From the IMG/VR virus record IMGVR_UViG_2734482774_000009: 8,682 nucleotides of DNA. The stretch is one strand, 5' to 3'. Origin of the DNA: a virus (lineage: Duplodnaviria > Heunggongvirae > Uroviricota > Caudoviricetes). Shown piece after piece: positions 1 through 8,682 of the stretch (positions within the stretch are counted from its first letter, which is position 1; each line of letters begins with the position of its first letter). A program made the position numbers and the translations under genes. The notes under the pieces are model-generated. The model was not told the DNA's origin. It worked only from the letters and a program-made list of their open reading frames with translations, and searched no databases.

Positions 1-153
1 ATGGCAAAGCCGATCATCACGCTCAATGGCCTAAAAATCGTCATTATGTTGGGAATGCTGGTCATTATTCTCTGCGGTATCCGTTTTGCCGCCGAGATCA
101 TCGTGCCGTTTATTCTCGCATTATTTATTGCTGTTATATATAACTTATTTTGA
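1..153 (+). pseudogene. tqsA: 5' fragment (50 codons) of an inner-membrane transporter gene, TqsA (AI-2 exporter)-like N-terminus; frame diverges after about codon 46 and stops at 151-153
   Basis: Hand translation: [45 protein letters not shown] then IYNLF-stop. Strongly hydrophobic, TM-helix-like. Identity to TqsA/YdgG is recalled, not searched. Sequence becomes AT-rich and non-coding immediately after, consistent with an insertion junction near 138-150. Confidence 0.45.
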
Positions 154-635
154 ATAACATACTGATTTAATTATATTTTCAATTAAGCCCGAAGTGCAAA
201 AAAACTCAAAATAACTACACCAGTGACTACACCGTTCGGCGCACTGTATGAAACAACGTGGAACAAATAGGCACAAGAAATATAAAGGCGGGTAATTTTA
301 AGGGGGCGTTGCTGTCGATATGGGGATTCCCATATCGGGAACCCTACCGGAATTTTTTTCCGGTTAACAGTTAATCAGGCTGGTGGGCTTTACCTGTTCG
401 GTAGGTGTTATGATTATCGTAATACCTTTCCCTCAATGGGGTAAAAGCATCAACCGTAACGAAAGTCGTTATGGTTGCCGCCGATACCCCAAATTTGGGT
501 ATCACGAGTAAGCCCCAAAATCTGGGTGTTGCTCTTACTACCCAAACTACGGGTAGTTTCCGTAATTTCATGGTCGAGTTGCAGATCTGCAACTCCCCCA
601 TCAACCACAGGCGAATTTCCGCCTTCGGTCATTCC

Positions 636-718
636 TTAATCATCTGCGTAATCATAATGATTATTCAGCCAGCGCAATTTTGCGCTTTGCTTTAAGTTCA
701 ACCAGTTACCGCCAGCTT
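636..718. repeat. Direct repeat copy 1 (about 85 bp) containing palindrome AGCGCAA-TT-TTGCGCT
   Basis: ccttaatcatctgcgtaatcataatgattattcagccagcgcaattttgcgctttgcttta... recurs at 757-848 with about 85% identity and a 10-bp indel. Confidence 0.6.
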
Positions 719-756
719 CCCCCAATGGGGGATTGTGGAATAATCAACGGTTTAGG

Positions 757-848
757 CCTTAATCATCTGCGTAAACATAAGTAATCATAATGATCATTCA
801 GCCAGCGCAATTTTGAGCTTTGCTTTAATCTCAGTGAGTTACCGCCGC
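757..848. repeat. Direct repeat copy 2 (about 92 bp), abutting the 3' end of the 89-aa minus-strand gene
   Basis: ccttaatcatctgcgtaaacataagtaatcataatgatcattcagccagcgcaattttgagctttgctttaatc... aligns to 636-718. Confidence 0.6.
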
Positions 849-1108
849 AACCGTTCCGGCTTCTTCCAGTGGTACGTGATTTTCTCCTTCTCCCGATACA
901 TCTCCACGCGGCGACGGTATGCCAGCAACTCAAGGACTCTGGTTCGTATGTTGCGCTTAAGCTCAATACCATCACGGCGCATCACCTCAGCAACAACACG
1001 CGCATAATTTTCAGCGGTCACGCTGTCCGGTTGCGTGCCCTGTTCGTCATGCTGCTGGCTGATTCCGGTAACGCGGCGGATTAATCGCAGTAGTTCGGCT
1101 TCTGTCAT
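839..1108 (-). CDS. Hypothetical 89-aa protein with basic C-terminus, located just outside cos copy A
   Basis: ATG at 1108 preceded by GGGGG Shine-Dalgarno on the minus strand; TAA stop at 839-841. No family recognised from sequence. Confidence 0.5.
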   Translation of the reverse strand: MTEAELLRLIRRVTGISQQHDEQGTQPDSVTAENYARVVAEVMRRDGIELKRNIRTRVLELLAYRRRVEMYREKEKITYHWKKPERLRR

Positions 1109-1141
1109 TGTGCCCCCATCGTTCTGATAGCCTGGTGTCGT

Positions 1142-1345
1142 CGGGTCCTTCCTGGAATTATGGCCCGTTACGGGGCGGCGACCTCGCGGTTTTTATCTGT
1201 TTATGAAAATTTTCCGGCAAAAGTCAGATCCGTTCTTCTTCTCTGTAACAGACTGTTTAACAATGAAAATATTAAAAAAAGAAAGGATCTGACACGAGGC
1301 ATTTTAGCCAGAAAATGCCATTATCAGATCCTTTCTCATTTTTGT
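1142..1345 (+). other. cos site copy A: cosQ-like segment, cosN (GGGCGGCGACCT at about 1173-1184), then a lambda-like cosB running rightward
   Basis: ttacg-gggcggcgacct-cgcgg matches the lambda cohesive-end region as recalled. Downstream tatgaaaattttccgg (1202-1217) is identical to the lambda 16-mer; ccgttcttcttc (1230-1241), aaagaaagga (1278-1287) and cctttctcatttttg (1330-1344) resemble lambda R3/R2/R1 Nu1-binding elements. 1142-1188 is one arm of a perfect 47-bp inverted repeat with 2036-2082. Confidence 0.8.
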
Positions 1346-1363
1346 TCAATAATTGCGCTTCTG

Positions 1364-1906
1364 TTACTTGCCTTTCTTCTGTAGCAACTTTTCCGGTACG
1401 TTTCCGGTTGTTTCTTTCAAGTAATCAGCCAGTATCTGTGGGAGGTTGTCGGCAACTCTGGCACTGGCATTACAGGCTTTAACCACTTCCCTTTTAAGCC
1501 TGTCCAGCATGGCGGGGGTAATCTGTGGGAAGCTCCTTTGCATAGTAAGCGGGAGGCTGTCCATGATTGATGAAATCTGACTCGCCAGCTTTGAAAGCGC
1601 GTACAGGCAAAACTCAGTATCAATCACGTCACCGCGATCGCGCTCGTTTTTAAGTTCCTGCGCCTCCGCCTGTGCTGTCAGTAATCTGATCCTGACTCGT
1701 AAGAGTTCATCATCATCAATATCGCCTTTGTCGTTTGTAAGCTGGCTAATTGCATTGTTAACCCTATTGTCTATCACGCTGGCAACATCATAAAACGCCT
1801 CACGGCCTTTACGTTCAACGGGAGTCACTCCCCACTTGTCGAACGCTGTCGCACTTACACGGCAGCTTTTCGCCATGTTTTTTTTGTTCATCAGATGAGA
1901 TTTCAT
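1364..1906 (-). CDS. Terminase small subunit, lambda Nu1-like (180 aa)
   Basis: C-terminal two-thirds aligns closely by eye to lambda Nu1 (LTAQAEAQELKNERDRGDVIDTEFCLYALSKLASQISSIMDSLPLTMQRSFP versus lambda LTRAQADAQELKNARDSAEVVETAFCTFVLSRIAGEIASILDGLPLSVQRRFP); N-terminal HTH-like region is more diverged. Start ambiguous among ATGs at 1906, 1891 and 1876 (no strong Shine-Dalgarno for any); the MNKK start at 1891 aligns best with Nu1 MEVNKK. Confidence 0.85.
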   Translation of the reverse strand: MKSHLMNKKNMAKSCRVSATAFDKWGVTPVERKGREAFYDVASVIDNRVNNAISQLTNDKGDIDDDELLRVRIRLLTAQAEAQELKNERDRGDVIDTEFCLYALSKLASQISSIMDSLPLTMQRSFPQITPAMLDRLKREVVKACNASARVADNLPQILADYLKETTGNVPEKLLQKKGK

Positions 1907-2082
1907 TAATACACCAACTTAATTACTGCTTCAGGTTGGTGTATTGTTTGCATCTTTCCCTTTTCATTCATAAAGATAGAGCAAACAACAAAACCACCAC
2001 CACCCCCCTGAAAAGGCTCATAAATAGCGAAAACGCGCGAGGTCGCCGCCCCGTAACGGGCCATAATTCCAGGAAGGACCCG
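1907..2082 (-). other. cos site copy B (inverted): cosQ-like plus cosN (2040-2051 on plus = GGGCGGCGACCT on minus), with a divergent cosB between cosN and the terS start
   Basis: 2036-2082 is the exact reverse complement of 1142-1188. On the minus strand cosN is followed by cgcgcgttttcgctatttatga (lambda: cgcgggttttcgctatttatga), then diverges. An 11-bp inverted repeat AATACACCAAC / GTTGGTGTATT (1909-1919 / 1935-1945) sits immediately upstream of terS. Confidence 0.8.
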
Positions 2083-2083
2083 T

Positions 2084-2106
2084 AAAAAAGCCGGATTTCT
2101 CCGGCC
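2084..2106 (-). terminator. Rho-independent terminator closing the capsid operon
   Basis: Minus strand reads GCCGGAGAAATCCGGC followed by a T-run (plus-strand aaaaaagccggatttctccggcc). A near-identical hairpin recurs at 4355-4376. Confidence 0.65.
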
Positions 2107-2111
2107 TTGTC

Positions 2112-2525
2112 TCAGATGGTTTTCAGTATGCGATCGATGTCGCCGTCATCGCCCTGGTTTCTGCCATCGTATGCCATGCCAGCTGATACGGCTTGCGGGC
2201 TGTGCATGTCCATAAAGTTTTCAAAGGCTGCGGTAAGTTCCGGCGCAACCTTCGGACGTTCCTGCTCTATGGTCATGCTAAGGATGCTTTTAGCCGTACC
2301 AACATCGATACAAGGCACGTTTGCCATTGCACGCAACAGCGGCTGATAGTCTTTATGCTCATGAAGCGCCATAATCGCATCAGCGCGCGGCTTGTCCTGC
2401 TCTTCCAGTTTGTTTAGTTGATATACGGCCTCATAGGTTGATAAACCTCTGTCAGCCATTGCCCGCGCTTCGGCTTTAAATTTACTCGCCAGCGGTAGCG
2501 TCATGATGCTTTCATTCGTTGCCAT
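2112..2525 (-). CDS. Hypothetical 137-aa protein, last gene of the capsid operon
   Basis: ATG at 2525 with GGGGGA Shine-Dalgarno; 12 bp downstream of the gpD-like stop. Acidic C-terminus (DDGDIDRILKTI). No family recognised. Confidence 0.6.
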   Translation of the reverse strand: MATNESIMTLPLASKFKAEARAMADRGLSTYEAVYQLNKLEEQDKPRADAIMALHEHKDYQPLLRAMANVPCIDVGTAKSILSMTIEQERPKVAPELTAAFENFMDMHSPQAVSAGMAYDGRNQGDDGDIDRILKTI

Positions 2526-2537
2526 CGTTCCCCCTGC

Positions 2538-2873
2538 TTATCGGGCCAGCGGCTGAACGGATACGCCGGAACCCGCAAAGGCGGCGCATTTTTTCGCATC
2601 GGTGTCGACGCTCTCAGGCCAGTTAACGGCGGCAATATTGAATATCCCCGTCTTGTAACACTGTGCTGATTTCTGCTTTGACGTGTCCACAGGGTACGAG
2701 GTCAGATAAACAGCCTTGCCAGATTCCTTACCATCCCACGGCTTAAACTCGCCATTGTCCGCCAGCATCAGCGGGGTAAATTCCTGAATAACGCCAGCAT
2801 CAGCGGCAAAATGTACCAGCGTCGTGGCGACCTGCTGACTGCCTGCAAATAACTCAATGTATGGAGTGTCCAT
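2538..2873 (-). CDS. Head decoration protein, lambda gpD-like (111 aa)
   Basis: Motifs shared with lambda gpD as recalled: TPLML(A/D), WDG, YK(T/S)G(I/T)F, WPE, KK(C/R)(A/T)AFAG; same length class (lambda D is 110 aa). GGGGGGA Shine-Dalgarno before ATG 2873. Confidence 0.85.
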   Translation of the reverse strand: MDTPYIELFAGSQQVATTLVHFAADAGVIQEFTPLMLADNGEFKPWDGKESGKAVYLTSYPVDTSKQKSAQCYKTGIFNIAAVNWPESVDTDAKKCAAFAGSGVSVQPLAR

Positions 2874-2885
2874 AGAATCCCCCCG

Positions 2886-3941
2886 TTAACCAATTTTGAC
2901 GGTAACAAATTTGCGAATATCTGCCGGTACCGGCTGCGGTGCACTGTGTGTCTGCACGTACTCAATCGCCGGATCGCCGTCCTCAATCCAGTTTTTCGGG
3001 TAAAACATGTTTTGTGTTGCGCCCGTTCTTACCGCTTCCTGATCCATTATCGCACCATAGGCCACCAGCCCTTTATTGTTGGTGTTGCCCAGAACCAGCA
3101 AATCAGGCTCAAGGAAATATTTTTCTGTGCCGTCGCTGTCAGCGTATTTGCCGGAATAGACGATAAGGGCAATATCGCCCAGATAGCCTTTAAAGCTCAC
3201 CACTTCGCCCAGGTTTTTACAGGCCAGTTCTGCGGCGGATTCTGAACCACGGGAAAGATCGTACAGCTCACGGAATTTTTTAAAGCTGCGTAACGTGCGC
3301 CATACCTCAGCGCCCATAATCATGACGTTTGCGGGGCAACCAGCCTGATCAGCATAAAGCTCGATGTCATAGATTGGGTCGTGCATCTCTTTATCCTGCT
3401 CGGACCATTTTTTACCCTTGCCCTGCTCTATGATGCAGTTTTCCGGTATTTTCCAGTCTATTTCATAGCGTTCTATGCCTTCGCCCTCAATAATGTTTTT
3501 TCCGGTCGTTATCGCATTCACCGCCAGCCATTCCACGCGCGCTTTAATGGCGTTTACCTGGCGGCGCATGTTGCCAGTAATCAGGCGCATACGTCGGTAG
3601 GTAGGGTCGTTAAGCTGTGCCGGATCTTCTCCAGCCATGCGCATGATGGTTTTTGTTGGATCGATTTCGTGCTTTGGCTTCATGTAGCCAGGTTTAATCG
3701 TGCTGGTTTCGTATCCTTTATCGCGCTGTACCTGGCTGCCAACCATAGGCGAACAAAACGCCGACATGGTGACTTCTTCAATGTCCAGGGTATCCAGCAT
3801 GATGTTTTGGGTGCTGAATGTCGCCACGTTCGGGAAAAACAGCGTGGTAAACAGCGGACTGAATTTAAATTCCGCAATATCCCCGCGATTCAGGTACGCA
3901 AAAAGCTGGTTAGTGTTAAGTGCCGTTGCTTTGCCTGCCAT
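2886..3941 (-). CDS. Major capsid protein, lambda gpE family (351 aa)
   Basis: Blocks matching lambda gpE as recalled: FKF(S/D)PLF, PGY(M/V)KPKHE(I/V), DP(T/A)YRR(M/R)R(L/I)I, VLGNT, YPKNW; similar length (lambda E is 341 aa). TAATG overlap with the upstream 68-aa gene; GGGGGTGA Shine-Dalgarno. Confidence 0.9.
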   Translation of the reverse strand: MAGKATALNTNQLFAYLNRGDIAEFKFSPLFTTLFFPNVATFSTQNIMLDTLDIEEVTMSAFCSPMVGSQVQRDKGYETSTIKPGYMKPKHEIDPTKTIMRMAGEDPAQLNDPTYRRMRLITGNMRRQVNAIKARVEWLAVNAITTGKNIIEGEGIERYEIDWKIPENCIIEQGKGKKWSEQDKEMHDPIYDIELYADQAGCPANVMIMGAEVWRTLRSFKKFRELYDLSRGSESAAELACKNLGEVVSFKGYLGDIALIVYSGKYADSDGTEKYFLEPDLLVLGNTNNKGLVAYGAIMDQEAVRTGATQNMFYPKNWIEDGDPAIEYVQTHSAPQPVPADIRKFVTVKIG

Positions 3942-4147
3942 TATTCACCCCCATAATTTTTATGCATCCCAAGCGCCGCAAGTAAATAAGAGCGCACAAG
4001 TGAACCTATCGACGGCTCCGGCGTCATCAGCGGATCCAGTCCAGCCGCTACGCCAGCCTCATAGTTTTTTTTGTGGCGCTGCTTGAGCACCTCCACGATT
4101 TCGGGGCTTATGTACACCGAAACACCGCCTTTTTTCTCTTCTGCCAT
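3941..4147 (-). CDS. Hypothetical 68-aa protein, first gene of the capsid operon
   Basis: ATG at 4147 with AGAGGAA Shine-Dalgarno; stop overlaps the capsid gene start (translational coupling). No family recognised. Confidence 0.55.
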   Translation of the reverse strand: MAEEKKGGVSVYISPEIVEVLKQRHKKNYEAGVAAGLDPLMTPEPSIGSLVRSYLLAALGMHKNYGGE

Positions 4148-4180
4148 AGTCAGAAATTCCTCTTTGACTTAAAAAATCAC

Positions 4181-4231
4181 AACTGGATGTTCATCCAGTT
4201 ATGATTATAATCATGATTGCATTTTGCGCAA
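4181..4231 (-). promoter_or_regulatory. Putative capsid-operon promoter with operator palindromes
   Basis: Perfect 20-bp palindrome AACTGGATG-TT-CATCCAGTT (4181-4200; CTG-N10-CAG spacing). Adjacent palindrome ATGATT-AT-AATCAT (4201-4214) contains TATAAT; candidate -35 TTGCGC on the minus strand at 4231-4226 with 16-bp spacer. Confidence 0.4.
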
Positions 4232-4305
4232 TAAAATTGAGTTGTGTTGCAAATTATGAAATGATTTACAGCAACAGTAGTCACCATGCTGTTAACCTCG
4301 TAAGC

Positions 4306-4348
4306 AAAAGCCCGATAAGCTTCCTCCTGTACTTATCGGGCTTTTTTT
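4306..4348. terminator. Hairpin terminator, likely bidirectional
   Basis: Stem GCCCGATAAG / CTTATCGGGC (4310-4319 / 4332-4341), T7 run after it on the plus strand and an A-run before it (a T-run on the minus strand). Confidence 0.6.
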
Positions 4349-4354
4349 GGGTAC

Positions 4355-4376
4355 AAAAAGCCGGATTTTCTCCGGC
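4355..4376 (-). terminator. Rho-independent terminator after the SSB gene
   Basis: Minus strand reads GCCGGAGAAAATCCGGC then TTTTT; 9 bp downstream of the SSB stop. Near copy of the 2084-2106 hairpin. Confidence 0.65.
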
Positions 4377-4384
4377 CTGTGCGT

Positions 4385-4795
4385 TCAGAACGGAATATCA
4401 TCACCGTAGGGGTCATCGTCTCCCGCTGGTGGCTGATTACCCTGTGCGCCTGTGGTTTTGCGTCTGTTCCCGCCAGGACGTGCCGCACGGGCACTGATTA
4501 CGCTGTCTGCAATAACCTGATAACCCTGCCGCGTTTCCCCGTTCTGTCCGGTCCACTGGCTTATCTGCATCACGCCAGATATGCTGGCAACGTCGCCTTT
4601 TTGATGTTTAGCCAGGAAGTCGGCCTGCTTACCAAATGCCATCACCGATAGCCATAACGTAGCCGTTCCGTCATCTGCCTGGCTGCACGGAAGGGGGACC
4701 GCCATACGCGCCAGCGTCATCGGTGTGCCCTTGCTGGTCTGTTTTACCTGCGGGTCGTCCACCAGCCGCCCGTAAGCGGCTATCTGTGCTGTCAT
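4385..4795 (-). CDS. ssb: Single-stranded DNA-binding protein (short SSB, 136 aa)
   Basis: C-terminal acidic tail DDDPYGDDIPF (E. coli SSB ends DDDIPF); OB-fold-like N-terminal region; Gly/Pro-rich linker. GGAGAGGTGG Shine-Dalgarno; ATGA overlap with the upstream gene. Confidence 0.85.
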   Translation of the reverse strand: MTAQIAAYGRLVDDPQVKQTSKGTPMTLARMAVPLPCSQADDGTATLWLSVMAFGKQADFLAKHQKGDVASISGVMQISQWTGQNGETRQGYQVIADSVISARAARPGGNRRKTTGAQGNQPPAGDDDPYGDDIPF

Positions 4796-5106
4796 GATTC
4801 CACCTCTCCGGTTTTAACGTTGATGGTTGTTACCTGTTCCGCTTCGGCAATCTCCCGTTCTGTCAGCGTGGCAAAGTTTGCCGCCGCTGTGGTCATGAAT
4901 GCGCTTATCAGTTCGGGATGTTCCTTCGCGTATCCTTCCCGCGTGTGGCGGTCTATCGTTCTGATTGCCACCTTTAAGGTGTGCTCAGTCATGTCTAACG
5001 CTTTATATTTTGGCTCTGTTCTGTCTCTGCGAATTTTGGTCATTTGTCGCCCCTGATTCATGTTTTCGGCTGGCATGTTTGTTAAGTGATTTTGATGTAT
5101 GCGCAT
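4792..5106 (-). CDS. Hypothetical 104-aa protein co-transcribed with ssb
   Basis: ATG at 5106 with strong GAGGGGGTGA Shine-Dalgarno; an alternative internal start at 5043 also has AGGGG. Stop overlaps the ssb start. No family recognised. Confidence 0.55.
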   Translation of the reverse strand: MRIHQNHLTNMPAENMNQGRQMTKIRRDRTEPKYKALDMTEHTLKVAIRTIDRHTREGYAKEHPELISAFMTTAAANFATLTEREIAEAEQVTTINVKTGEVES

Positions 5107-5153
5107 TTATTTTCACCCCCTCGTTTAAAAAGTTTTTAGTTGTGCCTCCCCCC

Positions 5154-5382
5154 CTCTACCCATCTACCCGAATGCTCATCATGTCAGTAATGGCGCGGCT
5201 TTCAGCGGGTAGATAGCTTTTTGAGCTCCTCTACCTGCCGTCTACCCTGCTACCTGAAACTGATAAAATCAGGTAGAAGAGGTAGAGAGCTTTTATTAGC
5301 CTTCTACCTGGCCCTCTACCCACTTATCATGTTGAATAATATGTATTTATTTCATTCAGGTAGATGGGGTAGAGGGCTTTTA
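5154..5382. repeat. Putative replication origin: iteron array plus AT-rich segment
   Basis: At least 11 copies of the hexamer core TCTACC / GGTAGA in both orientations within about 225 bp, where about 4 would be expected by chance in the whole window. Three extended copies GGTAGA-nnGCTTTT at about 5208, 5281 and 5368. AT-rich stretch at 5326-5357. Lies immediately downstream of the primase stop (5390). Confidence 0.65.
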
Positions 5383-5389
5383 CAAAAAA

Positions 5390-7138
5390 TTATAAAAACG
5401 CGTCGCAATCGTCTGTTGTAATTGCGTTGGTCTGCGTTACTCCCTTAACTTTTCGCGTAATATATTCATGCCCGTAAACTTTCGCCGCTGGCTTCATGGC
5501 CTTGCTGAACTCAGCCACGTTTAGCGGTTTGCTCCTGCCTGCGTATGCCATAAACGCCAGATAGACGCGGTAAAGGCTGTTCCTGGTCGTGTACTTCACT
5601 GAATCACCACCGCCACCCATCATCAGGCCGCGCGCTTCCTCCAGAAAATTCAGGAACTGGCAAAACTCAATAACCGGATCCGTCTGTTGCTTTATTGCCA
5701 GTGCTTCATCACCGTCACGCTGTTCCAGTAGTAAAGCCCTCGCCTTTTCAGGGTCGGTAAAGTTCGCCAGCAAGCGGCGGATAATAACGGGGATTTCAGC
5801 CGCAATTTTTTCCGGTAGTTCCCTGTCTTTTTCGGCCTCACTAACAATATTGTCGAAACGGAAAATCACGCGACGACGTGCCACACCTCCGGCCCGTTCG
5901 GTGAATATCATCGGGTTATTATTGGTCGCCAGCACCACCGCCCTGATTACCGCCGTGAAACGCTTTTCATATTTCGGGTTTATTTCCACGGGGTCGCCGC
6001 CCGTGATTTTCTTGATGCCCGTTCCTTCGCCTGTATATTTCGGCTGGTCTGCCAGGACGATAAGACGACTCCCGACAACCTGCGCACGTCCACCAGCATC
6101 ATCAAGCGATGTCATTTCAGCGCTTACCGTGTTCTGTTTCCCTGCCAGAAGGCTGGCTATGTGTGTGAATGTACTTTTACCGCTCCCGCCGTCTCCGGTG
6201 GCCTCAATAAACATCTGCCAGTCGTACCGGTTCGCCATAATCATGTACAGCGCGGCACATATACGCATCATCTTGCGCGGGTCTTTTCCGGCTGCGTGAT
6301 CAAGCCATTTATGAAAGTTTGGCGCGTTGTCGCGGATATTCTCCCCTGGTGCTGGTGGCGTGTATTCAATGCCGTTGTGCGTGGTGATCCAGTTCTCCGG
6401 CGTGTGCGGGGAAAATTCCCCTGTTTTCAGGTCAAGCGCACCATTGGCGAACGGCAACAAATCGCCGGACGGCTCGCCCATTGGTTCGGCAATAACTTTT
6501 AATGCTTCCACGGCGTTATTGATTACGCGCTTGCTGAAAGTGGCCCTGTGCTCTGAATAGATCGCCACCATTTCGCGGCTAAGTTCCATTGTGCTGACCG
6601 GACACCATACCCCGCCGCGCCATACGTGAACGATTTCACTTTCCGGATGCACACAAACGCCATCAAATCGACCAGCAAGCATCTGTGCGCGCTCACTGTC
6701 TGCCATTTGTGCCAGTTGCGTATTTTTCTGCTCCGGCATGGTAAGCCCTGCGGCAATATTTTCACGCTCAGCATTCAGATAGCGCCGCCAGTTTTCACAC
6801 TTCTGGACGTGCATTCCTTCGTGGTAAAAATTTGCGTCCTGAATATCTGCCGCCGCCAGCTTCTGACCAATCTTTTTGGTCTCCACTAAATCCAGTTCTC
6901 CGGCCTGGTACAGCCTTACGCGCTTTTTCCCATCCGGAACAATTTTCAGCGCATCAAGTTCGGCAAGCTGCTTTGGCCCAAGCCACACAGGCGGCACATT
7001 ATCGCCGGATGCGGGGCCATCCTGCTCCTGCCATTGTTTCGCGTGCGACCAGGCATCACTACCCGCAAAGATAATTACCTCTGTGTCTTTGTGTTTTATT
7101 CCGCGTGGCTGTTTTTTTACGTTCGGTGCCAGTTTCAT
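5390..7138 (-). CDS. Replication initiator: P4-type primase/helicase (582 aa)
   Basis: Walker A ATGDGGSGKSTF and Walker-B-like LIVLADQ in the C-terminal half, with an N-terminal primase-like region, as in P4 alpha / PICI Pri-Rep-type proteins (recalled). AGGGG Shine-Dalgarno; ATGA overlap with the upstream 99-aa gene. Confidence 0.85.
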   Translation of the reverse strand: MKLAPNVKKQPRGIKHKDTEVIIFAGSDAWSHAKQWQEQDGPASGDNVPPVWLGPKQLAELDALKIVPDGKKRVRLYQAGELDLVETKKIGQKLAAADIQDANFYHEGMHVQKCENWRRYLNAERENIAAGLTMPEQKNTQLAQMADSERAQMLAGRFDGVCVHPESEIVHVWRGGVWCPVSTMELSREMVAIYSEHRATFSKRVINNAVEALKVIAEPMGEPSGDLLPFANGALDLKTGEFSPHTPENWITTHNGIEYTPPAPGENIRDNAPNFHKWLDHAAGKDPRKMMRICAALYMIMANRYDWQMFIEATGDGGSGKSTFTHIASLLAGKQNTVSAEMTSLDDAGGRAQVVGSRLIVLADQPKYTGEGTGIKKITGGDPVEINPKYEKRFTAVIRAVVLATNNNPMIFTERAGGVARRRVIFRFDNIVSEAEKDRELPEKIAAEIPVIIRRLLANFTDPEKARALLLEQRDGDEALAIKQQTDPVIEFCQFLNFLEEARGLMMGGGGDSVKYTTRNSLYRVYLAFMAYAGRSKPLNVAEFSKAMKPAAKVYGHEYITRKVKGVTQTNAITTDDCDAFL

Positions 7139-7434
7139 TTTTTACCCCTGAATCCGTTAATCATGGTTTTCAGCTTCTGGATGTTTGCCCGTGCCCTGGC
7201 GTTGCTGGTGGGCACGTTATGCGGCGCGGTCTGTACCAGAGAAAAATCACGCCGGAACTGATAAACAGGCATCACGCAATCATATTCGTAACCTTCACGG
7301 CGGTAAGTTACGCACCGTCCCGCCACGCCCTTAATCATTACCGTGCCGCCGTACTGGTCGCGGTAAATATCACCGCGCGTAAATTTTGGGTGAGTGTTGC
7401 CACTGGCAGTTAAGCCAGAATATTTAAGTTTCAT
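7135..7434 (-). CDS. Hypothetical 99-aa protein, translationally coupled to the primase
   Basis: ATG 7434 with GGAGA upstream; stop overlaps the primase ATG. Confidence 0.55.
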   Translation of the reverse strand: MKLKYSGLTASGNTHPKFTRGDIYRDQYGGTVMIKGVAGRCVTYRREGYEYDCVMPVYQFRRDFSLVQTAPHNVPTSNARARANIQKLKTMINGFRGKK

Positions 7435-7439
7435 TATTT

Positions 7440-7667
7440 TTATTCTCCGGTGTGGGGCGCGTTATTATTTTCGTGAATTGCCATCGCCTTATCCAGTTCA
7501 TCAATTACAGGCGATAGTAATGTCTGAACGGCGGCAAGCATTAATGACGAAGATTCTTCTCCAGCTTCCGTTGCTTCAATTAATTTAATTAACAACGCAT
7601 TCATTTCGCGCGCTTTAATTAATGCGTTTTCAGAGTGGATTAATACTTCAAAAGGGATTTTATTCAT
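7440..7667 (-). CDS. Hypothetical 75-aa protein (predicted helical, acidic)
   Basis: Start chosen at internal ATG 7667 (AGAGGG Shine-Dalgarno, ATGAATAA overlap with upstream stop) rather than the track's 7712 start. Confidence 0.5.
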   Translation of the reverse strand: MNKIPFEVLIHSENALIKAREMNALLIKLIEATEAGEESSSLMLAAVQTLLSPVIDELDKAMAIHENNNAPHTGE

Positions 7668-7896
7668 GGCGTACCCTCTGAATATCTGCGGTAAGAATTT
7701 TACCTGCCTCATTCAGCGCCATATCAGCACTAAGTTGCATAACCGCCAGCGAATGAGGGACGAAAGCCCCGGCATATTCTGTTTCACTGGTGGCGTGCTT
7801 ATGCGCCCTGTCAGCAATAACAGAAATATCAATCAGCGCGTGCATCAGCGTAGTGAGCGCGGCGGCGGCTGCGTCCGGTGTGGTTTTATTGCACAT
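7660..7896 (-). CDS. Hypothetical 78-aa protein
   Basis: Start chosen at ATG 7896 with strong GGAGGGG Shine-Dalgarno; the longer track ORF (to 7953) lacks a Shine-Dalgarno and would overlap the upstream gene by 68 nt. Confidence 0.5.
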   Translation of the reverse strand: MCNKTTPDAAAAALTTLMHALIDISVIADRAHKHATSETEYAGAFVPHSLAVMQLSADMALNEAGKILTADIQRVRHE

Positions 7897-8119
7897 GGTG
7901 TACCCCTCCGCATTTTTTTTCGTTAGAAATAAGCGTTCTTCTTTCCTGTTCATCGCTCAGGAATACGCAGACCTCACCGCTAAGGCGTTTAAGTAAGCCG
8001 ATGATTGCCCCTGATTCGCTGTCGGTCATCATGCCAGGGTAATCCTCTGCCAGTGCGCAAATAACTTCGATTTGGTGGGCGCGTTCTGCTGCCTGCTGTA
8101 GTGTGATTTCCTGACTCAT
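7886..8119 (-). CDS. Hypothetical 77-aa protein
   Basis: Track ORF begins with a TTG at 8176; the internal ATG at 8119 has a GGGGG Shine-Dalgarno and an ATGA overlap with the upstream 64-aa gene stop. Confidence 0.5.
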   Translation of the reverse strand: MSQEITLQQAAERAHQIEVICALAEDYPGMMTDSESGAIIGLLKRLSGEVCVFLSDEQERRTLISNEKKCGGVHHVQ

Positions 8120-8310
8120 AAGCCTACCCCCTGACGAATACGGGCGGCGAATACAGCCACACAACCGGACGGGCAACGGCTACGCGCTTCGCGTTCCGTC
8201 CAGGCGGTGACGTGGATGATTTGAGATTCTCCGGCACTCAGGGCCAGAAAACGCCACACAAAGGCAGTTTGTGTGTGTACAAGGTGTGGTATATGATTTA
8301 CGGCAACCAT
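8116..8310 (-). CDS. Hypothetical 64-aa protein, first gene of the replication operon
   Basis: ATG 8310 with GAGGAG Shine-Dalgarno at good spacing; no family recognised (not AlpA-like, no Ogr/Delta zinc-finger pattern). Confidence 0.5.
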   Translation of the reverse strand: MVAVNHIPHLVHTQTAFVWRFLALSAGESQIIHVTAWTEREARSRCPSGCVAVFAARIRQGVGL

Positions 8311-8377
8311 AACGGCTCCTCGTTTACGTTGTTGGTTAGAAGCCCCGTTACTGCTCCTACAGTGCGGGGTTTCGTCG

Positions 8378-8473
8378 TTTCAACACCTTGCCTAAATAAG
8401 GTGTTGAACACCAATTTAAATCGAGGTGTTAAACACGTCAAGTGTTGAACACTTATTTTTTTTCCTGCATACT
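8378..8473. promoter_or_regulatory. Divergent control region with three 11-bp palindromic operators GTGTT(G/A)AACAC and a half-site
   Basis: Sites at 8401-8411, 8426-8436, 8442-8452, plus half-site caacacc at about 8381-8387. Candidate plus-strand promoter: -35 TTGAAC (8445-8450, inside operator 3), 17-bp spacer, -10 CATACT (8468-8473). Confidence 0.55.
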
Positions 8474-8502
8474 GCATTTGTTTTTTATGAGGGGTGCTCA
8501 AC

Positions 8503-8682
8503 ATGGCGACAAAAGCAGTAAACGCAAAATCACAAACAGTTGCGGCAAGGGTTCCACATGAAGTTATGAACAATGTTGAGGCGGTAAAAATGCCCGGCGA
8601 AAGTACAGGGCAGTTTGTTACAGCTGCATTAAAGCGGGAAGTTGAATACCGCCAGCGTCGCAAGGCCAAAGAATCAGAATAA
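8503..8682 (+). CDS. Small DNA-binding regulator, ribbon-helix-helix (Arc/CopG-like) candidate, 59 aa
   Basis: ATG 8503 with GAGGGG Shine-Dalgarno 8 nt upstream (track ORF starts at a GTG at 8494). Pattern TVAARVPHEV (beta-strand) - MNNVEAV (helix) - G - STGQFVTAALKREV (helix) fits an RHH fold; basic C-terminal tail. Only gene transcribed away from the minus-strand operons. Confidence 0.5.
   Translation: MATKAVNAKSQTVAARVPHEVMNNVEAVKMPGESTGQFVTAALKREVEYRQRRKAKESE

Follow-up and report, generated by a model that had tools for sequence, protein, structure and literature searches.

A split tqsA gene in E. coli very probably carries a further PICI of the EcCI family, with two inverted lambda-type cos sites around terS

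Why does a viral record begin inside a bacterial transporter gene, and do its capsid and terminase genes belong to a prophage or to a satellite? The record (IMG/VR IMGVR_UViG_2734482774_000009, Caudoviricetes) is a stretch of 8,682 nucleotides, which we call the window. An earlier note, made from the sequence alone, had proposed a satellite or PICI and not a prophage fragment, and all of the features that it listed were found at or close to the positions it gave. We conclude that the window very probably covers the left ~8.5 kb of a Gram-negative PICI of ~11 kb that belongs to the E. coli EcCI family. The host DNA in the window is from E. coli. The element is of a kind already described: the EcCI family of Gram-negative PICIs was published in 2018, with the tqsA site listed (Fillol-Salom et al. 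2018; PMC6092414, Table S1). The features of the window are as follows (a dot stands for no strand).

1..137, +, 5' end of tqsA (first 46 codons), in a frame that extends to a stop at 153 in the island
129..137, +, attL core TGCTGTTAT, from a three-way alignment of the empty site, attL and attR
138..838,., att-proximal arm with repeats and a duplication but no convincing gene
839..1108, -, 89-aa conserved PICI protein (phrog_1561)
1138..1345, +, distal cos, in the opposite orientation to the operon; counterpart of EcCICFT073 cos2
1364..1906, -, terS, full-length Nu1-family small terminase, 180 aa (Pfam Phage_Nu1, E 2e-23)
1907..2086, -, proximal cos, in the same orientation as terS; counterpart of EcCICFT073 cos1
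2112..2525, -, 137-aa protein, homologous to the C-terminal part of lambdoid prohead proteases of the gpC type
2538..2873, -, head decoration protein, lambda gpD family (Pfam HDPD, E 2.5e-17)
2886..3941, -, major capsid protein, lambda gpE family (Pfam Phage_cap_E, E 1e-50)
3941..4147, -, conserved protein of 68 aa (phrog_3255), its stop codon overlapping the start of the capsid gene
4385..4795, -, single-stranded DNA-binding protein, SSB (Pfam SSB, E 3.5e-15)
4792..5106, -, phrog_1231, a small conserved protein encoded downstream of the origin
5150..5380,., predicted replication origin with 11 GGTAGA iterons in both orientations
5390..7138, -, Pri-Rep, P4-family primase/helicase (D5_N, DUF5906 and Pox_D5 domains)
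7135..7434, -, DUF4222 protein with a conserved place upstream of pri in EcCI islands
7440..8310, -, early small ORFs, the last (8116-8310) a homolog of the Icd-like cell-division inhibitor
8494..8682, +, YlcI/YnfO-family gene (NCBIfam NF041551, E 2.4e-16)

The left border lies within tqsA. The open reading frame at 1-153 consists of tqsA codons 1-46 followed by four foreign codons and a stop, which makes it a truncated tqsA and not an intact small gene. (RefSeq labels it as a partial "pheromone autoinducer 2 transporter".) As the earlier note had proposed, we looked for an uninterrupted tqsA and a duplicated att core, and found both. In an alignment of the window, the uninterrupted tqsA of strain E2865, and the right junction of a sister element, island material starts at base 138, where the window diverges from the intact gene, and codon 47 is the first with a changed amino acid. 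The boundary that had been placed near codon 46 of a TqsA-like gene is in the right place. The 9-bp core TGCTGTTAT is present at both junctions and once in the empty tqsA. It falls in tqsA codons 43-46, and the insertion splits the gene. The published core for tqsA as a PICI attachment site is ATAACAGCA (PMC6092414, Table S1), and the core at 129-137 of the window is its reverse complement.

The arm between the core and the first island gene (138-838) has no Rfam match. It contains ACTACACC repeats (213-233), which recur at attR, next to the integrase, and may be arm-type sites for this enzyme, and a direct duplication of roughly 90 bp (634-713 and 757-846).

Near-identical copies of the island are present in many RefSeq genomes, and complete genomes show what lies beyond the window. 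In NZ_AP027156, whose copy is 98.5% identical over positions 1-7667 of the window, the element is 11,010 bp long between TGCTGTTAT cores. Its far end carries an HTH/AlpA-type gene (a 62-aa regulator) and a tyrosine integrase, followed by the 3' part of tqsA. This is where the earlier note had expected an integrase, beyond position 8682. The int and alpA genes lie outside the window and are known from near-identical relatives alone; all of the sister islands also have an integrase and an AlpA-type gene at one end. The right end of the window is more divergent. Its last ~550 bp match the near-identical relatives at only about 77%, and positions 7668-8125 do not align to them at all.

The complete 11-kb element in NZ_AP027156 has no genes for TerL, portal, protease, tail or lysis. 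We infer that the element depends on a helper, because it lacks a complete complement of virion and lysis genes. The region is also not within a full-length prophage, which would have spoken against a satellite. The element has the marks of a Gram-negative PICI (Fillol-Salom 2018): a size within about 10-20 kb, a duplicated core at a PICI-specific site, int and an AlpA-type gene, and its own replication module. Its transcription is also essentially unidirectional: every gene from the icd-like gene through the 89-aa gene is on one strand, and only ylcI/ynfO is divergent. The position and strand of the YlcI/YnfO gene are constant in all sister islands. It had been called a divergent regulator; the divergence holds, and we found nothing in support of a regulatory role.

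The primase/helicase, the small ORFs and SSB, all anticipated from the sequence, are present, and the primase-helicase matches the P4 family TIGR01613. Next to pri is the proposed iteron origin. Counted over both strands, 11 copies of GGTAGA lie within 5155-5373, against about 0.1 expected for a stretch of this size, and there is none elsewhere in the 8682 bases. The iterons are confined to the pri-proximal intergenic region, and there is an A+T-rich stretch at 5340-5400. Published work places the PICI origin immediately downstream of pri (PMC10111431). For the gene at 4792-5106, RefSeq chooses an internal start, giving 83 aa.

The minimal capsid module was also as proposed, with Pfam matches for both the gpE-like and the gpD-like gene. 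The island's major capsid and decoration proteins are 44% and 43% identical to the capsid protein and the gpD homolog, respectively, of a CFT073 prophage. In EcCICFT073, deleting the capsid gene or the decoration gene leaves interference with lambda intact, and packaging is reported to be in full-size heads (PMC6092414; PMC6893505). The 137-aa protein aligns to positions 495-567 of the 583 in phrog_53 (E 5e-9) and to residues 416-493 of the S49 peptidase of a CFT073 prophage (37% identity, E 3e-10). We take this C-terminal region of gpC-type proteins to be the Nu3 scaffold region in lambda, and by this similarity the 137-aa protein may resemble the Nu3 scaffold. A word search of three PICI papers found no mention of it.

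We then examined the cos sites. The module had been thought to end at a single cos site. A lambda cosN is there, but there are two inverted copies, followed by the 89-aa gene. The module does not simply end at cos, because the 89-aa gene and about 700 bp separate the cos sites from the junction. (In both EcCICFT073 and EcCI042, too, this gene comes last.) The exact lambda cosN, GGGCGGCGACCT, occurs at 1173-1184 (+) and 2040-2051 (-), flanking terS. In the distal cos, a cosQ-like sequence (1138-1152) precedes cosN, and cosB consists of R3 (1221-1236), R2 (1280-1295, inverted) and R1 (1322-1337), with the R-box core CAGATCC. These R boxes are identical to those in the cos of the APEC E12049 lambdoid prophage and of phage SerU-LTIIb. 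The proximal cos has an exact lambda cosQ (2072-2086) and an island-specific cosB, in which a run of GGTGGTGG lies some 50 bp away from cosN, and ACACCAAC/GTTGGTGT form an inverted pair at 1911-1942.

Outside the cosN sites, the window matches EcCI042 at about 99% identity, and the DNA between these sites is unrelated in the two. Strain JNE181771 has a second island in which this segment is inverted, and 5 genomes in all contain the inverted junction. Also, cos2 of EcCICFT073 is 96.8% identical to the cos of phage PhiR12. We tentatively suggest, as a possibility that we would not bet on, that the inverted cos sites delimit a mobile cassette for packaging specificity, exchanged among islands and composed of a cosB, either terS or rpp, and another cosB. 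Under this same tentative proposal, the gene-adjacent cos would be island-specific; the distal cos would duplicate the whole cos of a particular lambdoid phage class and might give the island a second, redirection-independent entry into the virions of that class; the cassette might be flipped by recombination or by cos cutting at the inverted arms; and the terS version might be an ancestral form, independent of the helper's TerS, from which Rpp arose. A word search of three PICI papers found neither an inverted-cos terS cassette nor a distal cos copied from a lambdoid prophage class.

What does the island's TerS do? In the Rpp-type cos PICIs (Fillol-Salom 2019), rpp fills the slot that here holds a 180-aa Nu1-family TerS. 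The island TerS is 46% identical to N15 gp1, the maximum against any phage TerS in the collection searched, and 35% identical over its full length to lambda Nu1. The same terS allele is in 768 of the 5426 complete E. coli genomes, with the published ATCC 25922 island among them. Because the gene sits in the exact rpp slot between both cos sites, and Rpp has a Nu1-like winged-helix DNA-binding domain and is thought to derive from TerS (PMC6739421), the protein could act as Rpp does. It would then form a heterodimer with the helper's TerS, block phage packaging, and redirect the complex to the island cos, and the helper's TerS would still be needed. But the island TerS has no detectable similarity to RppA (E 1.3), and a search of PDB sequences, in which RppC is deposited, gave no match. 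Also, Rpp proteins have 144-153 aa and lack the TerL-binding tail, which is the C-terminal half of Nu1 (PMC6739421). The island TerS keeps this half, with 50% identity to PhiR12_1 Nu1. We therefore consider Rpp-like action unlikely, and we prefer a TerS that works in its own right.

Other readings concern the element as a whole. Its capsid, decoration, scaffold-like and terS genes and its cos sites are all of lambda-type families, as in a decayed lambdoid prophage. But it is a discrete 11.0-kb unit with an intact att duplication and its own integrase, and the sister islands have the same architecture at four different att sites with every ORF intact. It has a P4-type primase and iterons for replication instead of lambda O/P, and its proteins are only 31-46% identical to the phage and prophage counterparts that we compared. 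Also, EcCICFT073, which has the same architecture, was mobilised experimentally (PMC6092414). A prophage remnant is thus very improbable. Equally improbable is a cf-PICI, which would build its own heads and steal only tails. The element does encode TerS and major capsid, decoration and scaffold-like proteins, but cf-PICIs carry every gene required for capsid formation and packaging (10.1101/2022.09.08.507074), and neither TerL, portal, protease nor head-tail connectors are in the complete 11-kb element. The TIGR01613 primase, the Icd-like gene, the tyrosine integrase and the size of ~11 kb also bring P4 to mind. P4-like satellites are marked by a P2-type cos and by the capsid-size and late-control genes sid, psu and delta. 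The cos sites here are of the lambda type, as are the late genes (gpE, gpD and Nu1 families), and Psu, Delta and Sid did not turn up in the island. EcCI-type islands are explicitly set apart from P4 (PMC6092414), and we give a P4-like satellite the smallest chance of all.

Returning to the EcCI-type PICI, the island is a mosaic sister of EcCI042, EcCIK1516, EcCICFT073 and EcCIATCC25922, and it is gene-for-gene collinear with EcCICFT073 and EcCI042. EcCI042 and EcCIK1516 share its tqsA site, 9-bp core, size class (11-11.4 kb) and gene order. EcCI042 is about 99% identical to the window at the nucleotide level over the scaffold-like gene and the cos arms, but its packaging gene is rppA and not terS, it has a RepA-type helicase where the window has the P4-type primase, and its ssb is followed by perC, which is absent from the window. 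EcCIK1516 may be closer to the window than EcCI042 is. EcCICFT073 has the same replication and capsid genes, two lambda-type cosN, and the same order: int, alpA, divergent ylcI, icd-like, DUF4222, pri, ori, ssb, the 68-aa gene, capsid, decoration, the 137-aa gene, cos, the packaging gene, the inverted cos, and a ~90-aa gene. Unlike the window's island, it sits between roxA (ycfD) and phoQ, carries perC, has other cosB sequences, and encodes RppA (144 aa), which requires the helper's TerS. In EcCIATCC25922 (next to tRNA-Pro/yejM), terS has 99.1% nucleotide identity to that of the window, and the primase family and capsid module are the same, but the integrase, att site and early region differ. 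Lambda-like phages (lambda, N15, 21, PhiR12 and the APEC E12049 prophage) have cosN and cosQ identical to those of the island, and share the R3-R2-R1 layout of cosB and a Nu1-family TerS. The island, unlike them, lacks TerL and has two inverted cos sites with differing cosB.

How might the island move? Helper-induced excision, replication and high-frequency transfer were shown experimentally for one relative, EcCICFT073 (PMC6092414), and much of our proposal is by analogy to it. The tyrosine integrase encoded just past the window would insert the island at TGCTGTTAT in tqsA. A lambdoid cos helper phage would trigger AlpA-dependent excision, Pri-Rep would fire the origin to give concatemers, and the helper's large terminase would cut the island's cosN, so that the DNA leaves in virions built by the helper. 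The terS allele suggests a difference at the packaging step. The island TerS would bind the island-specific cosB beside its own gene and, judging from its Nu1-like C-terminal half, would recruit the helper's TerL directly. It would thereby replace the heterodimer of Rpp and helper TerS in EcCICFT073.

The finding itself is one further copy of a satellite family from 2018, at a listed site. For annotation, the split tqsA is best treated as the mark of a PICI insertion, and labels such as "terminase small subunit", "major capsid protein" or "head-tail connector" should not be taken as signs of a prophage. The 137-aa protein suggests that EcCI-type islands carry an overlooked scaffold homolog. 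Our side observations also bear on two acknowledged questions about PICIs: the reason for a pair of cos sites, and the origin of Rpp.

The element in the window belongs to a family that is already known, and its insertion site is known as well. Gram-negative PICIs were defined by Fillol-Salom et al. in 2018 (ISME J, PMC6092414), and Table S1 of that paper lists two of them in tqsA, EcCI042 (11 kb) and EcCIK1516 (11.4 kb), with the att core ATAACAGCA. This published core is the reverse complement of the core in the window. The islands EcCICFT073 (a PICI that has been studied experimentally) and EcCI042, as represented in RefSeq, are each collinear with the window, gene for gene. (According to PMC6092414, EcCICFT073 encodes homologs of a capsid protein and a head decoration protein and has two cosN sites of the lambda type, and a terS homolog is present in some of the newly described PICIs; a major capsid gene is present in 21 of the 29 reference Gram-negative PICIs (PMC10111431).) The earlier note had proposed a satellite or PICI, and the published family, the published site in tqsA, and the collinear sister islands support this. 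Because both the type of element and the site were already published (PMC6092414), the claim that the element is novel fails. We rejected the readings of the element as a prophage remnant or as a P4-like satellite.

We compared the window to 5,426 complete E. coli genomes using megablast. At least 80% of the window was found in one place in 57 of these genomes, and the best matches were about 98.5% identical. In the complete genome NZ_AP027156, the usual neighbors of tqsA (mdtJ and ydgV) lie to the left of the element. Rightward, there are two small genes, an HTH regulator (AlpA-type), a tyrosine integrase, the 3' part of tqsA, and then pntB and pntA. An integrase had been predicted beyond position 8682, and in NZ_AP027156 it is there. 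When we aligned the uninterrupted tqsA of strain E2865, the left junction in the window, and the right junction in NZ_AP027156, exactly TGCTGTTAT was common to all three. In the window, this core is at 129-137, so the island's DNA starts at base 138. Both this start and a divergence from tqsA at about codon 46 had been given correctly in the earlier note. The distance from core to core is 11,010 bp.

Toward the left border of the island, about 90 bp are directly duplicated (634-713 and 757-846; identity 89-96%). The duplication overlaps with the gene for an 89-amino-acid protein, at its 3' end, and with the DNA downstream. A non-coding stretch close to the att site (300-400) is conserved with EcCICFT073 (12430-12520 in L004, the locus that holds that island) despite the different att sites, and includes the palindrome-like GGGGATTCCCATATCG. 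Scanning the whole window against Rfam (E ≤ 0.1) gave no match, so this conserved non-coding arm is not a known RNA.

A six-frame list of ORFs, with scans against Pfam, PHROG, and NCBIfam, gave a compact and nearly unidirectional set of genes for the window, mostly on the minus strand:

1-153, plus strand: N-terminal part of TqsA (AI-2 exporter), then 4 foreign codons and a stop
839-1108, minus strand: 89-amino-acid protein
1364-1906, minus strand: small terminase, Nu1 family
2112-2525, minus strand: 137-amino-acid protein
2538-2873, minus strand: decoration protein, gpD family
2886-3941, minus strand: major capsid protein, lambda gpE family
3941-4147, minus strand: 68-amino-acid gene
4385-4795, minus strand: SSB
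4792-5106, minus strand: small conserved gene, separated from the primase-helicase by a 280-bp gap
5390-7138, minus strand: P4-family primase-helicase, with D5_N, DUF5906, and Pox_D5 domains
7135-7434, minus strand: DUF4222 gene
8116-8310, minus strand: Icd-like gene, then several small ORFs toward lower coordinates
8494-8682, divergent from the remaining genes: YlcI/YnfO-family gene

In EcCICFT073 and EcCI042, ssb is followed by a perC-family gene, which the window lacks. The gap in the window (4148-4384) contains nothing but two inverted repeats that resemble hairpins, at 4306-4345 and 4355-4378; the latter is a copy of the hairpin at 2084-2107. The early region (7668-8682) is mosaic. Positions 7668-8125 cannot be aligned to the otherwise 98.5% identical sister island, 8126-8682 matches it at only about 77%, and other islands are closer at this end.

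Counting both strands, the window has 11 copies of the motif GGTAGA, all of them within 5155-5373, and an A+T-rich stretch adjoins this cluster. The position of the cluster agrees with the experimentally defined PICI origin, which is downstream of pri (PMC10111431).

Turning to the capsid module, identity to the counterparts in a lambdoid prophage of strain CFT073 is 44% for the capsid protein and 43% for the decoration protein. (This prophage, at icd, is the one used for our protein comparisons, and we regard it as the helper "phage 4".) The 137-amino-acid protein has no match in Pfam or NCBIfam, and RefSeq labels it as hypothetical or as a "head-tail connector". Within a PHROG for the head maturation protease, it aligns to the C-terminal end, and it is 37% identical (E = 3e-10) to residues 416-493 of the 501-amino-acid S49 peptidase of the CFT073 prophage. 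In lambda, the same C-terminal part of gpC is additionally produced on its own, as the Nu3 scaffold. On these matches, the 137-amino-acid protein is a homolog of the C-terminal part of a lambdoid gpC-type protease, which suggests that the island carries a scaffold homolog. Overall, the island appears to have capsid, decoration, and scaffold-like proteins without a portal, a protease, or TerL. Because these three are absent, it is not a capsid-forming PICI (cf-PICI). As for EcCICFT073, its capsid and decoration genes are reportedly dispensable for interference (PMC6092414), and with lambda the island is reported to enter full-size heads (PMC6092414, PMC6893505).

Between their cos sites, EcCICFT073 and EcCI042 carry rppA (144 amino acids), but in the window this slot encodes a protein of 180 amino acids. 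RppA forms a heterodimer with TerS of the helper and diverts it to the island's cos (PMC6739421). The 180-amino-acid protein matches Phage_Nu1 in Pfam and is 46% identical to gp1 of phage N15, 33% identical to TerS of the CFT073 lambdoid prophage, and 35% identical, over its full length, to lambda Nu1. It has no similarity to RppA. In the C-terminal half, it shares 50% identity with Nu1 from phage PhiR12_1, and this half of Nu1 binds the large terminase (PMC6739421). Given the full-length similarity to Nu1-type proteins, the likeness in the TerL-binding half, and the lack of similarity to RppA, we infer that the island probably provides a complete TerS, which would recruit the helper's TerL directly. 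Among the 5,426 complete E. coli genomes, 768 have this terS allele. O157:H7 strains are among them, as is ATCC 25922, which has an island listed in the 2018 PICI catalogue (PMC6092414). Comparing TerS and the 89-amino-acid protein to sequences from PDB gave only noise. No relatives of TerS were found among one genome per species, which says little because the search used exact-peptide patterns and each species was represented by a single genome.

The exact lambda cosN, GGGCGGCGACCT, occurs twice in the window, at 1173-1184 (plus strand) and 2040-2051 (minus strand). Both copies lie in a 76-nt inverted repeat that flanks terS (1142-1217 and 2007-2082; 88% complementary). EcCICFT073, EcCI042, and the island in NZ_AP027156 have the same arrangement of two inverted cos sites. 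(In EcCICFT073, these are cos1, upstream of rppA, and cos2; see Supplementary Figure S5 of the 2018 paper.) In a word search of the 2018 and 2019 PICI papers and the review by Murialdo and Feiss, "inverted" was absent, and the sole occurrence of "opposite" or "orientation" was unrelated to cos. We call the site that adjoins terS in the same orientation the proximal cos, and the site that is inverted relative to the operon the distal cos. The boxes of the proximal cos are GTTGGTGT and GGTGGTGG. Murialdo and Feiss placed the R3 site of PICIs about 48-65 bp from cosN, and at this position the window has GGTGGTGGTGG (1990-2002). The cos1 of EcCICFT073 (L004 11107-11124) has the reverse complement of GGTGGTGGTGG, which is CACCACCACCAC.

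The distal cos has the full layout of lambda: a cosQ-like element, cosN, R3, an inverted R2, and R1. The core of its R boxes (1221-1337) is CAGATCC. R3, R2, and R1 match exactly the boxes of two other cos sites: that of a lambdoid prophage in APEC E12049, with the boxes directly upstream of Nu1-A-W-portal, and that of phage SerU-LTIIb. The loci compared with the window here are L010 3940-4175 and L009 830-1065. We rejected the cos of lambda or of Stx1 phage as a match, as the R boxes there are CGTTTCC, not CAGATCC. The R boxes of PhiR5_1 and CFT073 phi4 also differ from those of the distal cos. EcCICFT073 shows the same kind of match: over 158 nt, its cos2 has 96.8% identity to the cos that lies directly upstream of Nu1 in phages PhiR12_1 to PhiR12_5.

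The window and EcCI042 share about 99% identity in the flank that runs from the proximal cosN into the capsid module, and about 90% in the flank on the other side, but the DNA enclosed by the two cosN sites is unrelated. Because the flanks are alike and the interior is not, the cosB-gene-cosB segment behaves as an exchangeable cassette. The cassette also occurs in the opposite orientation. With a synthetic query for such an "inverted junction", matches that covered at least 80% of the query were found in 5 complete genomes. One of the five is strain JNE181771, which has a second PICI, at yejO/narP, with the entire terS cassette between the cos arms turned around with respect to the capsid and primase genes. 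This inverted cassette lies at 9143-10083 of L011 (NZ_AP027156 2544803-2563227) and was compared with 1142-2082 of the window. Our tentative reading, about which we have more doubt than confidence, is that PICIs of this kind carry a cos-bounded packaging cassette that can be exchanged and inverted, with a second cos that mimics a phage's. The cassette swap, the inversion, and the matches to phage cos sites suggest, as a hypothesis, that the distal cos may be a phage-mimicking entry point and that the proximal cos may be specific to the island.

Follow-up and report, generated by a model that had tools for sequence, protein, structure and literature searches.

Positions 138-848 of the stretch of DNA analysed here (the window; 8,682 nucleotides) are, as far as can be read from the sequence, the untranslated, integrase-distal end of an approximately 10.9-kb phage satellite of the PICI type that sits in the host gene tqsA. 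We lean towards the reading that this region combines one att arm with a structured 3' untranslated tail of the satellite's operon; the tail portion, 290-848, is a mosaic of short modules common to three satellite types. Nothing here overturns current understanding. What the analysis provides is a left border, now set to the base, for the satellite inserted in tqsA, and an assignment of some 700 bp to the satellite rather than to the host, without a gene in it, both of which are relevant for genome annotation. What is more, three satellite families are seen to share a modular, recombining non-coding tail.

The identity of the element follows from its borders and its gene content. The window opens with the 5' end of tqsA, an AI-2 transporter gene (1-137, plus strand; PGAP annotation of an identical locus), which is interrupted at about codon 45, and the crossover identity block TGCTGTTAT occupies 129-137, with the same 9-mer at the other junction (L001, 28914-28922). 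A truncated host gene and an element junction at the left end had been proposed in the preliminary description, and both are confirmed by tqsA and by the identity block found at the two junctions. The possibility that the region is ordinary host DNA present at empty sites was checked as well: the tqsA site is uninterrupted in 5170 of 5426 E. coli genomes, and the region is absent from empty sites and therefore not host DNA. In the identical locus, int is located at the far end. The satellite carries int, an AlpA-like regulator, a primase with an origin, a lambda-like capsid with its decoration protein, a Nu1-like small terminase subunit (TerS) and cos; its AlpA-type regulator, its primase followed by an iteron origin, its unidirectional genes and its size are those of a PICI, for which about 10-15 kb is typical. 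The same element is also found at a look-alike site in caiT, and the excised, circular form of a relative (10.79 kb, deposited as a plasmid) has all of its genes in one direction, the tail region studied here lying upstream of int in the circle. This circular record and a cosN of the lambda/21 type would point, indirectly, to induction, packaging and transfer by a helper phage. Finally, a DNA search at blastn sensitivity with 138-1170 against 50,697 phage genomes gave no match, and so the tail has not been copied from any sequenced phage in that collection.

The first part of the region, from 138 to about 290, to which no strand is assigned, is half of attP, namely the arm distal to int. It contains the doubled motif ACTACACC-agtg-ACTACACC at 214-233, followed by GAAACAA at 250-256 and GGAACAA at 260-266, and the integrase-proximal arm has these doubled motifs and repeats as well, oriented alike (L001 28766-28785; also L002 and L005). 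On the window side, the motif starts at 214 and the centre of the core is at 133, a distance of 81 bp, while in L001, on the integrase side, 28785 is the last base of the motif and 28918 the centre of the core, a distance of 133 bp (132-133 bp across copies); co-oriented doubled motifs at 81 and 132-133 bp are found in both the tqsA and the caiT copies. The doubled ACTACACC and the GAACAA repeats would serve as arm-type sites, to be bound by the tyrosine integrase, by the AlpA-type excision factor or by both. This is the architecture described for the attP of helper-embedded PICIs (HE-PICIs), whose integrases form a related clade; there, two co-oriented doubled 8-mers lie on opposite sides, 81 +/- 2 and 132 +/- 2 bp from the centre, and the doubled motif tgTGTATTGCantgTGTATTGCa was reportedly not found in other PICIs (PMC10111431). 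The core of the HE-PICI 8-mer is TGTATTGC and that of the present element ACTACACC; in other words, the architecture is the same and the specificity different, as are the targets, which are prophage late genes for HE-PICIs and tqsA and caiT here. Given that the published motif was not found in other PICIs, the doubled arm-motif architecture appears, judging from motif and spacing, to extend to another integrase specificity. An att arm with integrase and excision-factor sites had been among the roles suggested for the whole 700 bp; shared arm motifs and geometry uphold an arm for about 138-290 and not for the rest.

The remainder, approximately 290-848, would be the 3' untranslated tail of a single long operon on the minus strand. 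The last gene of this operon, 89 codons long and assigned to phrog_1561 (E = 4e-49), occupies 839-1108 on the minus strand, with its start set by alignment, and it ends three satellite types and travels together with the non-coding tail. Its AlphaFold model is unusable (pLDDT 52), and a sequence search for a relative of solved structure found none. Among species-representative genomes the gene matches a single Shigella locus, and a protein search returned only close Escherichia and Shigella relatives among the matches listed. Since no distant relatives of the last gene were found, distant satellites were not usable for covariation, and the covariation sample does without them. About 20 nt after the stop codon, nearly all relatives carry a small operon-end hairpin, which is built from at least nine different stems. 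In an alignment that was registered by hairpin detection, and that therefore favours structure, 93% of its cells are paired, three of its six pairs show compensatory changes, and its covariation score exceeds those of all 500 shuffles. The accompanying 'gene-end' motif occurs 47 times, compared with 2.5 times in shuffles. Taken together, these elements suggest an operon-end unit consisting of the last codons, the stop, a small A/T-looped hairpin and a 15-bp palindrome.

The 85-bp direct repeat and its 16-bp palindrome, which the preliminary description placed at 636-718 and 757-848, are indeed present, with corrected limits of 634-713 and 757-846, and they result from tandem duplication of the operon-end unit. 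Copy 2 (757-846) holds the true 3' end of the last gene, with the stop codon at 841-839, the operon-end hairpin at 804-819 and a palindrome at 782-796. Copy 1 (634-713) holds a pseudo 'gene end', GGCGGTAAC, on the minus strand (713-705), the 16-bp palindrome AGCGCAATTTTGCGCT at 671-686, of which the hairpin at 804-819 is a copy with one mismatch, and the 15-bp palindrome TAATCATAATGATTA at 649-663. The two copies are 89-96% identical, with a 10-nt insertion in copy 2. Between them lies a spacer hairpin, TCCCCCAATGGGGGA (718-732); before it, on the minus strand, comes a degenerate 'TAA..TGA' unit, the third of its kind, and units homologous to this spacer unit are found in relatives. The preliminary description had asked whether the repeat is a conserved end structure. 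It is not a fixed one: relatives have anything between part of a single copy and three additional copies. The fold z-scores for 634-848 are -2.6 and -2.2. On our reading, the modules of the tail are shuffled between satellites by recombination and tandem duplication.

Closer to the att arm lie two adjacent hairpins, namely CGATATGGG-gatt-CCCATATCG at 316-337 (previously given as 315-340) and ACCGGAA-ttttt-TTCCGGT at 346-364, where it had been placed before. Both are perfect in the window, as had been claimed, but in this variant only: the majority of relatives have an imperfect or half-deleted hairpin 1 and a bulge in hairpin 2. The two carry a conserved run of 7-8 T; among 33 variants this T run and the CCGG arms are kept, while hairpin 1 has often lost its outer stem. 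The fold z-scores for 290-440 are -2.75 and -4.5.

The most strongly folded part of the tail is a run of abutting palindromes or hairpins, detected on both strands at 451-629 from fold z-scores and inverted repeats (I1, I2, I4, I11 and I16), whose members lie at 451-477, 483-503, 508-538, 539-557, 576-595 and 604-629. The fold of 430-640 has z = -8.0 on the minus and -8.1 on the plus strand, with none of 200 shuffles folding as well, whereas the adjoining coding gene, taken as a comparison, has z = -0.6. Three members, at 483-503, 508-538 and 539-557, are the CCCAAA inverted repeats noticed earlier, which span 483-557 rather than approximately 487-557; their centres (493, 520 and 547) follow each other at intervals of exactly 27 bp. 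Three other members had been overlooked, namely the hairpins at 451-477 and 604-629 and, at 576-595, the perfect 20-bp palindrome GAGTTGCAGATCTGCAACTC. Within the run lies a nearly invariant core, 513-597, which holds the TACCC-N7-GGGTA-type repeats with their 27-bp spacing and the 20-bp palindrome. In 37 unique variants with different flanks, this core has only 11 variable sites, and it is present, mostly unannotated, in 661 of 5426 E. coli genomes (12%), at an identity of at least 95% in 619 of them. Its identity is about 94% where that of the neighbouring gene is 70-80%, and the two are uncorrelated (r = 0.09). The conserved block occurs in satellites with other packaging systems, iterons and integrase arm motifs. 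In O157, a capsid-forming PICI (cf-PICI) next to phoQ has the neighbouring gene and lacks the block, and the block is consequently dispensable for the core life cycle.

How could such a tail act? To act as an intrinsic terminator, a G+C-rich hairpin has to run straight into a U tract within the very transcript that it stops. In the commonest arrangement among relatives, the core lies between the stop codon and a terminator with an 11-bp stem in the orientation of the operon, and terminator-like sites occur in 45-59% of tails per strand, as compared with 18% in shuffles. Tails of unrelated sequence are also rich in hairpins by sliding-window fold z, the values of which are conservative, coming as they do from a weaker shuffle. 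On our preferred reading, the hairpins would protect or terminate the operon transcript, insulating it from transcription across att, which would otherwise run into int in the circle or, in the integrated state, into the host promoter and the genes alongside; the core 513-597 would be part of the transcribed tail. As an observation against this reading, it should be noted that in the window's own arrangement no terminator-like site was found on the operon (minus) strand, and that the strong tail-ending hairpin of the common arrangement is here degenerate and lies upstream of the core. The only terminator-like site in the window's tail belongs to the plus strand, where TTGCTTT comes after the palindrome at 671-686. 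Moreover, hairpins alone are an insufficient explanation for a core whose very sequence, beyond its structure, is conserved, and this sequence-level conservation implies a further role.

One candidate for such a role, a regulatory RNA, had been raised in the preliminary description as a small RNA, and we assign it a low probability; it would be either a small RNA processed from the 3' UTR (minus strand) or a plus-strand RNA of approximately 270 nt, running from a possible extended -10 element (TGtTATGAT, 406-414) to the terminator-like site at 671-693. The very high stability predicted for either strand (z about -8), the position of the block between stop codon and strong terminator in the common arrangement, the plus-strand terminator-like site that follows it here, a conservation exceeding that of the neighbouring coding DNA and the absence of any annotation for a block found in 12% of E. 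coli genomes would all fit an RNA. However, an Rfam 15 scan of 1-1500 with E up to 5 found nothing credible, the best scores in 150-848 staying far below threshold (manA, 18.2 against 55.2; TMV_UPD-PK1, 19.7 against 33). Neither a promoter-like site in tails of the commonest arrangement nor a sigma-70-like call in the relatives' tails was found, the extended -10 is not kept in the other variants of block B, and the core, with its 11 variable sites, is too invariant for covariation. Assigning a strand by G-U versus A-C mismatches gave contradictory asymmetries, pointing both ways, no strand-specific signal for a small RNA was detected, and the strand implied differs between the two arrangements. 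Far less probable still is that the region encodes one or more small proteins, in particular the 77-residue product of the minus-strand ORF at 371-604, related to a family of small hydrophobic ORFs of 34-45 residues in relatives (MVIMTTQTIKAT..IVTVGAF.PL), possibly as a type I toxin with an antisense RNA. It is true that this minus-strand frame is open across block boundaries in many variants, that the 25 N-terminal residues of the family recur, that the 27-nt period of the DNA corresponds to a 9-residue peptide repeat, and that some predicted proteins of this frame are in databases. And yet, a search of 5.8 billion proteins gave only 11 near-identical matches, several of them fusion artefacts, and no distant homologues; none of the small ORFs in the region has a match in Pfam or PHROG, and the PGAP calls in relatives are of different ORFs on different strands. 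A codon-position test, for which the variable sites are too few, found synonymous change over-represented in none of the six frames: the ratio of synonymous to non-synonymous changes is 5:5 in the frame of ORF 371-604 and 4:5 in the other open minus-strand frame, and a comparison of the window with O157 by eye gives approximately seven non-synonymous changes to one synonymous in the C-terminal part of the frame. The C-termini are frameshifted while the underlying 23-mer of DNA stays invariant. At the supposed start there is a 15-bp palindrome in which changes come as compensatory pairs (TGGTCAT.ATGACCA in one form, TAATCAT.ATGATTA in another) and which persists in repeat copies without the ORF; a usable Shine-Dalgarno sequence is lacking. 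A type I toxin-antitoxin pair is defined by a small hydrophobic ORF, conserved by purifying selection, and an antisense RNA that overlaps it and has a promoter and terminator of its own; the region offers an open frame and a plus-strand terminator-like site, while a conserved promoter, homologues and a synonymous excess were not found and the C-termini are frameshifted. The view that the region has no convincing coding sequence accordingly stands for 290-848, on the strength of family scans, protein search, codon test and annotation alike.

A different candidate, which we likewise regard as unlikely, is a landing pad on the DNA, in which the inverted repeats and 20-bp palindrome of 483-597 would be bound by a dimeric protein of the host, the helper phage or the satellite, for example in sensing the helper or in organising the DNA next to attP. 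What speaks for it is that sequence, and not only pairing, is conserved: the 7-nt spacers differ (CAAATTT, TTTATTT, AAAATAT, TGTATTT) between half-sites that stay the same, the palindrome at 483-503 tolerates two single-sided, uncompensated stem changes, the spacing is exactly 27 bp, and the orientation and sequence of the block are constant even though the surrounding terminators are on opposite strands in the two main arrangements. In addition, an identical palindrome of 18-21 nt is found inside prophage genes for KilA-N (DNA-binding) proteins, a result that comes from an exact-word search of 2.9 million contigs and may therefore suffer from ascertainment bias. The peptide ELQICNS is common to a plus-strand ORF of the window and KilA-N proteins; an origin of the 20-bp palindrome from a KilA-N gene was considered and is kept as no more than a lead, the plus-strand ORF having no KilA-N match in Pfam and the rest of the domain looking absent by eye when the translated frames were compared. 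On the other side, no candidate binding protein was found, the block is independent of replicon type, integrase arm motif and packaging system, and the O157 satellite next to phoQ does without it. It is no more probable that the region beyond the att arm has no function of its own, being debris left by lost accessory genes and by duplicated gene ends and kept similar between satellites by frequent recombination, with the core as a patch of homology for module exchange. The limits of the blocks do fall at the core's edges, the identity of the core shows no correlation with how far the neighbouring gene has diverged, in natural fusions the last gene, PerC or a truncated KilA-N gene is joined to the core or to block B, one copy has an IS5 insertion, repeat number is variable, and some satellites lack the core. 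However, debris would be expected to decay, and 619 of the 661 genomes that carry the core have it at an identity of at least 95%; the operon-end hairpin has kept its position through at least nine replacements, with compensatory changes; a Chi octamer has been retained in 31 of 33 variants; and tails are rich in hairpins even where their sequence is unrelated.

The preferred reading of an att arm and a structured operon tail leaves room for an additional proposal, which we consider possible rather than probable. Namely, the three satellite families may have in common, in the block 483-597 and its core 513-597, a cis element with a function or a regulatory RNA, either a landing pad or a small RNA derived from the 3' UTR. 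Together with an enrichment in Chi, the block could form an 'arrival and establishment' kit on the DNA terminus that, by analogy with lambda, would be the first to enter a new cell. If true, block and Chi would make up a previously undescribed kit at a satellite DNA end. Chi is the exact octamer 5'-GCTGGTGG-3', read from its 3' side by RecBCD that has entered at a double-strand end; it protects linear or rolling-circle DNA from RecBCD and is enriched in mobile elements lacking a RecBCD inhibitor. One such octamer, an exact match at 379-386 on the plus strand, lies inside the invariant 23-mer TTAATCAGGCTGGTGGGCTTTAC (371-393, plus strand), which is kept in all block-B variants whatever the reading frame, the octamer itself being exact in 31 of the 33. 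The window has seven Chi sites where 0.30 are expected, and six satellites have 0.74-1.0 per kb against 0.13-0.29 per kb in flanking host DNA, a roughly fourfold higher density that resembles known Chi protection systems. With cosN at 1173-1184 and cosB to its right, the nearest mature end would be found on the right-hand side of the Chi at 379-386, which would thus face a cosN end about 790 bp away and, with the six other sites, could tame RecBCD at the cos end of packaged or concatemeric DNA. Over the element, four Chi sites are on the plus strand and three on the minus strand, without bias, and because of this symmetrical enrichment the argument from orientation is weak on its own. No RecBCD inhibitor is annotated in the satellite copies examined, and in the literature searched we found no report of Chi-mediated protection in PICIs. 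The fourfold enrichment, which may protect satellites without an annotated inhibitor, is a testable lead, and the conserved palindrome block a second one, for satellite biology.

Packaging and replication roles, both suggested earlier for the 700 bp, are rejected because cos and the origin lie elsewhere. The cos site, which matches that of phage 21 and sets the polarity of the packaged DNA, occupies 1142-1217 on the plus strand, with an exact lambda-type cosN, GGGCGGCGACCT, at 1173-1184; a second, inverted copy lies at 2007-2082 (cosN at about 2038-2051). No cosN, the nick sequence that cosQ and cosB flank in a cos site, occurs within 150-848, and the conserved block, its core independent of cos type, also accompanies other packaging systems. 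The iteron origin, with TCTACC(C/T) in both orientations, is at approximately 5150-5385, just 3' of the primase gene, in keeping with the PICI origin described as two iteron sets around an AT-rich stretch adjoining pri (PMC6092414). A replication element resembling crr of P4 was considered and discarded, given this location next to pri and iterons that differ between satellites with the same core: the latter is found with replicons of iterons TCTACCC, TGTTCACC or CTCACTT.

Among known systems, crr is the cis replication region of P4, in which two 120-bp direct repeats carry iterons for the alpha protein near att and int. The two direct repeats of approximately 85 bp near att and a P4-alpha-like primase are reminiscent of it; unlike in crr, the repeats and core described here do not contain the iterons of the element's own origin (TCTACCC). 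In lambda, sib lies downstream of int and acts through RNase III on int mRNA made by read-through. The tail would be analogous in being a structured RNA site beyond attP from int, its linkage depending on whether the element is integrated or circular; it differs in lying upstream of int in the circle, and no long duplex of the RNase III type was identified in it. The element also resembles PICIs of the EcCICFT073 type and cf-PICIs such as EcCIEDL933, with their length of about 11 kb, unidirectional genes, and int and an AlpA-type regulator at one end. The non-coding tail, the palindrome block and the Chi content are not mentioned in the published PICI descriptions examined. With these Gram-negative PICIs the element shares a primase followed by an iteron origin, as well as capsid and small terminase subunit genes; with EcCICFT073, a lambda-type cos in two copies. 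Its last gene and tail recur on the cf-PICI that adjoins phoQ in O157. What sets it apart is that it combines a capsid module of the lambda E/D type with a Nu1-like TerS of its own.

The DNA at 150-848, between the tqsA fragment and the first element gene, can largely be explained as an attachment arm with candidate arm-type sites, joined to the structured, recombining, non-coding 3' tail of a PICI (phage-inducible chromosomal island) operon, a tail with a duplicated operon-end unit and a Chi site among its parts. Positions 1-137 are the 5' end of E. coli tqsA, and the remainder of the window, from 138, is a mobile element with every gene on the minus strand: a small gene of function not known (phrog_1561, 839-1108, minus strand; the last gene of the operon), a Nu1-like small terminase (1364-1906, minus strand), a lambda D-type decoration protein, a lambda E-type major capsid protein, SSB, a D5/DUF5906-type primase and DUF4222. 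The complete element, known from strain 2015C-3905, where the copy is identical, is 10.9 kb in length, and its far end carries an HTH/AlpA-type regulator and a tyrosine integrase adjoining the 3' part of tqsA. The element is a PICI-type phage satellite.

An identity block, TGCTGTTAT, is common to both junctions (129-137 in the window; 28914-28922 in the related locus L001). Since 5170 of 5426 complete E. coli genomes have the left and right flanks joined without a break, the region is element DNA and not ordinary host intergenic DNA present at empty sites. The same satellite is also found in caiT of O104:H21 strains, with 97.6% identity over the region. There, the attachment core ATGTTTTTAT (13994-14003 and about 25133-25142 in NZ_CP009106.2, our locus L002) resembles the tqsA core ATGCTGTTAT, and caiT is a secondary attachment site.

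Every structural feature of the preliminary description is present, at slightly shifted coordinates: two hairpins (316-337 and 346-364), three CCCAAA palindromes with centres exactly 27 bp apart (483-503, 508-538 and 539-557), a direct repeat (634-713 versus 757-846; 89-96% identity, with a 10-nt indel) and a 16-bp palindrome (671-686). Two more hairpins (451-477 and 604-629) and a perfect 20-bp palindrome (576-595), absent from that description, are there as well. The structure of 430-640 is far beyond chance, with folding z-scores of -8.0 and -8.1 on the two strands and none of 200 shuffles equally stable; the excess is moderate elsewhere in the region and absent from the adjacent gene (z = -0.6).

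The 560 bp beyond the attachment arm are very probably not a gene, and the earlier statement that they hold no convincing CDS is borne out. Their small ORFs match no Pfam or PHROG family, and the longest minus-strand ORF (371-604), compared with 5.8 billion proteins, finds 11 near-identical sequences, several of which are obvious fusions. What is more, the ORF calls of PGAP disagree (52 aa on the minus strand in the window locus, 83 aa on the plus strand in an O157 relative), and in 31 variants of the conserved palindrome core synonymous substitutions are not in excess (synonymous to non-synonymous counts of 5:5 and 4:5 in the two open minus frames). Relatives repeatedly show a small ORF family, MVIMTTQTIKAT..IVTVGAF.PL. 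It is unlikely to be a gene: its C-termini are frameshifted across an invariant DNA 23-mer, and its apparent start coincides with a 15-bp palindrome whose changes come in compensatory pairs and which is also retained in repeat copies that have no ORF.

The last gene, together with 600-950 bp free of cargo genes, forms the terminus of three satellite types: that of the window element; capsid-forming PICIs (cf-PICIs), found beside phoQ in O157:H7 and also inside tqsA; and a third type, marked by a ClpP-capsid fusion and DUF1441, which includes an excised 10.79-kb circle and a copy within a prophage terminase gene. The circle, NZ_CP148328.1 (L005; 10,790 bp, the whole record), was deposited as a non-mobilizable plasmid and runs from int through the last gene to attP; CP088587.1 (L006), a 32.6-kb "plasmid" record, is a chromosomal fragment (clcB-mlc-mdtJI-tqsA) with a cf-PICI. 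Block combinations vary among 75 distinct tails; in NZ_OW968288.1 (L004) one partial repeat unit is followed directly by the conserved core. Nearly always present, about 20 nt past the stop codon, is a small A/T-looped hairpin. At this position at least 9 different stems occur; pairing holds in 93% of cells, and compensatory changes are seen in 3 of 6 pairs. The covariation score, from an alignment whose register was set by hairpin detection, exceeds those of all 500 shuffles. Downstream, the unit of last codons, stop, hairpin and 15-bp palindrome has 0-3 additional copies; its motif is counted 47 times, compared with 2.5 in shuffles. The direct repeat is one such tandem duplication of the operon-end unit, copy 2 being the true gene end and copy 1 a pseudo-end.

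The core itself (513-597) is nearly invariant across 37 variants with unrelated flanks. Of 5426 genomes, 661 have the block 505-600, which reaches at least 95% identity in 619 of them and seldom bears an annotation. Its identity does not follow that of the neighbouring gene (r = 0.09), being about 94% where the gene is at 70-80%. Most commonly the core lies between the stop codon and a predicted intrinsic terminator, with an 11-bp stem, in the operon's orientation, and there is no promoter-like site in this arrangement; judging from this layout, it should be transcribed there as a 3' UTR. In the window, the hairpin equivalent to that terminator is degenerate and lies before the core, and the sole terminator-like site is at 671-686 on the plus strand. 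Two core copies, with arm-like repeats between them (GCGGGTTAT, three per orientation), are found in the viral contig L116 (9680-9990 and 10083-10914), the second cut off by an IS5 insertion; this suggests tandem satellites with different integrase specificity.

For the region as a whole, the preliminary description had named a cis-acting packaging or replication element among its options, and we reject both. A lambda/phage-21-type cosN (GGGCGGCGACCT) lies elsewhere, at 1173-1184, with the last gene on one side and the terminase gene on the other, within a 76-nt inverted repeat (88%; 1142-1217 and 2007-2082) that bounds the Nu1-like terS on both sides and carries a lambda-type cosN in each arm; the core is independent of cos type and of the arm motif, and the O157 cf-PICI lacks it. 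The origin, made up of at least 12 iterons TCTACC(C/T) that surround AT-rich DNA and occur in either orientation, lies at 5150-5385, immediately 3' to the primase gene, as PMC6092414 reports for Gram-negative PICIs. Relatives of the satellite that use other replication proteins have other iterons, namely TGTTCACC (P4-like; L005, 5550-5780) and CTCACTT (L001, 22960-23150), and the core is therefore independent of replicon type.

Among candidate functions of the core, we consider a transcribed structural or regulatory 3'-UTR element the likeliest, followed by a protein-binding array, then by a recombination patch without function, and lastly by a small protein. The 20-bp palindrome, GAGTTGCAGATCTGCAACTC, exactly matches part of prophage KilA-N genes, where it encodes the peptide ELQICNS; P0009 and L097 (5503-5523) belong with this observation. 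In three short metagenome contigs (L160-L162) rusA is followed by a truncated KilA-N gene, and the palindrome is the point at which that gene runs into the satellite core. This link may be due to ascertainment or to a recombination patch, or may hint at a binding site. In further predicted proteins (P0007, P0008 and P0011), parts of the tail are fused to PerC or to the last gene.

The most conserved stretch of the tail's block B is the 23-mer TTAATCAGGCTGGTGGGCTTTAC (371-393), kept irrespective of reading frame and including a Chi octamer (GCTGGTGG). The 8.7-kb window holds seven Chi sites in both orientations (379-386, 3062-3069, 4425-4432, 4759-4766, 6090-6097, 6351-6358 and 7204-7211) against 0.30 expected, a number reached by none of 200 shuffles. 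Six satellites of the three types (the window element and those of L001, L002, L003, L005 and L006) have 0.74-1.0 Chi per kb, compared with 0.13-0.29 in their flanking host DNA; the literature searched yielded no account of such enrichment for PICIs. With cosB on the right side of cosN, the mature DNA end should be some 790 bp rightward from the plus-strand Chi at 379-386, which, following established RecBCD biology, would be oriented for recognition by RecBCD entering at the cos end.

The overall kind of region is already known. EcCICFT073 is known to have a pair of cos sites, named cos1 and cos2; those of the window element are inverted around its own terS. In L004 (5677-7445), a relative of the satellite occupies a lambdoid prophage's gene for the large terminase (gpA) and is a helper-embedded PICI like those of PMC10111431. 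In that group, a doubled 8-mer, TGTATTGC, lies at 81 +/- 2 and 132 +/- 2 bp from the attP centre, and integrase arm domains or AlpA were suggested to bind it (PMC10111431). In tqsA and caiT copies of our satellite alike, the arm away from the integrase has a doubled motif, ACTACACC-agtg-ACTACACC, whose start is 81 bp from the centre of the attachment core, and its co-oriented counterpart on the integrase side ends at 132-133 bp; in both arms the motif is followed by GAAACAA/GGAACAA repeats. The proposal of an attachment arm is consequently supported for 138 to about 290, which we read as derived from attP, with the doubled motif as a putative protein-binding site, and not for the 560 bp of the tail. 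The geometry is the same as in helper-embedded PICIs, while the sequence of the motif is different.

Follow-up and report, generated by a model that had tools for sequence, protein, structure and literature searches.

A convergent pair of lambda-type cos sites around the small-terminase gene of an EcCICFT073-family island

Genomic context of the locus

We analyzed a stretch of 8,682 nucleotides from IMG/VR (record IMGVR_UViG_2734482774_000009; hereafter, the window). It covers the end of an E. coli phage satellite that carries the packaging genes; the satellite is a phage-inducible chromosomal island (PICI) of the EcCICFT073 family, 11 kb long and integrated in the host gene tqsA. The window opens with a 5′ fragment of tqsA (positions 1–153, plus strand) that is interrupted by the island, with the left junction near position 154. 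This fragment is annotated as "pheromone autoinducer 2 transporter, incomplete" in the related loci L001, L002, and L305, and the remainder of tqsA was found past the integrase in L007 and L305. The latter, the closest relative (98.5% over 91% of the window), contains an 11.0-kb insert with a tyrosine integrase at its end, followed by the rest of tqsA; its layout runs from tqsA through genes for a 93-aa protein, TerS, a 137-aa protein, D, E, SSB, and primase, and ends with HTH and integrase genes. While the window itself stops before the integrase, the size and attachment pattern typical of PICIs (~10–15 kb, with the integrase at one end) are thus evident from L305. Genes for TerL, portal, tail, and lysis proteins are missing from both the window and the whole L305 island, the gene content of a helper-dependent element.

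All island genes between positions 839 and 8310 lie on one strand. They include a replication module, comprising a 582-aa D5_N/DUF5906 primase with iteron-like repeats 3′ of its gene, and a head gene set limited to TerS, a scaffold-like 137-aa protein, and gpD-like and gpE-like proteins, with no TerL, portal, or protease, such that the island does not qualify as a capsid-forming PICI (cf-PICI). The gpE-like major capsid gene (2886–3941, minus strand; Pfam Phage_cap_E, 1.1e-50) and the lambda gpD-like head decoration gene (2538–2873, minus strand; Pfam HDPD, 2.5e-17) correspond to c1499 and c1500 of EcCICFT073. Next to them is the gene for the 137-aa scaffold-like protein (2112–2525, minus strand; phrog_1999, 9e-67), which also matches phrog_53 (5e-9) at profile positions 495–567, toward the C-terminus of profiles for head maturation proteases. 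A scan of genome contigs with this protein returned no confirmed relatives, and breadth was instead drawn from IMG/VR. A terminator-like hairpin (2084–2107, minus strand; stem 2090–2105) follows the 137-aa gene; it recurs as a direct repeat at 4355–4378 (family D12) and is absent from the list produced by the consensus terminator scan. On the other side of the small-terminase gene lies a gene for an 89-aa island protein (839–1108, minus strand; phrog_1561, 3e-49), 93 aa long in relatives, which adjoins the cos pair described below in EcCICFT073 and in every relative examined. PDB sequence searches with this protein and with TerS gave nothing usable.

Two convergent cos sites

Between the 89-aa and 137-aa genes, the window carries the perfect 47-bp inverted repeat that had been reported in a preliminary description of this DNA, and its cosQ and lambda cosN content proved correct. 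Positions 1142–1188 (arm A, plus strand) match the reverse complement of 2036–2082 (arm B, minus strand) at 47 of 47 bases, with identity ending at both outer ends; inward, the repeat extends to 76 nt at 88% if mismatches are allowed (1142–1217 and 2007–2082). The chance expectation for such perfect pairs in 8.7 kb is ~2e-21. Alignment to the right and left ends of lambda revealed the same elements in both arms—a cosQ core, CGGGTCC (1142–1148, plus strand; 2076–2082, minus strand), a 24-nt spacer, and the lambda cohesive-end 12-mer GGGCGGCGACCT (1173–1184, plus strand; 2040–2051, minus strand). Because this 12-mer is on the plus strand in arm A and on the minus strand in arm B, the cos sites are convergent. 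Each repeat copy leads inward into a cosB of its own, with R elements, the predicted TerS-binding elements, at ~bp 48–65 and beyond. The arms therefore supply cosQ and cosN to a convergent pair of lambda-type cos sites, both complete (copies A and B), which are counterparts of the published cos2 and cos1 of EcCICFT073, respectively. Cleavage of either copy to cohesive ends by terminase is putative here, by analogy with EcCICFT073, in which cos1 and cos2 both work on plasmids (PMC6092414, PMC6739421).

The cosB of copy A (1189–1345, plus strand), equivalent to published cos2, comprises I2 (1200–1217), R3 (1225–1236), an I1-like spacer, an inverted R2 (1280–1291), and R1 (1325–1336), as placed by alignment with the lambda ends. 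The preliminary description had called these R elements near-lambda, which holds for their arrangement but not for their sequence. The cosQ, the cosN, the 18-mer TTTATGAAAATTTTCCGG at 1200–1217, and the geometry of R3, inverted R2, and R1 are all shared with lambda; R3 reads CAGATCCGTTCT, however, and the R sequence of copy A is CAGATCC, the Gifsy-1 type, rather than the CGTTTCC of lambda. Copy A thus belongs to the Gifsy-1 recognition class. In phages, genes for a TerS of ~181 aa and a TerL of ~650 aa come after this class of cosB (49 IMG/VR contexts), and a prophage of the class is carried by 38 E. coli genomes. The best identity of copy A to any phage cosB that we found was 79%. Most Gifsy-class phages have a cosN differing from that of lambda, GGGCGGCAGCGT or GGACGGCAGACG, and a cognate helper with lambda-type cosN is therefore documented only once (L179, among the 49 contexts). 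The class was resolved only by a scan for the R3...R2 pattern, carried out after blastn of the whole segment (1100–2130) against the phage collection; the blastn matches covered mainly the cosQ–cosN–I2–R3 part, with one record, SerU-LTIIb (73% identity), extending into the R2–R1 region. Copy A is directed into terS from the 3′ side of that gene, and packaging begun there would proceed rightward.

Behind copy B, as had been noted before, is a different cosB (1907–2035, minus strand), which leads into the ATG of terS. This is the equivalent of published cos1 and is island-specific; all TerS islands have it paired with the 180-aa TerS. It contains a diverged I2 (2007–2024), a GT-rich R3-like element, GGTGGTGGTGGTTTTGTTGTTT (1983–2004), which resembles the N15 R3 GAGGTTGTTGTTT at bp 48–60, and, before the gene, an inverted pair of R-like half-sites, ACACCAACC (1934–1942) and GTTGGTGT (1911–1918). 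Packaging from copy B would run leftward through terS. A promoter and terminator scan found no consensus promoter for terS within the cassette and none convincing in 1907–2035.

The bracketed gene (1364–1906, minus strand) encodes a 180-aa small terminase of the Nu1 family (Pfam PF07471, Phage_Nu1, 2.3e-23, spanning residues 33–148; phrog_57, 3e-53), a family with an N-terminal wHTH, a central oligomerization region, and a TerL-binding region at the C-terminus. It aligns over its full length with TerS of lambda, N15, and the 21 and Gifsy classes. By tblastn, it is 46% identical to N15 gp1 and 35% to lambda; in the DNA-binding domain, 31 of 59 residues are shared with N15 gp1, vs 15 of 57 with lambda. 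The C-terminal part, which is missing from RppA, agrees with a lambdoid TerS from E. coli at 22 of 43 positions. The protein thus combines an N15-like DNA-binding domain with lambdoid middle and C-terminal parts, the last of which we infer to bind TerL. We first suspected that the gene was an Rpp, and this was rejected by length, C-terminus, and alignment score: Rpp proteins have 139–154 aa, with a wHTH and a coiled coil and without a TerL-binding C-terminus, whereas the island protein has 180 aa and a Nu1-like C-terminus and scores 29 against RppA vs 905 against TerS-type relatives in local alignment. The PDB sequence search likewise gave no match to RppC.

Cassette variation across genomes

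The identical, collinear architecture was observed in dozens of IMG/VR contigs as well as in 487 complete genomes of E. coli. Within this family of islands, copy A is an optional module of ~250 bp. Among ~31 sampled TerS loci, eight have a single cos site; these islands are without copy A, and the 93-aa gene there lies 12 nt after terS. Other islands carry modules of the 21, N15, or ATGTCCGG class at the copy A position. The same island TerS is paired with CAGATCC or ATGTCG modules, and its 62-aa N-terminus is identical across the two. Given its lambda-like geometry, copy A had suggested itself as the target of the island TerS; this was rejected because the DNA-binding domain is identical across R classes and in single-cos islands. 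Since the domain is the same whichever class is present, the probable reader of copy A is instead a helper TerS. All two-site islands that we examined retain, at the second site, an intact cosQ, cosN, and I2 and all three R elements, and in islands having another cosN, the arms co-vary. In L089, the 5′ start of a phage terS is fused to an rpp remnant, a recombination scar.

Among complete E. coli genomes, the inner segment occurs both ways around in all three cassette classes: 487 vs 5 genomes for TerS cassettes (flipped in 5 of 492), 63 vs 15 for RppA cassettes, and 3 vs 44 for gene-less cassettes. These data support inversion as a natural polymorphism. In one annotated flipped locus, L303, a near-clone of EcCICFT073 (the others being L006 and L007), the inner 727 nt are identical to those of EcCICFT073 after flipping back; two further cases are strains that carry one island in each orientation. 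Inversion breakpoints fall in cosN, and cosQ variants remain with the flanks in flipped islands. Recombination or gene conversion is at work at the locus, as seen from its cosQ mosaics and converted arms, and breakpoints within cosN are compatible both with homologous recombination and with cutting and rejoining by terminase. No recombinase was found near the cassette, the only one of the island being the tyrosine integrase ~9 kb away.

Relation to known systems

Two cos sites in this arrangement had been described as unexplained; in fact, the same two convergent sites have been published and tested in EcCICFT073 as cos1 and cos2 (PMC6092414, PMC6739421). There, cos1 is RppA-dependent and essential, whereas cos2 is dispensable; deletion of cos2 raises transfer, and with neither lambda nor phi80 did the island, the only one tested, profit from cos2 (PMC6092414, PMC6739421). 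Why some PICIs have two cos sites was left open, and orientation, inversion, and the phage-class identity of cos2 were not discussed (PMC6092414, PMC6739421). Helper induction, replication, and packaging have been demonstrated only for EcCICFT073 within its PICI type (PMC6092414, PMC6739421). By the published Fig. S1A sequences, cos1 is the gene-proximal site and cos2 the inverted distal one; in locus L003, the cosN cores are at 2559 (plus strand) and 3298 (minus strand), flanking rppA, with the same flanking genes as in the window. Both elements share the island family, the gene order (68aa-gpE-gpD-137aa, cos, gene, cos, 93aa), a convergent lambda-type cosQ–cosN pair around a packaging-specificity gene, an island-specific cosB at the gene-proximal site, and three R repeats at the inverted distal site. 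They differ in the bracketed gene (a 144-aa Rpp without the TerL-binding end in EcCICFT073, the 180-aa Nu1-family TerS here), in the distal cosB (of the ATGTCCGG class there, with as much as 90% identity to cosB in 66 phage contexts; of the Gifsy-1 class here), and in the perfect arm core (25 bp there, 47 of 47 here). To the published picture, the present analysis adds a full-length TerS as the bracketed gene, a phage-class module at copy A, a fit to dual specificity, and the occurrence of both orientations.

Phages offer partial parallels. Lambda matches the island in the cosQ core, 12-nt cosN, I2 18-mer, and R3/R2/R1 layout of copy A, in sequence or geometry, and its Nu1 is a homolog of the island TerS; however, the single cos of lambda precedes Nu1 and A genes in its own orientation, unlike the two opposed sites and missing TerL gene of the window. 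The DNA-binding domain of the island TerS is 53% identical to that of N15 gp1, both proteins are without a ~16-aa stretch present in lambda-type TerS, and the short cosB of copy B includes, at bp 48–65, an R3 rich in GT, as in N15 cos (reviewed by Murialdo and Feiss 2022, PMC9026076). On the other hand, N15 has the cosN GGGCGGCGTCCG rather than a lambda-type one, the extra inverted half-sites are particular to copy B, and the C-terminal half of the island TerS is nearer to E. coli lambdoid TerS proteins. The cos of Gifsy-1, a Salmonella lambdoid phage, resembles copy A in R-element sequence and R3-I1-R2-R1 geometry but has the cosN GGGCGGCAGCGT, its own TerS and TerL after cosB, and a cosB identity to copy A below 80%. 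Finally, in the pac SaPIs of S. aureus, a satellite-encoded TerS likewise directs the helper TerL to satellite DNA, and SaPIbov4 is said to have two putative cos sites (PMC6092414, PMC6739421); yet SaPIs, including SaPIbov4 and SaPIbov5, use headful pac or a single helper cos, have no sequence kinship to the island, and have not been described with an inverted pair or flipping.

Discussion

The reading that we favor, and consider probable, is that the window presents the packaging end of a PICI in which copy B and TerS form the island's own packaging module, copy A is a helper-class module, and recombination in cosN flips the segment between them. It builds on the observed anatomy, homology to cos1 and cos2, class assignments, modularity, and inversion polymorphism; from these, we infer what binds each cosB, how TerL is recruited, and any benefit. 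The N-terminal domain of the island TerS would bind the N15-like cosB of copy B, and its lambdoid C-terminus would recruit the large terminase of a helper, with a cut at cosN starting leftward packaging. Copy A would have been acquired separately, the same cosQ–cosN being joined to a cosB of a helper-phage class (Gifsy-1). A helper whose TerS reads this class could package the island directly, and copy A would therefore provide a second helper range, at the cost of competition between the sites when both are used. Because the sites share an inverted cosQ–cosN, recombination inside the cosN core may occasionally flip the ~850-bp inner segment, and natural islands accordingly occur in both orientations. 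Several observations weigh against this reading: in the one island tested, EcCICFT073, cos2 brought no gain with lambda or phi80 and its loss raised transfer; the cosB of copy A reaches at most 79% identity to those found in phages, and its class is documented with a lambda-type cosN only in L179; TerS-encoding E. coli islands failed to mobilize in 2018; the cassette has no consensus terS promoter; and gene conversion, instead of selection on both arms, could account for their matching cosN. Of the explanations raised in the preliminary description, dual specificity is thus the best supported, given the Gifsy-1-class cosB, the optional nature of the module, and the other classes found with an identical TerS domain.

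We regard it as possible, though less likely, that copy A was left behind when island and helper recombined at a shared cos, has no function or does slight harm, and persists by hitch-hiking in a layout with no role. Such an origin would agree with the increase in EcCICFT073 transfer upon cos2 deletion, with the commonness of single-cos islands (8 of ~31 TerS loci in the sample), with the clear scar in L089, and with the gene-less cassettes, which show that decay occurs. Against it stand a second site that is intact in every two-site island examined, arms that co-vary with alternative cosN, and the function of cloned cos2; moreover, at least four distinct phage classes at this position imply repeated acquisition or retention. 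That the segment is instead a programmed invertible switch, toggling terS expression or packaging direction, seems improbable. The preliminary suggestion of an invertible cassette was borne out insofar as inversion is a natural polymorphism with breakpoints in cosN—each cassette class occurs both ways around, with mixed orientation among gene-less cassettes, EcCICFT073 has a near-clone that is flipped relative to it, and two strains hold one island per orientation—but nothing points to programming. There is no invertase, the sole recombinase being the tyrosine integrase at the far end; TerS cassettes are rarely flipped; the arms are terminase sites rather than recombinase sites; the cosQ mosaics suggest ordinary homologous recombination or gene conversion; and packaging direction is of little consequence in an excised circle.

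It is very unlikely that copy B of the integrated island starts leftward packaging into host DNA in the manner of lateral transduction, as had also been proposed. Copy B does face the near end of the island, with host mdtJI and ydgD ~1.9 kb away, but cos packaging ends only at a second, co-oriented cos, and, as stated in PMC12829572, lateral transduction is not carried out by cos phages. The studied relative, furthermore, excises and replicates before packaging, and flipped islands would lose the leftward property, yet persist. An assembly or sequencing artefact, named earlier as a possible refutation of the inverted repeat, can be set aside, as the arms are shorter than reads and the arrangement recurs collinearly in the complete genomes (487) and IMG/VR contigs (dozens) mentioned above.

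More speculatively, and we think doubtfully, the convergent pair could constitute a cassette addressable by terminase, in which a helper nicks both cosN and re-annealing inverts or exchanges the segment. Both cohesive ends of the inner fragment would then be of the "left-end" kind and identical, those of the remaining island both of the "right-end" kind, such that the cassette could re-anneal either way around or swap between co-resident islands and phages. If true, this would amount to site-specific inversion and shuffling catalyzed by a DNA-packaging enzyme and would explain the cosN breakpoints, the reassortment of cosB on a constant cosQ–cosN, and the mixed orientation of gene-less cassettes.

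Under the favored reading, the copy A position holds a swappable cosB of helper class—Gifsy-1, 21, N15, or a fourth class, known from E. coli prophages, whose identity to EcCICFT073 cos2 reaches 90%. If true, this predicts which as yet untested phages help these islands in nature. The islands are widespread: the TerS type by itself is present in 487 genomes, O157:H7 and Nissle among them, out of 5,426 complete ones from E. coli. The favored reading would also account for the earlier failure to mobilize TerS-encoding E. coli islands, resident prophages having given no mobilization in 2018, and would mark the locus as a recombination hot spot where satellites and phages swap packaging specificity.

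Island identity and gene content

The first 50 codons of tqsA, a host gene, open the window, which then carries, all on the minus strand, island genes for an 89-aa conserved protein, TerS, a 137-aa scaffold-like protein, gpD-like and gpE-like head proteins, SSB, a D5-type primase, and small regulators. Its closest full relative (locus L305; 98.5% identity across 91% of the window) is an 11.0-kb insert in tqsA with an HTH regulator and a tyrosine integrase at its far end; genes for TerL, portal, tail, or lysis functions were not found in that island. The window element is a Gram-negative phage-inducible chromosomal island (PICI) of the EcCICFT073 type.

Several repeats accompany these genes. 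The palindromic 11-mer GTGTT(G/A)AACAC occurs three times at 8401-8452 (0.03 expected by chance), flanked by divergent genes at 8116-8310 (minus) and 8494-8682 (plus; YlcI/YnfO family in relatives), and looks like an operator array belonging to the island's regulatory switch. Direct and inverted repeats of iteron type, based on GGTAGAG/CTCTACC, occupy 5150-5390, directly 3' of the primase gene; PICI replication origins were located just 3' of the primase gene in 2018 (PMC6092414). An imperfect direct duplication of ~90 nt (repeat pairs of 89% and 96%) lies at 634-846, in a region with few ORFs that separates the tqsA junction from the 89-aa gene.

Two convergent cos sites bracket the small terminase gene

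Positions 1142-1188 (the arm of copy A) match the reverse complement of 2036-2082 (the arm of copy B) at 47 of 47 positions—about 2e-21 such perfect pairs are expected by chance—with the match ending at both outer edges and the inverted repeat lengthening inward to 76 nt in all, at 88%, when mismatches are allowed. Both arms start with the cosQ core CGGGTCC and contain the 12-mer of the lambda cohesive ends, GGGCGGCGACCT; its plus-strand copy spans 1173-1184 and its minus-strand copy 2040-2051, and the two sites are therefore convergent. When aligned to the true lambda ends (NC_001416), copy A shares with lambda the 18-mer TTTATGAAAATTTTCCGG, and its R-like elements at 1225-1236, 1280-1291, and 1325-1336 follow the lambda layout of R3, inverted R2, and R1. 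The cosB of copy B (1907-2035) differs from that of copy A and runs into the start codon of terS, a 180-aa Nu1-family gene (1364-1906, minus; Pfam PF07471, 2.3e-23). The preliminary description, which recognized a cosQ-like part and lambda cosN in the repeat and assigned each copy its own cosB, was anatomically accurate.

Two near-identical terminator-like hairpins (AAAAAGCCGGA(T)TTTCTCCGGCC), at 2084-2107 and 4355-4378, end two minus-strand gene blocks; the former, just outside arm B, would insulate transcription of the cassette (the segment between the arms) from the head genes. Inside the primase ORF, at 5986-6002 on the minus strand, a 12-mer resembling cosN (GGGCGGCGACCC) has a single mismatch; it is kept in loci L012, L024, and L027, and as neither cosQ nor cosB was found beside it, it is probably a coding coincidence.

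The same description left two convergent sites unexplained, but they correspond to the published cos1/cos2 architecture of EcCICFT073. The right end of that island, in CFT073 locus L003, has the window's gene order with a 144-aa RppA gene in place of terS, and has convergent cosN cores, one at 2559 (+) and the other at 3298 (-). Fillol-Salom et al. (PMC6092414, PMC6739421) reported that cos1 and cos2 are each functional once cloned, that cos1 is essential and recognized by an RppA-TerS complex, and that transfer rises upon cos2 deletion; the sequences in their Fig. S1A place cos1 directly upstream of rppA and cos2 downstream, inverted. By position, copy B is equivalent to cos1 and copy A to cos2. 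The window's two-cos arrangement is real and belongs to a system already described, whose two-cos architecture is known. How the pair is oriented, whether it inverts, and to which class the cos2 cosB belongs are questions treated neither by Fillol-Salom et al. nor by Murialdo & Feiss 2022 (PMC9026076), who cover the Rpp-proximal site only.

The bracketed gene encodes TerS rather than Rpp

The island TerS can be aligned over its full length to lambda Nu1, N15 gp1, and other lambdoid TerS; its top phage matches by tblastn are N15 gp1 (46%, 5e-42) and lambda Nu1 (35%). Its DNA-binding domain (residues 1-60) is identical to N15 gp1 at 31 of 59 positions and to Nu1 at 15 of 57, and this domain and N15 gp1 lack the same ~16-residue stretch; the middle and C-terminal parts instead match the E. 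coli lambdoid PhiR5_1 (37/65 and 22/43 identical). In lambda TerS, the C-terminal region binds TerL, and the island protein spans its counterpart. RppA, by contrast, stops short of the TerL-binding region and has no similarity to the island TerS; the island gene is a small terminase and not an Rpp. Islands encoding TerS were noted in E. coli strains IHE3034 and 18098 in the 2018 study, where resident prophages did not mobilize them.

The second cos is of phage class and modular

The cosB type of copy A retains the phage I2 and a complete R3-I1-R2-R1 layout, with the R sequence CAGATCC of Salmonella phage Gifsy-1. That of copy B, paired with the 180-aa TerS in all TerS islands examined, combines a diverged I2 (TTTATGAG...) with an R3-like element, rich in GT, at bp 48-65 resembling N15 R3 (GAGGTTGTTGTTT, bp 48-60). 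Scanning IMG/VR for the R3...R2 pattern returned 91 matching stretches, 49 of them phage contexts in which cosB precedes a ~181-aa TerS and then a ~650-aa TerL; most of these Gifsy-class phages carry another cosN (GGGCGGCAGCGT), with lambda cosN present in one context (L179). Gifsy-class cosB with its own terS was also found in 38 complete E. coli genomes. Other second-site classes have phage counterparts as well: ATGTCG corresponds to the phage 21 / CFT073 phi4 / PhiR5_1 type, GGTTGTTG in three copies to the N15 type, and ATGTCCGG, the EcCICFT073 cos2 type, reaches up to 90% identity with cosBs from 66 phage contexts that have a lambda cosN. PICI cosB sequences were published as completely divergent; given these counterparts, the statement is true of cos1 and fails for cos2. 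In CFT073, prophage phi4 (L003 39745-42381) lies ~36 kb from EcCICFT073. The R elements of the phi4 cosB, of ATGTCGG type and phage 21 class, agree with the second-site cosB of certain TerS islands (L007 among them) and differ from that of the neighboring EcCICFT073.

Eight TerS islands in the IMG/VR sample (L018, L026, L033, L046, L056, L058, L080, and L082) have the gene-proximal cos only, with 12 nt from the terS stop to the start of a 93-aa gene, and copy A is a ~250-bp insertion when one of them is aligned to the window. The second cos is thus a module of ~250 bp that an island may have or lack; where TerS islands have one, it is of CAGATCC or ATGTCG class. The same 62-residue TerS N-terminus, without any difference, is found alongside either class (3 and 8 loci) and also in islands with a single cos. 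Because an unchanged DNA-binding domain cannot explain the reading of two R sequences, we dropped the island TerS as reader of copy A, which would most simply be read by a helper TerS of matching class. The dual specificity proposed earlier is a probable reading: the cosBs differ in kind—phage-class at copy A, TerS-linked at copy B—and we infer its helper component.

Two related islands with a 194-aa TerS homolog (L104 and L115) carry a non-lambda cosN, the same alternative one on both convergent arms of each island (GGGCGGCAGACG; GGTACGGGTACG / GGGACGGGTACG), such that arms co-vary between islands; either both sites stay in step with the nuclease of the helper, or each arm homogenizes the other. 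In locus L089 (3975-4600), the cassette joins an rpp remnant to the 5' beginning of a phage terS (GTGGCTACGCAGACTGAAGTTGCCAGGC, shared with phage contexts L187 and L191), a scar left where an island recombined with a helper phage at cos.

The cassette occurs in both orientations

A synthetic query carrying 1189-2035 in reverse, searched in complete E. coli genomes, gave a collinear one-piece match in five (92% coverage). TerS cassettes were window-like in 487 genomes and flipped in these 5, RppA cassettes in 63 and 15, and gene-less cassettes (~524 nt; two cosBs back to back plus an rpp remnant) in 3 and 44, the last class being split 4 loci to 4-6 in the IMG/VR sample. Annotated loci L006, at a different att site, and L007, in tqsA, have terS on the strand opposite to both flanking genes; cosQ variant q1 remains beside the 137-aa gene and q2 beside the 89/93-aa gene while the two cosB regions have swapped sides, which places the crossover inside the shared core around cosN. 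Locus L303, at the EcCICFT073 att site, encodes RppA and 93-aa proteins identical to those of EcCICFT073; its inner 727 nt, once flipped back, and its right-hand cosN with 700-nt flank are identical too. Among gene-less cassettes, flank relatedness does not predict orientation—L057 differs by 1 mismatch from the group of opposite orientation and by 3 from its own—and flips have therefore recurred.

The gene-less cassettes (L047-L053, L057, L060, and L088; about 3977-4501) have lost rpp save a 3' remnant, and two phage-geometry cosBs, N15-like GGTTGTTG x3 and ATGTCCGG x3, face each other in both orientations. Single strains NZ_CP027342.1 (matches H71, H96) and NZ_CP172217.1 (H133, H150) each harbor two islands at different loci with oppositely oriented cassettes.

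Mechanism and competing readings

The cassette that the preliminary description proposed to be invertible exists in nature in both orientations, with the crossover near cosN. The flip needs no dedicated enzyme. CosQ mosaics occur in L001, L014, and L037-L041, and several islands, including the window and L303, have fully homogenized 47-bp arms against a family norm of a perfect ~25-bp core; the window's 47-bp identity is thus a product of gene conversion. Such arm conversions support homologous recombination between the arms as the flip route. A double cut by terminase followed by re-annealing is also possible and compatible with the breakpoints, because the inner fragment would bear two identical left-type cohesive ends.

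The sequences establish the anatomy, homology to tested sites, class assignments, modularity, and inversion polymorphism; beyond these, the island TerS would bind copy B and recruit helper TerL, while helper TerS would read copy A. The second site may broaden helper range at the cost of competition once both sites are cut, consistent with the published transfer gain after cos2 deletion. Packaging started at copy B in the manner of lateral transduction, as had also been suggested, is unlikely, since cos packaging finishes only at a second co-oriented cos and, according to PMC12829572, lateral transduction is not carried out by cos phages.

Relative to the publications consulted, the anatomy of the TerS variant, the phage-class identity of the second site, its modularity, and the natural inversion of the cassette appear to be new, and these four points make testable a question left explicitly open in the literature, why some PICIs carry two cos sites.

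Follow-up and report, generated by a model that had tools for sequence, protein, structure and literature searches.

A Nu1-family small terminase subunit with an N15-like DNA-binding domain as a candidate packaging-redirection protein of a cos-type phage-inducible chromosomal island

The 8,682-nucleotide window analysed in this work, i.e. the whole stretch of viral DNA under study, carries on its minus strand an intact gene, terS, whose 180-aa product is a small terminase subunit (TerS) of the Nu1 family (Table 1). An earlier note on this DNA had claimed a Nu1-like TerS, and the family matches bear this out: Pfam Phage_Nu1 (PF07471) was matched with 83 bits (cut-off 30 bits; E = 2.3e-23), its model aligning residues 33-148 only, and PHROG 57 ‘terminase small subunit’ was matched over residues 1-174 (E = 3.2e-53). 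A profile search of the PDB and the predicted fold were concordant with this assignment, and the RefSeq label of the product is likewise ‘terminase small subunit’. A single-sequence phmmer search of TerS against the PDB gave no match, and lambda TerS was reached only with the profile of the satellite clade, which matched 6hn7_B (the lambda TerS N-terminal fragment, residues 6-101) with E = 0.007.

In the protein, residues ~1-50 make up the DNA-binding winged helix, residues ~74-126 the central oligomerisation region, and residues 127-180 a variable C-terminal helix and tail. The AF2 model was of low confidence over the whole chain (mean pLDDT 62); its DNA-binding domain, with pLDDT values of 67-80, displayed the order beta-alpha1-alpha2-beta-hairpin-alpha3. 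The best Foldseek match of the model was 7lwr_A (TM 0.70, rmsd 2.0), a 54-aa chain from a study of a viral DNA-packaging motor, followed by winged HTH proteins of the MerR/BldC type. terS is under purifying selection (dN/dS 0.10-0.27 overall), and in the satellite clade the DNA-binding domain is the most constrained part (0.02 at dS ~0.9, against ~0.2 for the C-terminus). At the C-terminal cassette, dS rises abruptly from ~0.1 to more than 1.1. No TerS more than 46 % identical overall was found in the phage collection searched, and a scan from the upstream terminator-like hairpin to the ATG revealed no sigma-70-like promoter candidate. A large-terminase partner next to the 3' end of terS is absent from both the window and the whole island, as expected for a gene belonging to a satellite.

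The host element is a cos-type phage-inducible chromosomal island (PICI) of the EcCICFT073 / EcCIIHE3034 / O-island-51 family, inserted in tqsA. Its closest genome copy, 99.8 % identical over window positions 1100-2120, lies in a ~12-kb island in tqsA encoding int, an AlpA-like HTH regulator, Icd-like and DUF4222 proteins, a helicase or primase, SSB, a gpE-like capsid protein, a gpD-like decoration protein and TerS, and no TerL, portal, tail or lysis genes were found in this copy. The window carries a D5-type primase (int and alpA lie outside it), and the only virion-type genes present are those for the gpE-like and gpD-like proteins, a 137-aa scaffold-like ORF and TerS. The layout of Gram-negative PICIs was therefore recovered, i.e. 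int, regulator, helicase/primase, SSB, a specific att site and no full virion/lysis/TerL set. It is the same as in EcCICFT073 and EcCIIHE3034, terS occupying the slot of RppA in EcCICFT073, after the capsid module and between two inverted cos sites. The region was present in ~490 of 5426 complete E. coli genomes (~9 %), O157:H7 and O145 strains among them, and intact terS was also found in other genera. Some of its relatives are carried by satellites embedded in intact lambda-like prophages having their own Nu1.

The idea of a satellite TerS is not new in kind, the protein having been catalogued but never characterised. TerS-encoding E. coli PICIs, one of them with a near-identical protein, were catalogued in 2018 (PMC6092414), and SatelliteFinder uses TerS as a core PICI marker (PMC10085698). 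The publication describing EcCIIHE3034 states that the island ‘encodes TerS’ and contains no functional assay of it, and in the only published test the IHE3034 and 18098 TerS islands showed no transfer after mitomycin C induction of resident prophages (PMC6092414). For Nu1-type TerS proteins of Gram-negative PICIs, our literature search retrieved catalogue-level mentions only and no functional study.

Table 1. Coordinates of terS, the cos sites and neighbouring features in the window
Feature	Coordinates	Strand	Basis or detail
89-aa ORF, homologue of the last EcCICFT073 gene, module with cos-L	839..1108	-	PHROG 1561, function not annotated
cos-L, second, inverted cos	1143..1342	+	cosQ 1143-1150, cosN 1173-1184
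cos-L R sites, lambda-spaced	R3 1223-1240, inverted R2 1276-1293, R1 1324-1342		Core CAGATCC(G/T)TTCT
terS, Nu1-family small terminase of the island, 180 aa	1364..1906	-	Intact ORF and family matches
Proximal arm of the inverted repeat, bp 134-144 from the cos-R nick	1908..1918	.	Overlaps weak Shine-Dalgarno GGTG
Distal arm of the inverted repeat, bp 107-117 from the cos-R nick, R2-like position and orientation	1935..1945	.	Clade comparison
Candidate private cosB box GGGTGGTGGTGGTTTTGTTGTT, R3 position, bp 47-68 from the nick	1984..2005	-	Clade conservation
cos-R: cosQ-like GGGTCCTT (2074-2081) and cosN (2051 down to 2040)	2040..2081	-	Lambda cohesive end
Putative intrinsic terminator, GC hairpin then T-run GCCGGAGAAATCCGGCTTTTTT	2084..2107	-	After the 137-aa ORF, just upstream of cosQ

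terS was found directly downstream of a cosQ-cosN-cosB arrangement and reads away from cosN, as in members of its family. This site, cos-R, is one arm of a 76-nt inverted repeat (I1); its cosN carries the lambda cohesive end GGGCGGCGACCT and is oriented toward terS as lambda cos is toward Nu1, the terS ATG lying at bp 146 from the nick. The second site, cos-L, is the equivalent of EcCICFT073 cos2 (compared with PMC6092414), and inverted repeats I1, I3 and I7 occur in its region. Judging from its R sites, a type also present in the prophage SerU-LTIIb, the cosB of cos-L is helper-type (‘public’).

To locate conservation along the protein, TerS was aligned with lambda Nu1, to which it is 35 % identical overall. 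Identity reached 35 % in the DNA-binding domain (1-68), 40 % in the linker, 51 % in the assembly domain (100-140) and 32 % in the gpA-binding tail (141-181) in one alignment, and 38, 13, 57 and 30 % in the same order in another, in which the tail was 72 % similar. These per-domain identities designate the central oligomerisation region (51-57 % identical and 79 % similar to lambda-type Nu1) as the best-conserved part, the extreme C-terminus being no better kept than the DNA-binding domain. The earlier note had described a highly conserved C-terminus and a diverged N-terminus and had suggested this very alignment as a check; the pattern fails, as the tail is 30-32 % and the DNA-binding domain 35-38 % identical to lambda Nu1, i.e. 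the N-terminus is at least as conserved as the C-terminus. An ordinary phage Nu1 is still not implied, because terS sits in a satellite without a large terminase. As for the diverged N-terminus, it does differ from that of lambda, with two indels, but it is of the N15 gp1 type: the DNA-binding domain is 56-59 % identical to that of N15 gp1, against 35-38 % for lambda Nu1, and the recognition-helix stretch AFDKWG is the same in both proteins. By its sequence, the N-terminal winged helix thus belongs to the specificity class of phage N15 gp1, unlike the lambda class of the helpers.

N15 gp1 has the closest DNA-binding domain among characterised phages, but the resemblance does not extend to the other half of the protein. 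Its C-terminal half follows lambda (76-80 % identity with Nu1) and its gene overlaps its own TerL gene, whereas the C-terminal half of the window TerS shares 30-51 % identity with lambda and N15 alike and no TerL accompanies it. The tail is 50 % identical to that of phage PhiR5_1, and the best matches among phages sharing the C-terminal half were just 53-58 % identical (PhiR5_1, PhiR12), so that the helper type is not assignable from the TerS tail.

The DNA element associated with this DNA-binding domain is a box at the R3 position of cos-R, with the clade consensus CTGGTGGTGGT(T/G)TTGTTGTT and a core that can also be written GGTGGTGGT(T/G)TTGTTGTT. The association between domain type and box was strict in these phylogenetically non-independent loci: the box accompanied all 28 window-type TerS genes that were examined, and no lambda-type or Rpp-type gene had it, while lambda R3 was found behind 38 of the 40 lambda-type TerS genes and CCACCACCAC behind all four Rpp genes. 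The box resembles the R3 of N15, mapped at bp 48-60 (GAGGTTGTTGTTT; PMC9026076) and thus at the same position, as well as the box of an N15-type helper phage (TAGTTGTTGTTTTGTTGTTTG), N15 and the window island sharing a G/T-rich GTTGTTGTT-type R3 at bp ~48-68. It is probably the primary binding site of TerS. No IHF site was recognised by eye between this box and the distal arm of the repeat described below.

The perfect 11-bp inverted repeat that the earlier note had reported upstream of the gene is present (AATACACCAAC / GTTGGTGTATT); its arms are 16 nt apart, and a single nucleotide separates it from the ATG. Repeats of this kind (perfect, arms of 11 bp or more, loop of 3-30 nt) are rare: dinucleotide-shuffled versions of the window contained 0.066 of them on average, and 5.4 % of these versions had one or more; no over-representation of the half-site GTTGGTGTATT was detected elsewhere in the window. 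The distal arm, which reads CAATACACC(A/C)AC on the gene strand, is kept, both in place and in sequence, by almost all members of the satellite TerS clade, and lies where lambda has R2 (~bp 100-115, inverted relative to R3 and R1; lambda sequence and PMC9026076). In other E. coli islands, the proximal arm reads GTTGTGGTATC, GTGGGGATATT or GTTGGGATATT, and Enterobacter-type islands lack it. A perfect palindrome is confined to the window / O157 / O145 / IHE3034 lineage; in the others, the proximal arm is altered (8-9/11) or missing and the distal arm shows no compensating change, while the DNA-binding domain is nearly invariant. Since only the distal arm is conserved across the clade, the perfect palindrome is lineage-specific.

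Two rival explanations concern this repeat. The palindrome itself could be a TerS binding site or autoregulatory operator that defines the satellite cosB. It is statistically unusual in shuffles, it lies inside cosB where lambda has its inverted R2/R1 pair, its distal arm is conserved in the clade at a fixed distance from cosN, and, compared by eye, each half-site agrees with the N15 R3 core GTTGTTGTTTA at 8 of 11 positions. The uncompensated variation of the proximal arm next to a near-invariant DNA-binding domain nevertheless makes this unlikely, all the more so as the element invariant with that domain is the GGTGGTGGT..TTGTTGTT box at the critical R3 position, and as N15 needs R3 only (PMC9026076). 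The palindrome as a whole, which the earlier note had suggested as a possible binding site or operator, is thus not what the clade conserves, this being true of its distal arm only. The arms might instead pair in the terS leader as an RNA hairpin hiding the Shine-Dalgarno sequence and the start codon and limiting translation, DNA recognition not being involved: a folding energy of -18 kcal/mol (z = -2.8) was obtained for the 81-nt leader, and the 11-bp stem covers GGUG and stops 1 nt before the AUG. Compensatory changes are lacking, however, other lineages having a 2x2 internal mismatch or no stem, and the retention of the distal arm even without its partner indicates a role at the DNA level; a purely RNA-level function thus appears quite improbable to us.

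We further compared 13 helper-embedded satellites with their helpers. The helpers carry a gpA-like TerL, and in 12 of the 13 pairs the helper Nu1 is 83-99 % identical to lambda Nu1, the helper of pair L016 being divergent; the helper box at R3 is lambda-type in 11/13 and 21-like in L016 and L070. On the satellite side, the DNA-binding domain is of the window type, N15-like, and the R3 position holds a private box differing from that of the helper. The gpA-contacting tail of the satellite proteins is only 29-39 % identical to that of their own helper's Nu1, and its type did not co-vary with the TerS tail or the TerL N-terminus of the helper, with a single non-lambda helper pair available for this comparison: in L016, the helper TerS tail and TerL N-terminus differ, yet the satellite tail is of the same type as with lambda-type helpers. 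The L021 satellite TerS combines the DNA-binding domain of its helper (99 %) and a lambda-type R3 with a satellite-type C-terminal half.

On these grounds, we favour, with a probability of roughly 0.6, the reading that the terS product is a cos-type packaging-redirection TerS that would use a helper gpA-type large terminase on the island cosB. It is supported by the location of the gene in a satellite without TerL, portal and tail genes, and by the domain and box differences in the 13 helper/satellite pairs. Against it stand the failure of the two published TerS islands to transfer, the low identity of the tail to helper Nu1 and its indifference to helper type, the lack of a promoter candidate upstream of terS, the modest confidence of the AF2 model and the phylogenetic non-independence of the loci compared. 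The redirection to a satellite cosB put forward in the earlier note is therefore supported by the TerL-less PICI context and these pairs, and loses the conserved-tail argument, given a tail 29-39 % identical to helper Nu1. Upon induction, we infer that TerS would bind the private cosB of the island next to cos-R, with the GGTGGTGGT(T/G)TTGTTGTT box (bp 47-68) as primary site; the distal arm might serve as an auxiliary site of the inverted R2 type and the proximal arm, in the window lineage, as one of the R1 type. Bound TerS would place the helper gpA-type large terminase on cosN, and island concatemers would be cut and packaged leftward through terS into helper-made heads, while helper Nu1, which would read TTTCCGTTCTTCTT R sites, is predicted not to recognise the private cosB. 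The helper TerL may be recruited either directly, via the divergent but homologous C-terminal helix, or via mixed oligomers with helper Nu1.

The latter possibility leads to a different, Rpp-like explanation, in which TerS co-assembles with helper Nu1 via the oligomerisation region and spoils recognition of the helper cosB, the mixed oligomer targeting the private cosB while the helper tail holds gpA. The position of terS exactly in the RppA slot with two inverted cos sites flanking it, the conservation of the oligomerisation region (51-57 %, 79 % similar) above that of the gpA-binding tail (30 %) and the absence of co-variation of the tail with the helper type are all consistent with it, as is the L021 TerS, which keeps the helper's DNA-binding domain and carries a satellite C-terminal half; this hybrid suggests a satellite-specific role of the C-terminal half other than a changed DNA specificity. 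By contrast, TerS has no sequence similarity to RppA (BLASTP E = 1.3), phmmer and the profile search matched no RppC chain in the PDB, and the protein has the full-length Nu1 architecture with a tail 72 % similar to that of lambda and under purifying selection; moreover, the contacts that Rpp makes on TerS involve the N-terminal domain and alpha3 rather than the assembly domain (PMC9026076). TerS was thus rejected as an Rpp by sequence or structure, having no PDB or RppA match, and the Rpp-like explanation is in our opinion a possible but rather doubtful one. That terS would be a remnant of a decaying prophage, i.e. an ordinary phage Nu1 that does nothing for a satellite, is very improbable: the protein is a bona fide Nu1 family member and its RefSeq name says nothing more, but the element has the full PICI layout and lacks TerL, purifying selection acts on an intact gene in ~490 genomes and in other genera, relatives of this gene reside in satellites inside intact lambda-like prophages with their own Nu1, and the collection searched holds no phage TerS above 46 % identity.

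Beyond redirection by TerS, we tentatively propose that TerS-type cos PICIs could be a mechanistically distinct alternative to the Rpp type, the Nu1-like protein acting as a modular hijacker with two functions, i.e. an exchangeable DNA-binding domain and a satellite-specific C-terminal half. The DNA-binding domain, either N15-type or, in L021, that of the helper, would select cosB, whereas the C-terminal half, exchanged by recombination, found on various DNA-binding domains and not tracking the helper, would capture or poison the helper terminase. Such an island could be packaged without helper Nu1 while packaging of the helper is blocked and, together with a swappable ‘public’ cos, would be able to enter helper capsids by two independent routes.

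The current explanation of E. coli cos-type PICIs is Rpp, which depends on the helper TerS, and to our knowledge EcCICFT073-type islands are described in the literature as lacking terS; ~9 % of complete E. coli genomes have the TerS version instead. If TerS acts alone with helper gpA, it would be the cos-phage counterpart of the SaPI TerS and would constitute a second, N15-like packaging-specificity class against lambda-type helpers, which would bear on which phages mobilise these virulence-associated islands. The site prediction being the 1984-2005 box and not the palindrome, the question is directly testable.

Among known systems, RppA/B/C of EcCICFT073-type PICIs (PMC6739421, PMC9026076) share with TerS the slot, an N-terminal winged HTH and the expected outcome, i.e. 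packaging sent to a PICI-specific cosB at the R3 position. They differ in size, Rpps being proteins of 135-154 aa without a TerL-binding tail (PMC9026076; RppA, 144 aa in this comparison, against 180 aa for TerS), and in lacking both the Nu1 oligomerisation region and the gpA-binding-type tail that TerS keeps (aligned to the tail end); the cosB box is CCACCACCAC in Rpp islands and (GGT)3..TTGTTGTT in the window island. Lambda gpNu1 shares the family, the three-part architecture, the cosQ-cosN-cosB-terS order and the cohesive end GGGCGGCGACCT, but belongs to another specificity class with other R sites, and the window terS has no adjacent gene A. With the SaPI TerS, the common logic is that of a satellite TerS and a helper TerL acting on satellite DNA only (PMC6092414, PMC10085698), by analogy only, SaPI packaging being of the headful/pac type and that of the window island of the cos type.

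The nearest relative is the TerS of EcCIIHE3034 (a TerS is also encoded by EcCI18098; Fillol-Salom et al. 2018, PMC6092414), which is identical at 179/180 positions and is associated with cos-R, private box and inverted repeat sequences identical to those of the window in an island of shared layout. The two islands differ in their insertion site (tqsA for the window island, cspD-clpS for EcCIIHE3034) and in the second inverted cos, whose cosB is GATCC-type in the former and 21-type in the latter. The 89-aa ORF next to cos-L was also considered as an Rpp and rejected, having no PDB or RppA match. Finally, the hairpin and T-run upstream of cosQ, read directly and missed by the consensus scan, are kept in both CFT073 and IHE3034.

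The minus-strand ORF and the perfect 11-bp inverted repeat directly upstream of its ATG, both described in the earlier note, were recovered as reported. The ORF product, TerS, was assigned to the Nu1 family: residues 33-148 match Pfam Phage_Nu1 (E=2.3e-23), residues 1-174 match PHROG 57 'terminase small subunit' (E=3.2e-53), and the profile of the satellite TerS clade picks up the N-terminal fragment of lambda TerS in 6hn7_B (E=0.007). Its AF2 model is a winged HTH (mean pLDDT 62, N-terminal domain 67-80), and the top structural match of this predicted fold is 7lwr_A, a chain of 54 aa that comes from work on a viral DNA-packaging motor. The gene is already catalogued, i.e. in a published island, as 'small terminase' in RefSeq and as a marker in SatelliteFinder, where the small terminase is a core PICI component (PMC10085698). 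No functional study of a Nu1-type TerS in Gram-negative PICIs was found in the searchable literature. New here are the placing of the DNA-binding domain in the N15 class, a private box at the R3 position, the demotion of the palindrome as specificity determinant and evidence for a modular TerS protein.

The island is ~12 kb long and sits in tqsA, and the window spans its left two thirds. Of 5426 complete E. coli genomes, ~490 carry the region, O157:H7 and O145 included. Positions 1100-2120 match the closest complete genome copy of the island at 99.8 %. This copy carries int, an AlpA-like regulator, Icd-like, DUF4222, helicase, SSB, a 68-aa ORF, gpE-like capsid and gpD-like decoration proteins, a 137-aa ORF, TerS and a small ORF; large terminase, portal, tail and lysis genes are absent from it. 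EcCICFT073, the archetypal Gram-negative PICI, ends in the same module order, but a 144-aa RppA fills the TerS slot between inverted cos1 and cos2 (PMC6092414, PMC6739421); no sequence relationship between TerS and Rpp was detected by RppA comparison or by PDB sequence and profile searches. The TerS of the published island EcCIIHE3034 is identical at 179/180 residues, and its upstream cos, box and inverted repeat are identical to those of the window. According to Fillol-Salom et al. 2018 (PMC6092414), the islands of IHE3034 and 18098 'encode TerS', unlike those of CFT073 and O42, and these TerS-encoding islands were not transferred in their assay.

Features of the terS region and neighbouring elements (bp counted from the cosN nick)
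Feature	Window position	Strand	Remarks
terS ORF	1364-1906	minus	180 aa
cos-R	2040-2081		upstream of terS
Private box	1984-2005		R3 position of putative cosB
cos-L	1143-1342	plus	cosQ, cosN, then lambda-spaced R3, inverted R2, R1; core CAGATCC(G/T)TTCT
76-nt inverted repeat	1142-1217 / 2007-2082		two inverted cos sites flanking terS
11-bp inverted repeat	1908-1918 / 1935-1945		perfect; 16-nt spacer
Distal arm	1935-1945		bp 107-117; gene strand: CAATACACC(A/C)AC
Proximal arm	1908-1918		bp 134-144; overlaps weak Shine-Dalgarno
137-aa ORF	2112-2525	minus	'head-tail connector' per RefSeq
GC hairpin then T-run	2084-2107	minus	directly after 137-aa ORF, just before cosQ; also at 4355-4378
Iteron-like direct and inverted repeats	5245-5382		just downstream of primase gene
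Left-end direct repeats	634-713, 757-846		~66-90 nt; 89-96 % identical; 123-133 nt apart

A highly conserved C-terminus and a diverged N-terminus had been proposed for TerS, a pattern that was not borne out when identities were tabulated by lambda domains (DNA-binding, 1-68; linker; assembly, 100-140; gpA-binding tail, 141-181). In this order, TerS is 35, 40, 51 and 32 % identical to lambda Nu1 and 56, 40, 51 and 32 % identical to N15 gp1; a six-sequence alignment gave 38, 13, 57 and 30 % against lambda. The central oligomerisation region is the conserved part, the tail (30-32 %) being no better kept than the DNA-binding domain (35-38 %). Rather than an orphan divergence, the N-terminus is of the N15 gp1 type (56-59 % identical, with an identical recognition stretch AFDKWG), N15 gp1 itself having a C-terminal half 76-80 % identical to lambda's. 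Within the satellite clade conservation even runs the opposite way to that proposed: the DNA-binding domain is nearly invariant (dN/dS = 0.02, dS about 0.9) and the last ~55 residues vary most. Against three loci (L079, L054, L028), dS rises from 0.06-0.4 to 1.1-1.3 in codons 127-180 (window 1364-1525) while tail dN/dS stays about 0.2 (in some comparisons the dS step at the tail starts from 0.06-0.18); this points to a recombined cassette in the C-terminal 54 codons and not to relaxed selection.

TerS relatives at 54-59 % identity occur in Enterobacter and Citrobacter, in PICIs that have inserted into the capsid gene of a lambda-like prophage, i.e. the helper-embedded PICIs of PMC10111431. We fetched 67 such loci via their integrase and compared 13 helper/satellite pairs in detail. 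The helper Nu1 is 83-99 % identical to lambda's in 12 of the 13; that of locus L016 is of a divergent type and could be aligned in its C-terminal part only. All nine extracted helper TerLs are gpA-like, and the helper R3 is the lambda-type CGTTTCCGTTCTTCTT at bp 53-68 in 11/13, with a 21-like box in two (L016, L070). The embedded satellites have a window-type TerS and their own cos with CTGGTGGTGGT(T/G)TTGTTGTT at bp 48-68. Since helpers thus have another Nu1 and R3 type, the satellite TerS/cosB pair appears to belong to a different specificity class, as packaging redirection requires. To this extent the redirection proposed earlier is supported, but its argument from a conserved TerL-contact domain fails, the tail being just 29-39 % identical even to the true helper's Nu1 (DNA-binding domain 29-39 %, assembly domain about 50 %). 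Two satellite TerS are mosaics: that of locus L021 (19196-19750) has a satellite-type C-terminal half, but its DNA-binding domain and its linker are 97-99 % identical to those of its lambda-type helper, and its cos carries a lambda-type R3; that of L064 (17891-18390) combines a window-type DNA-binding domain with a C-half that is lambda-like (80 % / 66 % identity with its helper). There is thereby evidence that the satellite TerS protein may be modular. In many embedded satellites (L020, L022, L028, L047, L052 etc.) the 12-nt cohesive end, GGGCGTCAGGCG or GGGCGGAAGGCG, differs at several positions from the helper's GGGCGGCGACCT, though one TerL would have to cut both.

Across all cos sites of the fetched loci, which are non-independent, the private box accompanies the window-type DNA-binding domain in 28/28 cases, lambda R3 the lambda-type domain in 38/40 (two with a 21-like box) and CCACCACCAC Rpp in 4/4. 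N15, whose R3 was placed at bp 48-60 by linker scanning (PMC9026076), has GAGGTTGTTGTTT at the same position as the private box, and one actual helper phage whose TerS is N15-type carries TAGTTGTTGTTTTGTTGTTTG there. From these comparisons, the invariant R3-position box is a better candidate specificity determinant than the inverted repeat. In Rpp-type islands the box is CACCACCACCAC (L004:2607-2620, about bp 52-66), which corresponds in reverse complement to the (GGT)3 stretch within the TerS-type box (window 1994-2003) and lies about equally far from cosN.

We therefore favour, with a probability of about 0.6, a cos-type satellite TerS that would bind the island's private box through its N15-type domain and, once bound, would bring the helper's gpA to cosN. 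Direct gpA binding is consistent with its full-length architecture and with a tail that is under purifying selection and 72 % similar to lambda's (six-sequence alignment). These points weigh against an Rpp-like alternative, in which mixed oligomers of TerS and helper Nu1 would hold gpA; the conserved oligomerisation region, a tail without co-variation with the helper and the L021 and L064 mosaics speak for it, and we regard it as rather unlikely.

The two cos sites differ in their constancy. The R-type of cos-L is also found in prophage SerU-LTIIb. The second cos of EcCIIHE3034 (L082:9680-9950) has 21-type R sites instead of the GATCC-type of the window, and cos2 of EcCICFT073 (L004:3140-3340) is of yet another type, CCGGACAT. 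Because the helper-type cosB downstream of terS differs between islands sharing terS and cos-R, this suggests one 'private' cos matched to the island TerS/Rpp and one exchangeable, helper-mimicking 'public' cos, in agreement with the dependence of only cos1 on RppA (PMC6739421).

Shuffled window copies contain on average 0.066 repeats like the 11-bp palindrome (any in 5.4 % of shuffles). Its distal arm keeps both sequence and position throughout nearly all of the TerS clade. The proximal arm is variable: other E. coli islands have GTTGTGGTATC, GTGGGGATATT or GTTGGGATATT instead and Enterobacter-type islands lack it, so that the perfect palindrome is limited to the window / O157 / O145 / IHE3034 lineage. 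As its position and orientation mirror the inverted R2/R1 pair of lambda, an R2/R1-like auxiliary site is plausible; its position and distal arm speak for the suggestion that it is the TerS binding site, the varying proximal arm and the better R3-position candidate against it. As RNA, the repeat would fold into a hairpin of -18 kcal/mol (z = -2.8) that adjoins the AUG, but where the distal arm has changed from T to C its partner shows no compensating change, and without covariation a conserved role as RNA is less likely. A sigma-70-like promoter for terS was sought between the upstream hairpin and the ATG, and none was found.

Several minor features were also recorded. In P0087, a 232-aa protein, the first ~130 TerS residues are naturally fused to the 89-aa PHROG 1561 protein, which corresponds to loss of the TerS tail and of the second cos by deletion. 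The match of the 137-aa ORF to head-maturation-protease profiles is confined to their C-terminal ~70 residues (PHROG 53, positions 495-567), by which the ORF would be a Nu3/scaffold-like fragment, not a connector. The GC hairpin and T-run ahead of cosQ are kept in CFT073 and IHE3034. The iteron-like direct repeats (TCAGGTAGA.G.GGTAGAG.GCTTTTA, 87 nt apart) and accompanying inverted repeats are probably the island replication origin, and the second left-end direct repeat overlaps the 3' end of an 89-aa ORF.

Follow-up and report, generated by a model that had tools for sequence, protein, structure and literature searches.

The window, by which we mean the whole analysed stretch of 8,682 nucleotides, is most of a classical Gram-negative cos-type PICI of the EcCICFT073 family, inserted in tqsA. 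We read the four-gene module that it carries at positions 2112–4147 as an auxiliary full-size head-shell set, and the full account, island identity and reading of the module combined, is one that we favour with moderate confidence. The element is largely an already described type, the EcCICFT073-type PICI of E. coli, and the finding is mostly ordinary because the satellite type is known and near-identical genes have proved dispensable for transfer and interference when knocked out. To the existing picture we add the homology of a 137-aa protein to Nu3/gpC, the purifying selection on the shell genes and the clade that they form, and a TerS with a rewritten-R-box cosB in the place of RppA. A first-pass annotation of the region was partly confirmed in what it had observed and partly supported in how it had interpreted those observations.

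The island end is marked by a 5' fragment of tqsA (positions 1–153, plus strand; annotated as a partial AI-2 transporter), the host gene interrupted by the insertion. In a 98.5%-identical relative (L001), the complete island is about 11 kb long, is likewise inserted in tqsA and has its integrase at the far end, with the remainder of tqsA lying about 11 kb away, past the integrase. According to the SatelliteFinder paper, the PICI core set comprises int, alpA, pri-rep, capsid and terS, and elements with all five are designated 'Type A'. All five components are present in this island, int and alpA by proxy: the window ends before int, so that the integrase and the insertion at a chromosomal site are taken from L001, and the alpA position, also outside the window, is occupied in L001 and CFT073 by a 62-aa HTH regulator adjoining int. 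In the Salmonella, Edwardsiella and E. coli relatives, this position carries a PF05930 Phage_AlpA annotation. Capsid morphogenesis, of the Phage_cap_E type in Proteobacteria, is represented by a 351-aa protein, and packaging redirection by a Nu1-type TerS, two perfect lambda cosN sites and a cosB; portal, TerL, tail and lysis genes are lacking, as judged by tblastn and by the annotation of the complete L001 island. Induction by a helper and high-frequency transfer in helper particles have been shown experimentally only for EcCICFT073, the prototype of these cos PICIs from E. coli CFT073 (PMC6092414; PMC6739421).

The replication module (4385–7434, minus strand) encodes a DUF4222 protein, a D5_N/DUF5906 primase-replicase of 582 aa with D5_N, DUF5906 and Pox_D5 domains, a 104-aa protein and an SSB, its proteins being 90–94% identical to their EcCICFT073 counterparts. 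Its iteron-rich ori follows the primase gene, with iterons CCnTCTACCC / GGGTAGAGGG at about 5150–5380. The last gene before the attachment site (839–1108, minus strand) encodes a conserved island protein of 89 aa, which belongs to phrog_1561 and is 80% identical to the product of the EcCICFT073 93-aa gene. No tRNA genes were found, an Rfam scan returned no match, and a promoter scan yielded sites no more numerous than in shuffled sequence.

The first-pass annotation had regarded satellite-borne capsid and decoration genes as an unusual arrangement; this is instead the published architecture of classical enterobacterial PICIs. A capsid gene has been reported in 21 of the 29 reference Gram-negative PICIs, SatelliteFinder counts a 'capsid morphogenesis' gene among its five PICI core components, and EcCICFT073 itself carries c1499 (capsid) and c1500 (decoration) (PMC6092414; PMC6739421). 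Gene order is the same in the two islands: int, alpA, icd-like, DUF4222, primase, ori, SSB, 68 aa, capsid, decoration and 137 aa, followed by a packaging gene between two inverted cos sites and then a gene of about 90 aa. Amino-acid identities to EcCICFT073 reach 96% for the capsid protein, 100% for the decoration protein, 97.8% for the 137-aa protein, 94% for SSB and 90% for the primase, and the cosN of both islands is identical to that of lambda. The islands differ in the packaging gene, which encodes RppA (144 aa) in EcCICFT073 and a full-length Nu1-type TerS (180 aa), accompanied by a rewritten-R-box cosB, in the present element; in the PerC gene, which is absent here; and in the integration site, which is tqsA here and lies next to roxA/phoQ in EcCICFT073. 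Helper-embedded PICIs (e.g., Eco567.11capE, PMC10111431) are of the same island type and share the capsid–decoration(–TerS) late zone, but they sit in a helper prophage, whereas this island occupies the chromosomal gene tqsA. Some relatives were likewise found inside prophage genes, L007 and L008 in the portal gene and L010 in the capsid gene.

All four minus-strand ORFs recognised by the first-pass annotation within the module were recovered with exact coordinates, and its assignment of the two central ones was borne out. The major capsid protein (2886–3941, minus strand; 351 aa), the orthologue of c1499, belongs to the lambda gpE family with the HK97 fold (Pfam Phage_cap_E, E = 1e-50). Aligned with lambda gpE over 328 aa, it shows 43% identity and 2 gap positions. 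The EcCICFT073 capsid protein is PDB 3BQW, which it matches over its full length. The head decoration protein (2538–2873, minus strand; 111 aa), the orthologue of c1500, falls in the lambda gpD/phage 21 SHP family (Pfam HDPD, E = 2.5e-17) and matches solved gpD/SHP structures, including PDB 1TD0 (5.6e-13). The capsid gene stands ahead of the decoration gene, as the annotation had stated, opposite to the D-then-E order of lambda; the same order holds in all related islands examined. These relatives were located by searching for contigs that encode homologues, a contig scan with the single capsid protein having given no match.

The module opens with a gene for a 68-aa protein (3941–4147, minus strand; phrog_3255, of unknown function) that is translationally coupled to the capsid gene through a 1-nt overlap. 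Its product is 67.6% identical to that of the EcCICFT073 68-aa gene, and in Salmonella and Edwardsiella islands homologues of 70–74 aa stop exactly at the capsid start; the dN/dS of the gene is 0.34. The AF2 model consists of two helices (pLDDT 74.8). A ribbon-helix-helix fold was considered and found unsupported, as Foldseek searches against PDB and BFVD returned nothing at E <= 0.001, the best match being an unnamed viral protein at E = 0.097. Identity with gpW, which also has 68 aa in lambda, was rejected as well, BLASTP giving no alignment. Just upstream of this gene lies a terminator-like hairpin with a 14-bp stem and a U-run (4175–4206, minus strand; -19.3 kcal/mol, z = -5.2); the hairpin is conserved in L001 and, in EcCICFT073, ahead of the corresponding 68-aa gene. 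A second, intrinsic-terminator-like hairpin (GGCCGGA...UCCGGC plus U6; 2083–2106, minus strand) directly follows the stop codon of the 137-aa gene and closes the four-gene unit; it too is conserved in L001 and EcCICFT073.

Strong purifying selection acts on the capsid and decoration genes (dN/dS 0.05–0.10 and 0–0.085, respectively), which form a satellite-specific clade with at most 46% identity to any phage capsid (top value among 50,697 phage genomes). Megablast of the capsid module against phage genomes gave no match. The E–D pair is kept in Salmonella, Edwardsiella and divergent E. coli islands at 55–68% identity. Given the low dN/dS, the conserved pair, the translational coupling and the conserved flanking hairpins, the four-gene module is a real, maintained unit. 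These data bear directly on the possibility that the genes are functionless cargo, either recently captured from helper late genes or left by a decaying cf-PICI. Such cargo would fit the variability of the third gene, the published knockouts without a phenotype and the late-gene capture described for PICIs and helper-embedded PICIs. Strong purifying selection and intact co-linear E–D pairs across genera speak against it, however. Moreover, no phage capsid exceeds 46% identity, and the capture is therefore not recent; the E–D–Nu3-like order is opposite to that of phages, so that the module is not a simple excised block; and the SatelliteFinder trees place the capsid genes of PICIs and cf-PICIs in phylogenetically separate groups. 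We consider this explanation highly improbable.

The gene that closes the module (2112–2525, minus strand) encodes a protein of 137 aa, of which the C-terminal two thirds share homology with the end of the lambdoid scaffold Nu3/gpC. Specifically, residues 45–131 correspond to the final repeat of lambdoid gpC/Nu3 and to its C-terminal tail, as indicated by phrog_53 (positions 495–567 of 583, E = 5e-9), by BLASTP against residues 416–493 of the 501-aa gpC of the CFT073 prophage (36% identity, E = 4e-9) and by hhalign against gpC/Nu3 C-termini (probability 96.4%, E = 1e-9). Its only tblastn matches in phage genomes are genes annotated Nu3, and a whole-library HMMER search matched a 195-aa Nu3-type protein (E = 4e-5). 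On this domain homology, the gene is a putative Nu3-like mini-scaffold; in lambda, Nu3 is the scaffold and has E, B and C as partners (cited literature). The homology is visible only with gpC of the phage-21/CFT073-prophage type and with profiles, direct BLASTP against lambda C/Nu3 being not significant. Lambda, the helper in the published test of capsid size, has a Nu3 tail of another type than the one to which the 137-aa protein is similar. Searches of Pfam, NCBIfam and PDB sequences gave no curated family match, and the PGAP label 'phage head-tail connector' found no support in the same three resources. The AF2 monomer model is all-helical and of low confidence (pLDDT 46.6). With a dN/dS of about 0.45, the gene is less constrained than its neighbours, and its family is very narrow, since an exhaustive HMMER search gave 8 matches, whereas a word-indexed search recovered E. 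coli copies only. It is not a universal third gene either: it is absent from the Salmonella and Edwardsiella islands, and a 114-aa protein takes its place in another E. coli lineage. Because residues 45–131 share homology with the gpC/Nu3 tail, the earlier statement that the element has no scaffold was wrong. Its description as an E-plus-D-only set likewise fails, given this Nu3-like gene and the Nu1-type TerS with two cos sites immediately downstream.

The remaining head genes are indeed missing, as the first-pass annotation had claimed. By tblastn, neither the window nor four complete related islands, used to look beyond it, gave any sign of portal, TerL, W, FI, FII or the protease domain of gpC. 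With A, B, W, C, FI and FII of lambda and of the CFT073 prophage as tblastn queries, the sole match was the C-terminal tail of C. The element is thus a satellite with capsid and decoration genes that lacks portal, protease and TerL, and not a capsid-forming PICI. The cf-PICI EcCIEDL933 shares the int, alpA and primase backbone and a satellite-borne HK97-fold capsid gene; cf-PICIs, however, make small capsids of their own and have additional genes for portal, protease, head-tail connectors, HNH and TerL; a search for such components (portal, prohead protease, head-tail adaptor or connector, HNH, TerL) found none here. Membership among P4-like satellites, which are marked by the capsid-remodelling genes for Psu, Sid and Delta, was also rejected: a Pfam and PHROGs scan of ten proteins matched neither Psu nor any other P4 head-remodelling family, and the features in common with P4 are limited to the P4-type primase and an Icd-like gene. 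Compared with lambda, the island retains homologues of the shell (43%), the cement (35%), the scaffold tail and the small terminase (35%), together with 12/12 bases of cosN and the same cosB R3/R2/R1 geometry. It lacks A, W, B, the C protease domain, FI and FII, has terS between two inverted cos sites, arranges its head genes as E–D–Nu3-like where lambda has Nu3–D–E, and carries the scaffold homologue as a short, stand-alone protein with a novel N-terminal part.

At the position of RppA in EcCICFT073, this island has a gene for a full-length Nu1-type small terminase (1364–1906, minus strand; 180 aa; Pfam Phage_Nu1, 2e-23). The protein aligns with lambda Nu1 end to end at 35% identity (43% in the C-terminal part, 32% in the N-terminal part). 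Rpp proteins (RppA/B/C, 144–153 aa) have only the Nu1-like N-terminal DNA-binding domain, and RppA matches Nu1 residues 3–55 only, whereas the alignment of TerS extends through the Nu1 C-terminal part. An Rpp assignment was rejected, as BLASTP against RppA gave E = 13 and there was no PDB match to RppC. Upstream of terS, cos1 (2007–2082, minus strand) is an inverted-repeat arm with a perfect lambda cosN 12-mer at 2040–2051. The opposite arm, cos2 (1142–1342, plus strand), has its perfect cosN at 1173–1184 and then a cosB in lambda format, in which the R box TCAGATCC occurs three times, at 1224 (plus), 1285 (minus) and 1324 (plus), against 0.14 expected by chance; the offset of the boxes from cosN and their orientation pattern are those of lambda R3/R2/R1. 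The equivalent cos pair of EcCICFT073 is functional by experiment (PMC6092414; PMC6739421), and lambda A is known to bind the Nu1 C-terminus (cited literature). Packaging specificity would come from outside the capsid module, from the island's own TerS and cos sites: TerS probably binds the island-specific R boxes via its divergent N-terminus and probably recruits the helper TerL via its better conserved C-terminus. All experimental data come from the RppA-using EcCICFT073 and not from this TerS-carrying island.

The published experiments with EcCICFT073 constrain what the module can do. With lambda as helper, all packaged DNA was phage-sized; islands deleted for c1499 or c1500 interfered with lambda and were transferred by resident prophages as before; an island carrying c1499::cat was transferred efficiently by lambda and phi80; among post-ori genes expressed singly, c1503 (RppA) alone inhibited lambda; and rppA deletion alone restored plaquing (PMC6092414; PMC6739421). 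In the model built on the first-pass annotation, E and D would co-assemble on the helper portal and protease into a smaller satellite capsid that excludes the helper genome, the 137-aa protein possibly acting as a CpmB-like competing scaffold or in a Ccm-like manner. This is attractive in that the island owns shell, cement and scaffold-like genes, all under selection, in that its 137-aa protein joins a helper-type scaffold tail to an unrelated N-terminal part, and in that capsid homologues redirect capsid size in SaPIbov5 while PmCI172 makes small capsids. It is contradicted, however, for orthologues that are 96–100% identical, which packaged only phage-sized DNA and whose knockouts were without effect; by the same evidence from c1499, the gpE-like gene is non-essential for transfer, which the first-pass annotation had itself named as a finding that would speak against its view. 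The capsid protein also has no indels relative to gpE, and no single post-ori gene except rppA inhibited lambda. Even allowing that the size test used lambda and not the natural helper, we regard a smaller capsid as unlikely. SaPIbov5 Ccm and SaPI1 CpmB are likewise satellite-encoded homologues of a helper capsid or scaffold protein, but these cause small capsids and interference, whereas the EcCICFT073 orthologues do neither in published tests.

The same data make it highly unlikely that the capsid, decoration or scaffold-like proteins attack the helper directly by acting as dominant-negative subunits or decoys that would poison its head assembly or titrate it. Classical PICIs do interfere with their helpers, and divergent homologous subunits of about 45% identity could disturb a lattice; yet islands lacking c1499 or c1500 still blocked lambda, while plaquing was restored by rppA deletion alone and lambda inhibited only by rppA overexpression. 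The proposal that the two small proteins serve as interference factors finds no support for the same reason, c1503 (RppA) being the only inhibitor of lambda.

A function outside particle building would fit knockouts without a phenotype equally well. The capsid protein might, for example, be a variant that evades or sets off host defences which sense capsids, or the small ORF might have a regulatory role. Such a role would explain conservation in the face of unchanged transfer and interference in defence-poor laboratory strains; the 68-aa protein, however, has no significant fold or family match, and we judge this reading highly improbable. Literature searches brought up no later paper that assigns a function to PICI capsid genes.

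We therefore return to the auxiliary full-size head-shell set. The module, the late-zone or 'capsid morphogenesis' part of a PICI, is on our reading an old satellite-specific offshoot of a lambdoid head-gene cluster, in which a small coupled ORF is joined by genes for a shell protein (gpE-type), a cement protein (gpD-type) and a Nu3-like mini-scaffold. Upon helper induction, it would supply shell, cement and scaffold subunits that we infer to be geometrically equivalent to those of the helper, because the shell protein lacks indels relative to gpE (2 gap positions) and the scaffold tail matches the helper type. Such subunits may join or replace helper gpE, gpD and Nu3 on the helper portal and protease, yielding full-size T=7 heads, each with room for about four copies of the 11-kb island between cos sites. 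The module would thereby act as a back-up head-shell supply, redundant in the laboratory with a healthy helper and useful where helper head genes are limiting, interrupted (as in helper-embedded relatives) or mismatched; the idea of a back-up copy has been proposed in the helper-embedded PICI paper (PMC10111431). Because the published size test used lambda and only transfer and plaquing were measured, the data are compatible with normal-sized heads that are hybrid or satellite-built, and with small ones made with the natural helper. More specifically, the cognate helper might, instead of lambda, be a lambdoid of the phage-21/PhiR12/CFT073-prophage type, on whose portal a wholly or largely satellite-encoded shell would be built with the 137-aa protein as a dedicated or competing mini-scaffold, a tentative extension to which we assign a low probability.

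As a discovery, gpE- and gpD-like satellite genes without portal, protease and TerL carry little weight: they are a textbook feature of enterobacterial PICIs, the crystal structure of such a capsid protein has long been available, and the obvious knockouts have been done. What retains interest is that the genes are conserved, strongly constrained and confined to a satellite-specific clade, yet no phenotype has been found for them. The putative Nu3-like mini-scaffold turns 'capsid plus decoration' into a coherent set of shell, cement and scaffold, and the exchange of RppA for TerS with a rewritten lambda-format cosB places two solutions to cos-packaging piracy on one island backbone. In classical PICIs all virion proteins are stolen, and in cf-PICIs only the tails; if a satellite-built shell is indeed mounted on a helper portal, islands of this family would be a functional intermediate between the two.

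All long ORFs in the window lie on the minus strand, and the four genes flagged by the first-pass annotation were recovered exactly at their positions and lengths: a 68-aa protein (3941-4147), a 351-aa capsid protein (2886-3941), a 111-aa decoration protein (2538-2873) and a 137-aa protein (2112-2525). The capsid protein matched Pfam Phage_cap_E (E = 1e-50) and the phrog_29 major head protein (E = 5e-108); its alignment with lambda gpE, at 43% identity, covers 328 residues and contains just two gap positions. The decoration protein matched Pfam HDPD (E = 2.5e-17), phrog_49 and solved SHP/gpD structures. As sequence matches, both family assignments lie far beyond chance. Gene order is E then D, opposite to that of lambda, and the original observation was largely correct.

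The element is securely assigned to the EcCICFT073 family of classical cos phage-inducible chromosomal islands (PICIs), with the four genes as its conserved capsid morphogenesis module. The prototype Gram-negative PICI EcCICFT073 lies at 27930-38654 of the CFT073 genome (L005) and has the same gene order. Identities to its proteins are 96% for the capsid, 100% for the decoration protein, 97.8% for the 137-aa protein, 94% for SSB, 91% for DUF4222, 90% for the primase, 80% for the terminal protein of ~90 aa and 68% for the 68-aa protein. Its capsid protein matches PDB 3BQW along its full length; c1499 has been named a putative capsid protein and c1500 a head decoration protein (PMC6092414), and a capsid gene occurs in 21 of 29 reference Gram-negative PICIs (PMC10111431). 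The implied novelty was not supported: the arrangement was already known, its capsid structure has been solved and knockouts have been published. Around more distant capsid homologues, the capsid-decoration pair likewise occurs in PICI-type islands, among them those of Salmonella, Edwardsiella and a divergent E. coli lineage (68%, 64% and 55% identity, respectively); none of these islands has a portal, protease or TerL gene of its own. Some of them sit within the portal or capsid gene of a prophage. The portal gene of an Edwardsiella lambdoid prophage (L007 1786-11394, L008) and the capsid E gene of an E. coli prophage (L010 2919-12783) are the sites of such related islands; these are helper-embedded PICIs, each with an intact capsid-decoration pair of its own beside the head genes of the helper.

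A 5' fragment of the host tqsA gene opens the window, and in L001, a 98.5%-identical E. coli relative, the whole element is an island of ~11 kb splitting tqsA. Its order is integrase, HTH regulator, icd-like gene, small ORFs, DUF4222, primase and SSB, then the late genes (68 aa, capsid, decoration, 137 aa, TerS and two small ORFs). A tblastn search of the window and of four complete relatives, with TerL (A), W, portal (B), C, FI and FII from lambda and the CFT073 prophage as queries, brought up nothing beyond Nu1, D, E and the far C-terminal end of C. The claim that portal, protease and TerL are absent was thus upheld, and no further head genes were found in the complete relatives just outside the span of the window. 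The best E. coli relatives (H1-H14) match the window only as far as 8345; the last ~340 bases (8346-8682), including a YlcI/YnfO-like ORF (8494-8682), match a different island set (H15), suggesting mosaicism at the regulatory end. Near the island end lie direct repeats of 66 nt (648-713 and 781-846, 89% identical) and 24 nt (634-657 and 757-780, 96% identical), with a spacing of about 130 nt in each family; an 89-aa gene overlaps, at its 3' end, the second of the 66-nt copies. Iterons (CCnTCTACCC / GGGTAGAGGG) are packed densely, in both orientations, at 5150-5380, just downstream of the primase-replicase gene; this array is probably the island replication origin.

The proposed "E plus D only" set was not borne out, the 137-aa protein being homologous to the gpC/Nu3 scaffold C-terminus. 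Its residues 46-119 match the C-terminal end of phrog_53, a head maturation protease (positions 495-567 of 583, E = 5e-9), and residues 49-131 share 36% identity with residues 416-493 of the 501-residue gpC of the CFT073 lambdoid prophage (E = 4e-9). Profile-profile comparison with gpC/Nu3 C-termini gave 96.4% probability (E = 1e-9), Nu3-annotated genes were the sole matches in 50,697 phage genomes, and an exhaustive HMMER search recovered a 195-aa Nu3-type protein. Similarity at this level indicates a scaffold-related protein, and the Nu3-like identity of the gene is newly recognised here. Lambda Nu3 is a scaffold whose partners are E, B and C; the island set therefore comprises shell, cement and a putative mini-scaffold. 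The PGAP name "head-tail connector" for the 137-aa protein found no support in Pfam, NCBIfam or PDB sequence matches. The family is very narrow, essentially confined to E. coli, while Salmonella, Edwardsiella and a further E. coli lineage lack the gene or have a different one in its place. Some E. coli copies (P0027, P0030, P0031) are 93 aa long through a clean in-frame deletion of residues 21-64, which takes away the beginning of the Nu3-like segment (aligned residues 45-124) and leaves the remainder, C-terminal tail included.

The possibility that the module is junk is less likely: dN/dS is 0.05-0.10 for the capsid gene and 0-0.085 for the decoration gene, values indicating that this core pair is kept up as working genes; ratios for the 137-aa and 68-aa genes are about 0.45 and 0.34, respectively. 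Phage capsid proteins reach at most 46% identity to the island capsid, so that capture from a helper was not recent; by sequence divergence, the module forms a distinct clade. The 68-aa stop overlaps the capsid start, an overlap conserved in other genera. For the 68-aa protein itself, family and fold searches yielded no functional assignment. A strong hairpin with a U-run (4175-4206, z = -5.2) lies ahead of the four-gene unit and a GC-stem terminator with U6 comes after the stop of the 137-aa gene; L001 and CFT073 share both elements. P0069, a 463-aa metagenome-derived capsid homologue, carries Phage_cap_E and HDPD domains in a single product and is either a capsid-decoration fusion or an assembly/frameshift artefact. 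P0119 (79 aa, E. coli) combines a PerC-family N-terminus with the C-terminal half of the 68-aa protein; a PerC gene (L005 34959-35207) lies directly upstream of the 68-aa gene in EcCICFT073, suggesting a deletion fusion. The window's island lacks a PerC gene.

Directly downstream of the module, a 180-aa TerS (1364-1906) is 35% identical to lambda Nu1 end to end (C-terminal part 43%, N-terminal part 32%), whereas EcCICFT073 carries in this position RppA (L005 37659-38093), which resembles the Nu1 N-terminus only. The two genes appear as a module swap in a nearly identical backbone, with flanking genes 80-98% identical. A 76-nt inverted repeat (1142-1217 and 2007-2082, 88% complementary) surrounds terS, and both arms contain a perfect lambda cosN 12-mer; the two 12-mers flank the gene and point in opposite directions (1173-1184, plus; 2040-2051, minus). 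In EcCICFT073, rppA is flanked in the same way (cosN at L005 37558, plus, and 38297, minus), and both of these cos sites are functional. Cleavage at both window sites would free a terS segment of ~870 bp. Inside the primase gene, a third 12-mer that differs from cosN at one base (GGGCGGCGACCC, minus, 5991-6002) is probably a chance match. The arm beyond the terS 3' end (cos2) is followed by a complete lambda-format cosB (1173-1342 including cosN) with three TCAGATCC boxes; no others occur in the window, where 0.14 would be expected by chance. The other site, cos1, upstream of terS, lacks such R boxes. Spacing and +/-/+ orientation are those of lambda R3/R2/R1, with the first box at lambda's offset, 53 from cosN. 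However, the core is CAGATCC in the island and CGTTTCC in lambda, and the window cosB points at the terS 3' end, convergent with terS, unlike the lambda arrangement. We infer that the island TerS probably reads its own R boxes and brings in helper TerL through its C-terminus; in lambda, A is known to bind the Nu1 C-terminus.

Published experiments bear directly on function. Deletion of c1499 or c1500 in EcCICFT073 neither relieved lambda interference nor affected transfer by resident prophages (PMC6092414), and among genes downstream of ori expressed singly, only c1503 (RppA) inhibited lambda; helper interference by module proteins is accordingly less likely. The gpE-like gene is thus non-essential for transfer in a 96%-identical orthologue, a result that counts against the first-pass reading, and no later functional assignment for these capsid and decoration genes was found in the literature. 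The first-pass reading of a satellite-specific, possibly smaller capsid gained no support, the orthologue knockouts being without effect on transfer or interference. Packaged EcCICFT073 DNA is reported as phage-sized (PMC6092414), in agreement with a lambda-size head that would be filled by four 11-kb units (44 kb). Redirection of capsid size is thus a less likely role, even though that test used lambda, whose Nu3 tail is of another type than the tail most like the 137-aa protein. A role unconnected with the virion is also considered less likely. Given the lambda-like geometry of the proteins and the helper type of the scaffold tail, we favour the module as an auxiliary or back-up source of shell, cement and scaffold subunits, which would form full-size heads on the portal and protease of the helper. 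In laboratory assays this source would be redundant; it could be advantageous where the head genes of the helper are limiting, mismatched or, as in the helper-embedded relatives, interrupted. The residual interest of the module lies in its conservation and in the recognition of a Nu3-like gene within it.

Follow-up and report, generated by a model that had tools for sequence, protein, structure and literature searches.

The origin of replication of PICIs has been described as lying directly 3´ of the initiator gene, and a pri-ori fragment of the prototype island EcCICFT073 maintains a temperature-sensitive plasmid at 44 °C; deletion of either ori or pri lowers colony numbers, with abolition not stated in the text (Fillol-Salom et al., 2018, ISME J; PMC6092414). 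In SaPI origins, rep is followed directly by six to twelve iterons of five or six nucleotides, arranged about a roughly central AT-rich region that has half of the iterons on each side and is flanked by at least two iterons per side in opposite orientation; the SaPI initiator is an SF3 helicase that loads itself and carries a winged helix at its C-terminus (PMC9371898). Here we describe a dense array of short repeats in an 8682-bp stretch of DNA (the window) and conclude that, as far as its sequence and relatives allow, the array very probably serves in cis as the replication origin of a phage satellite in tqsA, a PICI of the EcCICFT073 type.

The element is an EcCICFT073-type Gram-negative PICI of E. 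coli, inserted in tqsA. Near-identical copies (98.5%) are found in E. coli chromosomes as an ~11-kb island inside tqsA, and in one near-identical island (L001) the genes for an integrase and an AlpA-like HTH regulator lie just past the right end of the window. Positions 1-144 of the window are a truncated tqsA fragment, and the published tqsA PICI att core ATAACAGCA is found at 129-137, ~5 kb from the array; one end of the island therefore lies inside the window. The context is that of a PICI in integrase, HTH regulator, one-way transcription, cosN, a size of ~11 kb and a specific att site. All credible genes of the window are on the minus strand, and their order is the same as in EcCICFT073 (DUF4222, initiator, origin, small ORF, SSB, capsid E-like, D-like, Nu1-like):

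7135-7434, minus strand: DUF4222 gene
5390-7138, minus strand: initiator gene, annotated "DNA primase family", encoding a 582-aa P4-alpha/SaPI PriRep-family SF3 helicase
5107-5389, minus strand: whole intergenic candidate origin region, 283 bp, with homology to what the EcCICFT073 pri-Δori construct lacks
4792-5106, minus strand: 104-aa ORF without a family match, the first gene after the origin
4385-4795, minus strand: SSB gene
2886-3941, minus strand: lambda E-like capsid gene
2538-2873, minus strand: D-like decoration gene
1364-1906, minus strand: Nu1-like small terminase (Rpp-like) gene

Two identical lambda/phi80-type cosN cores (GTTACGGGGCGGCGACCTCGC), one on the plus strand (1167-1187) and one inverted on the minus strand (2037-2057), flank the Nu1-like small-terminase gene; EcCICFT073 has likewise been reported with two cos sites. 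The label cf-PICI (capsid-forming PICI) was considered and dropped, because large terminase, portal and protease genes are absent from the window and the gene order is that of EcCICFT073, a classical cos-type PICI. For the first gene after the origin, the RefSeq start in a near-identical island is an internal ATG at 5043; the longer ORF from 5106 is preceded by a GAGGGGG ribosome-binding site (5115-5121) and agrees in its start with the EcCICFT073 annotation.

Searched on both strands for exact copies of GGTAGA, the window yields 11 matches, all within 219 bp (5155-5373). Dinucleotide-preserving shuffles (n = 200) gave 1.86 matches on average with a maximum of 7, and since none of the 200 reached 11, a chance origin of the cluster is excluded. 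This shuffle control had been proposed with the original prediction, whose dense cluster of cores in both orientations it bears out. On the plus strand, there are six copies of TCTACC (5155, 5163, 5230, 5241, 5303 and 5315) and five of GGTAGA (5208, 5272, 5281, 5359 and 5368), together with a degenerate 12th core, GCTACC, at 5249-5254. An extended form, GGTAGANNGCTTTT, of which three copies had been predicted, indeed occurs exactly three times (5208, 5281 and 5368; 0 expected), and the wider iteron consensus is R-GGTAGA-N-G-G. The array occupies the 283 bp that separate the initiator stop codon (5390-5392) from the next gene, with the first core 16 nt beyond the stop codon and the last core 48 nt ahead of the ATG at 5104-5106. 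From the initiator gene outward, the region is composed as follows:

5359-5373, plus strand: doublet closest to the initiator gene, two GGTAGA cores (5359 and 5368) spaced 9 bp apart, with GGGCTTTT after the second
5321-5358, no strand: AT-rich spacer, candidate DNA-unwinding element, 38 bp, 79% AT
5303-5320, minus strand: TCTACC doublet, cores at 5303 and 5315, 12 bp apart
5272-5286, plus strand: GGTAGA doublet, cores at 5272 and 5281, 9 bp apart, the second followed by GAGCTTTT
5255-5271, no strand: second, short AT-rich spacer, 17 bp, 76% AT, between opposed iteron groups
5230-5254, minus strand: triplet, TCTACC at 5230 and 5241 and degenerate GCTACC at 5249
5208-5213, plus strand: single GGTAGA followed by TAGCTTTT
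5185-5205, minus strand: conserved 21-bp box without iterons, CTGAAAGCCGCGCCATTACTG
5155-5168, minus strand: doublet most distant from the initiator gene, two TCTACC cores (5155 and 5163) spaced 8 bp apart
5123-5136, minus strand: conserved A-tract/T-tract, AAAACTTTTTAAAC on the gene strand, bordering the array on its far side and directly preceding the ribosome-binding site of the next gene

On the gene (minus) strand, the array resolves into three units of ~75-85 bp, each opening with AAAAGC and each containing iteron groups in inverted orientation that face one another across a spacer. Core spacing within doublets is 8-12 bp, roughly one helical turn. The larger spacer (5321-5358), which ranks in the top 0.8% of 38-bp windows for AT content, is flanked by oppositely pointing doublets (5303/5315 and 5359/5368) with further sets beyond, and it lies off-centre, with 2 iterons towards the initiator gene and 9-10 away from it. 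An AT-rich segment had been predicted after the array; the main one is instead this internal spacer between two doublets. Beyond the array on the plus strand, there is an A-rich run (5383-5398), which overlaps the initiator stop codon. No match to the DnaA box (TTWTNCACA), the IHF consensus or GATC was found in 5091-5400, a promoter and terminator consensus scan of 4950-5550 found nothing, and an Rfam scan of the whole window gave no match. GGTAGA/TCTACC was not found as a named iteron in the literature, where PMC6092414 gives the iteron sequences in a figure.

Evidence for origin function comes from the prototype. The primers of PMC6092414 were mapped on the CFT073 locus (L002), which places the pri-ori clone at 5198 to ~7309 and the end of the pri-Δori construct at 7000; the Δori deletion therefore corresponds to L002 7001 to ~7309 and covers all 11 cores. 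These GGTAGA/TCTACC copies (L002 7013-7234) are equal in number to those of the window and mostly at homologous positions, and the two origin regions align along their whole length at ~74% BLAST identity. The region that had been predicted as a candidate origin is thus orthologous to the EcCICFT073 origin, which argues for that reading. Both also have the AT-rich spacer, the 21-bp box and the far-edge A/T tract. The differences are in the bases flanking the cores (GGTAGAGG here versus GGTAGACA/TA in CFT073), the integration site (tqsA here versus ycfD-phoQ in CFT073), one iteron position, a copy of the 5303-5320 doublet being rearranged in the CFT073 lineage with the total still 11, and the initiator, which is 97-100% identical outside the N-domain and 69% identical within it.

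The iterons are conserved among relatives. When nine diverged E. coli origins are aligned, invariant positions make up 52 of the 72 core columns and 70 of the 209 columns outside the cores (odds ratio 5.2; p 2e-8, a value that is descriptive only because the sequences are related). Cores 5359 and 5368 are both invariant in all nine; the outer core at 5155 is invariant in relatives, and the inner core at 5163 varies in locus L004. The equivalent of 5321-5358 drifts in sequence and remains AT-rich. The origin of another relative, L012, also has 11 cores, even though the sequence flanking them has diverged beyond BLAST alignment; BLAST aligned only its part farthest from the initiator gene. A recognizable copy of the origin is present in 544 of 5426 complete E. 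coli genomes (~10%).

The initiator has domain matches to D5_N, the DUF5906 SF3 P-loop and Pox_D5. Its helicase core matches SaPI5 PriRep5 (7OLA, E 1e-14; the identity of this structure was checked in PMC9371898), and residues 486-574 match the origin-binding winged-helix domain of P4 alpha (1KA8, E 8.5e-6). The score for TIGR01613, the P4-family primase C-terminal region, was 108.3 bits with a cut-off of 108.7. The N-terminal 150 aa had no match in Pfam or NCBIfam; in a structure-based check, residues 1-136 corresponded to a degenerate TOPRIM-like N-domain lacking the catalytic acidic residues and a zinc ribbon, such that neither a P4-type N-terminal zinc ribbon nor an intact catalytic TOPRIM domain is present. 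The protein annotated as a "primase" probably cannot prime. The gene that the original prediction called both a primase gene and an initiator gene therefore encodes an alpha-family helicase-initiator, without a recognizable active primase domain.

Among E. coli islands, the protein varies mainly in its N-domain (window 6689-7138, minus strand), with 44-99% identity across L002, L004, L007, L011, L012 and L019 compared to at least 80% for the other domains. The same N-domain is found on the RepA/AAA_25-type helicase of EcCI042 and on database proteins carrying PF13481, and it behaves as a separate module. In the database proteins P0012, P0036, P0040 and P0093, it is joined to a PerC or SSB domain; these fusions may come from islands in which helicase and origin have been lost, or may be gene-calling chimeras.

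Reading across from the EcCICFT073 orthologue for binding, melting and replication, and from protein homology and the SaPI literature for binding, the melting site and hexamer loading, we envisage the following sequence of events. After island induction, the 582-aa protein would use its C-terminal winged-helix domain to bind the RGGTAGANGG iterons, and hexamers would assemble on either side of the spacer at 5321-5358. The spacer would then be melted and the helicase, in the manner described for SaPI Rep proteins, would load itself with no dedicated loader. Primers would probably come from the host primase, given that the N-domain is TOPRIM-like without catalytic acidic residues and zinc ribbon. 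The SSB of the island, encoded two genes downstream, would coat the unwound strands.

A genome-contig scan with the initiator recovered only 3 loci, and further homologues were added by tblastn against plasmids. Alpha-family homologues carry an iteron array of their own directly after the stop codon (L009 4290-4520, L010 3880-4090, L014 2554-2844, L015 2533-2830, L017 2530-2798 and L018 2578-2900), with five further iteron sequences: TGTTCAC in Serratia, TGTTCAT in Morganella and Arsenophonus, GTAGGGA in Klebsiella, GTGGAGA in Rahnella and AGTGGC in the 13.5-kb E. coli plasmid pECO-e618. No array was found directly after the initiator in a P4-like Yersinia homologue (L016). Most of the arrays consist of two direct iterons, ~35 bp of AT-rich DNA and then one or more inverted iterons, and this AT-spacer layout recurs in the Serratia, Morganella, Arsenophonus and Rahnella homologues; in Klebsiella, the first spacer is not clearly AT-rich.

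Comparison of ~11 initiators revealed that iteron class is tracked more closely by identity in the winged helix than by identity in the helicase core. The Klebsiella and Serratia proteins are 82% identical in the helicase core and 34% in the winged helix, and their iterons differ; for P4 and Yersinia (83% and 56%), the iterons are of the same type, and for the window and L012 (94% and 80%), they are the same. Rahnella is an exception, with a winged helix 47-55% identical to those of the TGTTCA group and GTGGAGA as its iteron. On these sequences, the iterons and the C-terminal winged-helix domain of the initiator tend to change together.

A natural replacement at the same site points in the same direction. 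EcCI042 (L019), a listed PICI, shares with the window the island backbone (flanks 94-96% identical), the tqsA site, an origin after the helicase gene and the N-terminal domain (59% identity). It differs in helicase class (AAA_25/RepA-type), in the DNA-binding part and in the iterons: window 5051-6983 is replaced (L019 5732-7178) by a RepA-type helicase and a 200-bp origin with AAAGTGAG iterons, an alternative replicon cassette. The iteron array therefore travels in one cassette with the helicase and the DNA-binding part of that protein.

That the array was exchanged with the helicase and not with the downstream genes also argues against a different role, in which the array would serve mainly in transcriptional control, the initiator on its 11-12 sites blocking or tuning read-through into the SSB and capsid genes and origin activity being secondary. 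The setting would suit such a role, as the array is inside a run of genes all reading one way, no terminator-like or sigma-70 promoter-like site separates the initiator gene from the next gene, and the farthest doublet is ~35-50 nt upstream of the next ribosome-binding site. We nevertheless consider it improbable, since deletion of the orthologous segment lowers maintenance of a plasmid carrying only the initiator and that segment (PMC6092414), and the layout of the array matches SaPI and PICI origins (PMC9371898). Whereas the plasmid test on the orthologue speaks against a purely regulatory roadblock, the lack of a promoter or terminator between the genes means that the origin might have a side effect on read-through.

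There is also a slim chance that the array is a helper required in cis, like crr of P4, and that initiation takes place at another iteron cluster of the island. The initiator is of the alpha family, and in P4 (L013), the array directly after the alpha gene (4291-4590) is crr, with ori ~4.5 kb away, so the positional equivalent of the array in P4 is crr, not ori. In placement, the parallel that the original prediction drew with P4 ori is therefore one with crr, while its parallel with SaPI and PICI placement holds. The complete islands L001 and EcCICFT073 (L002), however, each have a single cluster, the only other GGTAGA being one isolated copy inside the integrase gene, and EcCICFT073 5198 to ~7309, comprising the initiator and this one array, suffices for plasmid maintenance. 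The presence of only one cluster makes a crr-like helper unlikely. Finally, it is scarcely credible that the repeats are a packaging, integrase-arm or partition site, or an artefact of chance or coding: short repeats in two orientations are also known at att arms, partition sites and packaging sites, but the cosN cores are elsewhere (1167-1187 and 2037-2057), on which ground a cos or packaging role for the array was rejected, the att core ATAACAGCA is ~5 kb off (129-137), no partition family was matched among the proteins scanned or is annotated in the island, chance is excluded by the shuffles, and the plus-strand ORFs (4965-5216 and 5221-5421), which we reject as coding and which had been taken for artefacts from the outset, are not conserved in relatives, where the stop-free stretches shift in frame, position and length.

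Within the array, here read as the origin, one conserved element lacks iterons. Diverged E. coli PICI origins carry the 21-bp box CTGAAAGCCGCGCCATTACTG (5185-5205) almost unchanged; as a pattern with one ambiguous position, it matches 8 origin loci of E. coli as well as L014, a Klebsiella island that has the box although its iterons differ (GTAGGGA). The box is not AT-rich and has no match to the promoter, terminator, DnaA or IHF consensus. Because the TOPRIM-like domain of the initiator looks catalytically dead, we tentatively raise the idea, doubtful as it is, that the box is a second cis element for recruitment of a host factor (e.g. host primase or replisome) or a leading-strand start site. 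If so, these PICI origins would be two-component, with variable iterons for their own initiator and a fixed site facing the host. At the far edge of the array, the A/T tract has counterparts elsewhere: runs like AAAACTTTTTAAAC close the Morganella array (L010) and each 120-bp repeat of P4 crr.

An origin of this kind is already known, and the finding, though correct, is ordinary because the matching prototype segment has already been described and tested. Its value is in precise annotation, with iteron coordinates and consensus, the three-unit build and a candidate melting site, and in the leads that it offers for satellite replication and incompatibility, namely a "primase" that probably cannot prime, an iteron-free box and the exchange of helicase/origin cassettes.

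Comparison with SaPI1, SaPIbov1 and SaPI5 reveals agreement in iteron number and place, with 11 exact and 1 degenerate hexamers here, and in the opposed flanking iterons, two TCTACC (5303 and 5315) facing two GGTAGA (5359 and 5368). The initiator, with a helicase core homologous to PriRep5 and a winged helix homologous to that of P4 alpha (1KA8), may likewise be a self-loading helicase that recognizes its iterons through this C-terminal domain. The central AT-rich region of SaPI origins, in contrast, is not matched, as iterons here are divided 2 versus 9-10 and there is a second AT-rich spacer (5255-5271). Unlike SaPI origins, this origin is built of three repeated units, has unrelated iteron sequences, belongs to a Gram-negative host and is crossed by one-way transcription.

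The alpha protein of P4 is 52% identical to the initiator in the helicase core but only 31% in the winged-helix domain, and it has the zinc ribbon and catalytic TOPRIM residues that the initiator lacks. The type I iteron of P4 is TGTTCACC, compared to the GGTAGA core here; it is the Serratia, Morganella and Arsenophonus homologues, rather than this island, that carry TGTTCAC-type iterons. Where P4 has ori and crr far apart, the complete islands L001 and L002 have one cluster. Nevertheless, P4 and this locus have in common short iterons in both orientations, a spacing of ~9-11 bp and an array placed directly after the initiator gene, and P4 crr shares the repeat-of-repeats build with an A/T tract closing each unit.

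What the first reader, a model, noticed from the sequence alone, without database searches (positions are those of the whole stretch)
7135..8310. Five translationally coupled small ORFs of unknown function precede the primase
Five ORFs (64, 77, 78, 75 and 99 aa) each have a credible Shine-Dalgarno site and overlap their neighbour's stop codon, so they are likely real genes, yet none resembles AlpA, Ogr/Delta, Sid, Psu or other satellite proteins I can recognise. In satellites this position typically holds derepression, helper-interference or replication-accessory functions, and small proteins here have repeatedly turned out to be helper late-gene manipulators or anti-phage factors. This is the most likely place in the window for undescribed biology at the protein level.
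Basis: inference. Interest (0 to 1): 0.6.

Follow-up and report, generated by a model that had tools for sequence, protein, structure and literature searches.

The report
PICI early-operon small genes, partly known
The five small genes are real, but they are the standard early genes of a well-known E. coli phage satellite (an EcCICFT073-type PICI): one resembles a known cell-division blocker, one is the published regulator RgdR, and three are conserved but still uncharacterised.

Summary
Five minus-strand ORFs (64, 77, 78, 75 and 99 aa) run head to tail into the primase. Four of the five junctions overlap; ORF4/ORF5 has a 5-nt gap. All five are conserved, with dN/dS below 1 (weakly tested for ORF2).

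The "unknown, unlike any satellite protein" reading is only partly right. The window is an 11-kb EcCICFT073/ED1a-class PICI inserted in tqsA, and every ORF has a counterpart in EcCICFT073.
- ORF1 is an Icd-like protein: NF033153 at 64.7 bits, and 41% identity to P1 Icd across its FtsZ-inhibiting core.
- ORF5 is an RgdR orthologue: DUF4222, 91% identical to functional C1493, RGD at residues 20–22. RgdR is a published LEE/motility regulator.
- ORFs 2–4 are small acidic proteins in PHROGs of unknown function; ORF3 models as a helical hairpin.

Across 11 islands, the Icd-like gene is always first and the ORF4 family is always present. ORF4-family–RgdR sits directly before the replicase in 10 of 11. 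ORF2 and ORF3 families are optional inserts.

An ECOR61 operon that matches a sister variant by gene sizes and overlaps causes growth arrest when a phage accessory gene is expressed. The RgdR model has a Tudor/SH3-like barrel plus a basic helix.

Verdict: a new mosaic member of a known kind, of modest interest.

The parts
8413..8441 (-). Sigma-70-like promoter of the operon (TTGACG, 17 nt spacer, TAAATT)
   Evidence: Consensus scan, 9 of 12 matches. The TTGAC element is conserved across islands. It is a prediction only.
8379..8452 (.). Three to four GTGTTnAACAC palindromes, probably operators, overlapping the promoter and lying between the operon and the divergent YlcI/YnfO gene
   Evidence: Direct and inverted repeats. 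The sequences differ between islands. The binding protein has not been identified.
8339..8373 (-). Conserved leader hairpin (GAAACCCCGCACUG-UAGGAG-CAGUAACGGGGCUUC) followed by CUUCUAACC
   Evidence: Conserved in all islands aligned although the upstream region diverges (8 were folded, 9 aligned). One pair shows a compensatory change in 3 of 8 sequences. The 112-nt leader folds with z = -3.4. No Rfam family matches.
8116..8310 (-). ORF1, 64 aa: Icd-like protein, the first cistron
   Evidence: NCBIfam NF033153 at 5.6e-18, 64.7 bits against a cut-off of 25. BLASTP to P1 Icd gives 41% over 46 aa, E 9e-8, covering P1 residues 8-50. Identical over 62 aa to Sakai ECs1577. First gene in 11 of 11 islands.
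7886..8119 (-). ORF2, 77 aa: acidic protein, phrog_1478 family (family E), an optional cassette gene
   Evidence: phrog_1478 at 3e-28. 100% identical over 74 aa to CFT073 C_RS06960 and 53% to Sakai ECs1579. Relatives lie in the early-left operons of Fels-1 and Klebsiella prophages. Present in 6 of 11 islands. pI 5.0.
7913..7920 (-). A8 homopolymer run at the 3' end of ORF2
   Evidence: In JNE131328 the ORF2 and ORF3 frames are fused into one 171-aa ORF, with the frame changing at this run. The one-base difference is inferred from the protein sequences; the DNA was not aligned.
7660..7896 (-). ORF3, 78 aa: predicted two-helix hairpin, phrog_5146 (family D), an optional and mosaic cassette gene
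   Evidence: phrog_5146 at 3e-36. 248 homologue clusters were found; all 120 listed are Escherichia and none carries a functional name. The first 24 aa are identical to the CFT073 homologue, after which the sequences diverge. AF2 model: helices 7-38 and 46-77, pLDDT 68. No fold or sequence match to solved structures. Present in 8 of 11 islands.
7440..7667 (-). ORF4, 75 aa: acidic protein (helical character inferred from sequence only, not modelled), phrog_2196 (family B), a core gene that always precedes RgdR or the replicase
   Evidence: phrog_2196 at 3e-10. Present in 11 of 11 islands. An exhaustive HMMER scan of 1.84e9 representatives finds only 14 clusters. dN/dS 0.21-0.29 in close comparisons. 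pI 4.75.
7135..7434 (-). ORF5, 99 aa: RgdR orthologue (DUF4222), translationally coupled to the primase by an ATGA overlap
5390..7138 (-). Pri-Rep primase/helicase, 582 aa, the last large gene of the operon
   Evidence: D5_N, DUF5906 and Pox_D5 domains, P4-family primase_Cterm. 90% identical to EcCICFT073 Pri-Rep. Its N-terminal domain of about 140 aa is shared with the DUF927 and RepA-type replicases of sister islands.
8503..8682 (+). Divergent YlcI/YnfO-family gene, a candidate regulator of the operon
   Evidence: NF041551 at 2.4e-16. Found in the same divergent position in all E. coli islands examined.

Best explanation
The five ORFs are the promoter-proximal genes of the early (replication) operon of an EcCICFT073/ED1a-class phage-inducible chromosomal island inserted in tqsA.

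Shown:
- They are conserved coding genes, joined by overlapping or near-abutting stop and start codons, that run straight into the pri-rep gene.
- ORF1 is a member of the Icd-like family and keeps the segment that in P1 Icd is sufficient to bind FtsZ and block division.
- ORF5 is an orthologue of RgdR. RgdR is a small basic protein that binds DNA without specificity in vitro, activates the LEE1 promoter and represses motility.
- The Icd-like gene is always first, and ORF4-family plus RgdR lie immediately before the replicase.
- ORF2 and ORF3 belong to optional, recombining cassette families.

Inferred:
- When a helper phage induces the island (through AlpA and relief of repression at the GTGTTnAACAC operators), the operon is transcribed as one message. 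Ribosomes are passed from cistron to cistron, giving fixed ratios.
- ORF1 arrests cell division by acting on FtsZ while the island replicates.
- RgdR, modelled as a Tudor/SH3-like barrel with a basic C-terminal helix, acts as a DNA- and possibly RNA-polymerase-associated modulator. Its effects on LEE and flagella would be side effects of a primary role in the island's own cycle.
- ORF4 partners with RgdR and/or the shared N-terminal domain of the replicase.
- The acidic ORF2 and ORF3 proteins are protein-binding accessory factors directed at helper or host proteins.
For: Island identity:
- Near-identical islands carry integrase, AlpA (PF05930, 5e-18), YlcI/YnfO, this operon, SSB, capsid, decoration protein and a Nu1-like TerS, all inserted in tqsA.
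- The primase is 90% identical to EcCICFT073 Pri-Rep, and every small ORF has an EcCICFT073 counterpart.

Coding and coupling.

ORF1:
- NF033153 at 64.7 bits.
- 41% identity to P1 Icd over residues 8-50, with WRF, TE-EAR and AR invariant.
- P1 Icd residues 12-51 bind FtsZ and block division (PMC11897509).
- P1 icd also overlaps its downstream gene by ATGA.

ORF5:
- DUF4222 at 82.1 bits.
- 91% identical to C1493, which complements an rgdR mutant (PMC3378721).
- 'Encoded by all the analysed E. coli PICIs' (PMC6092414).
- One RefSeq record names the gene rgdR.

Cassette grammar across 11 islands. Shared replicase N-terminal domain.

Functional precedent: an ECOR61 operon of an Icd-like gene, 186-nt and 192-nt genes and further genes including a primase, six genes in all, is needed for growth arrest triggered by phage gene orf24. 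Its gene sizes and overlaps match the Sakai/RMDEC364 variant, in which the 192-nt gene is the ORF2 homologue.
Against: - No function was tested here; every mechanistic step is inference from homology or fold.
- ORF1 is only 41% identical to P1 Icd. It lacks P1's C-terminal 22 residues and the upstream C4 antisense RNA.
- PHROG labels the related families 'transcriptional repressor', which is an alternative role.
- The R of RGD is not conserved in the family.
- The alignments used for modelling are shallow (74% identity or more), and the ORF3 model is of low confidence.
- The ECOR61 contig could not be fetched, so the link rests on matching gene sizes, overlaps and annotation.
- Transposon hits in promoter-proximal genes may act by polarity.
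- alpA and int lie outside the window and are seen only in sister islands.
Confidence: 0.75

Rival explanations
1. The small-ORF block, or at least ORF1 with the variable ORF2/ORF3 genes, is primarily an anti-phage module. It would sense a protein from an infecting, non-helper phage and respond with division arrest or cell death.
For: In ECOR61, an operon that by gene sizes and overlaps is a sister variant causes growth arrest when phage accessory gene orf24 is expressed, and removing the Icd-like gene abolishes the effect. The ORF2 and ORF3 families are optional, mosaic and fast-evolving, with dN/dS up to 0.6-0.7 and an abrupt recombination junction in ORF3. ORF2 relatives sit among the early accessory genes of temperate phages.
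Against: None of the five proteins hits PADLOC. The ECOR61 effect needed all six genes including the primase and was muted when reconstituted. That fits accidental induction of the island, because uncontrolled EcCICFT073 replication by itself impairs growth (PMC6092414). The Icd-like gene, ORF4 family and RgdR are near-universal core genes in a fixed position, as expected of life-cycle functions.
Confidence: 0.2
2. ORF5/RgdR, and perhaps its neighbours, is a virulence or host-adaptation cargo gene (a moron) that regulates host LEE and flagellar genes, and has no role in the island's own cycle.
For: RgdR activates LEE1 and T3S, represses motility and contributes to colonisation phenotypes (PMC3378721; PMC10877973). 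The PICI literature lists it among accessory virulence genes.
Against: It is present in 10 of the 11 islands sampled, including LEE-negative UPEC, commensal and Nissle-derived strains. It always lies immediately upstream of the replicase and overlaps it by ATGA, whereas PICI cargo genes normally sit at the island ends. It binds control DNA as well as LEE1 DNA.
Confidence: 0.25
3. ORFs 2-4 have no function as proteins. They are relics or 'spacer' cistrons whose translation merely delivers ribosomes to the primase gene.
For: They are tiny, have no Pfam or NCBIfam family, vary in number from 2 to 5 between islands, and one of them is fused or frameshifted in some genomes.
Against: dN/dS is below 1, with invariant cores such as the ORF3 segment HKHATSETEYAGAFVPHSLAVMQ. 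The ORF4 family is present in 11 of 11 islands. ORF2 is conserved at 38-53% identity in other islands and in phages.
Confidence: 0.07

Closest known systems
EcCICFT073 (and EcCIED1a) Gram-negative PICIs: the alpA-to-pri-rep early region (Fillol-Salom et al. 2018, PMC6092414)
   Same: Same architecture: int, AlpA, divergent YlcI/YnfO, Icd-like gene, small ORFs, DUF4222/RgdR, Pri-Rep, SSB, capsid and decoration homologues, Nu1-like TerS. The primase is 90% identical, ORF5 91% and ORF2 100% over 74 aa. The ED1a island uses the same ydgD-ydgG(tqsA) site.
   Different: EcCICFT073 is integrated next to roxA/phoQ and has one extra small ORF (family F). Its ORF1, ORF3 and ORF4 counterparts are only 49%, 50% and 37% identical. 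No complete genome in the collection carries this exact combination.
RgdR / ECs1581 of EHEC O157:H7 O-island 51 (Flockhart et al. 2012, PMC3378721)
   Same: 99 aa, DUF4222, RGD at residues 20-22, basic (pI about 10), and located directly upstream of the island primase. ORF5 is 78% identical to ECs1581 and 91% to the functionally interchangeable C1493.
   Different: The activity of this allele is untested. It carries A10 and R45, unlike ECs1581. In the family as a whole the R of RGD varies. Sakai Sp7 carries a full capsid module and a DUF927 replicase.
Bacteriophage P1 Icd, an FtsZ-binding division inhibitor in the immI operon
   Same: Sequence similarity over the functional core (41% over 46 aa). 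The same small size, the same position as the first cistron, and the same ATGA overlap with the next gene.
   Different: There is no C4 antisense RNA upstream. The downstream gene is not an antirepressor. The C-terminal third of P1 Icd is absent. FtsZ binding by the PICI protein has never been tested.
ECOR61 'prophage-encoded superinfection exclusion system' (Silas et al. preprint, 10.1101/2023.04.06.535777)
   Same: An Icd-like gene followed by overlapping small genes and a DNA primase, six genes in all. The gene sizes and overlaps equal those of the Sakai/RMDEC364 variant of this operon, and its 192-nt gene corresponds to the ORF2 family.
   Different: The ECOR61 Icd-like protein has an N-terminal extension (122 aa). 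The cassette there is A-G-E-B-C rather than A-E-D-B-C. The ECOR61 sequence itself could not be compared here.
P4 left operon: small proteins (Eps, Orf151, Cnr) preceding the alpha primase
   Same: A satellite early operon in which small regulatory or helper-directed proteins precede and are co-expressed with the primase (my own knowledge of P4). P4-like elements also carry an Icd-like gene between alpA and the primase (ECOR15 entry).
   Different: No sequence similarity between ORFs 2-5 and P4 proteins was detected in any library search. The PICI literature reports that only Int, AlpA and Pri-Rep are distantly shared with P4.

Membership tests
Gram-negative PICI (EcCICFT073 class) | Integrase and a specific chromosomal attachment site not used by prophages | tested here: met
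   Window 1-153 encodes the TqsA N-terminus. Sister islands (98.5% identical over 91% of the window) are bounded by split tqsA and carry a tyrosine integrase. The integrase itself lies outside the window.
Gram-negative PICI (EcCICFT073 class) | AlpA-family regulator next to int | tested here: met
   PF05930 at 5e-18 for the HTH gene in the sister island. It lies outside the window.
Gram-negative PICI (EcCICFT073 class) | Own pri-rep replication gene | tested here: met
   Window 5390-7138 has D5_N, DUF5906 and P4 primase_Cterm domains and is 90% identical to EcCICFT073 Pri-Rep.
Gram-negative PICI (EcCICFT073 class) | About 10-15 kb in size and lacking lysis and tail genes | tested here: met
   The island in JNE181771 is about 11 kb and carries only capsid and decoration homologues, a connector-like gene and a Nu1-like TerS.
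Gram-negative PICI (EcCICFT073 class) | Induction, packaging and transfer by a helper phage | not testable with these tools
   This requires lysogen induction and transduction assays.
Icd-like (NF033153; prototype P1 Icd) | Match to the family model above its curated cut-off | tested here: met
   64.7 bits against a cut-off of 25, E 5.6e-18.
Icd-like (NF033153; prototype P1 Icd) | Direct similarity to P1 Icd across the FtsZ-inhibiting core (residues 12-51) | tested here: met
   BLASTP 41% over 46 aa, E 9e-8, covering P1 residues 8-50. W-R-F, TE-EAR, P and AR are invariant.
Icd-like (NF033153; prototype P1 Icd) | Binds FtsZ and blocks Z-ring formation | not testable with these tools
   This needs expression and microscopy, or two-hybrid assays. 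It is known only for P1 Icd (PMC11897509).
P1 immI-type regulation of icd | C4/CI-type antisense RNA upstream of icd | tested here: not met
   No Rfam hit to C4 or any other family at E up to 10 in the leader. A different conserved hairpin is present.
RgdR / DUF4222 (PF13973) | DUF4222 domain above Pfam's gathering score | tested here: met
   82.1 bits against 27, E 2.1e-23, covering the full profile 1-53.
RgdR / DUF4222 (PF13973) | Orthology to the tested proteins ECs1581 and C1493 (99 aa, same genomic position) | tested here: met
   78% and 91% identity over all 99 aa. The gene lies directly upstream of the primase in every island that carries it.
RgdR / DUF4222 (PF13973) | RGD tripeptide at residues 20-22, linked to T3S activation | tested here: met
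   R20-G21-D22 are present (sequence). Across the family, however, R20 varies (R/P/N/H/S) while G21 and D22 are invariant.
RgdR / DUF4222 (PF13973) | Activates LEE1/T3S and represses motility | not testable with these tools
   This requires reporter and motility assays.
Known anti-phage defence systems (PADLOC-DB) | Any of the five proteins matches a defence-system model | tested here: not met
   No families at E up to 1 for any of the five or for YlcI/YnfO.
RNAP-binding Tudor-like domains (UvrD/PcrA CTD, CarD RID) | Tudor/SH3-like five-stranded barrel | tested here: inconclusive

The most novel reading that the evidence does not exclude
The invariant trio of Icd-like gene, ORF4 family and RgdR could be a conserved PICI host-takeover and sensing module. 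In this reading, RgdR is a 'mini-CarD': a Tudor-like barrel that docks on RNA polymerase plus a basic DNA-binding helix, which reprograms host and helper transcription. ORF4 would be its acidic partner or antagonist. The Icd-like protein would freeze division through FtsZ. Because foreign phage proteins can trip the operon (as orf24 does in ECOR61), the same module would double as an abortive-infection switch, with the ORF2/ORF3 cassette setting which phages are sensed.
Probability: 0.12. Interest if true: 0.65.

Novelty: new member of a known kind. Interest (0 to 1): 0.3.

Why it matters
This operon, in mosaic variants, is present in about a quarter of complete E. coli genomes (1,410 of 5,426), including EHEC, UPEC and Nissle-derived strains.

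Its genes are drawn as blank 'hypothetical' boxes in the PICI literature. Yet one of them (RgdR) changes virulence-gene expression, and a sister operon can arrest growth in response to a phage protein.

Three observations give concrete, cheap experiments for a part of PICI biology that has been skipped:
- An Icd-like FtsZ-inhibitor homologue heads every such operon.
- RgdR has a Tudor-like fold and is always coupled to the replicase.
- ORF4 is a universal core gene with almost no relatives elsewhere.

The finding itself, however, does not reveal a new kind of system.

Tried and rejected
- C4/CI-type antisense RNA upstream of the Icd-like gene, by analogy with P1 and P4: no Rfam hit in the whole window at E up to 1, nor in the leader alone at E up to 10.
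- Paralogy between ORF3 and ORF4 (ORF2 was not compared): hhalign probability 0.7%, rejected.
- Known defence systems: no PADLOC hit.
- Sequence relatives among solved structures for ORF2, ORF3, ORF4, ORF5 and the Icd-like alignment: only chance-level hits.
- ORF3 fold search against the PDB: no matches, and the model confidence is low.
- ORF5 against predicted viral structures: only uncharacterised or DUF1653 small barrels.
- The afdb50 library was unavailable.
- ORF3 and ORF4 in deposited phage genomes: no match. ORF1 matched only a 16.5-kb 'phage' that is itself a capsid-forming PICI.
With the RgdR alignment it returned only Shigella flexneri and E. albertii.
- Reading RGD as a discrete functional motif: weakened, because R20 is variable.
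- The EcCIMP1 and synthetic-PICI papers contain nothing on these genes.
- The ED1a genome was not in the collection.


Full report
**1. The observation**

They run head to tail into a 582-aa primase.
- ORF1/ORF2 and ORF5/primase share ATGA.
- ORF2/ORF3 overlap by 11 nt and ORF3/ORF4 by 8 nt.
- ORF4/ORF5 are separated by 5 nt and do not overlap.
- ORF1, ORF3, ORF4 and ORF5 have SD matches of 4-5 nt at 5-10 nt spacing. Only 14.5% of all ATGs in the window have such a match.
- ORF2 and the primase have only an AGG or a G-run. These are exactly the two ATGA junctions, which suggests termination-reinitiation coupling rather than independent initiation.

Evidence that the ORFs are coding genes:
- In close comparisons dN/dS is 0.06-0.31 for ORF1, 0.21-0.29 for ORF4, 0.28-0.51 for ORF5 and 0.31-0.62 for ORF3.
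- ORF2 has too few near relatives among the fetched loci for a meaningful ratio. It is, however, 100% identical over 74 aa to an annotated CFT073 protein, 51-53% identical to the Sakai and RMDEC364 proteins, and 38-41% identical to proteins of Fels-1 and Klebsiella prophages.
- RefSeq calls the same frames and starts.

**2. What the window is**

Window 1-153 is the 5' end of tqsA. Sister islands (98.5% identical over 91% of the window) are 11-kb elements that split tqsA. They carry, in order: tyrosine integrase, AlpA (PF05930, 5e-18), a divergent YlcI/YnfO gene, this operon, SSB, lambda E/D-like capsid and decoration genes, and a Nu1-like small terminase.

EcCICFT073, the experimentally characterised archetype of Gram-negative PICIs, has the same order. 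Its primase is 90% identical to the window's. The related ED1a island sits at the same ydgD-ydgG(tqsA) site (PMC3378721). The element is therefore a classical E. coli PICI.

DNA related to the five-ORF stretch occurs in 1,410 of 5,426 complete E. coli genomes. Only 14 of them cover 80% or more of it, so the region is highly mosaic.

**3. The five proteins**

*ORF1* passes the NCBIfam Icd-like model (64.7 bits against a cut-off of 25).
- It aligns directly with phage P1 Icd: 41% over 46 aa, E 9e-8, covering P1 residues 8-50.
- P1 Icd residues 12-51 are sufficient to bind FtsZ and block division (PMC11897509).
- W-R-F, TE-EAR, P and A-R are invariant among P1 Icd and four PICI proteins.
- P1 icd is also a first cistron that overlaps its downstream gene by ATGA.
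- Unlike P1, no C4-type antisense RNA precedes the gene.

*ORF5* is DUF4222 (82.1 bits against 27), 99 aa long, with RGD at residues 20-22.
- It is 91% identical to C1493 and 78% to ECs1581. These are the two RgdR proteins shown to activate LEE1/T3S and repress motility. RgdR also bound control DNA in EMSA.
- One RefSeq genome already names the gene rgdR.
- In a 35-sequence alignment, R20 varies (R/P/N/H/S) while G21-D22 and the rest of the GDIYRD-YGG core are invariant. The tripeptide therefore looks like part of the fold, not a separate motif.

*ORF2, ORF3 and ORF4* hit only PHROGs of unknown function and no Pfam, NCBIfam or PADLOC model.
- They are acidic, with pI 5.0, 5.9 and 4.75.
- ORF3 models as a two-helix hairpin at pLDDT 68, with no structural match.
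- All listed ORF3 and ORF4 homologues are from Escherichia or Shigella, and none carries a functional name.
- An exhaustive HMMER scan with the ORF4 profile found only 14 clusters among 1.84 billion representatives.
- ORF3 and ORF4 are not paralogues.

**4. Operon grammar**

Small ORFs from 11 islands were classified by all-against-all BLASTP.
- The Icd-like gene is first in 11 of 11.
- The ORF4 family is present in 11 of 11, and DUF4222 in 10 of 11.
- These two always lie immediately before the replication gene.
- The ORF3 family (8 of 11), the ORF2 family (6 of 11) and four other families are optional inserts in a fixed order.
- ORF3 is identical to its CFT073 counterpart for 24 residues and then diverges sharply, which is the signature of recombination.
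- The replication gene is interchangeable: D5_N/DUF5906, DUF927 or AAA_25 RepA-like. All three share an N-terminal domain of about 115-140 aa at 41-53% identity.

So ORF1, ORF4 and ORF5 behave as core genes. ORF2 and ORF3 behave as accessory cassette genes.

**5. RgdR fold**

The AlphaFold2 model has a confident core at residues 21-70 (pLDDT about 90). It consists of five strands and a short helix, followed by helix 77-96. That tail has pI 12.

A barrel plus a basic helix recalls CarD. This would fit a small protein that stimulates a promoter yet binds DNA non-specifically. It is only a lead, because the fold is generic and sequence identity is 12-17%.

**6. Functional precedent for the whole operon**

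Silas et al. (preprint) found that phage accessory gene orf24 arrests the growth of ECOR61.
- Suppressor insertions fell in an Icd-like gene and two small genes.
- All six linked genes, including a primase, were needed for reconstitution.
- Removing the Icd-like gene abolished the effect.

Their table lists the hits as 366-, 186- and 192-nt genes that overlap by 8 nt and 1 nt. Those are exactly the sizes and overlaps of ECs1578 and ECs1579 in Sakai and of their RMDEC364 counterparts, where the 192-nt gene is the ORF2 homologue.

I infer that the ECOR61 'superinfection exclusion system' is a PICI early operon of the A-G-E-B-C-primase type. I could not fetch the contig to prove it. Polarity of the insertions is possible. 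So is accidental induction of the island: uncontrolled EcCICFT073 replication by itself harms growth.

**7. Regulation (outside the stated coordinates)**

- A sigma-70-like promoter at 8441-8413 on the minus strand is overlapped by three to four GTGTTnAACAC palindromes. These lie between the operon and the divergent YlcI/YnfO gene. This region differs between islands.
- The leader hairpin at 8373-8339 and the following CUUCUAACC are conserved in all islands aligned. One pair shows a compensatory C-G to G-C change in 3 of 8 sequences. The leader folds better than shuffled controls (z = -3.4). Its loop, UAGGAG, resembles the ORF1 SD. Its role is unknown.

**8. Verdict**

The ORFs are real and tightly coupled. 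They are the ordinary early genes of a known satellite family.
- Two of the five belong to named families that have experimental prototypes.
- All five are already in public protein families.
- Three of them (ORF2-4) remain without a described function.

The exact mosaic is new, but the kind of system is not. Residual interest lies in four places: the uncharacterised core gene ORF4, the Tudor-like fold of RgdR, the universal Icd-like first cistron (I found no open-access paper linking PICIs to a division inhibitor), and the likely identity of the ECOR61 system with this operon.

Noticed in passing
window 8339-8373 (minus strand), with 8330-8338: A conserved leader hairpin (CCCCGC-ACUG-UAGGAG-CAGU-A-CGGGG) followed by CUUCUAACC is kept in all islands aligned, although the promoter and operator region just upstream diverges. 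One stem pair shows a compensatory change. The loop mimics the ORF1 Shine-Dalgarno sequence. No Rfam family matches.
   Followed up: partly
window 8379-8452: Three to four GTGTTnAACAC palindromes overlap the predicted -35/-10 of the operon promoter, facing the divergent YlcI/YnfO gene (8503-8682). Operator sequences differ between islands, which suggests distinct immunity or repressor specificities. Published work on EcCICFT073 describes only AlpA activation and left the existence of a repressor open.
   Followed up: partly
window 7913-7920; L001 9641-10156: An A8 run lies at the 3' end of ORF2. In strain JNE131328 the ORF2 and ORF3 frames are fused into a single 171-aa ORF at this point, and PGAP then annotates only the ORF3 part. 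Several database 'long ORF3' proteins are similar read-through fusions. This could be sequencing error or homopolymer slippage.
   Followed up: partly
window 6719-7138 (primase residues 1-140); L010 95-1504; L002 6975-9119: Three unrelated replicase cores (D5_N/DUF5906, DUF927 and AAA_25 RepA-like) in sister islands all carry the same N-terminal domain of about 115-140 aa (41-53% identity, phrog_2850, unknown function). It lies directly after the conserved ORF4-RgdR pair.
   Followed up: partly
L007 (LR881103.1, 'Escherichia phage vB_KppS-Ant') 8578-11689: A 16.5-kb 'induced prophage' deposited as a phage is evidently a capsid-forming PICI. Its Icd-like domain forms the C-terminus of a 324-aa protein and is followed by an ORF4-family gene and a primase, with no DUF4222 gene. 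Icd-like domains with N-terminal extensions (122-155 aa) also occur in E. coli islands, sometimes as a second copy.
   Followed up: no
window 1364-1906 and 2112-3941 (minus strand): A Nu1-like small terminase homologue (PF07471, 2.3e-23) and lambda E/D-like capsid and decoration genes sit downstream, as in EcCICFT073, where the c1499 and c1500 deletions did not restore normal phage plaque formation. The function of the capsid and decoration homologues in this PICI class is still unexplained.
   Followed up: no
window 5297-5378 and 1210-1315: Two long hairpins give weak, sub-threshold Rfam hits to miRNA and lncRNA models. One lies just downstream of the primase stop, where PICI replication origins are reported to lie. 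These are probably structured intergenic DNA (ori or terminator), not the RNA families named.
   Followed up: no

Follow-up and report, generated by a model that had tools for sequence, protein, structure and literature searches.

A Probable Autoregulated RHH Repressor, YlcI, and Its Covarying Operator Sites in the Divergent Control Region of an EcCICFT073-Type Phage Satellite

INTRODUCTION

What controls the early operon of a Gram-negative phage-inducible chromosomal island (PICI), and does the short gene facing that operon encode the controlling protein? In 2018, the global repressor in Gram-negative PICIs was stated to be unclear, and helper phages were described as inducing alpA in the island EcCICFT073 (PMC6092414). 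Later work has treated activation by AlpA as a full account (PMC11773190, PMC10111431). In the searchable literature, we found neither a functional study of the YlcI/YnfO family nor a description of a ylcI-operator module in PICIs, and work on an EcCICFT073 repressor and on Icd-like proteins included nothing on what this gene or region does. The question arises at positions 8378 to 8505 of an 8,682-nucleotide stretch of viral DNA, the whole of which is referred to here as the window, where a sequence-only reading had placed three short palindromes between divergent genes and likened the arrangement to a genetic switch of the cI/cro or Stl/Str type.

RESULTS

Gene content and order of the island

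Positions 8378-8505 make up the divergent promoter-operator region of a satellite of the EcCICFT073 type, a Gram-negative PICI. The leftward (minus-strand) operon is headed by a gene for a 64-amino-acid (aa) Icd-like protein (8116..8310; NF033153, 64.7 bits) and continues with small open reading frames (ORFs), the gene for a DUF4222 protein, and that for a D5_N/DUF5906 primase (5390-7138, minus strand; Pfam). Further minus-strand genes encode an SSB and lambda-E-like major capsid, head-decoration, and small-terminase-like proteins, and the set of capsid, decoration, and 137-aa genes is arranged as in EcCICFT073. Downstream of the primase gene, at ~5150-5380, there is an origin-like region with iterons and AT-rich sequence, a location that fits a PICI origin. 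In the EcCICFT073 prototype, the order is int, alpA, a small ORF and ylcI (both on the other strand), icd-like gene, small ORFs, DUF4222, primase, SSB, PerC, capsid, and decoration. The match to this order indicates that the window comprises most of an EcCICFT073-type phage-inducible chromosomal island, and the window has the features of that type, namely, captured capsid genes and an iteron/AT-rich origin after the primase, with tail and lysis genes lacking.

The window terminates on the right with the ylcI stop codon and on the left within a 5' fragment of tqsA (ORF 1-153). Just past the position equivalent to 8682, its closest relatives carry alpA and int, plus the remainder of tqsA, and in E. 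coli relatives integrated in tqsA this interval is occupied by small unknown ORFs together with the genes for a tyrosine integrase and an AlpA of 62 aa (PF05930). A longer repressor had been suspected beyond 8682, but in the relatives this interval contains only those small ORFs, AlpA, and the integrase. The arrangement pri <- icd <- / ylcI -> / <- alpA <- int is kept in at least 25 of 32 loci, and the islands occur in hundreds of E. coli genomes, with the module carried by roughly 760. The ylcI-operator module is also present in the EcCICFT073 prototype; the ylcI and icd-like genes of CFT073 bear late-added locus tags (C_RS30120 and C_RS30125), which may explain why they were overlooked.

Operator-like sites on two back-to-back promoters

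The 11-mer GTGTTGAACAC occurs as exact copies at 8401-8411 (site 1) and 8442-8452 (site 3), and an exact copy of the 11-mer GTGTTAAACAC occurs at 8426-8436 (site 2). The centers of the three sites are at 8406, 8431, and 8447, giving the spacings of 25 and 16 bp originally reported for the palindromes, and a repeat finder groups the sites as a single family of 13-nt copies. Allowing up to 1 mismatch on both strands of the 8,682-bp window, there are 6 matches, which are the three sites only, each matched twice, whereas dinucleotide-preserving shuffles contain a mean of 0.28 matches and reach 6 in 0 of 200 cases.

All three sites fall on core elements of two promoters whose -35 elements stand back to back. 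A consensus scan of the window calls one sigma-70-like promoter, that of the leftward icd-like/replication operon (8413..8441, minus strand), which consists of TTGACG (8441-8436), a 17-bp spacer, and TAAATT (8418-8413). The same scan of a related locus, L003, returns an equivalent TTGACG-17-TAATAT despite differing surrounding sequence, and GTCAA is kept at -66 from the ylcI ATG in most loci. Site 1 begins two bases below the leftward -10, just downstream of it, and covers the predicted transcription start; site 2 fills the 17-bp spacer beside the -35 element, which it abuts. The candidate promoter of ylcI (8445..8473, plus strand), as read from the sequence, comprises TTGAAC (8445-8450), a 17-bp spacer, and CATACT (8468-8473). 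It is weaker than the leftward promoter and is absent from the consensus-scan calls for the window, and TATACT/CATACT is kept at -36 from the ylcI ATG in related loci. Site 3 includes the TTGAAC, 17 bp upstream of CATACT, such that one palindrome does overlap the plus-strand -35, as had been proposed; a site in this position is a feature of the QT[VIL]AA allele group only. These positions suggest that the palindromes are bound as operators.

A half-site had also been described to the left of the palindromes. The sequence in question, TTCAACACC (8379-8387), is present, but it is better explained as part of the left arm of a larger, conserved inverted repeat (8379..8408), which has perfect 11-bp arms (8379-8389 and 8398-8408) and an 8-nt loop and whose right arm overlaps site 1. 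Stems equivalent to this repeat, although of other sequence, are found in most loci. The repeat probably forms a hairpin where the leftward mRNA begins. A comparison of the two strands through G-U asymmetry shows no clear preference for either (summed MFE, -183.7 for the plus strand versus -191.8 for the minus strand).

The ylcI gene and its product

The ylcI-like gene (8503..8682, plus strand; ATG at 8503 and stop codon at 8680-8682) encodes a predicted RHH DNA-binding protein of 59 aa and is preceded by a GAGGGG Shine-Dalgarno sequence at 8490-8495. Relative to the homologous gene of locus L001, 14 of 177 nt differ, with 13 of the differences at third codon positions and only 1 amino-acid change, indicating that ylcI is a coding gene under purifying selection. 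The protein matches the YlcI/YnfO family, NF041551 (NCBIfam; 59.7 bits relative to a cutoff of 30, E = 2.1e-16, residues 9-50), as well as phrog_949 (E = 6.5e-22). The sequence-only reading had called this product short and RHH-like, and the predicted fold, an N-terminal beta-strand followed by two helices that is structurally similar to solved RHH proteins, agrees with that description. A Pfam scan of the 59-aa protein and 40 homologues returned no significant RHH model, and among the 40 members there were faint matches to CB_ParB_C (5 of 40; best E, 0.15) and to PSK_trans_fac (2 of 40; E, 0.03). A sequence profile search of the PDB with the 59-aa protein had no match. Nor was there a match when YlcI was compared by tblastn with 50,697 phage records, a search that thus provides no evidence for a helper-encoded YlcI homologue.

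Among YlcI relatives, K9, S10, and R16 are invariant, and residues 11 to 15 form the only hypervariable segment. From this pattern, we propose that these beta-strand residues (QTVAA in the window) serve as specificity determinants.

Covariation of YlcI residues and site sequences

The association between protein and sites was followed through ~110 related loci from more than 12 genera. Thirty-five loci were gathered from species-representative genomes, and 30 of these were tabulated together with the window; the genera sampled include Edwardsiella, Pectobacterium, Kosakonia, Dryocola, Yokenella, Limnobaculum, Serratia, Leclercia, Xenorhabdus, Proteus, Tenebrionibacter, and Klebsiella, among others. 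A further 80 IMG/VR loci constituted an independent, out-of-sample test set.

In nearly all loci with an intact control region, an 11-mer recurs at positions close to -102, -77, and -32 relative to the ylcI ATG, and its sequence tracks YlcI residues 11 to 15 one to one, yielding at least 13 protein/site pairs. In genome contigs, QT[VIL]AA is paired with GTGTTGAACAC, (K/R)KLEA with GTGTCAGCCAC, KRFDV with GTGTC(C/G)GACAC, QSLKS with GTGTGGCCCAC, QKLQ(A/T) with GTGGACTCCAC, QKMSA with CTGGCACCCA, QKIQA with TGGA(G/T)T(A/C)CA, and QKTSV with GTGnnGGACAC, and EcCICFT073 itself pairs QALKA with GTGTGGCCCAC. The rule was reproduced in the 80 IMG/VR loci, which contributed three new pairs: KKIDV with GTGTCAGACAC, KRIDA with GTGTCGGACAC, and QSVTA with GTGTAAGACAC. 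In loci with the last of these, site 1 is inverted with respect to sites 2 and 3, which is expected of a protein-binding site and not of a transcribed signal.

Within an allele, the sites are the fixed part of the region: among ten distinct sequences of the KKLEA class, from four genera, the sites are invariant while the spacers drift. Between alleles, the outer GTG/CAC of the site is nearly constant and the inner 5 bp vary. The invariance of K9, S10, and R16 and variability of residues 11 to 15 in the protein, set against the constant GTG/CAC and variable center of the site, is the pattern expected if the beta-ribbon reads the center of the site.

The location of the third site differs between alleles. 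In most, it is at -32, overlapping the end of the ylcI -10 and the start; in the QTVAA group, which includes the window, the -32 site has been lost (CTGCATTTGTT) and there is instead a site at -61, on the -35. Locus L008 has third sites at both -32 and -61. Autorepression is predicted from either position.

The variable module is narrow, extending only from ~8331 to 8630. Alignment of the window with its closest relatives (98.5% identity) extends only to 8345. Between the window and L003, identity is 97 to 100% up to 8330 and then 37 to 67% through most of the module, apart from two 30-bp blocks within ylcI at 73 to 80%, and the final 33 nt of ylcI are identical. Across this boundary, the strand sequence SQTVAAR of the window is replaced in L003 by SKKLEAR, and three copies of GTGTCAGCCAC stand in place of GTGTTGAACAC. 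Because the module is so narrow, YlcI is the only protein inside it. The operator adjoins ylcI, and part of the covariation is therefore simple linkage; the argument from covariation rests on the three copies remaining alike within each allele and on the narrow boundaries of the module. Together with the placement of the sites on two back-to-back promoters, it bears out the earlier view of a control region situated between a small RHH-like gene and the replication operon. The module might alternatively have been a recent insertion into satellites devoid of ylcI, a scenario that is rejected because loci matching only the leader also carry ylcI, as another allele.

A candidate antisense RNA beside the operators

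A plus-strand element with two hairpins and a T-rich tail lies next to the operators (8292..8381) and looks like a cis-antisense RNA of ~75 nt directed against the translation start of the icd-like gene. Hairpin A (8306-8336) presents in its loop the anti-Shine-Dalgarno CTCC of the icd-like gene and in its stem the complement of the start codon; hairpin B (8339-8373), with the T-rich tail that follows it, is predicted to act as a terminator, and the scan of L003 calls hairpin B a plus-strand terminator. In each of 24 distinct loci, folding strongly favors the plus strand over the minus strand (~-35 versus -23 kcal/mol). The 25 consensus pairs are 95.2% paired, with compensatory changes in 17 of the 25; in controls, 0 of 500 shuffles attain even one of the measures, and pairing is ~40% in the slid controls. 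Cells with G-U pairs that are valid on one strand only number 86 for the plus strand versus 3 for the minus strand.

As a promoter for this RNA, the candidate -10 is TATGAT (8292-8297, plus strand), and the only -35 is a weak one, TTGTGT in the window. A TAnnnT hexamer is present ~15 nt upstream of hairpin A in 24 of 24 loci (14 to 15 nt before the anchor motif), although it lies inside the icd-like coding sequence, and coding and promoter constraints on it are consequently not fully separable. Rfam comparisons of the window (E <= 1) and of 8230-8520 (E <= 10) gave no family match, only chance-level matches, and in particular none to C4 or isrK (RF01695 and RF01394) at either threshold.

A model for repression and induction

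YlcI is the likely autoregulated RHH repressor of the satellite's early operon, acting at 8378-8505, as judged from the sites and where they fall on consensus promoter elements, from the predicted RHH-like fold, and from the covariation of alleles with sites; binding, the sign of the regulation, and its stoichiometry are what we infer from these results. One YlcI dimer would occupy each 11-bp GTG-N5-CAC site, with the two-stranded beta-ribbon (residues 11-15) reading the variable central 5 bp and the invariant K9, S10, and R16 reading the constant GTG/CAC flanks. YlcI on sites 1 and 2 would block RNA polymerase at the leftward promoter and keep the icd-like/primase operon off, and YlcI on site 3, the -35 of its own gene, would limit its own synthesis through negative autoregulation. 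In classical cooperative RHH arrays, the center spacing is ~8 to 11 bp. The spacings of 25 and 16 bp differ from these, and contacts between dimers are for that reason not assumed in the model.

Two additions to the model are more speculative. In the first, helper-activated AlpA would bring about leftward transcription from beyond 8682, and read-through antisense across ylcI and into the operon could override or deplete the repressor. In relatives, alpA is convergent with ylcI, and a terminator scan finds plus-strand terminators after ylcI but, on the minus strand, none in the interval from alpA to the control region; the convergent orientation and the missing terminator make this route plausible. 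In the second, the first gene of the operon would additionally be kept down posttranscriptionally, by the candidate plus-strand antisense RNA that overlies the icd-like ribosome-binding site.

A wider interpretation, which we offer tentatively, is possible: YlcI might be the missing master repressor of Gram-negative PICIs, the counterpart of SaPI Stl, with the alleles (at least 13) defining "immunity groups" of satellites, with a helper antirepressor or AlpA-driven convergent transcription removing YlcI, and with the cis-antisense RNA acting as a second lock on the icd-like gene.

Alternative explanations of the sites

If YlcI does bind the sites, it could still act only after induction, as a Cro-like or homeostatic damper or modulator, with quiescence due solely to the absence of AlpA activation. 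Such a role would suit the negative autoregulation of ylcI that is indicated by site position, and alpA is necessary, and its overexpression sufficient, for EcCICFT073 induction and uncontrolled replication (PMC6092414), in a prototype that carries this very module. We nevertheless regard it as unlikely, in that sites 1 and 2 occlude a near-consensus and constitutive-looking promoter, TTGACG-17-TAAATT, which if left unoccluded would produce a division-inhibitor homologue and a primase at rest, and in that ylcI has a promoter of its own, independent of the operon that it would control.

A further possibility is that the small RHH-like protein serves as antitoxin to a partner toxin and that the palindromes do no more than autoregulate its gene. 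Against this, two of the three conserved sites are on the divergent promoter and not on that of ylcI. A conserved downstream partner is also absent across genera: ylcI has nothing behind it in L001 or the Xenorhabdus loci, where alpA ends ~225 nt downstream on the opposite strand, and elsewhere the small ORFs 3' of ylcI vary among loci, or are absent, and match no family. YlcI is also without a C-terminal toxin-binding extension, making an antitoxin very unlikely.

The repeats could in principle be recognized by something other than YlcI, namely, AlpA, the Icd-like protein, or a host protein, or they could be origin iterons or packaging sites; to this we give scarcely any credence. These islands are known to have AlpA as their master regulator (PMC6092414), yet the identical AlpA (WP_000953271.1) is found in L002, which has the sites of the window, and in L003, which has different ones. 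Relatives of the Icd-like protein are labeled "transcriptional repressor" in PHROGs, but this protein, the small ORFs, and the primase are near-identical in the window and L003, where the sites differ. Neither AlpA nor the Icd-like protein nor the primase covaries with the sites, and a host factor cannot account for at least 13 allele-specific site sequences. Iteron origins do occur in PICIs, but L002 contains the module of the window at 100% identity, repeats included, with a RepA-type helicase in place of the primase; the reading of the palindromes as iterons is rejected, since the repeats vary independently of the replicase and a separate iteron region exists (~5150-5380). Elsewhere in the islands there are no further sites save for one 1-mismatch match inside the alpA gene of L002, which is within chance expectation. 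By these comparisons of sequence, no gene product other than YlcI travels with the sites.

That the palindromes are a chance or nonfunctional feature, for which nothing speaks beyond the general frequency of short repeats, is refuted by the shuffled sequences together with the conserved position and concerted evolution of the copies across more than 100 loci, and its probability is negligible.

DISCUSSION

The mechanism that emerges is conventional, a small RHH repressor on promoter-overlapping operators, and its value is for the biology of Gram-negative phage satellites. A defined repressor with its operators would open three questions to direct test: what keeps these widespread islands silent, by what means helper phages activate them, and whether operator specificity provides regulatory insulation between islands. 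The results would also assign a concrete function to the uncharacterized YlcI/YnfO family, and the natural protein/site pairs, at least 13 in number, are a ready set for studies of RHH recognition.

Neither of the switches to which the region was initially likened describes it. The lambda cI/Cro switch is rejected because ylcI is the only regulator in the covarying module, and the Icd-like gene is essentially identical in the window and L003 despite their differing sites. The Stl(Rpr)-Str region of SaPIs is similar in being a divergent regulator/replication-operon region of an island, located between the integrase end and the primase (PMC6092414), and divergence from the replication operon is found here as well. 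However, Stl is a large HTH repressor that is co-oriented with int and inactivated by the helper (PMC6092414), whereas the window encodes a 59-aa RHH protein that is convergent with alpA and int, and the known induction signal is, unlike that of Stl, helper-dependent expression of alpA.

The K-12 proteins YlcI (of DLP12) and YnfO (of Qin) belong to the same NCBIfam family and have the same N-terminal RHH-like pattern, but identity is only 22%, and K-12 ylcI, rather than occupying a satellite control region, adjoins cos and diverges from nohD, a small-terminase homologue.

With respect to the candidate RNA, the P1/P7 immI region (c4 RNA-icd-ant) and the P4 CI RNA are alike in that a small RNA keeps down the icd-type gene with which an operon begins. 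C4 and isrK RNAs are present in some Gram-negative PICIs in a "dynamic zone" between alpA and the replication genes (PMC10111431), to which the location of the candidate RNA corresponds. The c4 and CI RNAs are processed from the strand of their own target, whereas the RNA predicted here is on the opposite strand (cis-antisense), and the P1/P7 and P4 systems include no RHH protein.

A small RHH repressor and a short countertranscript are combined at the replication operon of plasmid pMV158, in which CopG represses the operon and RNA II is complementary to the site where translation of the downstream gene begins. There, copG is cotranscribed with repB and acts on a single 13-bp pseudosymmetric element, whereas ylcI is a divergent gene with three sites, and the antisense target is the replicase in pMV158 and would be the icd-like gene here.

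The closest system in its working is immI of P22, where the tiny RHH repressors Arc and Mnt act at the divergent promoters Pant and Pmnt, with negative autoregulation, through short symmetric operators over the -35, spacer, and +1, and where the product of the controlled operon is an antirepressor. Neither Arc and Mnt nor CopG of pMV158 shows a sequence relationship to YlcI, and the site layouts differ, but the P22 system and that proposed here have in common a small RHH repressor, operators on promoter cores, back-to-back promoters, and autoregulation. They are also alike in the genes under control, antirepressor in P22 and icd, ash, or ant type in the satellites, which affect other phages or the host.

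A candidate antisense RNA opposite the icd-like start

Two hairpins form a structure on the plus strand at 8292-8381, running antisense to the icd-like gene across its start codon and ribosome-binding site. Its fold is conserved and ends in a T-rich tail, and a TAnnnT hexamer occurs approximately 15 nt upstream in all 24 of the 24 loci. Compensatory pairs account for 17 of 25 in the structure, and the G-U pairs have a strong strand bias, with 86 that can form only on the plus strand versus 3 that can form only on the minus strand. Rfam contains no family matching this structure, which we consider a candidate for a new cis-antisense small RNA.

Repeats and site orientation in the operator region

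A perfect 11-bp inverted repeat with an 8-nt loop (8379-8408) overlaps operator site 1, and equivalent stems, differing in sequence, are present in most related loci. This repeat may give the leftward mRNA a 5'-terminal hairpin, or it may instead be a second protein site.

In the QSVTA allele, carried by three related IMG/VR loci (L096, L104, and L107), the sites are located about 102, 77, and 32 nt upstream of ylcI. Sites 2 and 3 share the sequence GTGTCTTACAC, whereas site 1 has its reverse complement, GTGTAAGACAC; non-palindromic sites would therefore be usable in either orientation.

Annotation of the icd-like and ylcI genes

In some public records, the PGAP coding sequence of the Icd-like protein extends over the whole operator region, as does that of ylcI in one related locus (L039). 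Annotation problems affect 12314-12715 in the relative L001, 3271-3789 and 3674-3979 in L039, and 8474-9053 in a further related locus, L042. The locus tags of both genes in CFT073 are late additions, so the annotation on which the PICI literature relied probably lacked both. For the Icd-like protein (8116-8310, minus strand), the best PHROG families, phrog_1743 and phrog_6196, are labeled "transcriptional repressor," which conflicts with the NCBIfam label of cell-division inhibitor; both functions are predicted.

The family namesake, ylcI of the E. coli K-12 prophage DLP12 (in the region 6252-6834 of locus L043; 22% identical), adjoins the cos site and is divergent from nohD, a homologue of the small terminase. 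Its genomic role differs from that of the satellite alleles, and a search for a reported function of the K-12 gene found none.

Island end and candidate replication origin

The first 153 nt of the window correspond to the 5' part of tqsA, a host gene for an AI-2 transporter, which is broken off near 145-153. To judge from the sequence, tqsA is the gene into which the island inserted, as it is in the relatives L001 and L003. Near this end of the island, upstream of an 89-amino-acid (aa) open reading frame (839-1108), are a 24-nt direct repeat (634-657 and 757-780) and a 66-nt direct repeat (648-713 and 781-846), whose copies are spaced 123 to 133 bp apart. Long, imperfect inverted repeats with arms of 26 to 33 nt cluster at 437-605, in a stretch that appears to be noncoding, and may form a packaging (cos) site or some other structured site. 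Rfam returned only a subthreshold manA match here, at 18 bits versus a gathering score of 55.

At 5150-5380, just downstream of the primase gene, CTCTACC/GGTAGAG iterons are densely arrayed in both orientations around an AT-rich center, an arrangement that looks like a PICI replication origin. An Rfam microRNA match in this region is spurious and stems from the long hairpin there.

Capsid gene set

Genes for a capsid protein (351 aa), a head-decoration protein (111 aa), and a 137-aa protein occupy 2112-3941 on the minus strand, with a counterpart at 669-2497 in the related locus L041. The 137-aa protein has a weak match to head-maturation proteases over their C-terminal part (phrog_53; E = 5e-9), and because of this match it may be scaffold-like. 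The layout of these three genes is the same in EcCICFT073, the prototype Gram-negative PICI. The window's set lacks a portal, a protease, and a large terminase, and in this respect the cf-PICI relative L001 differs from it.
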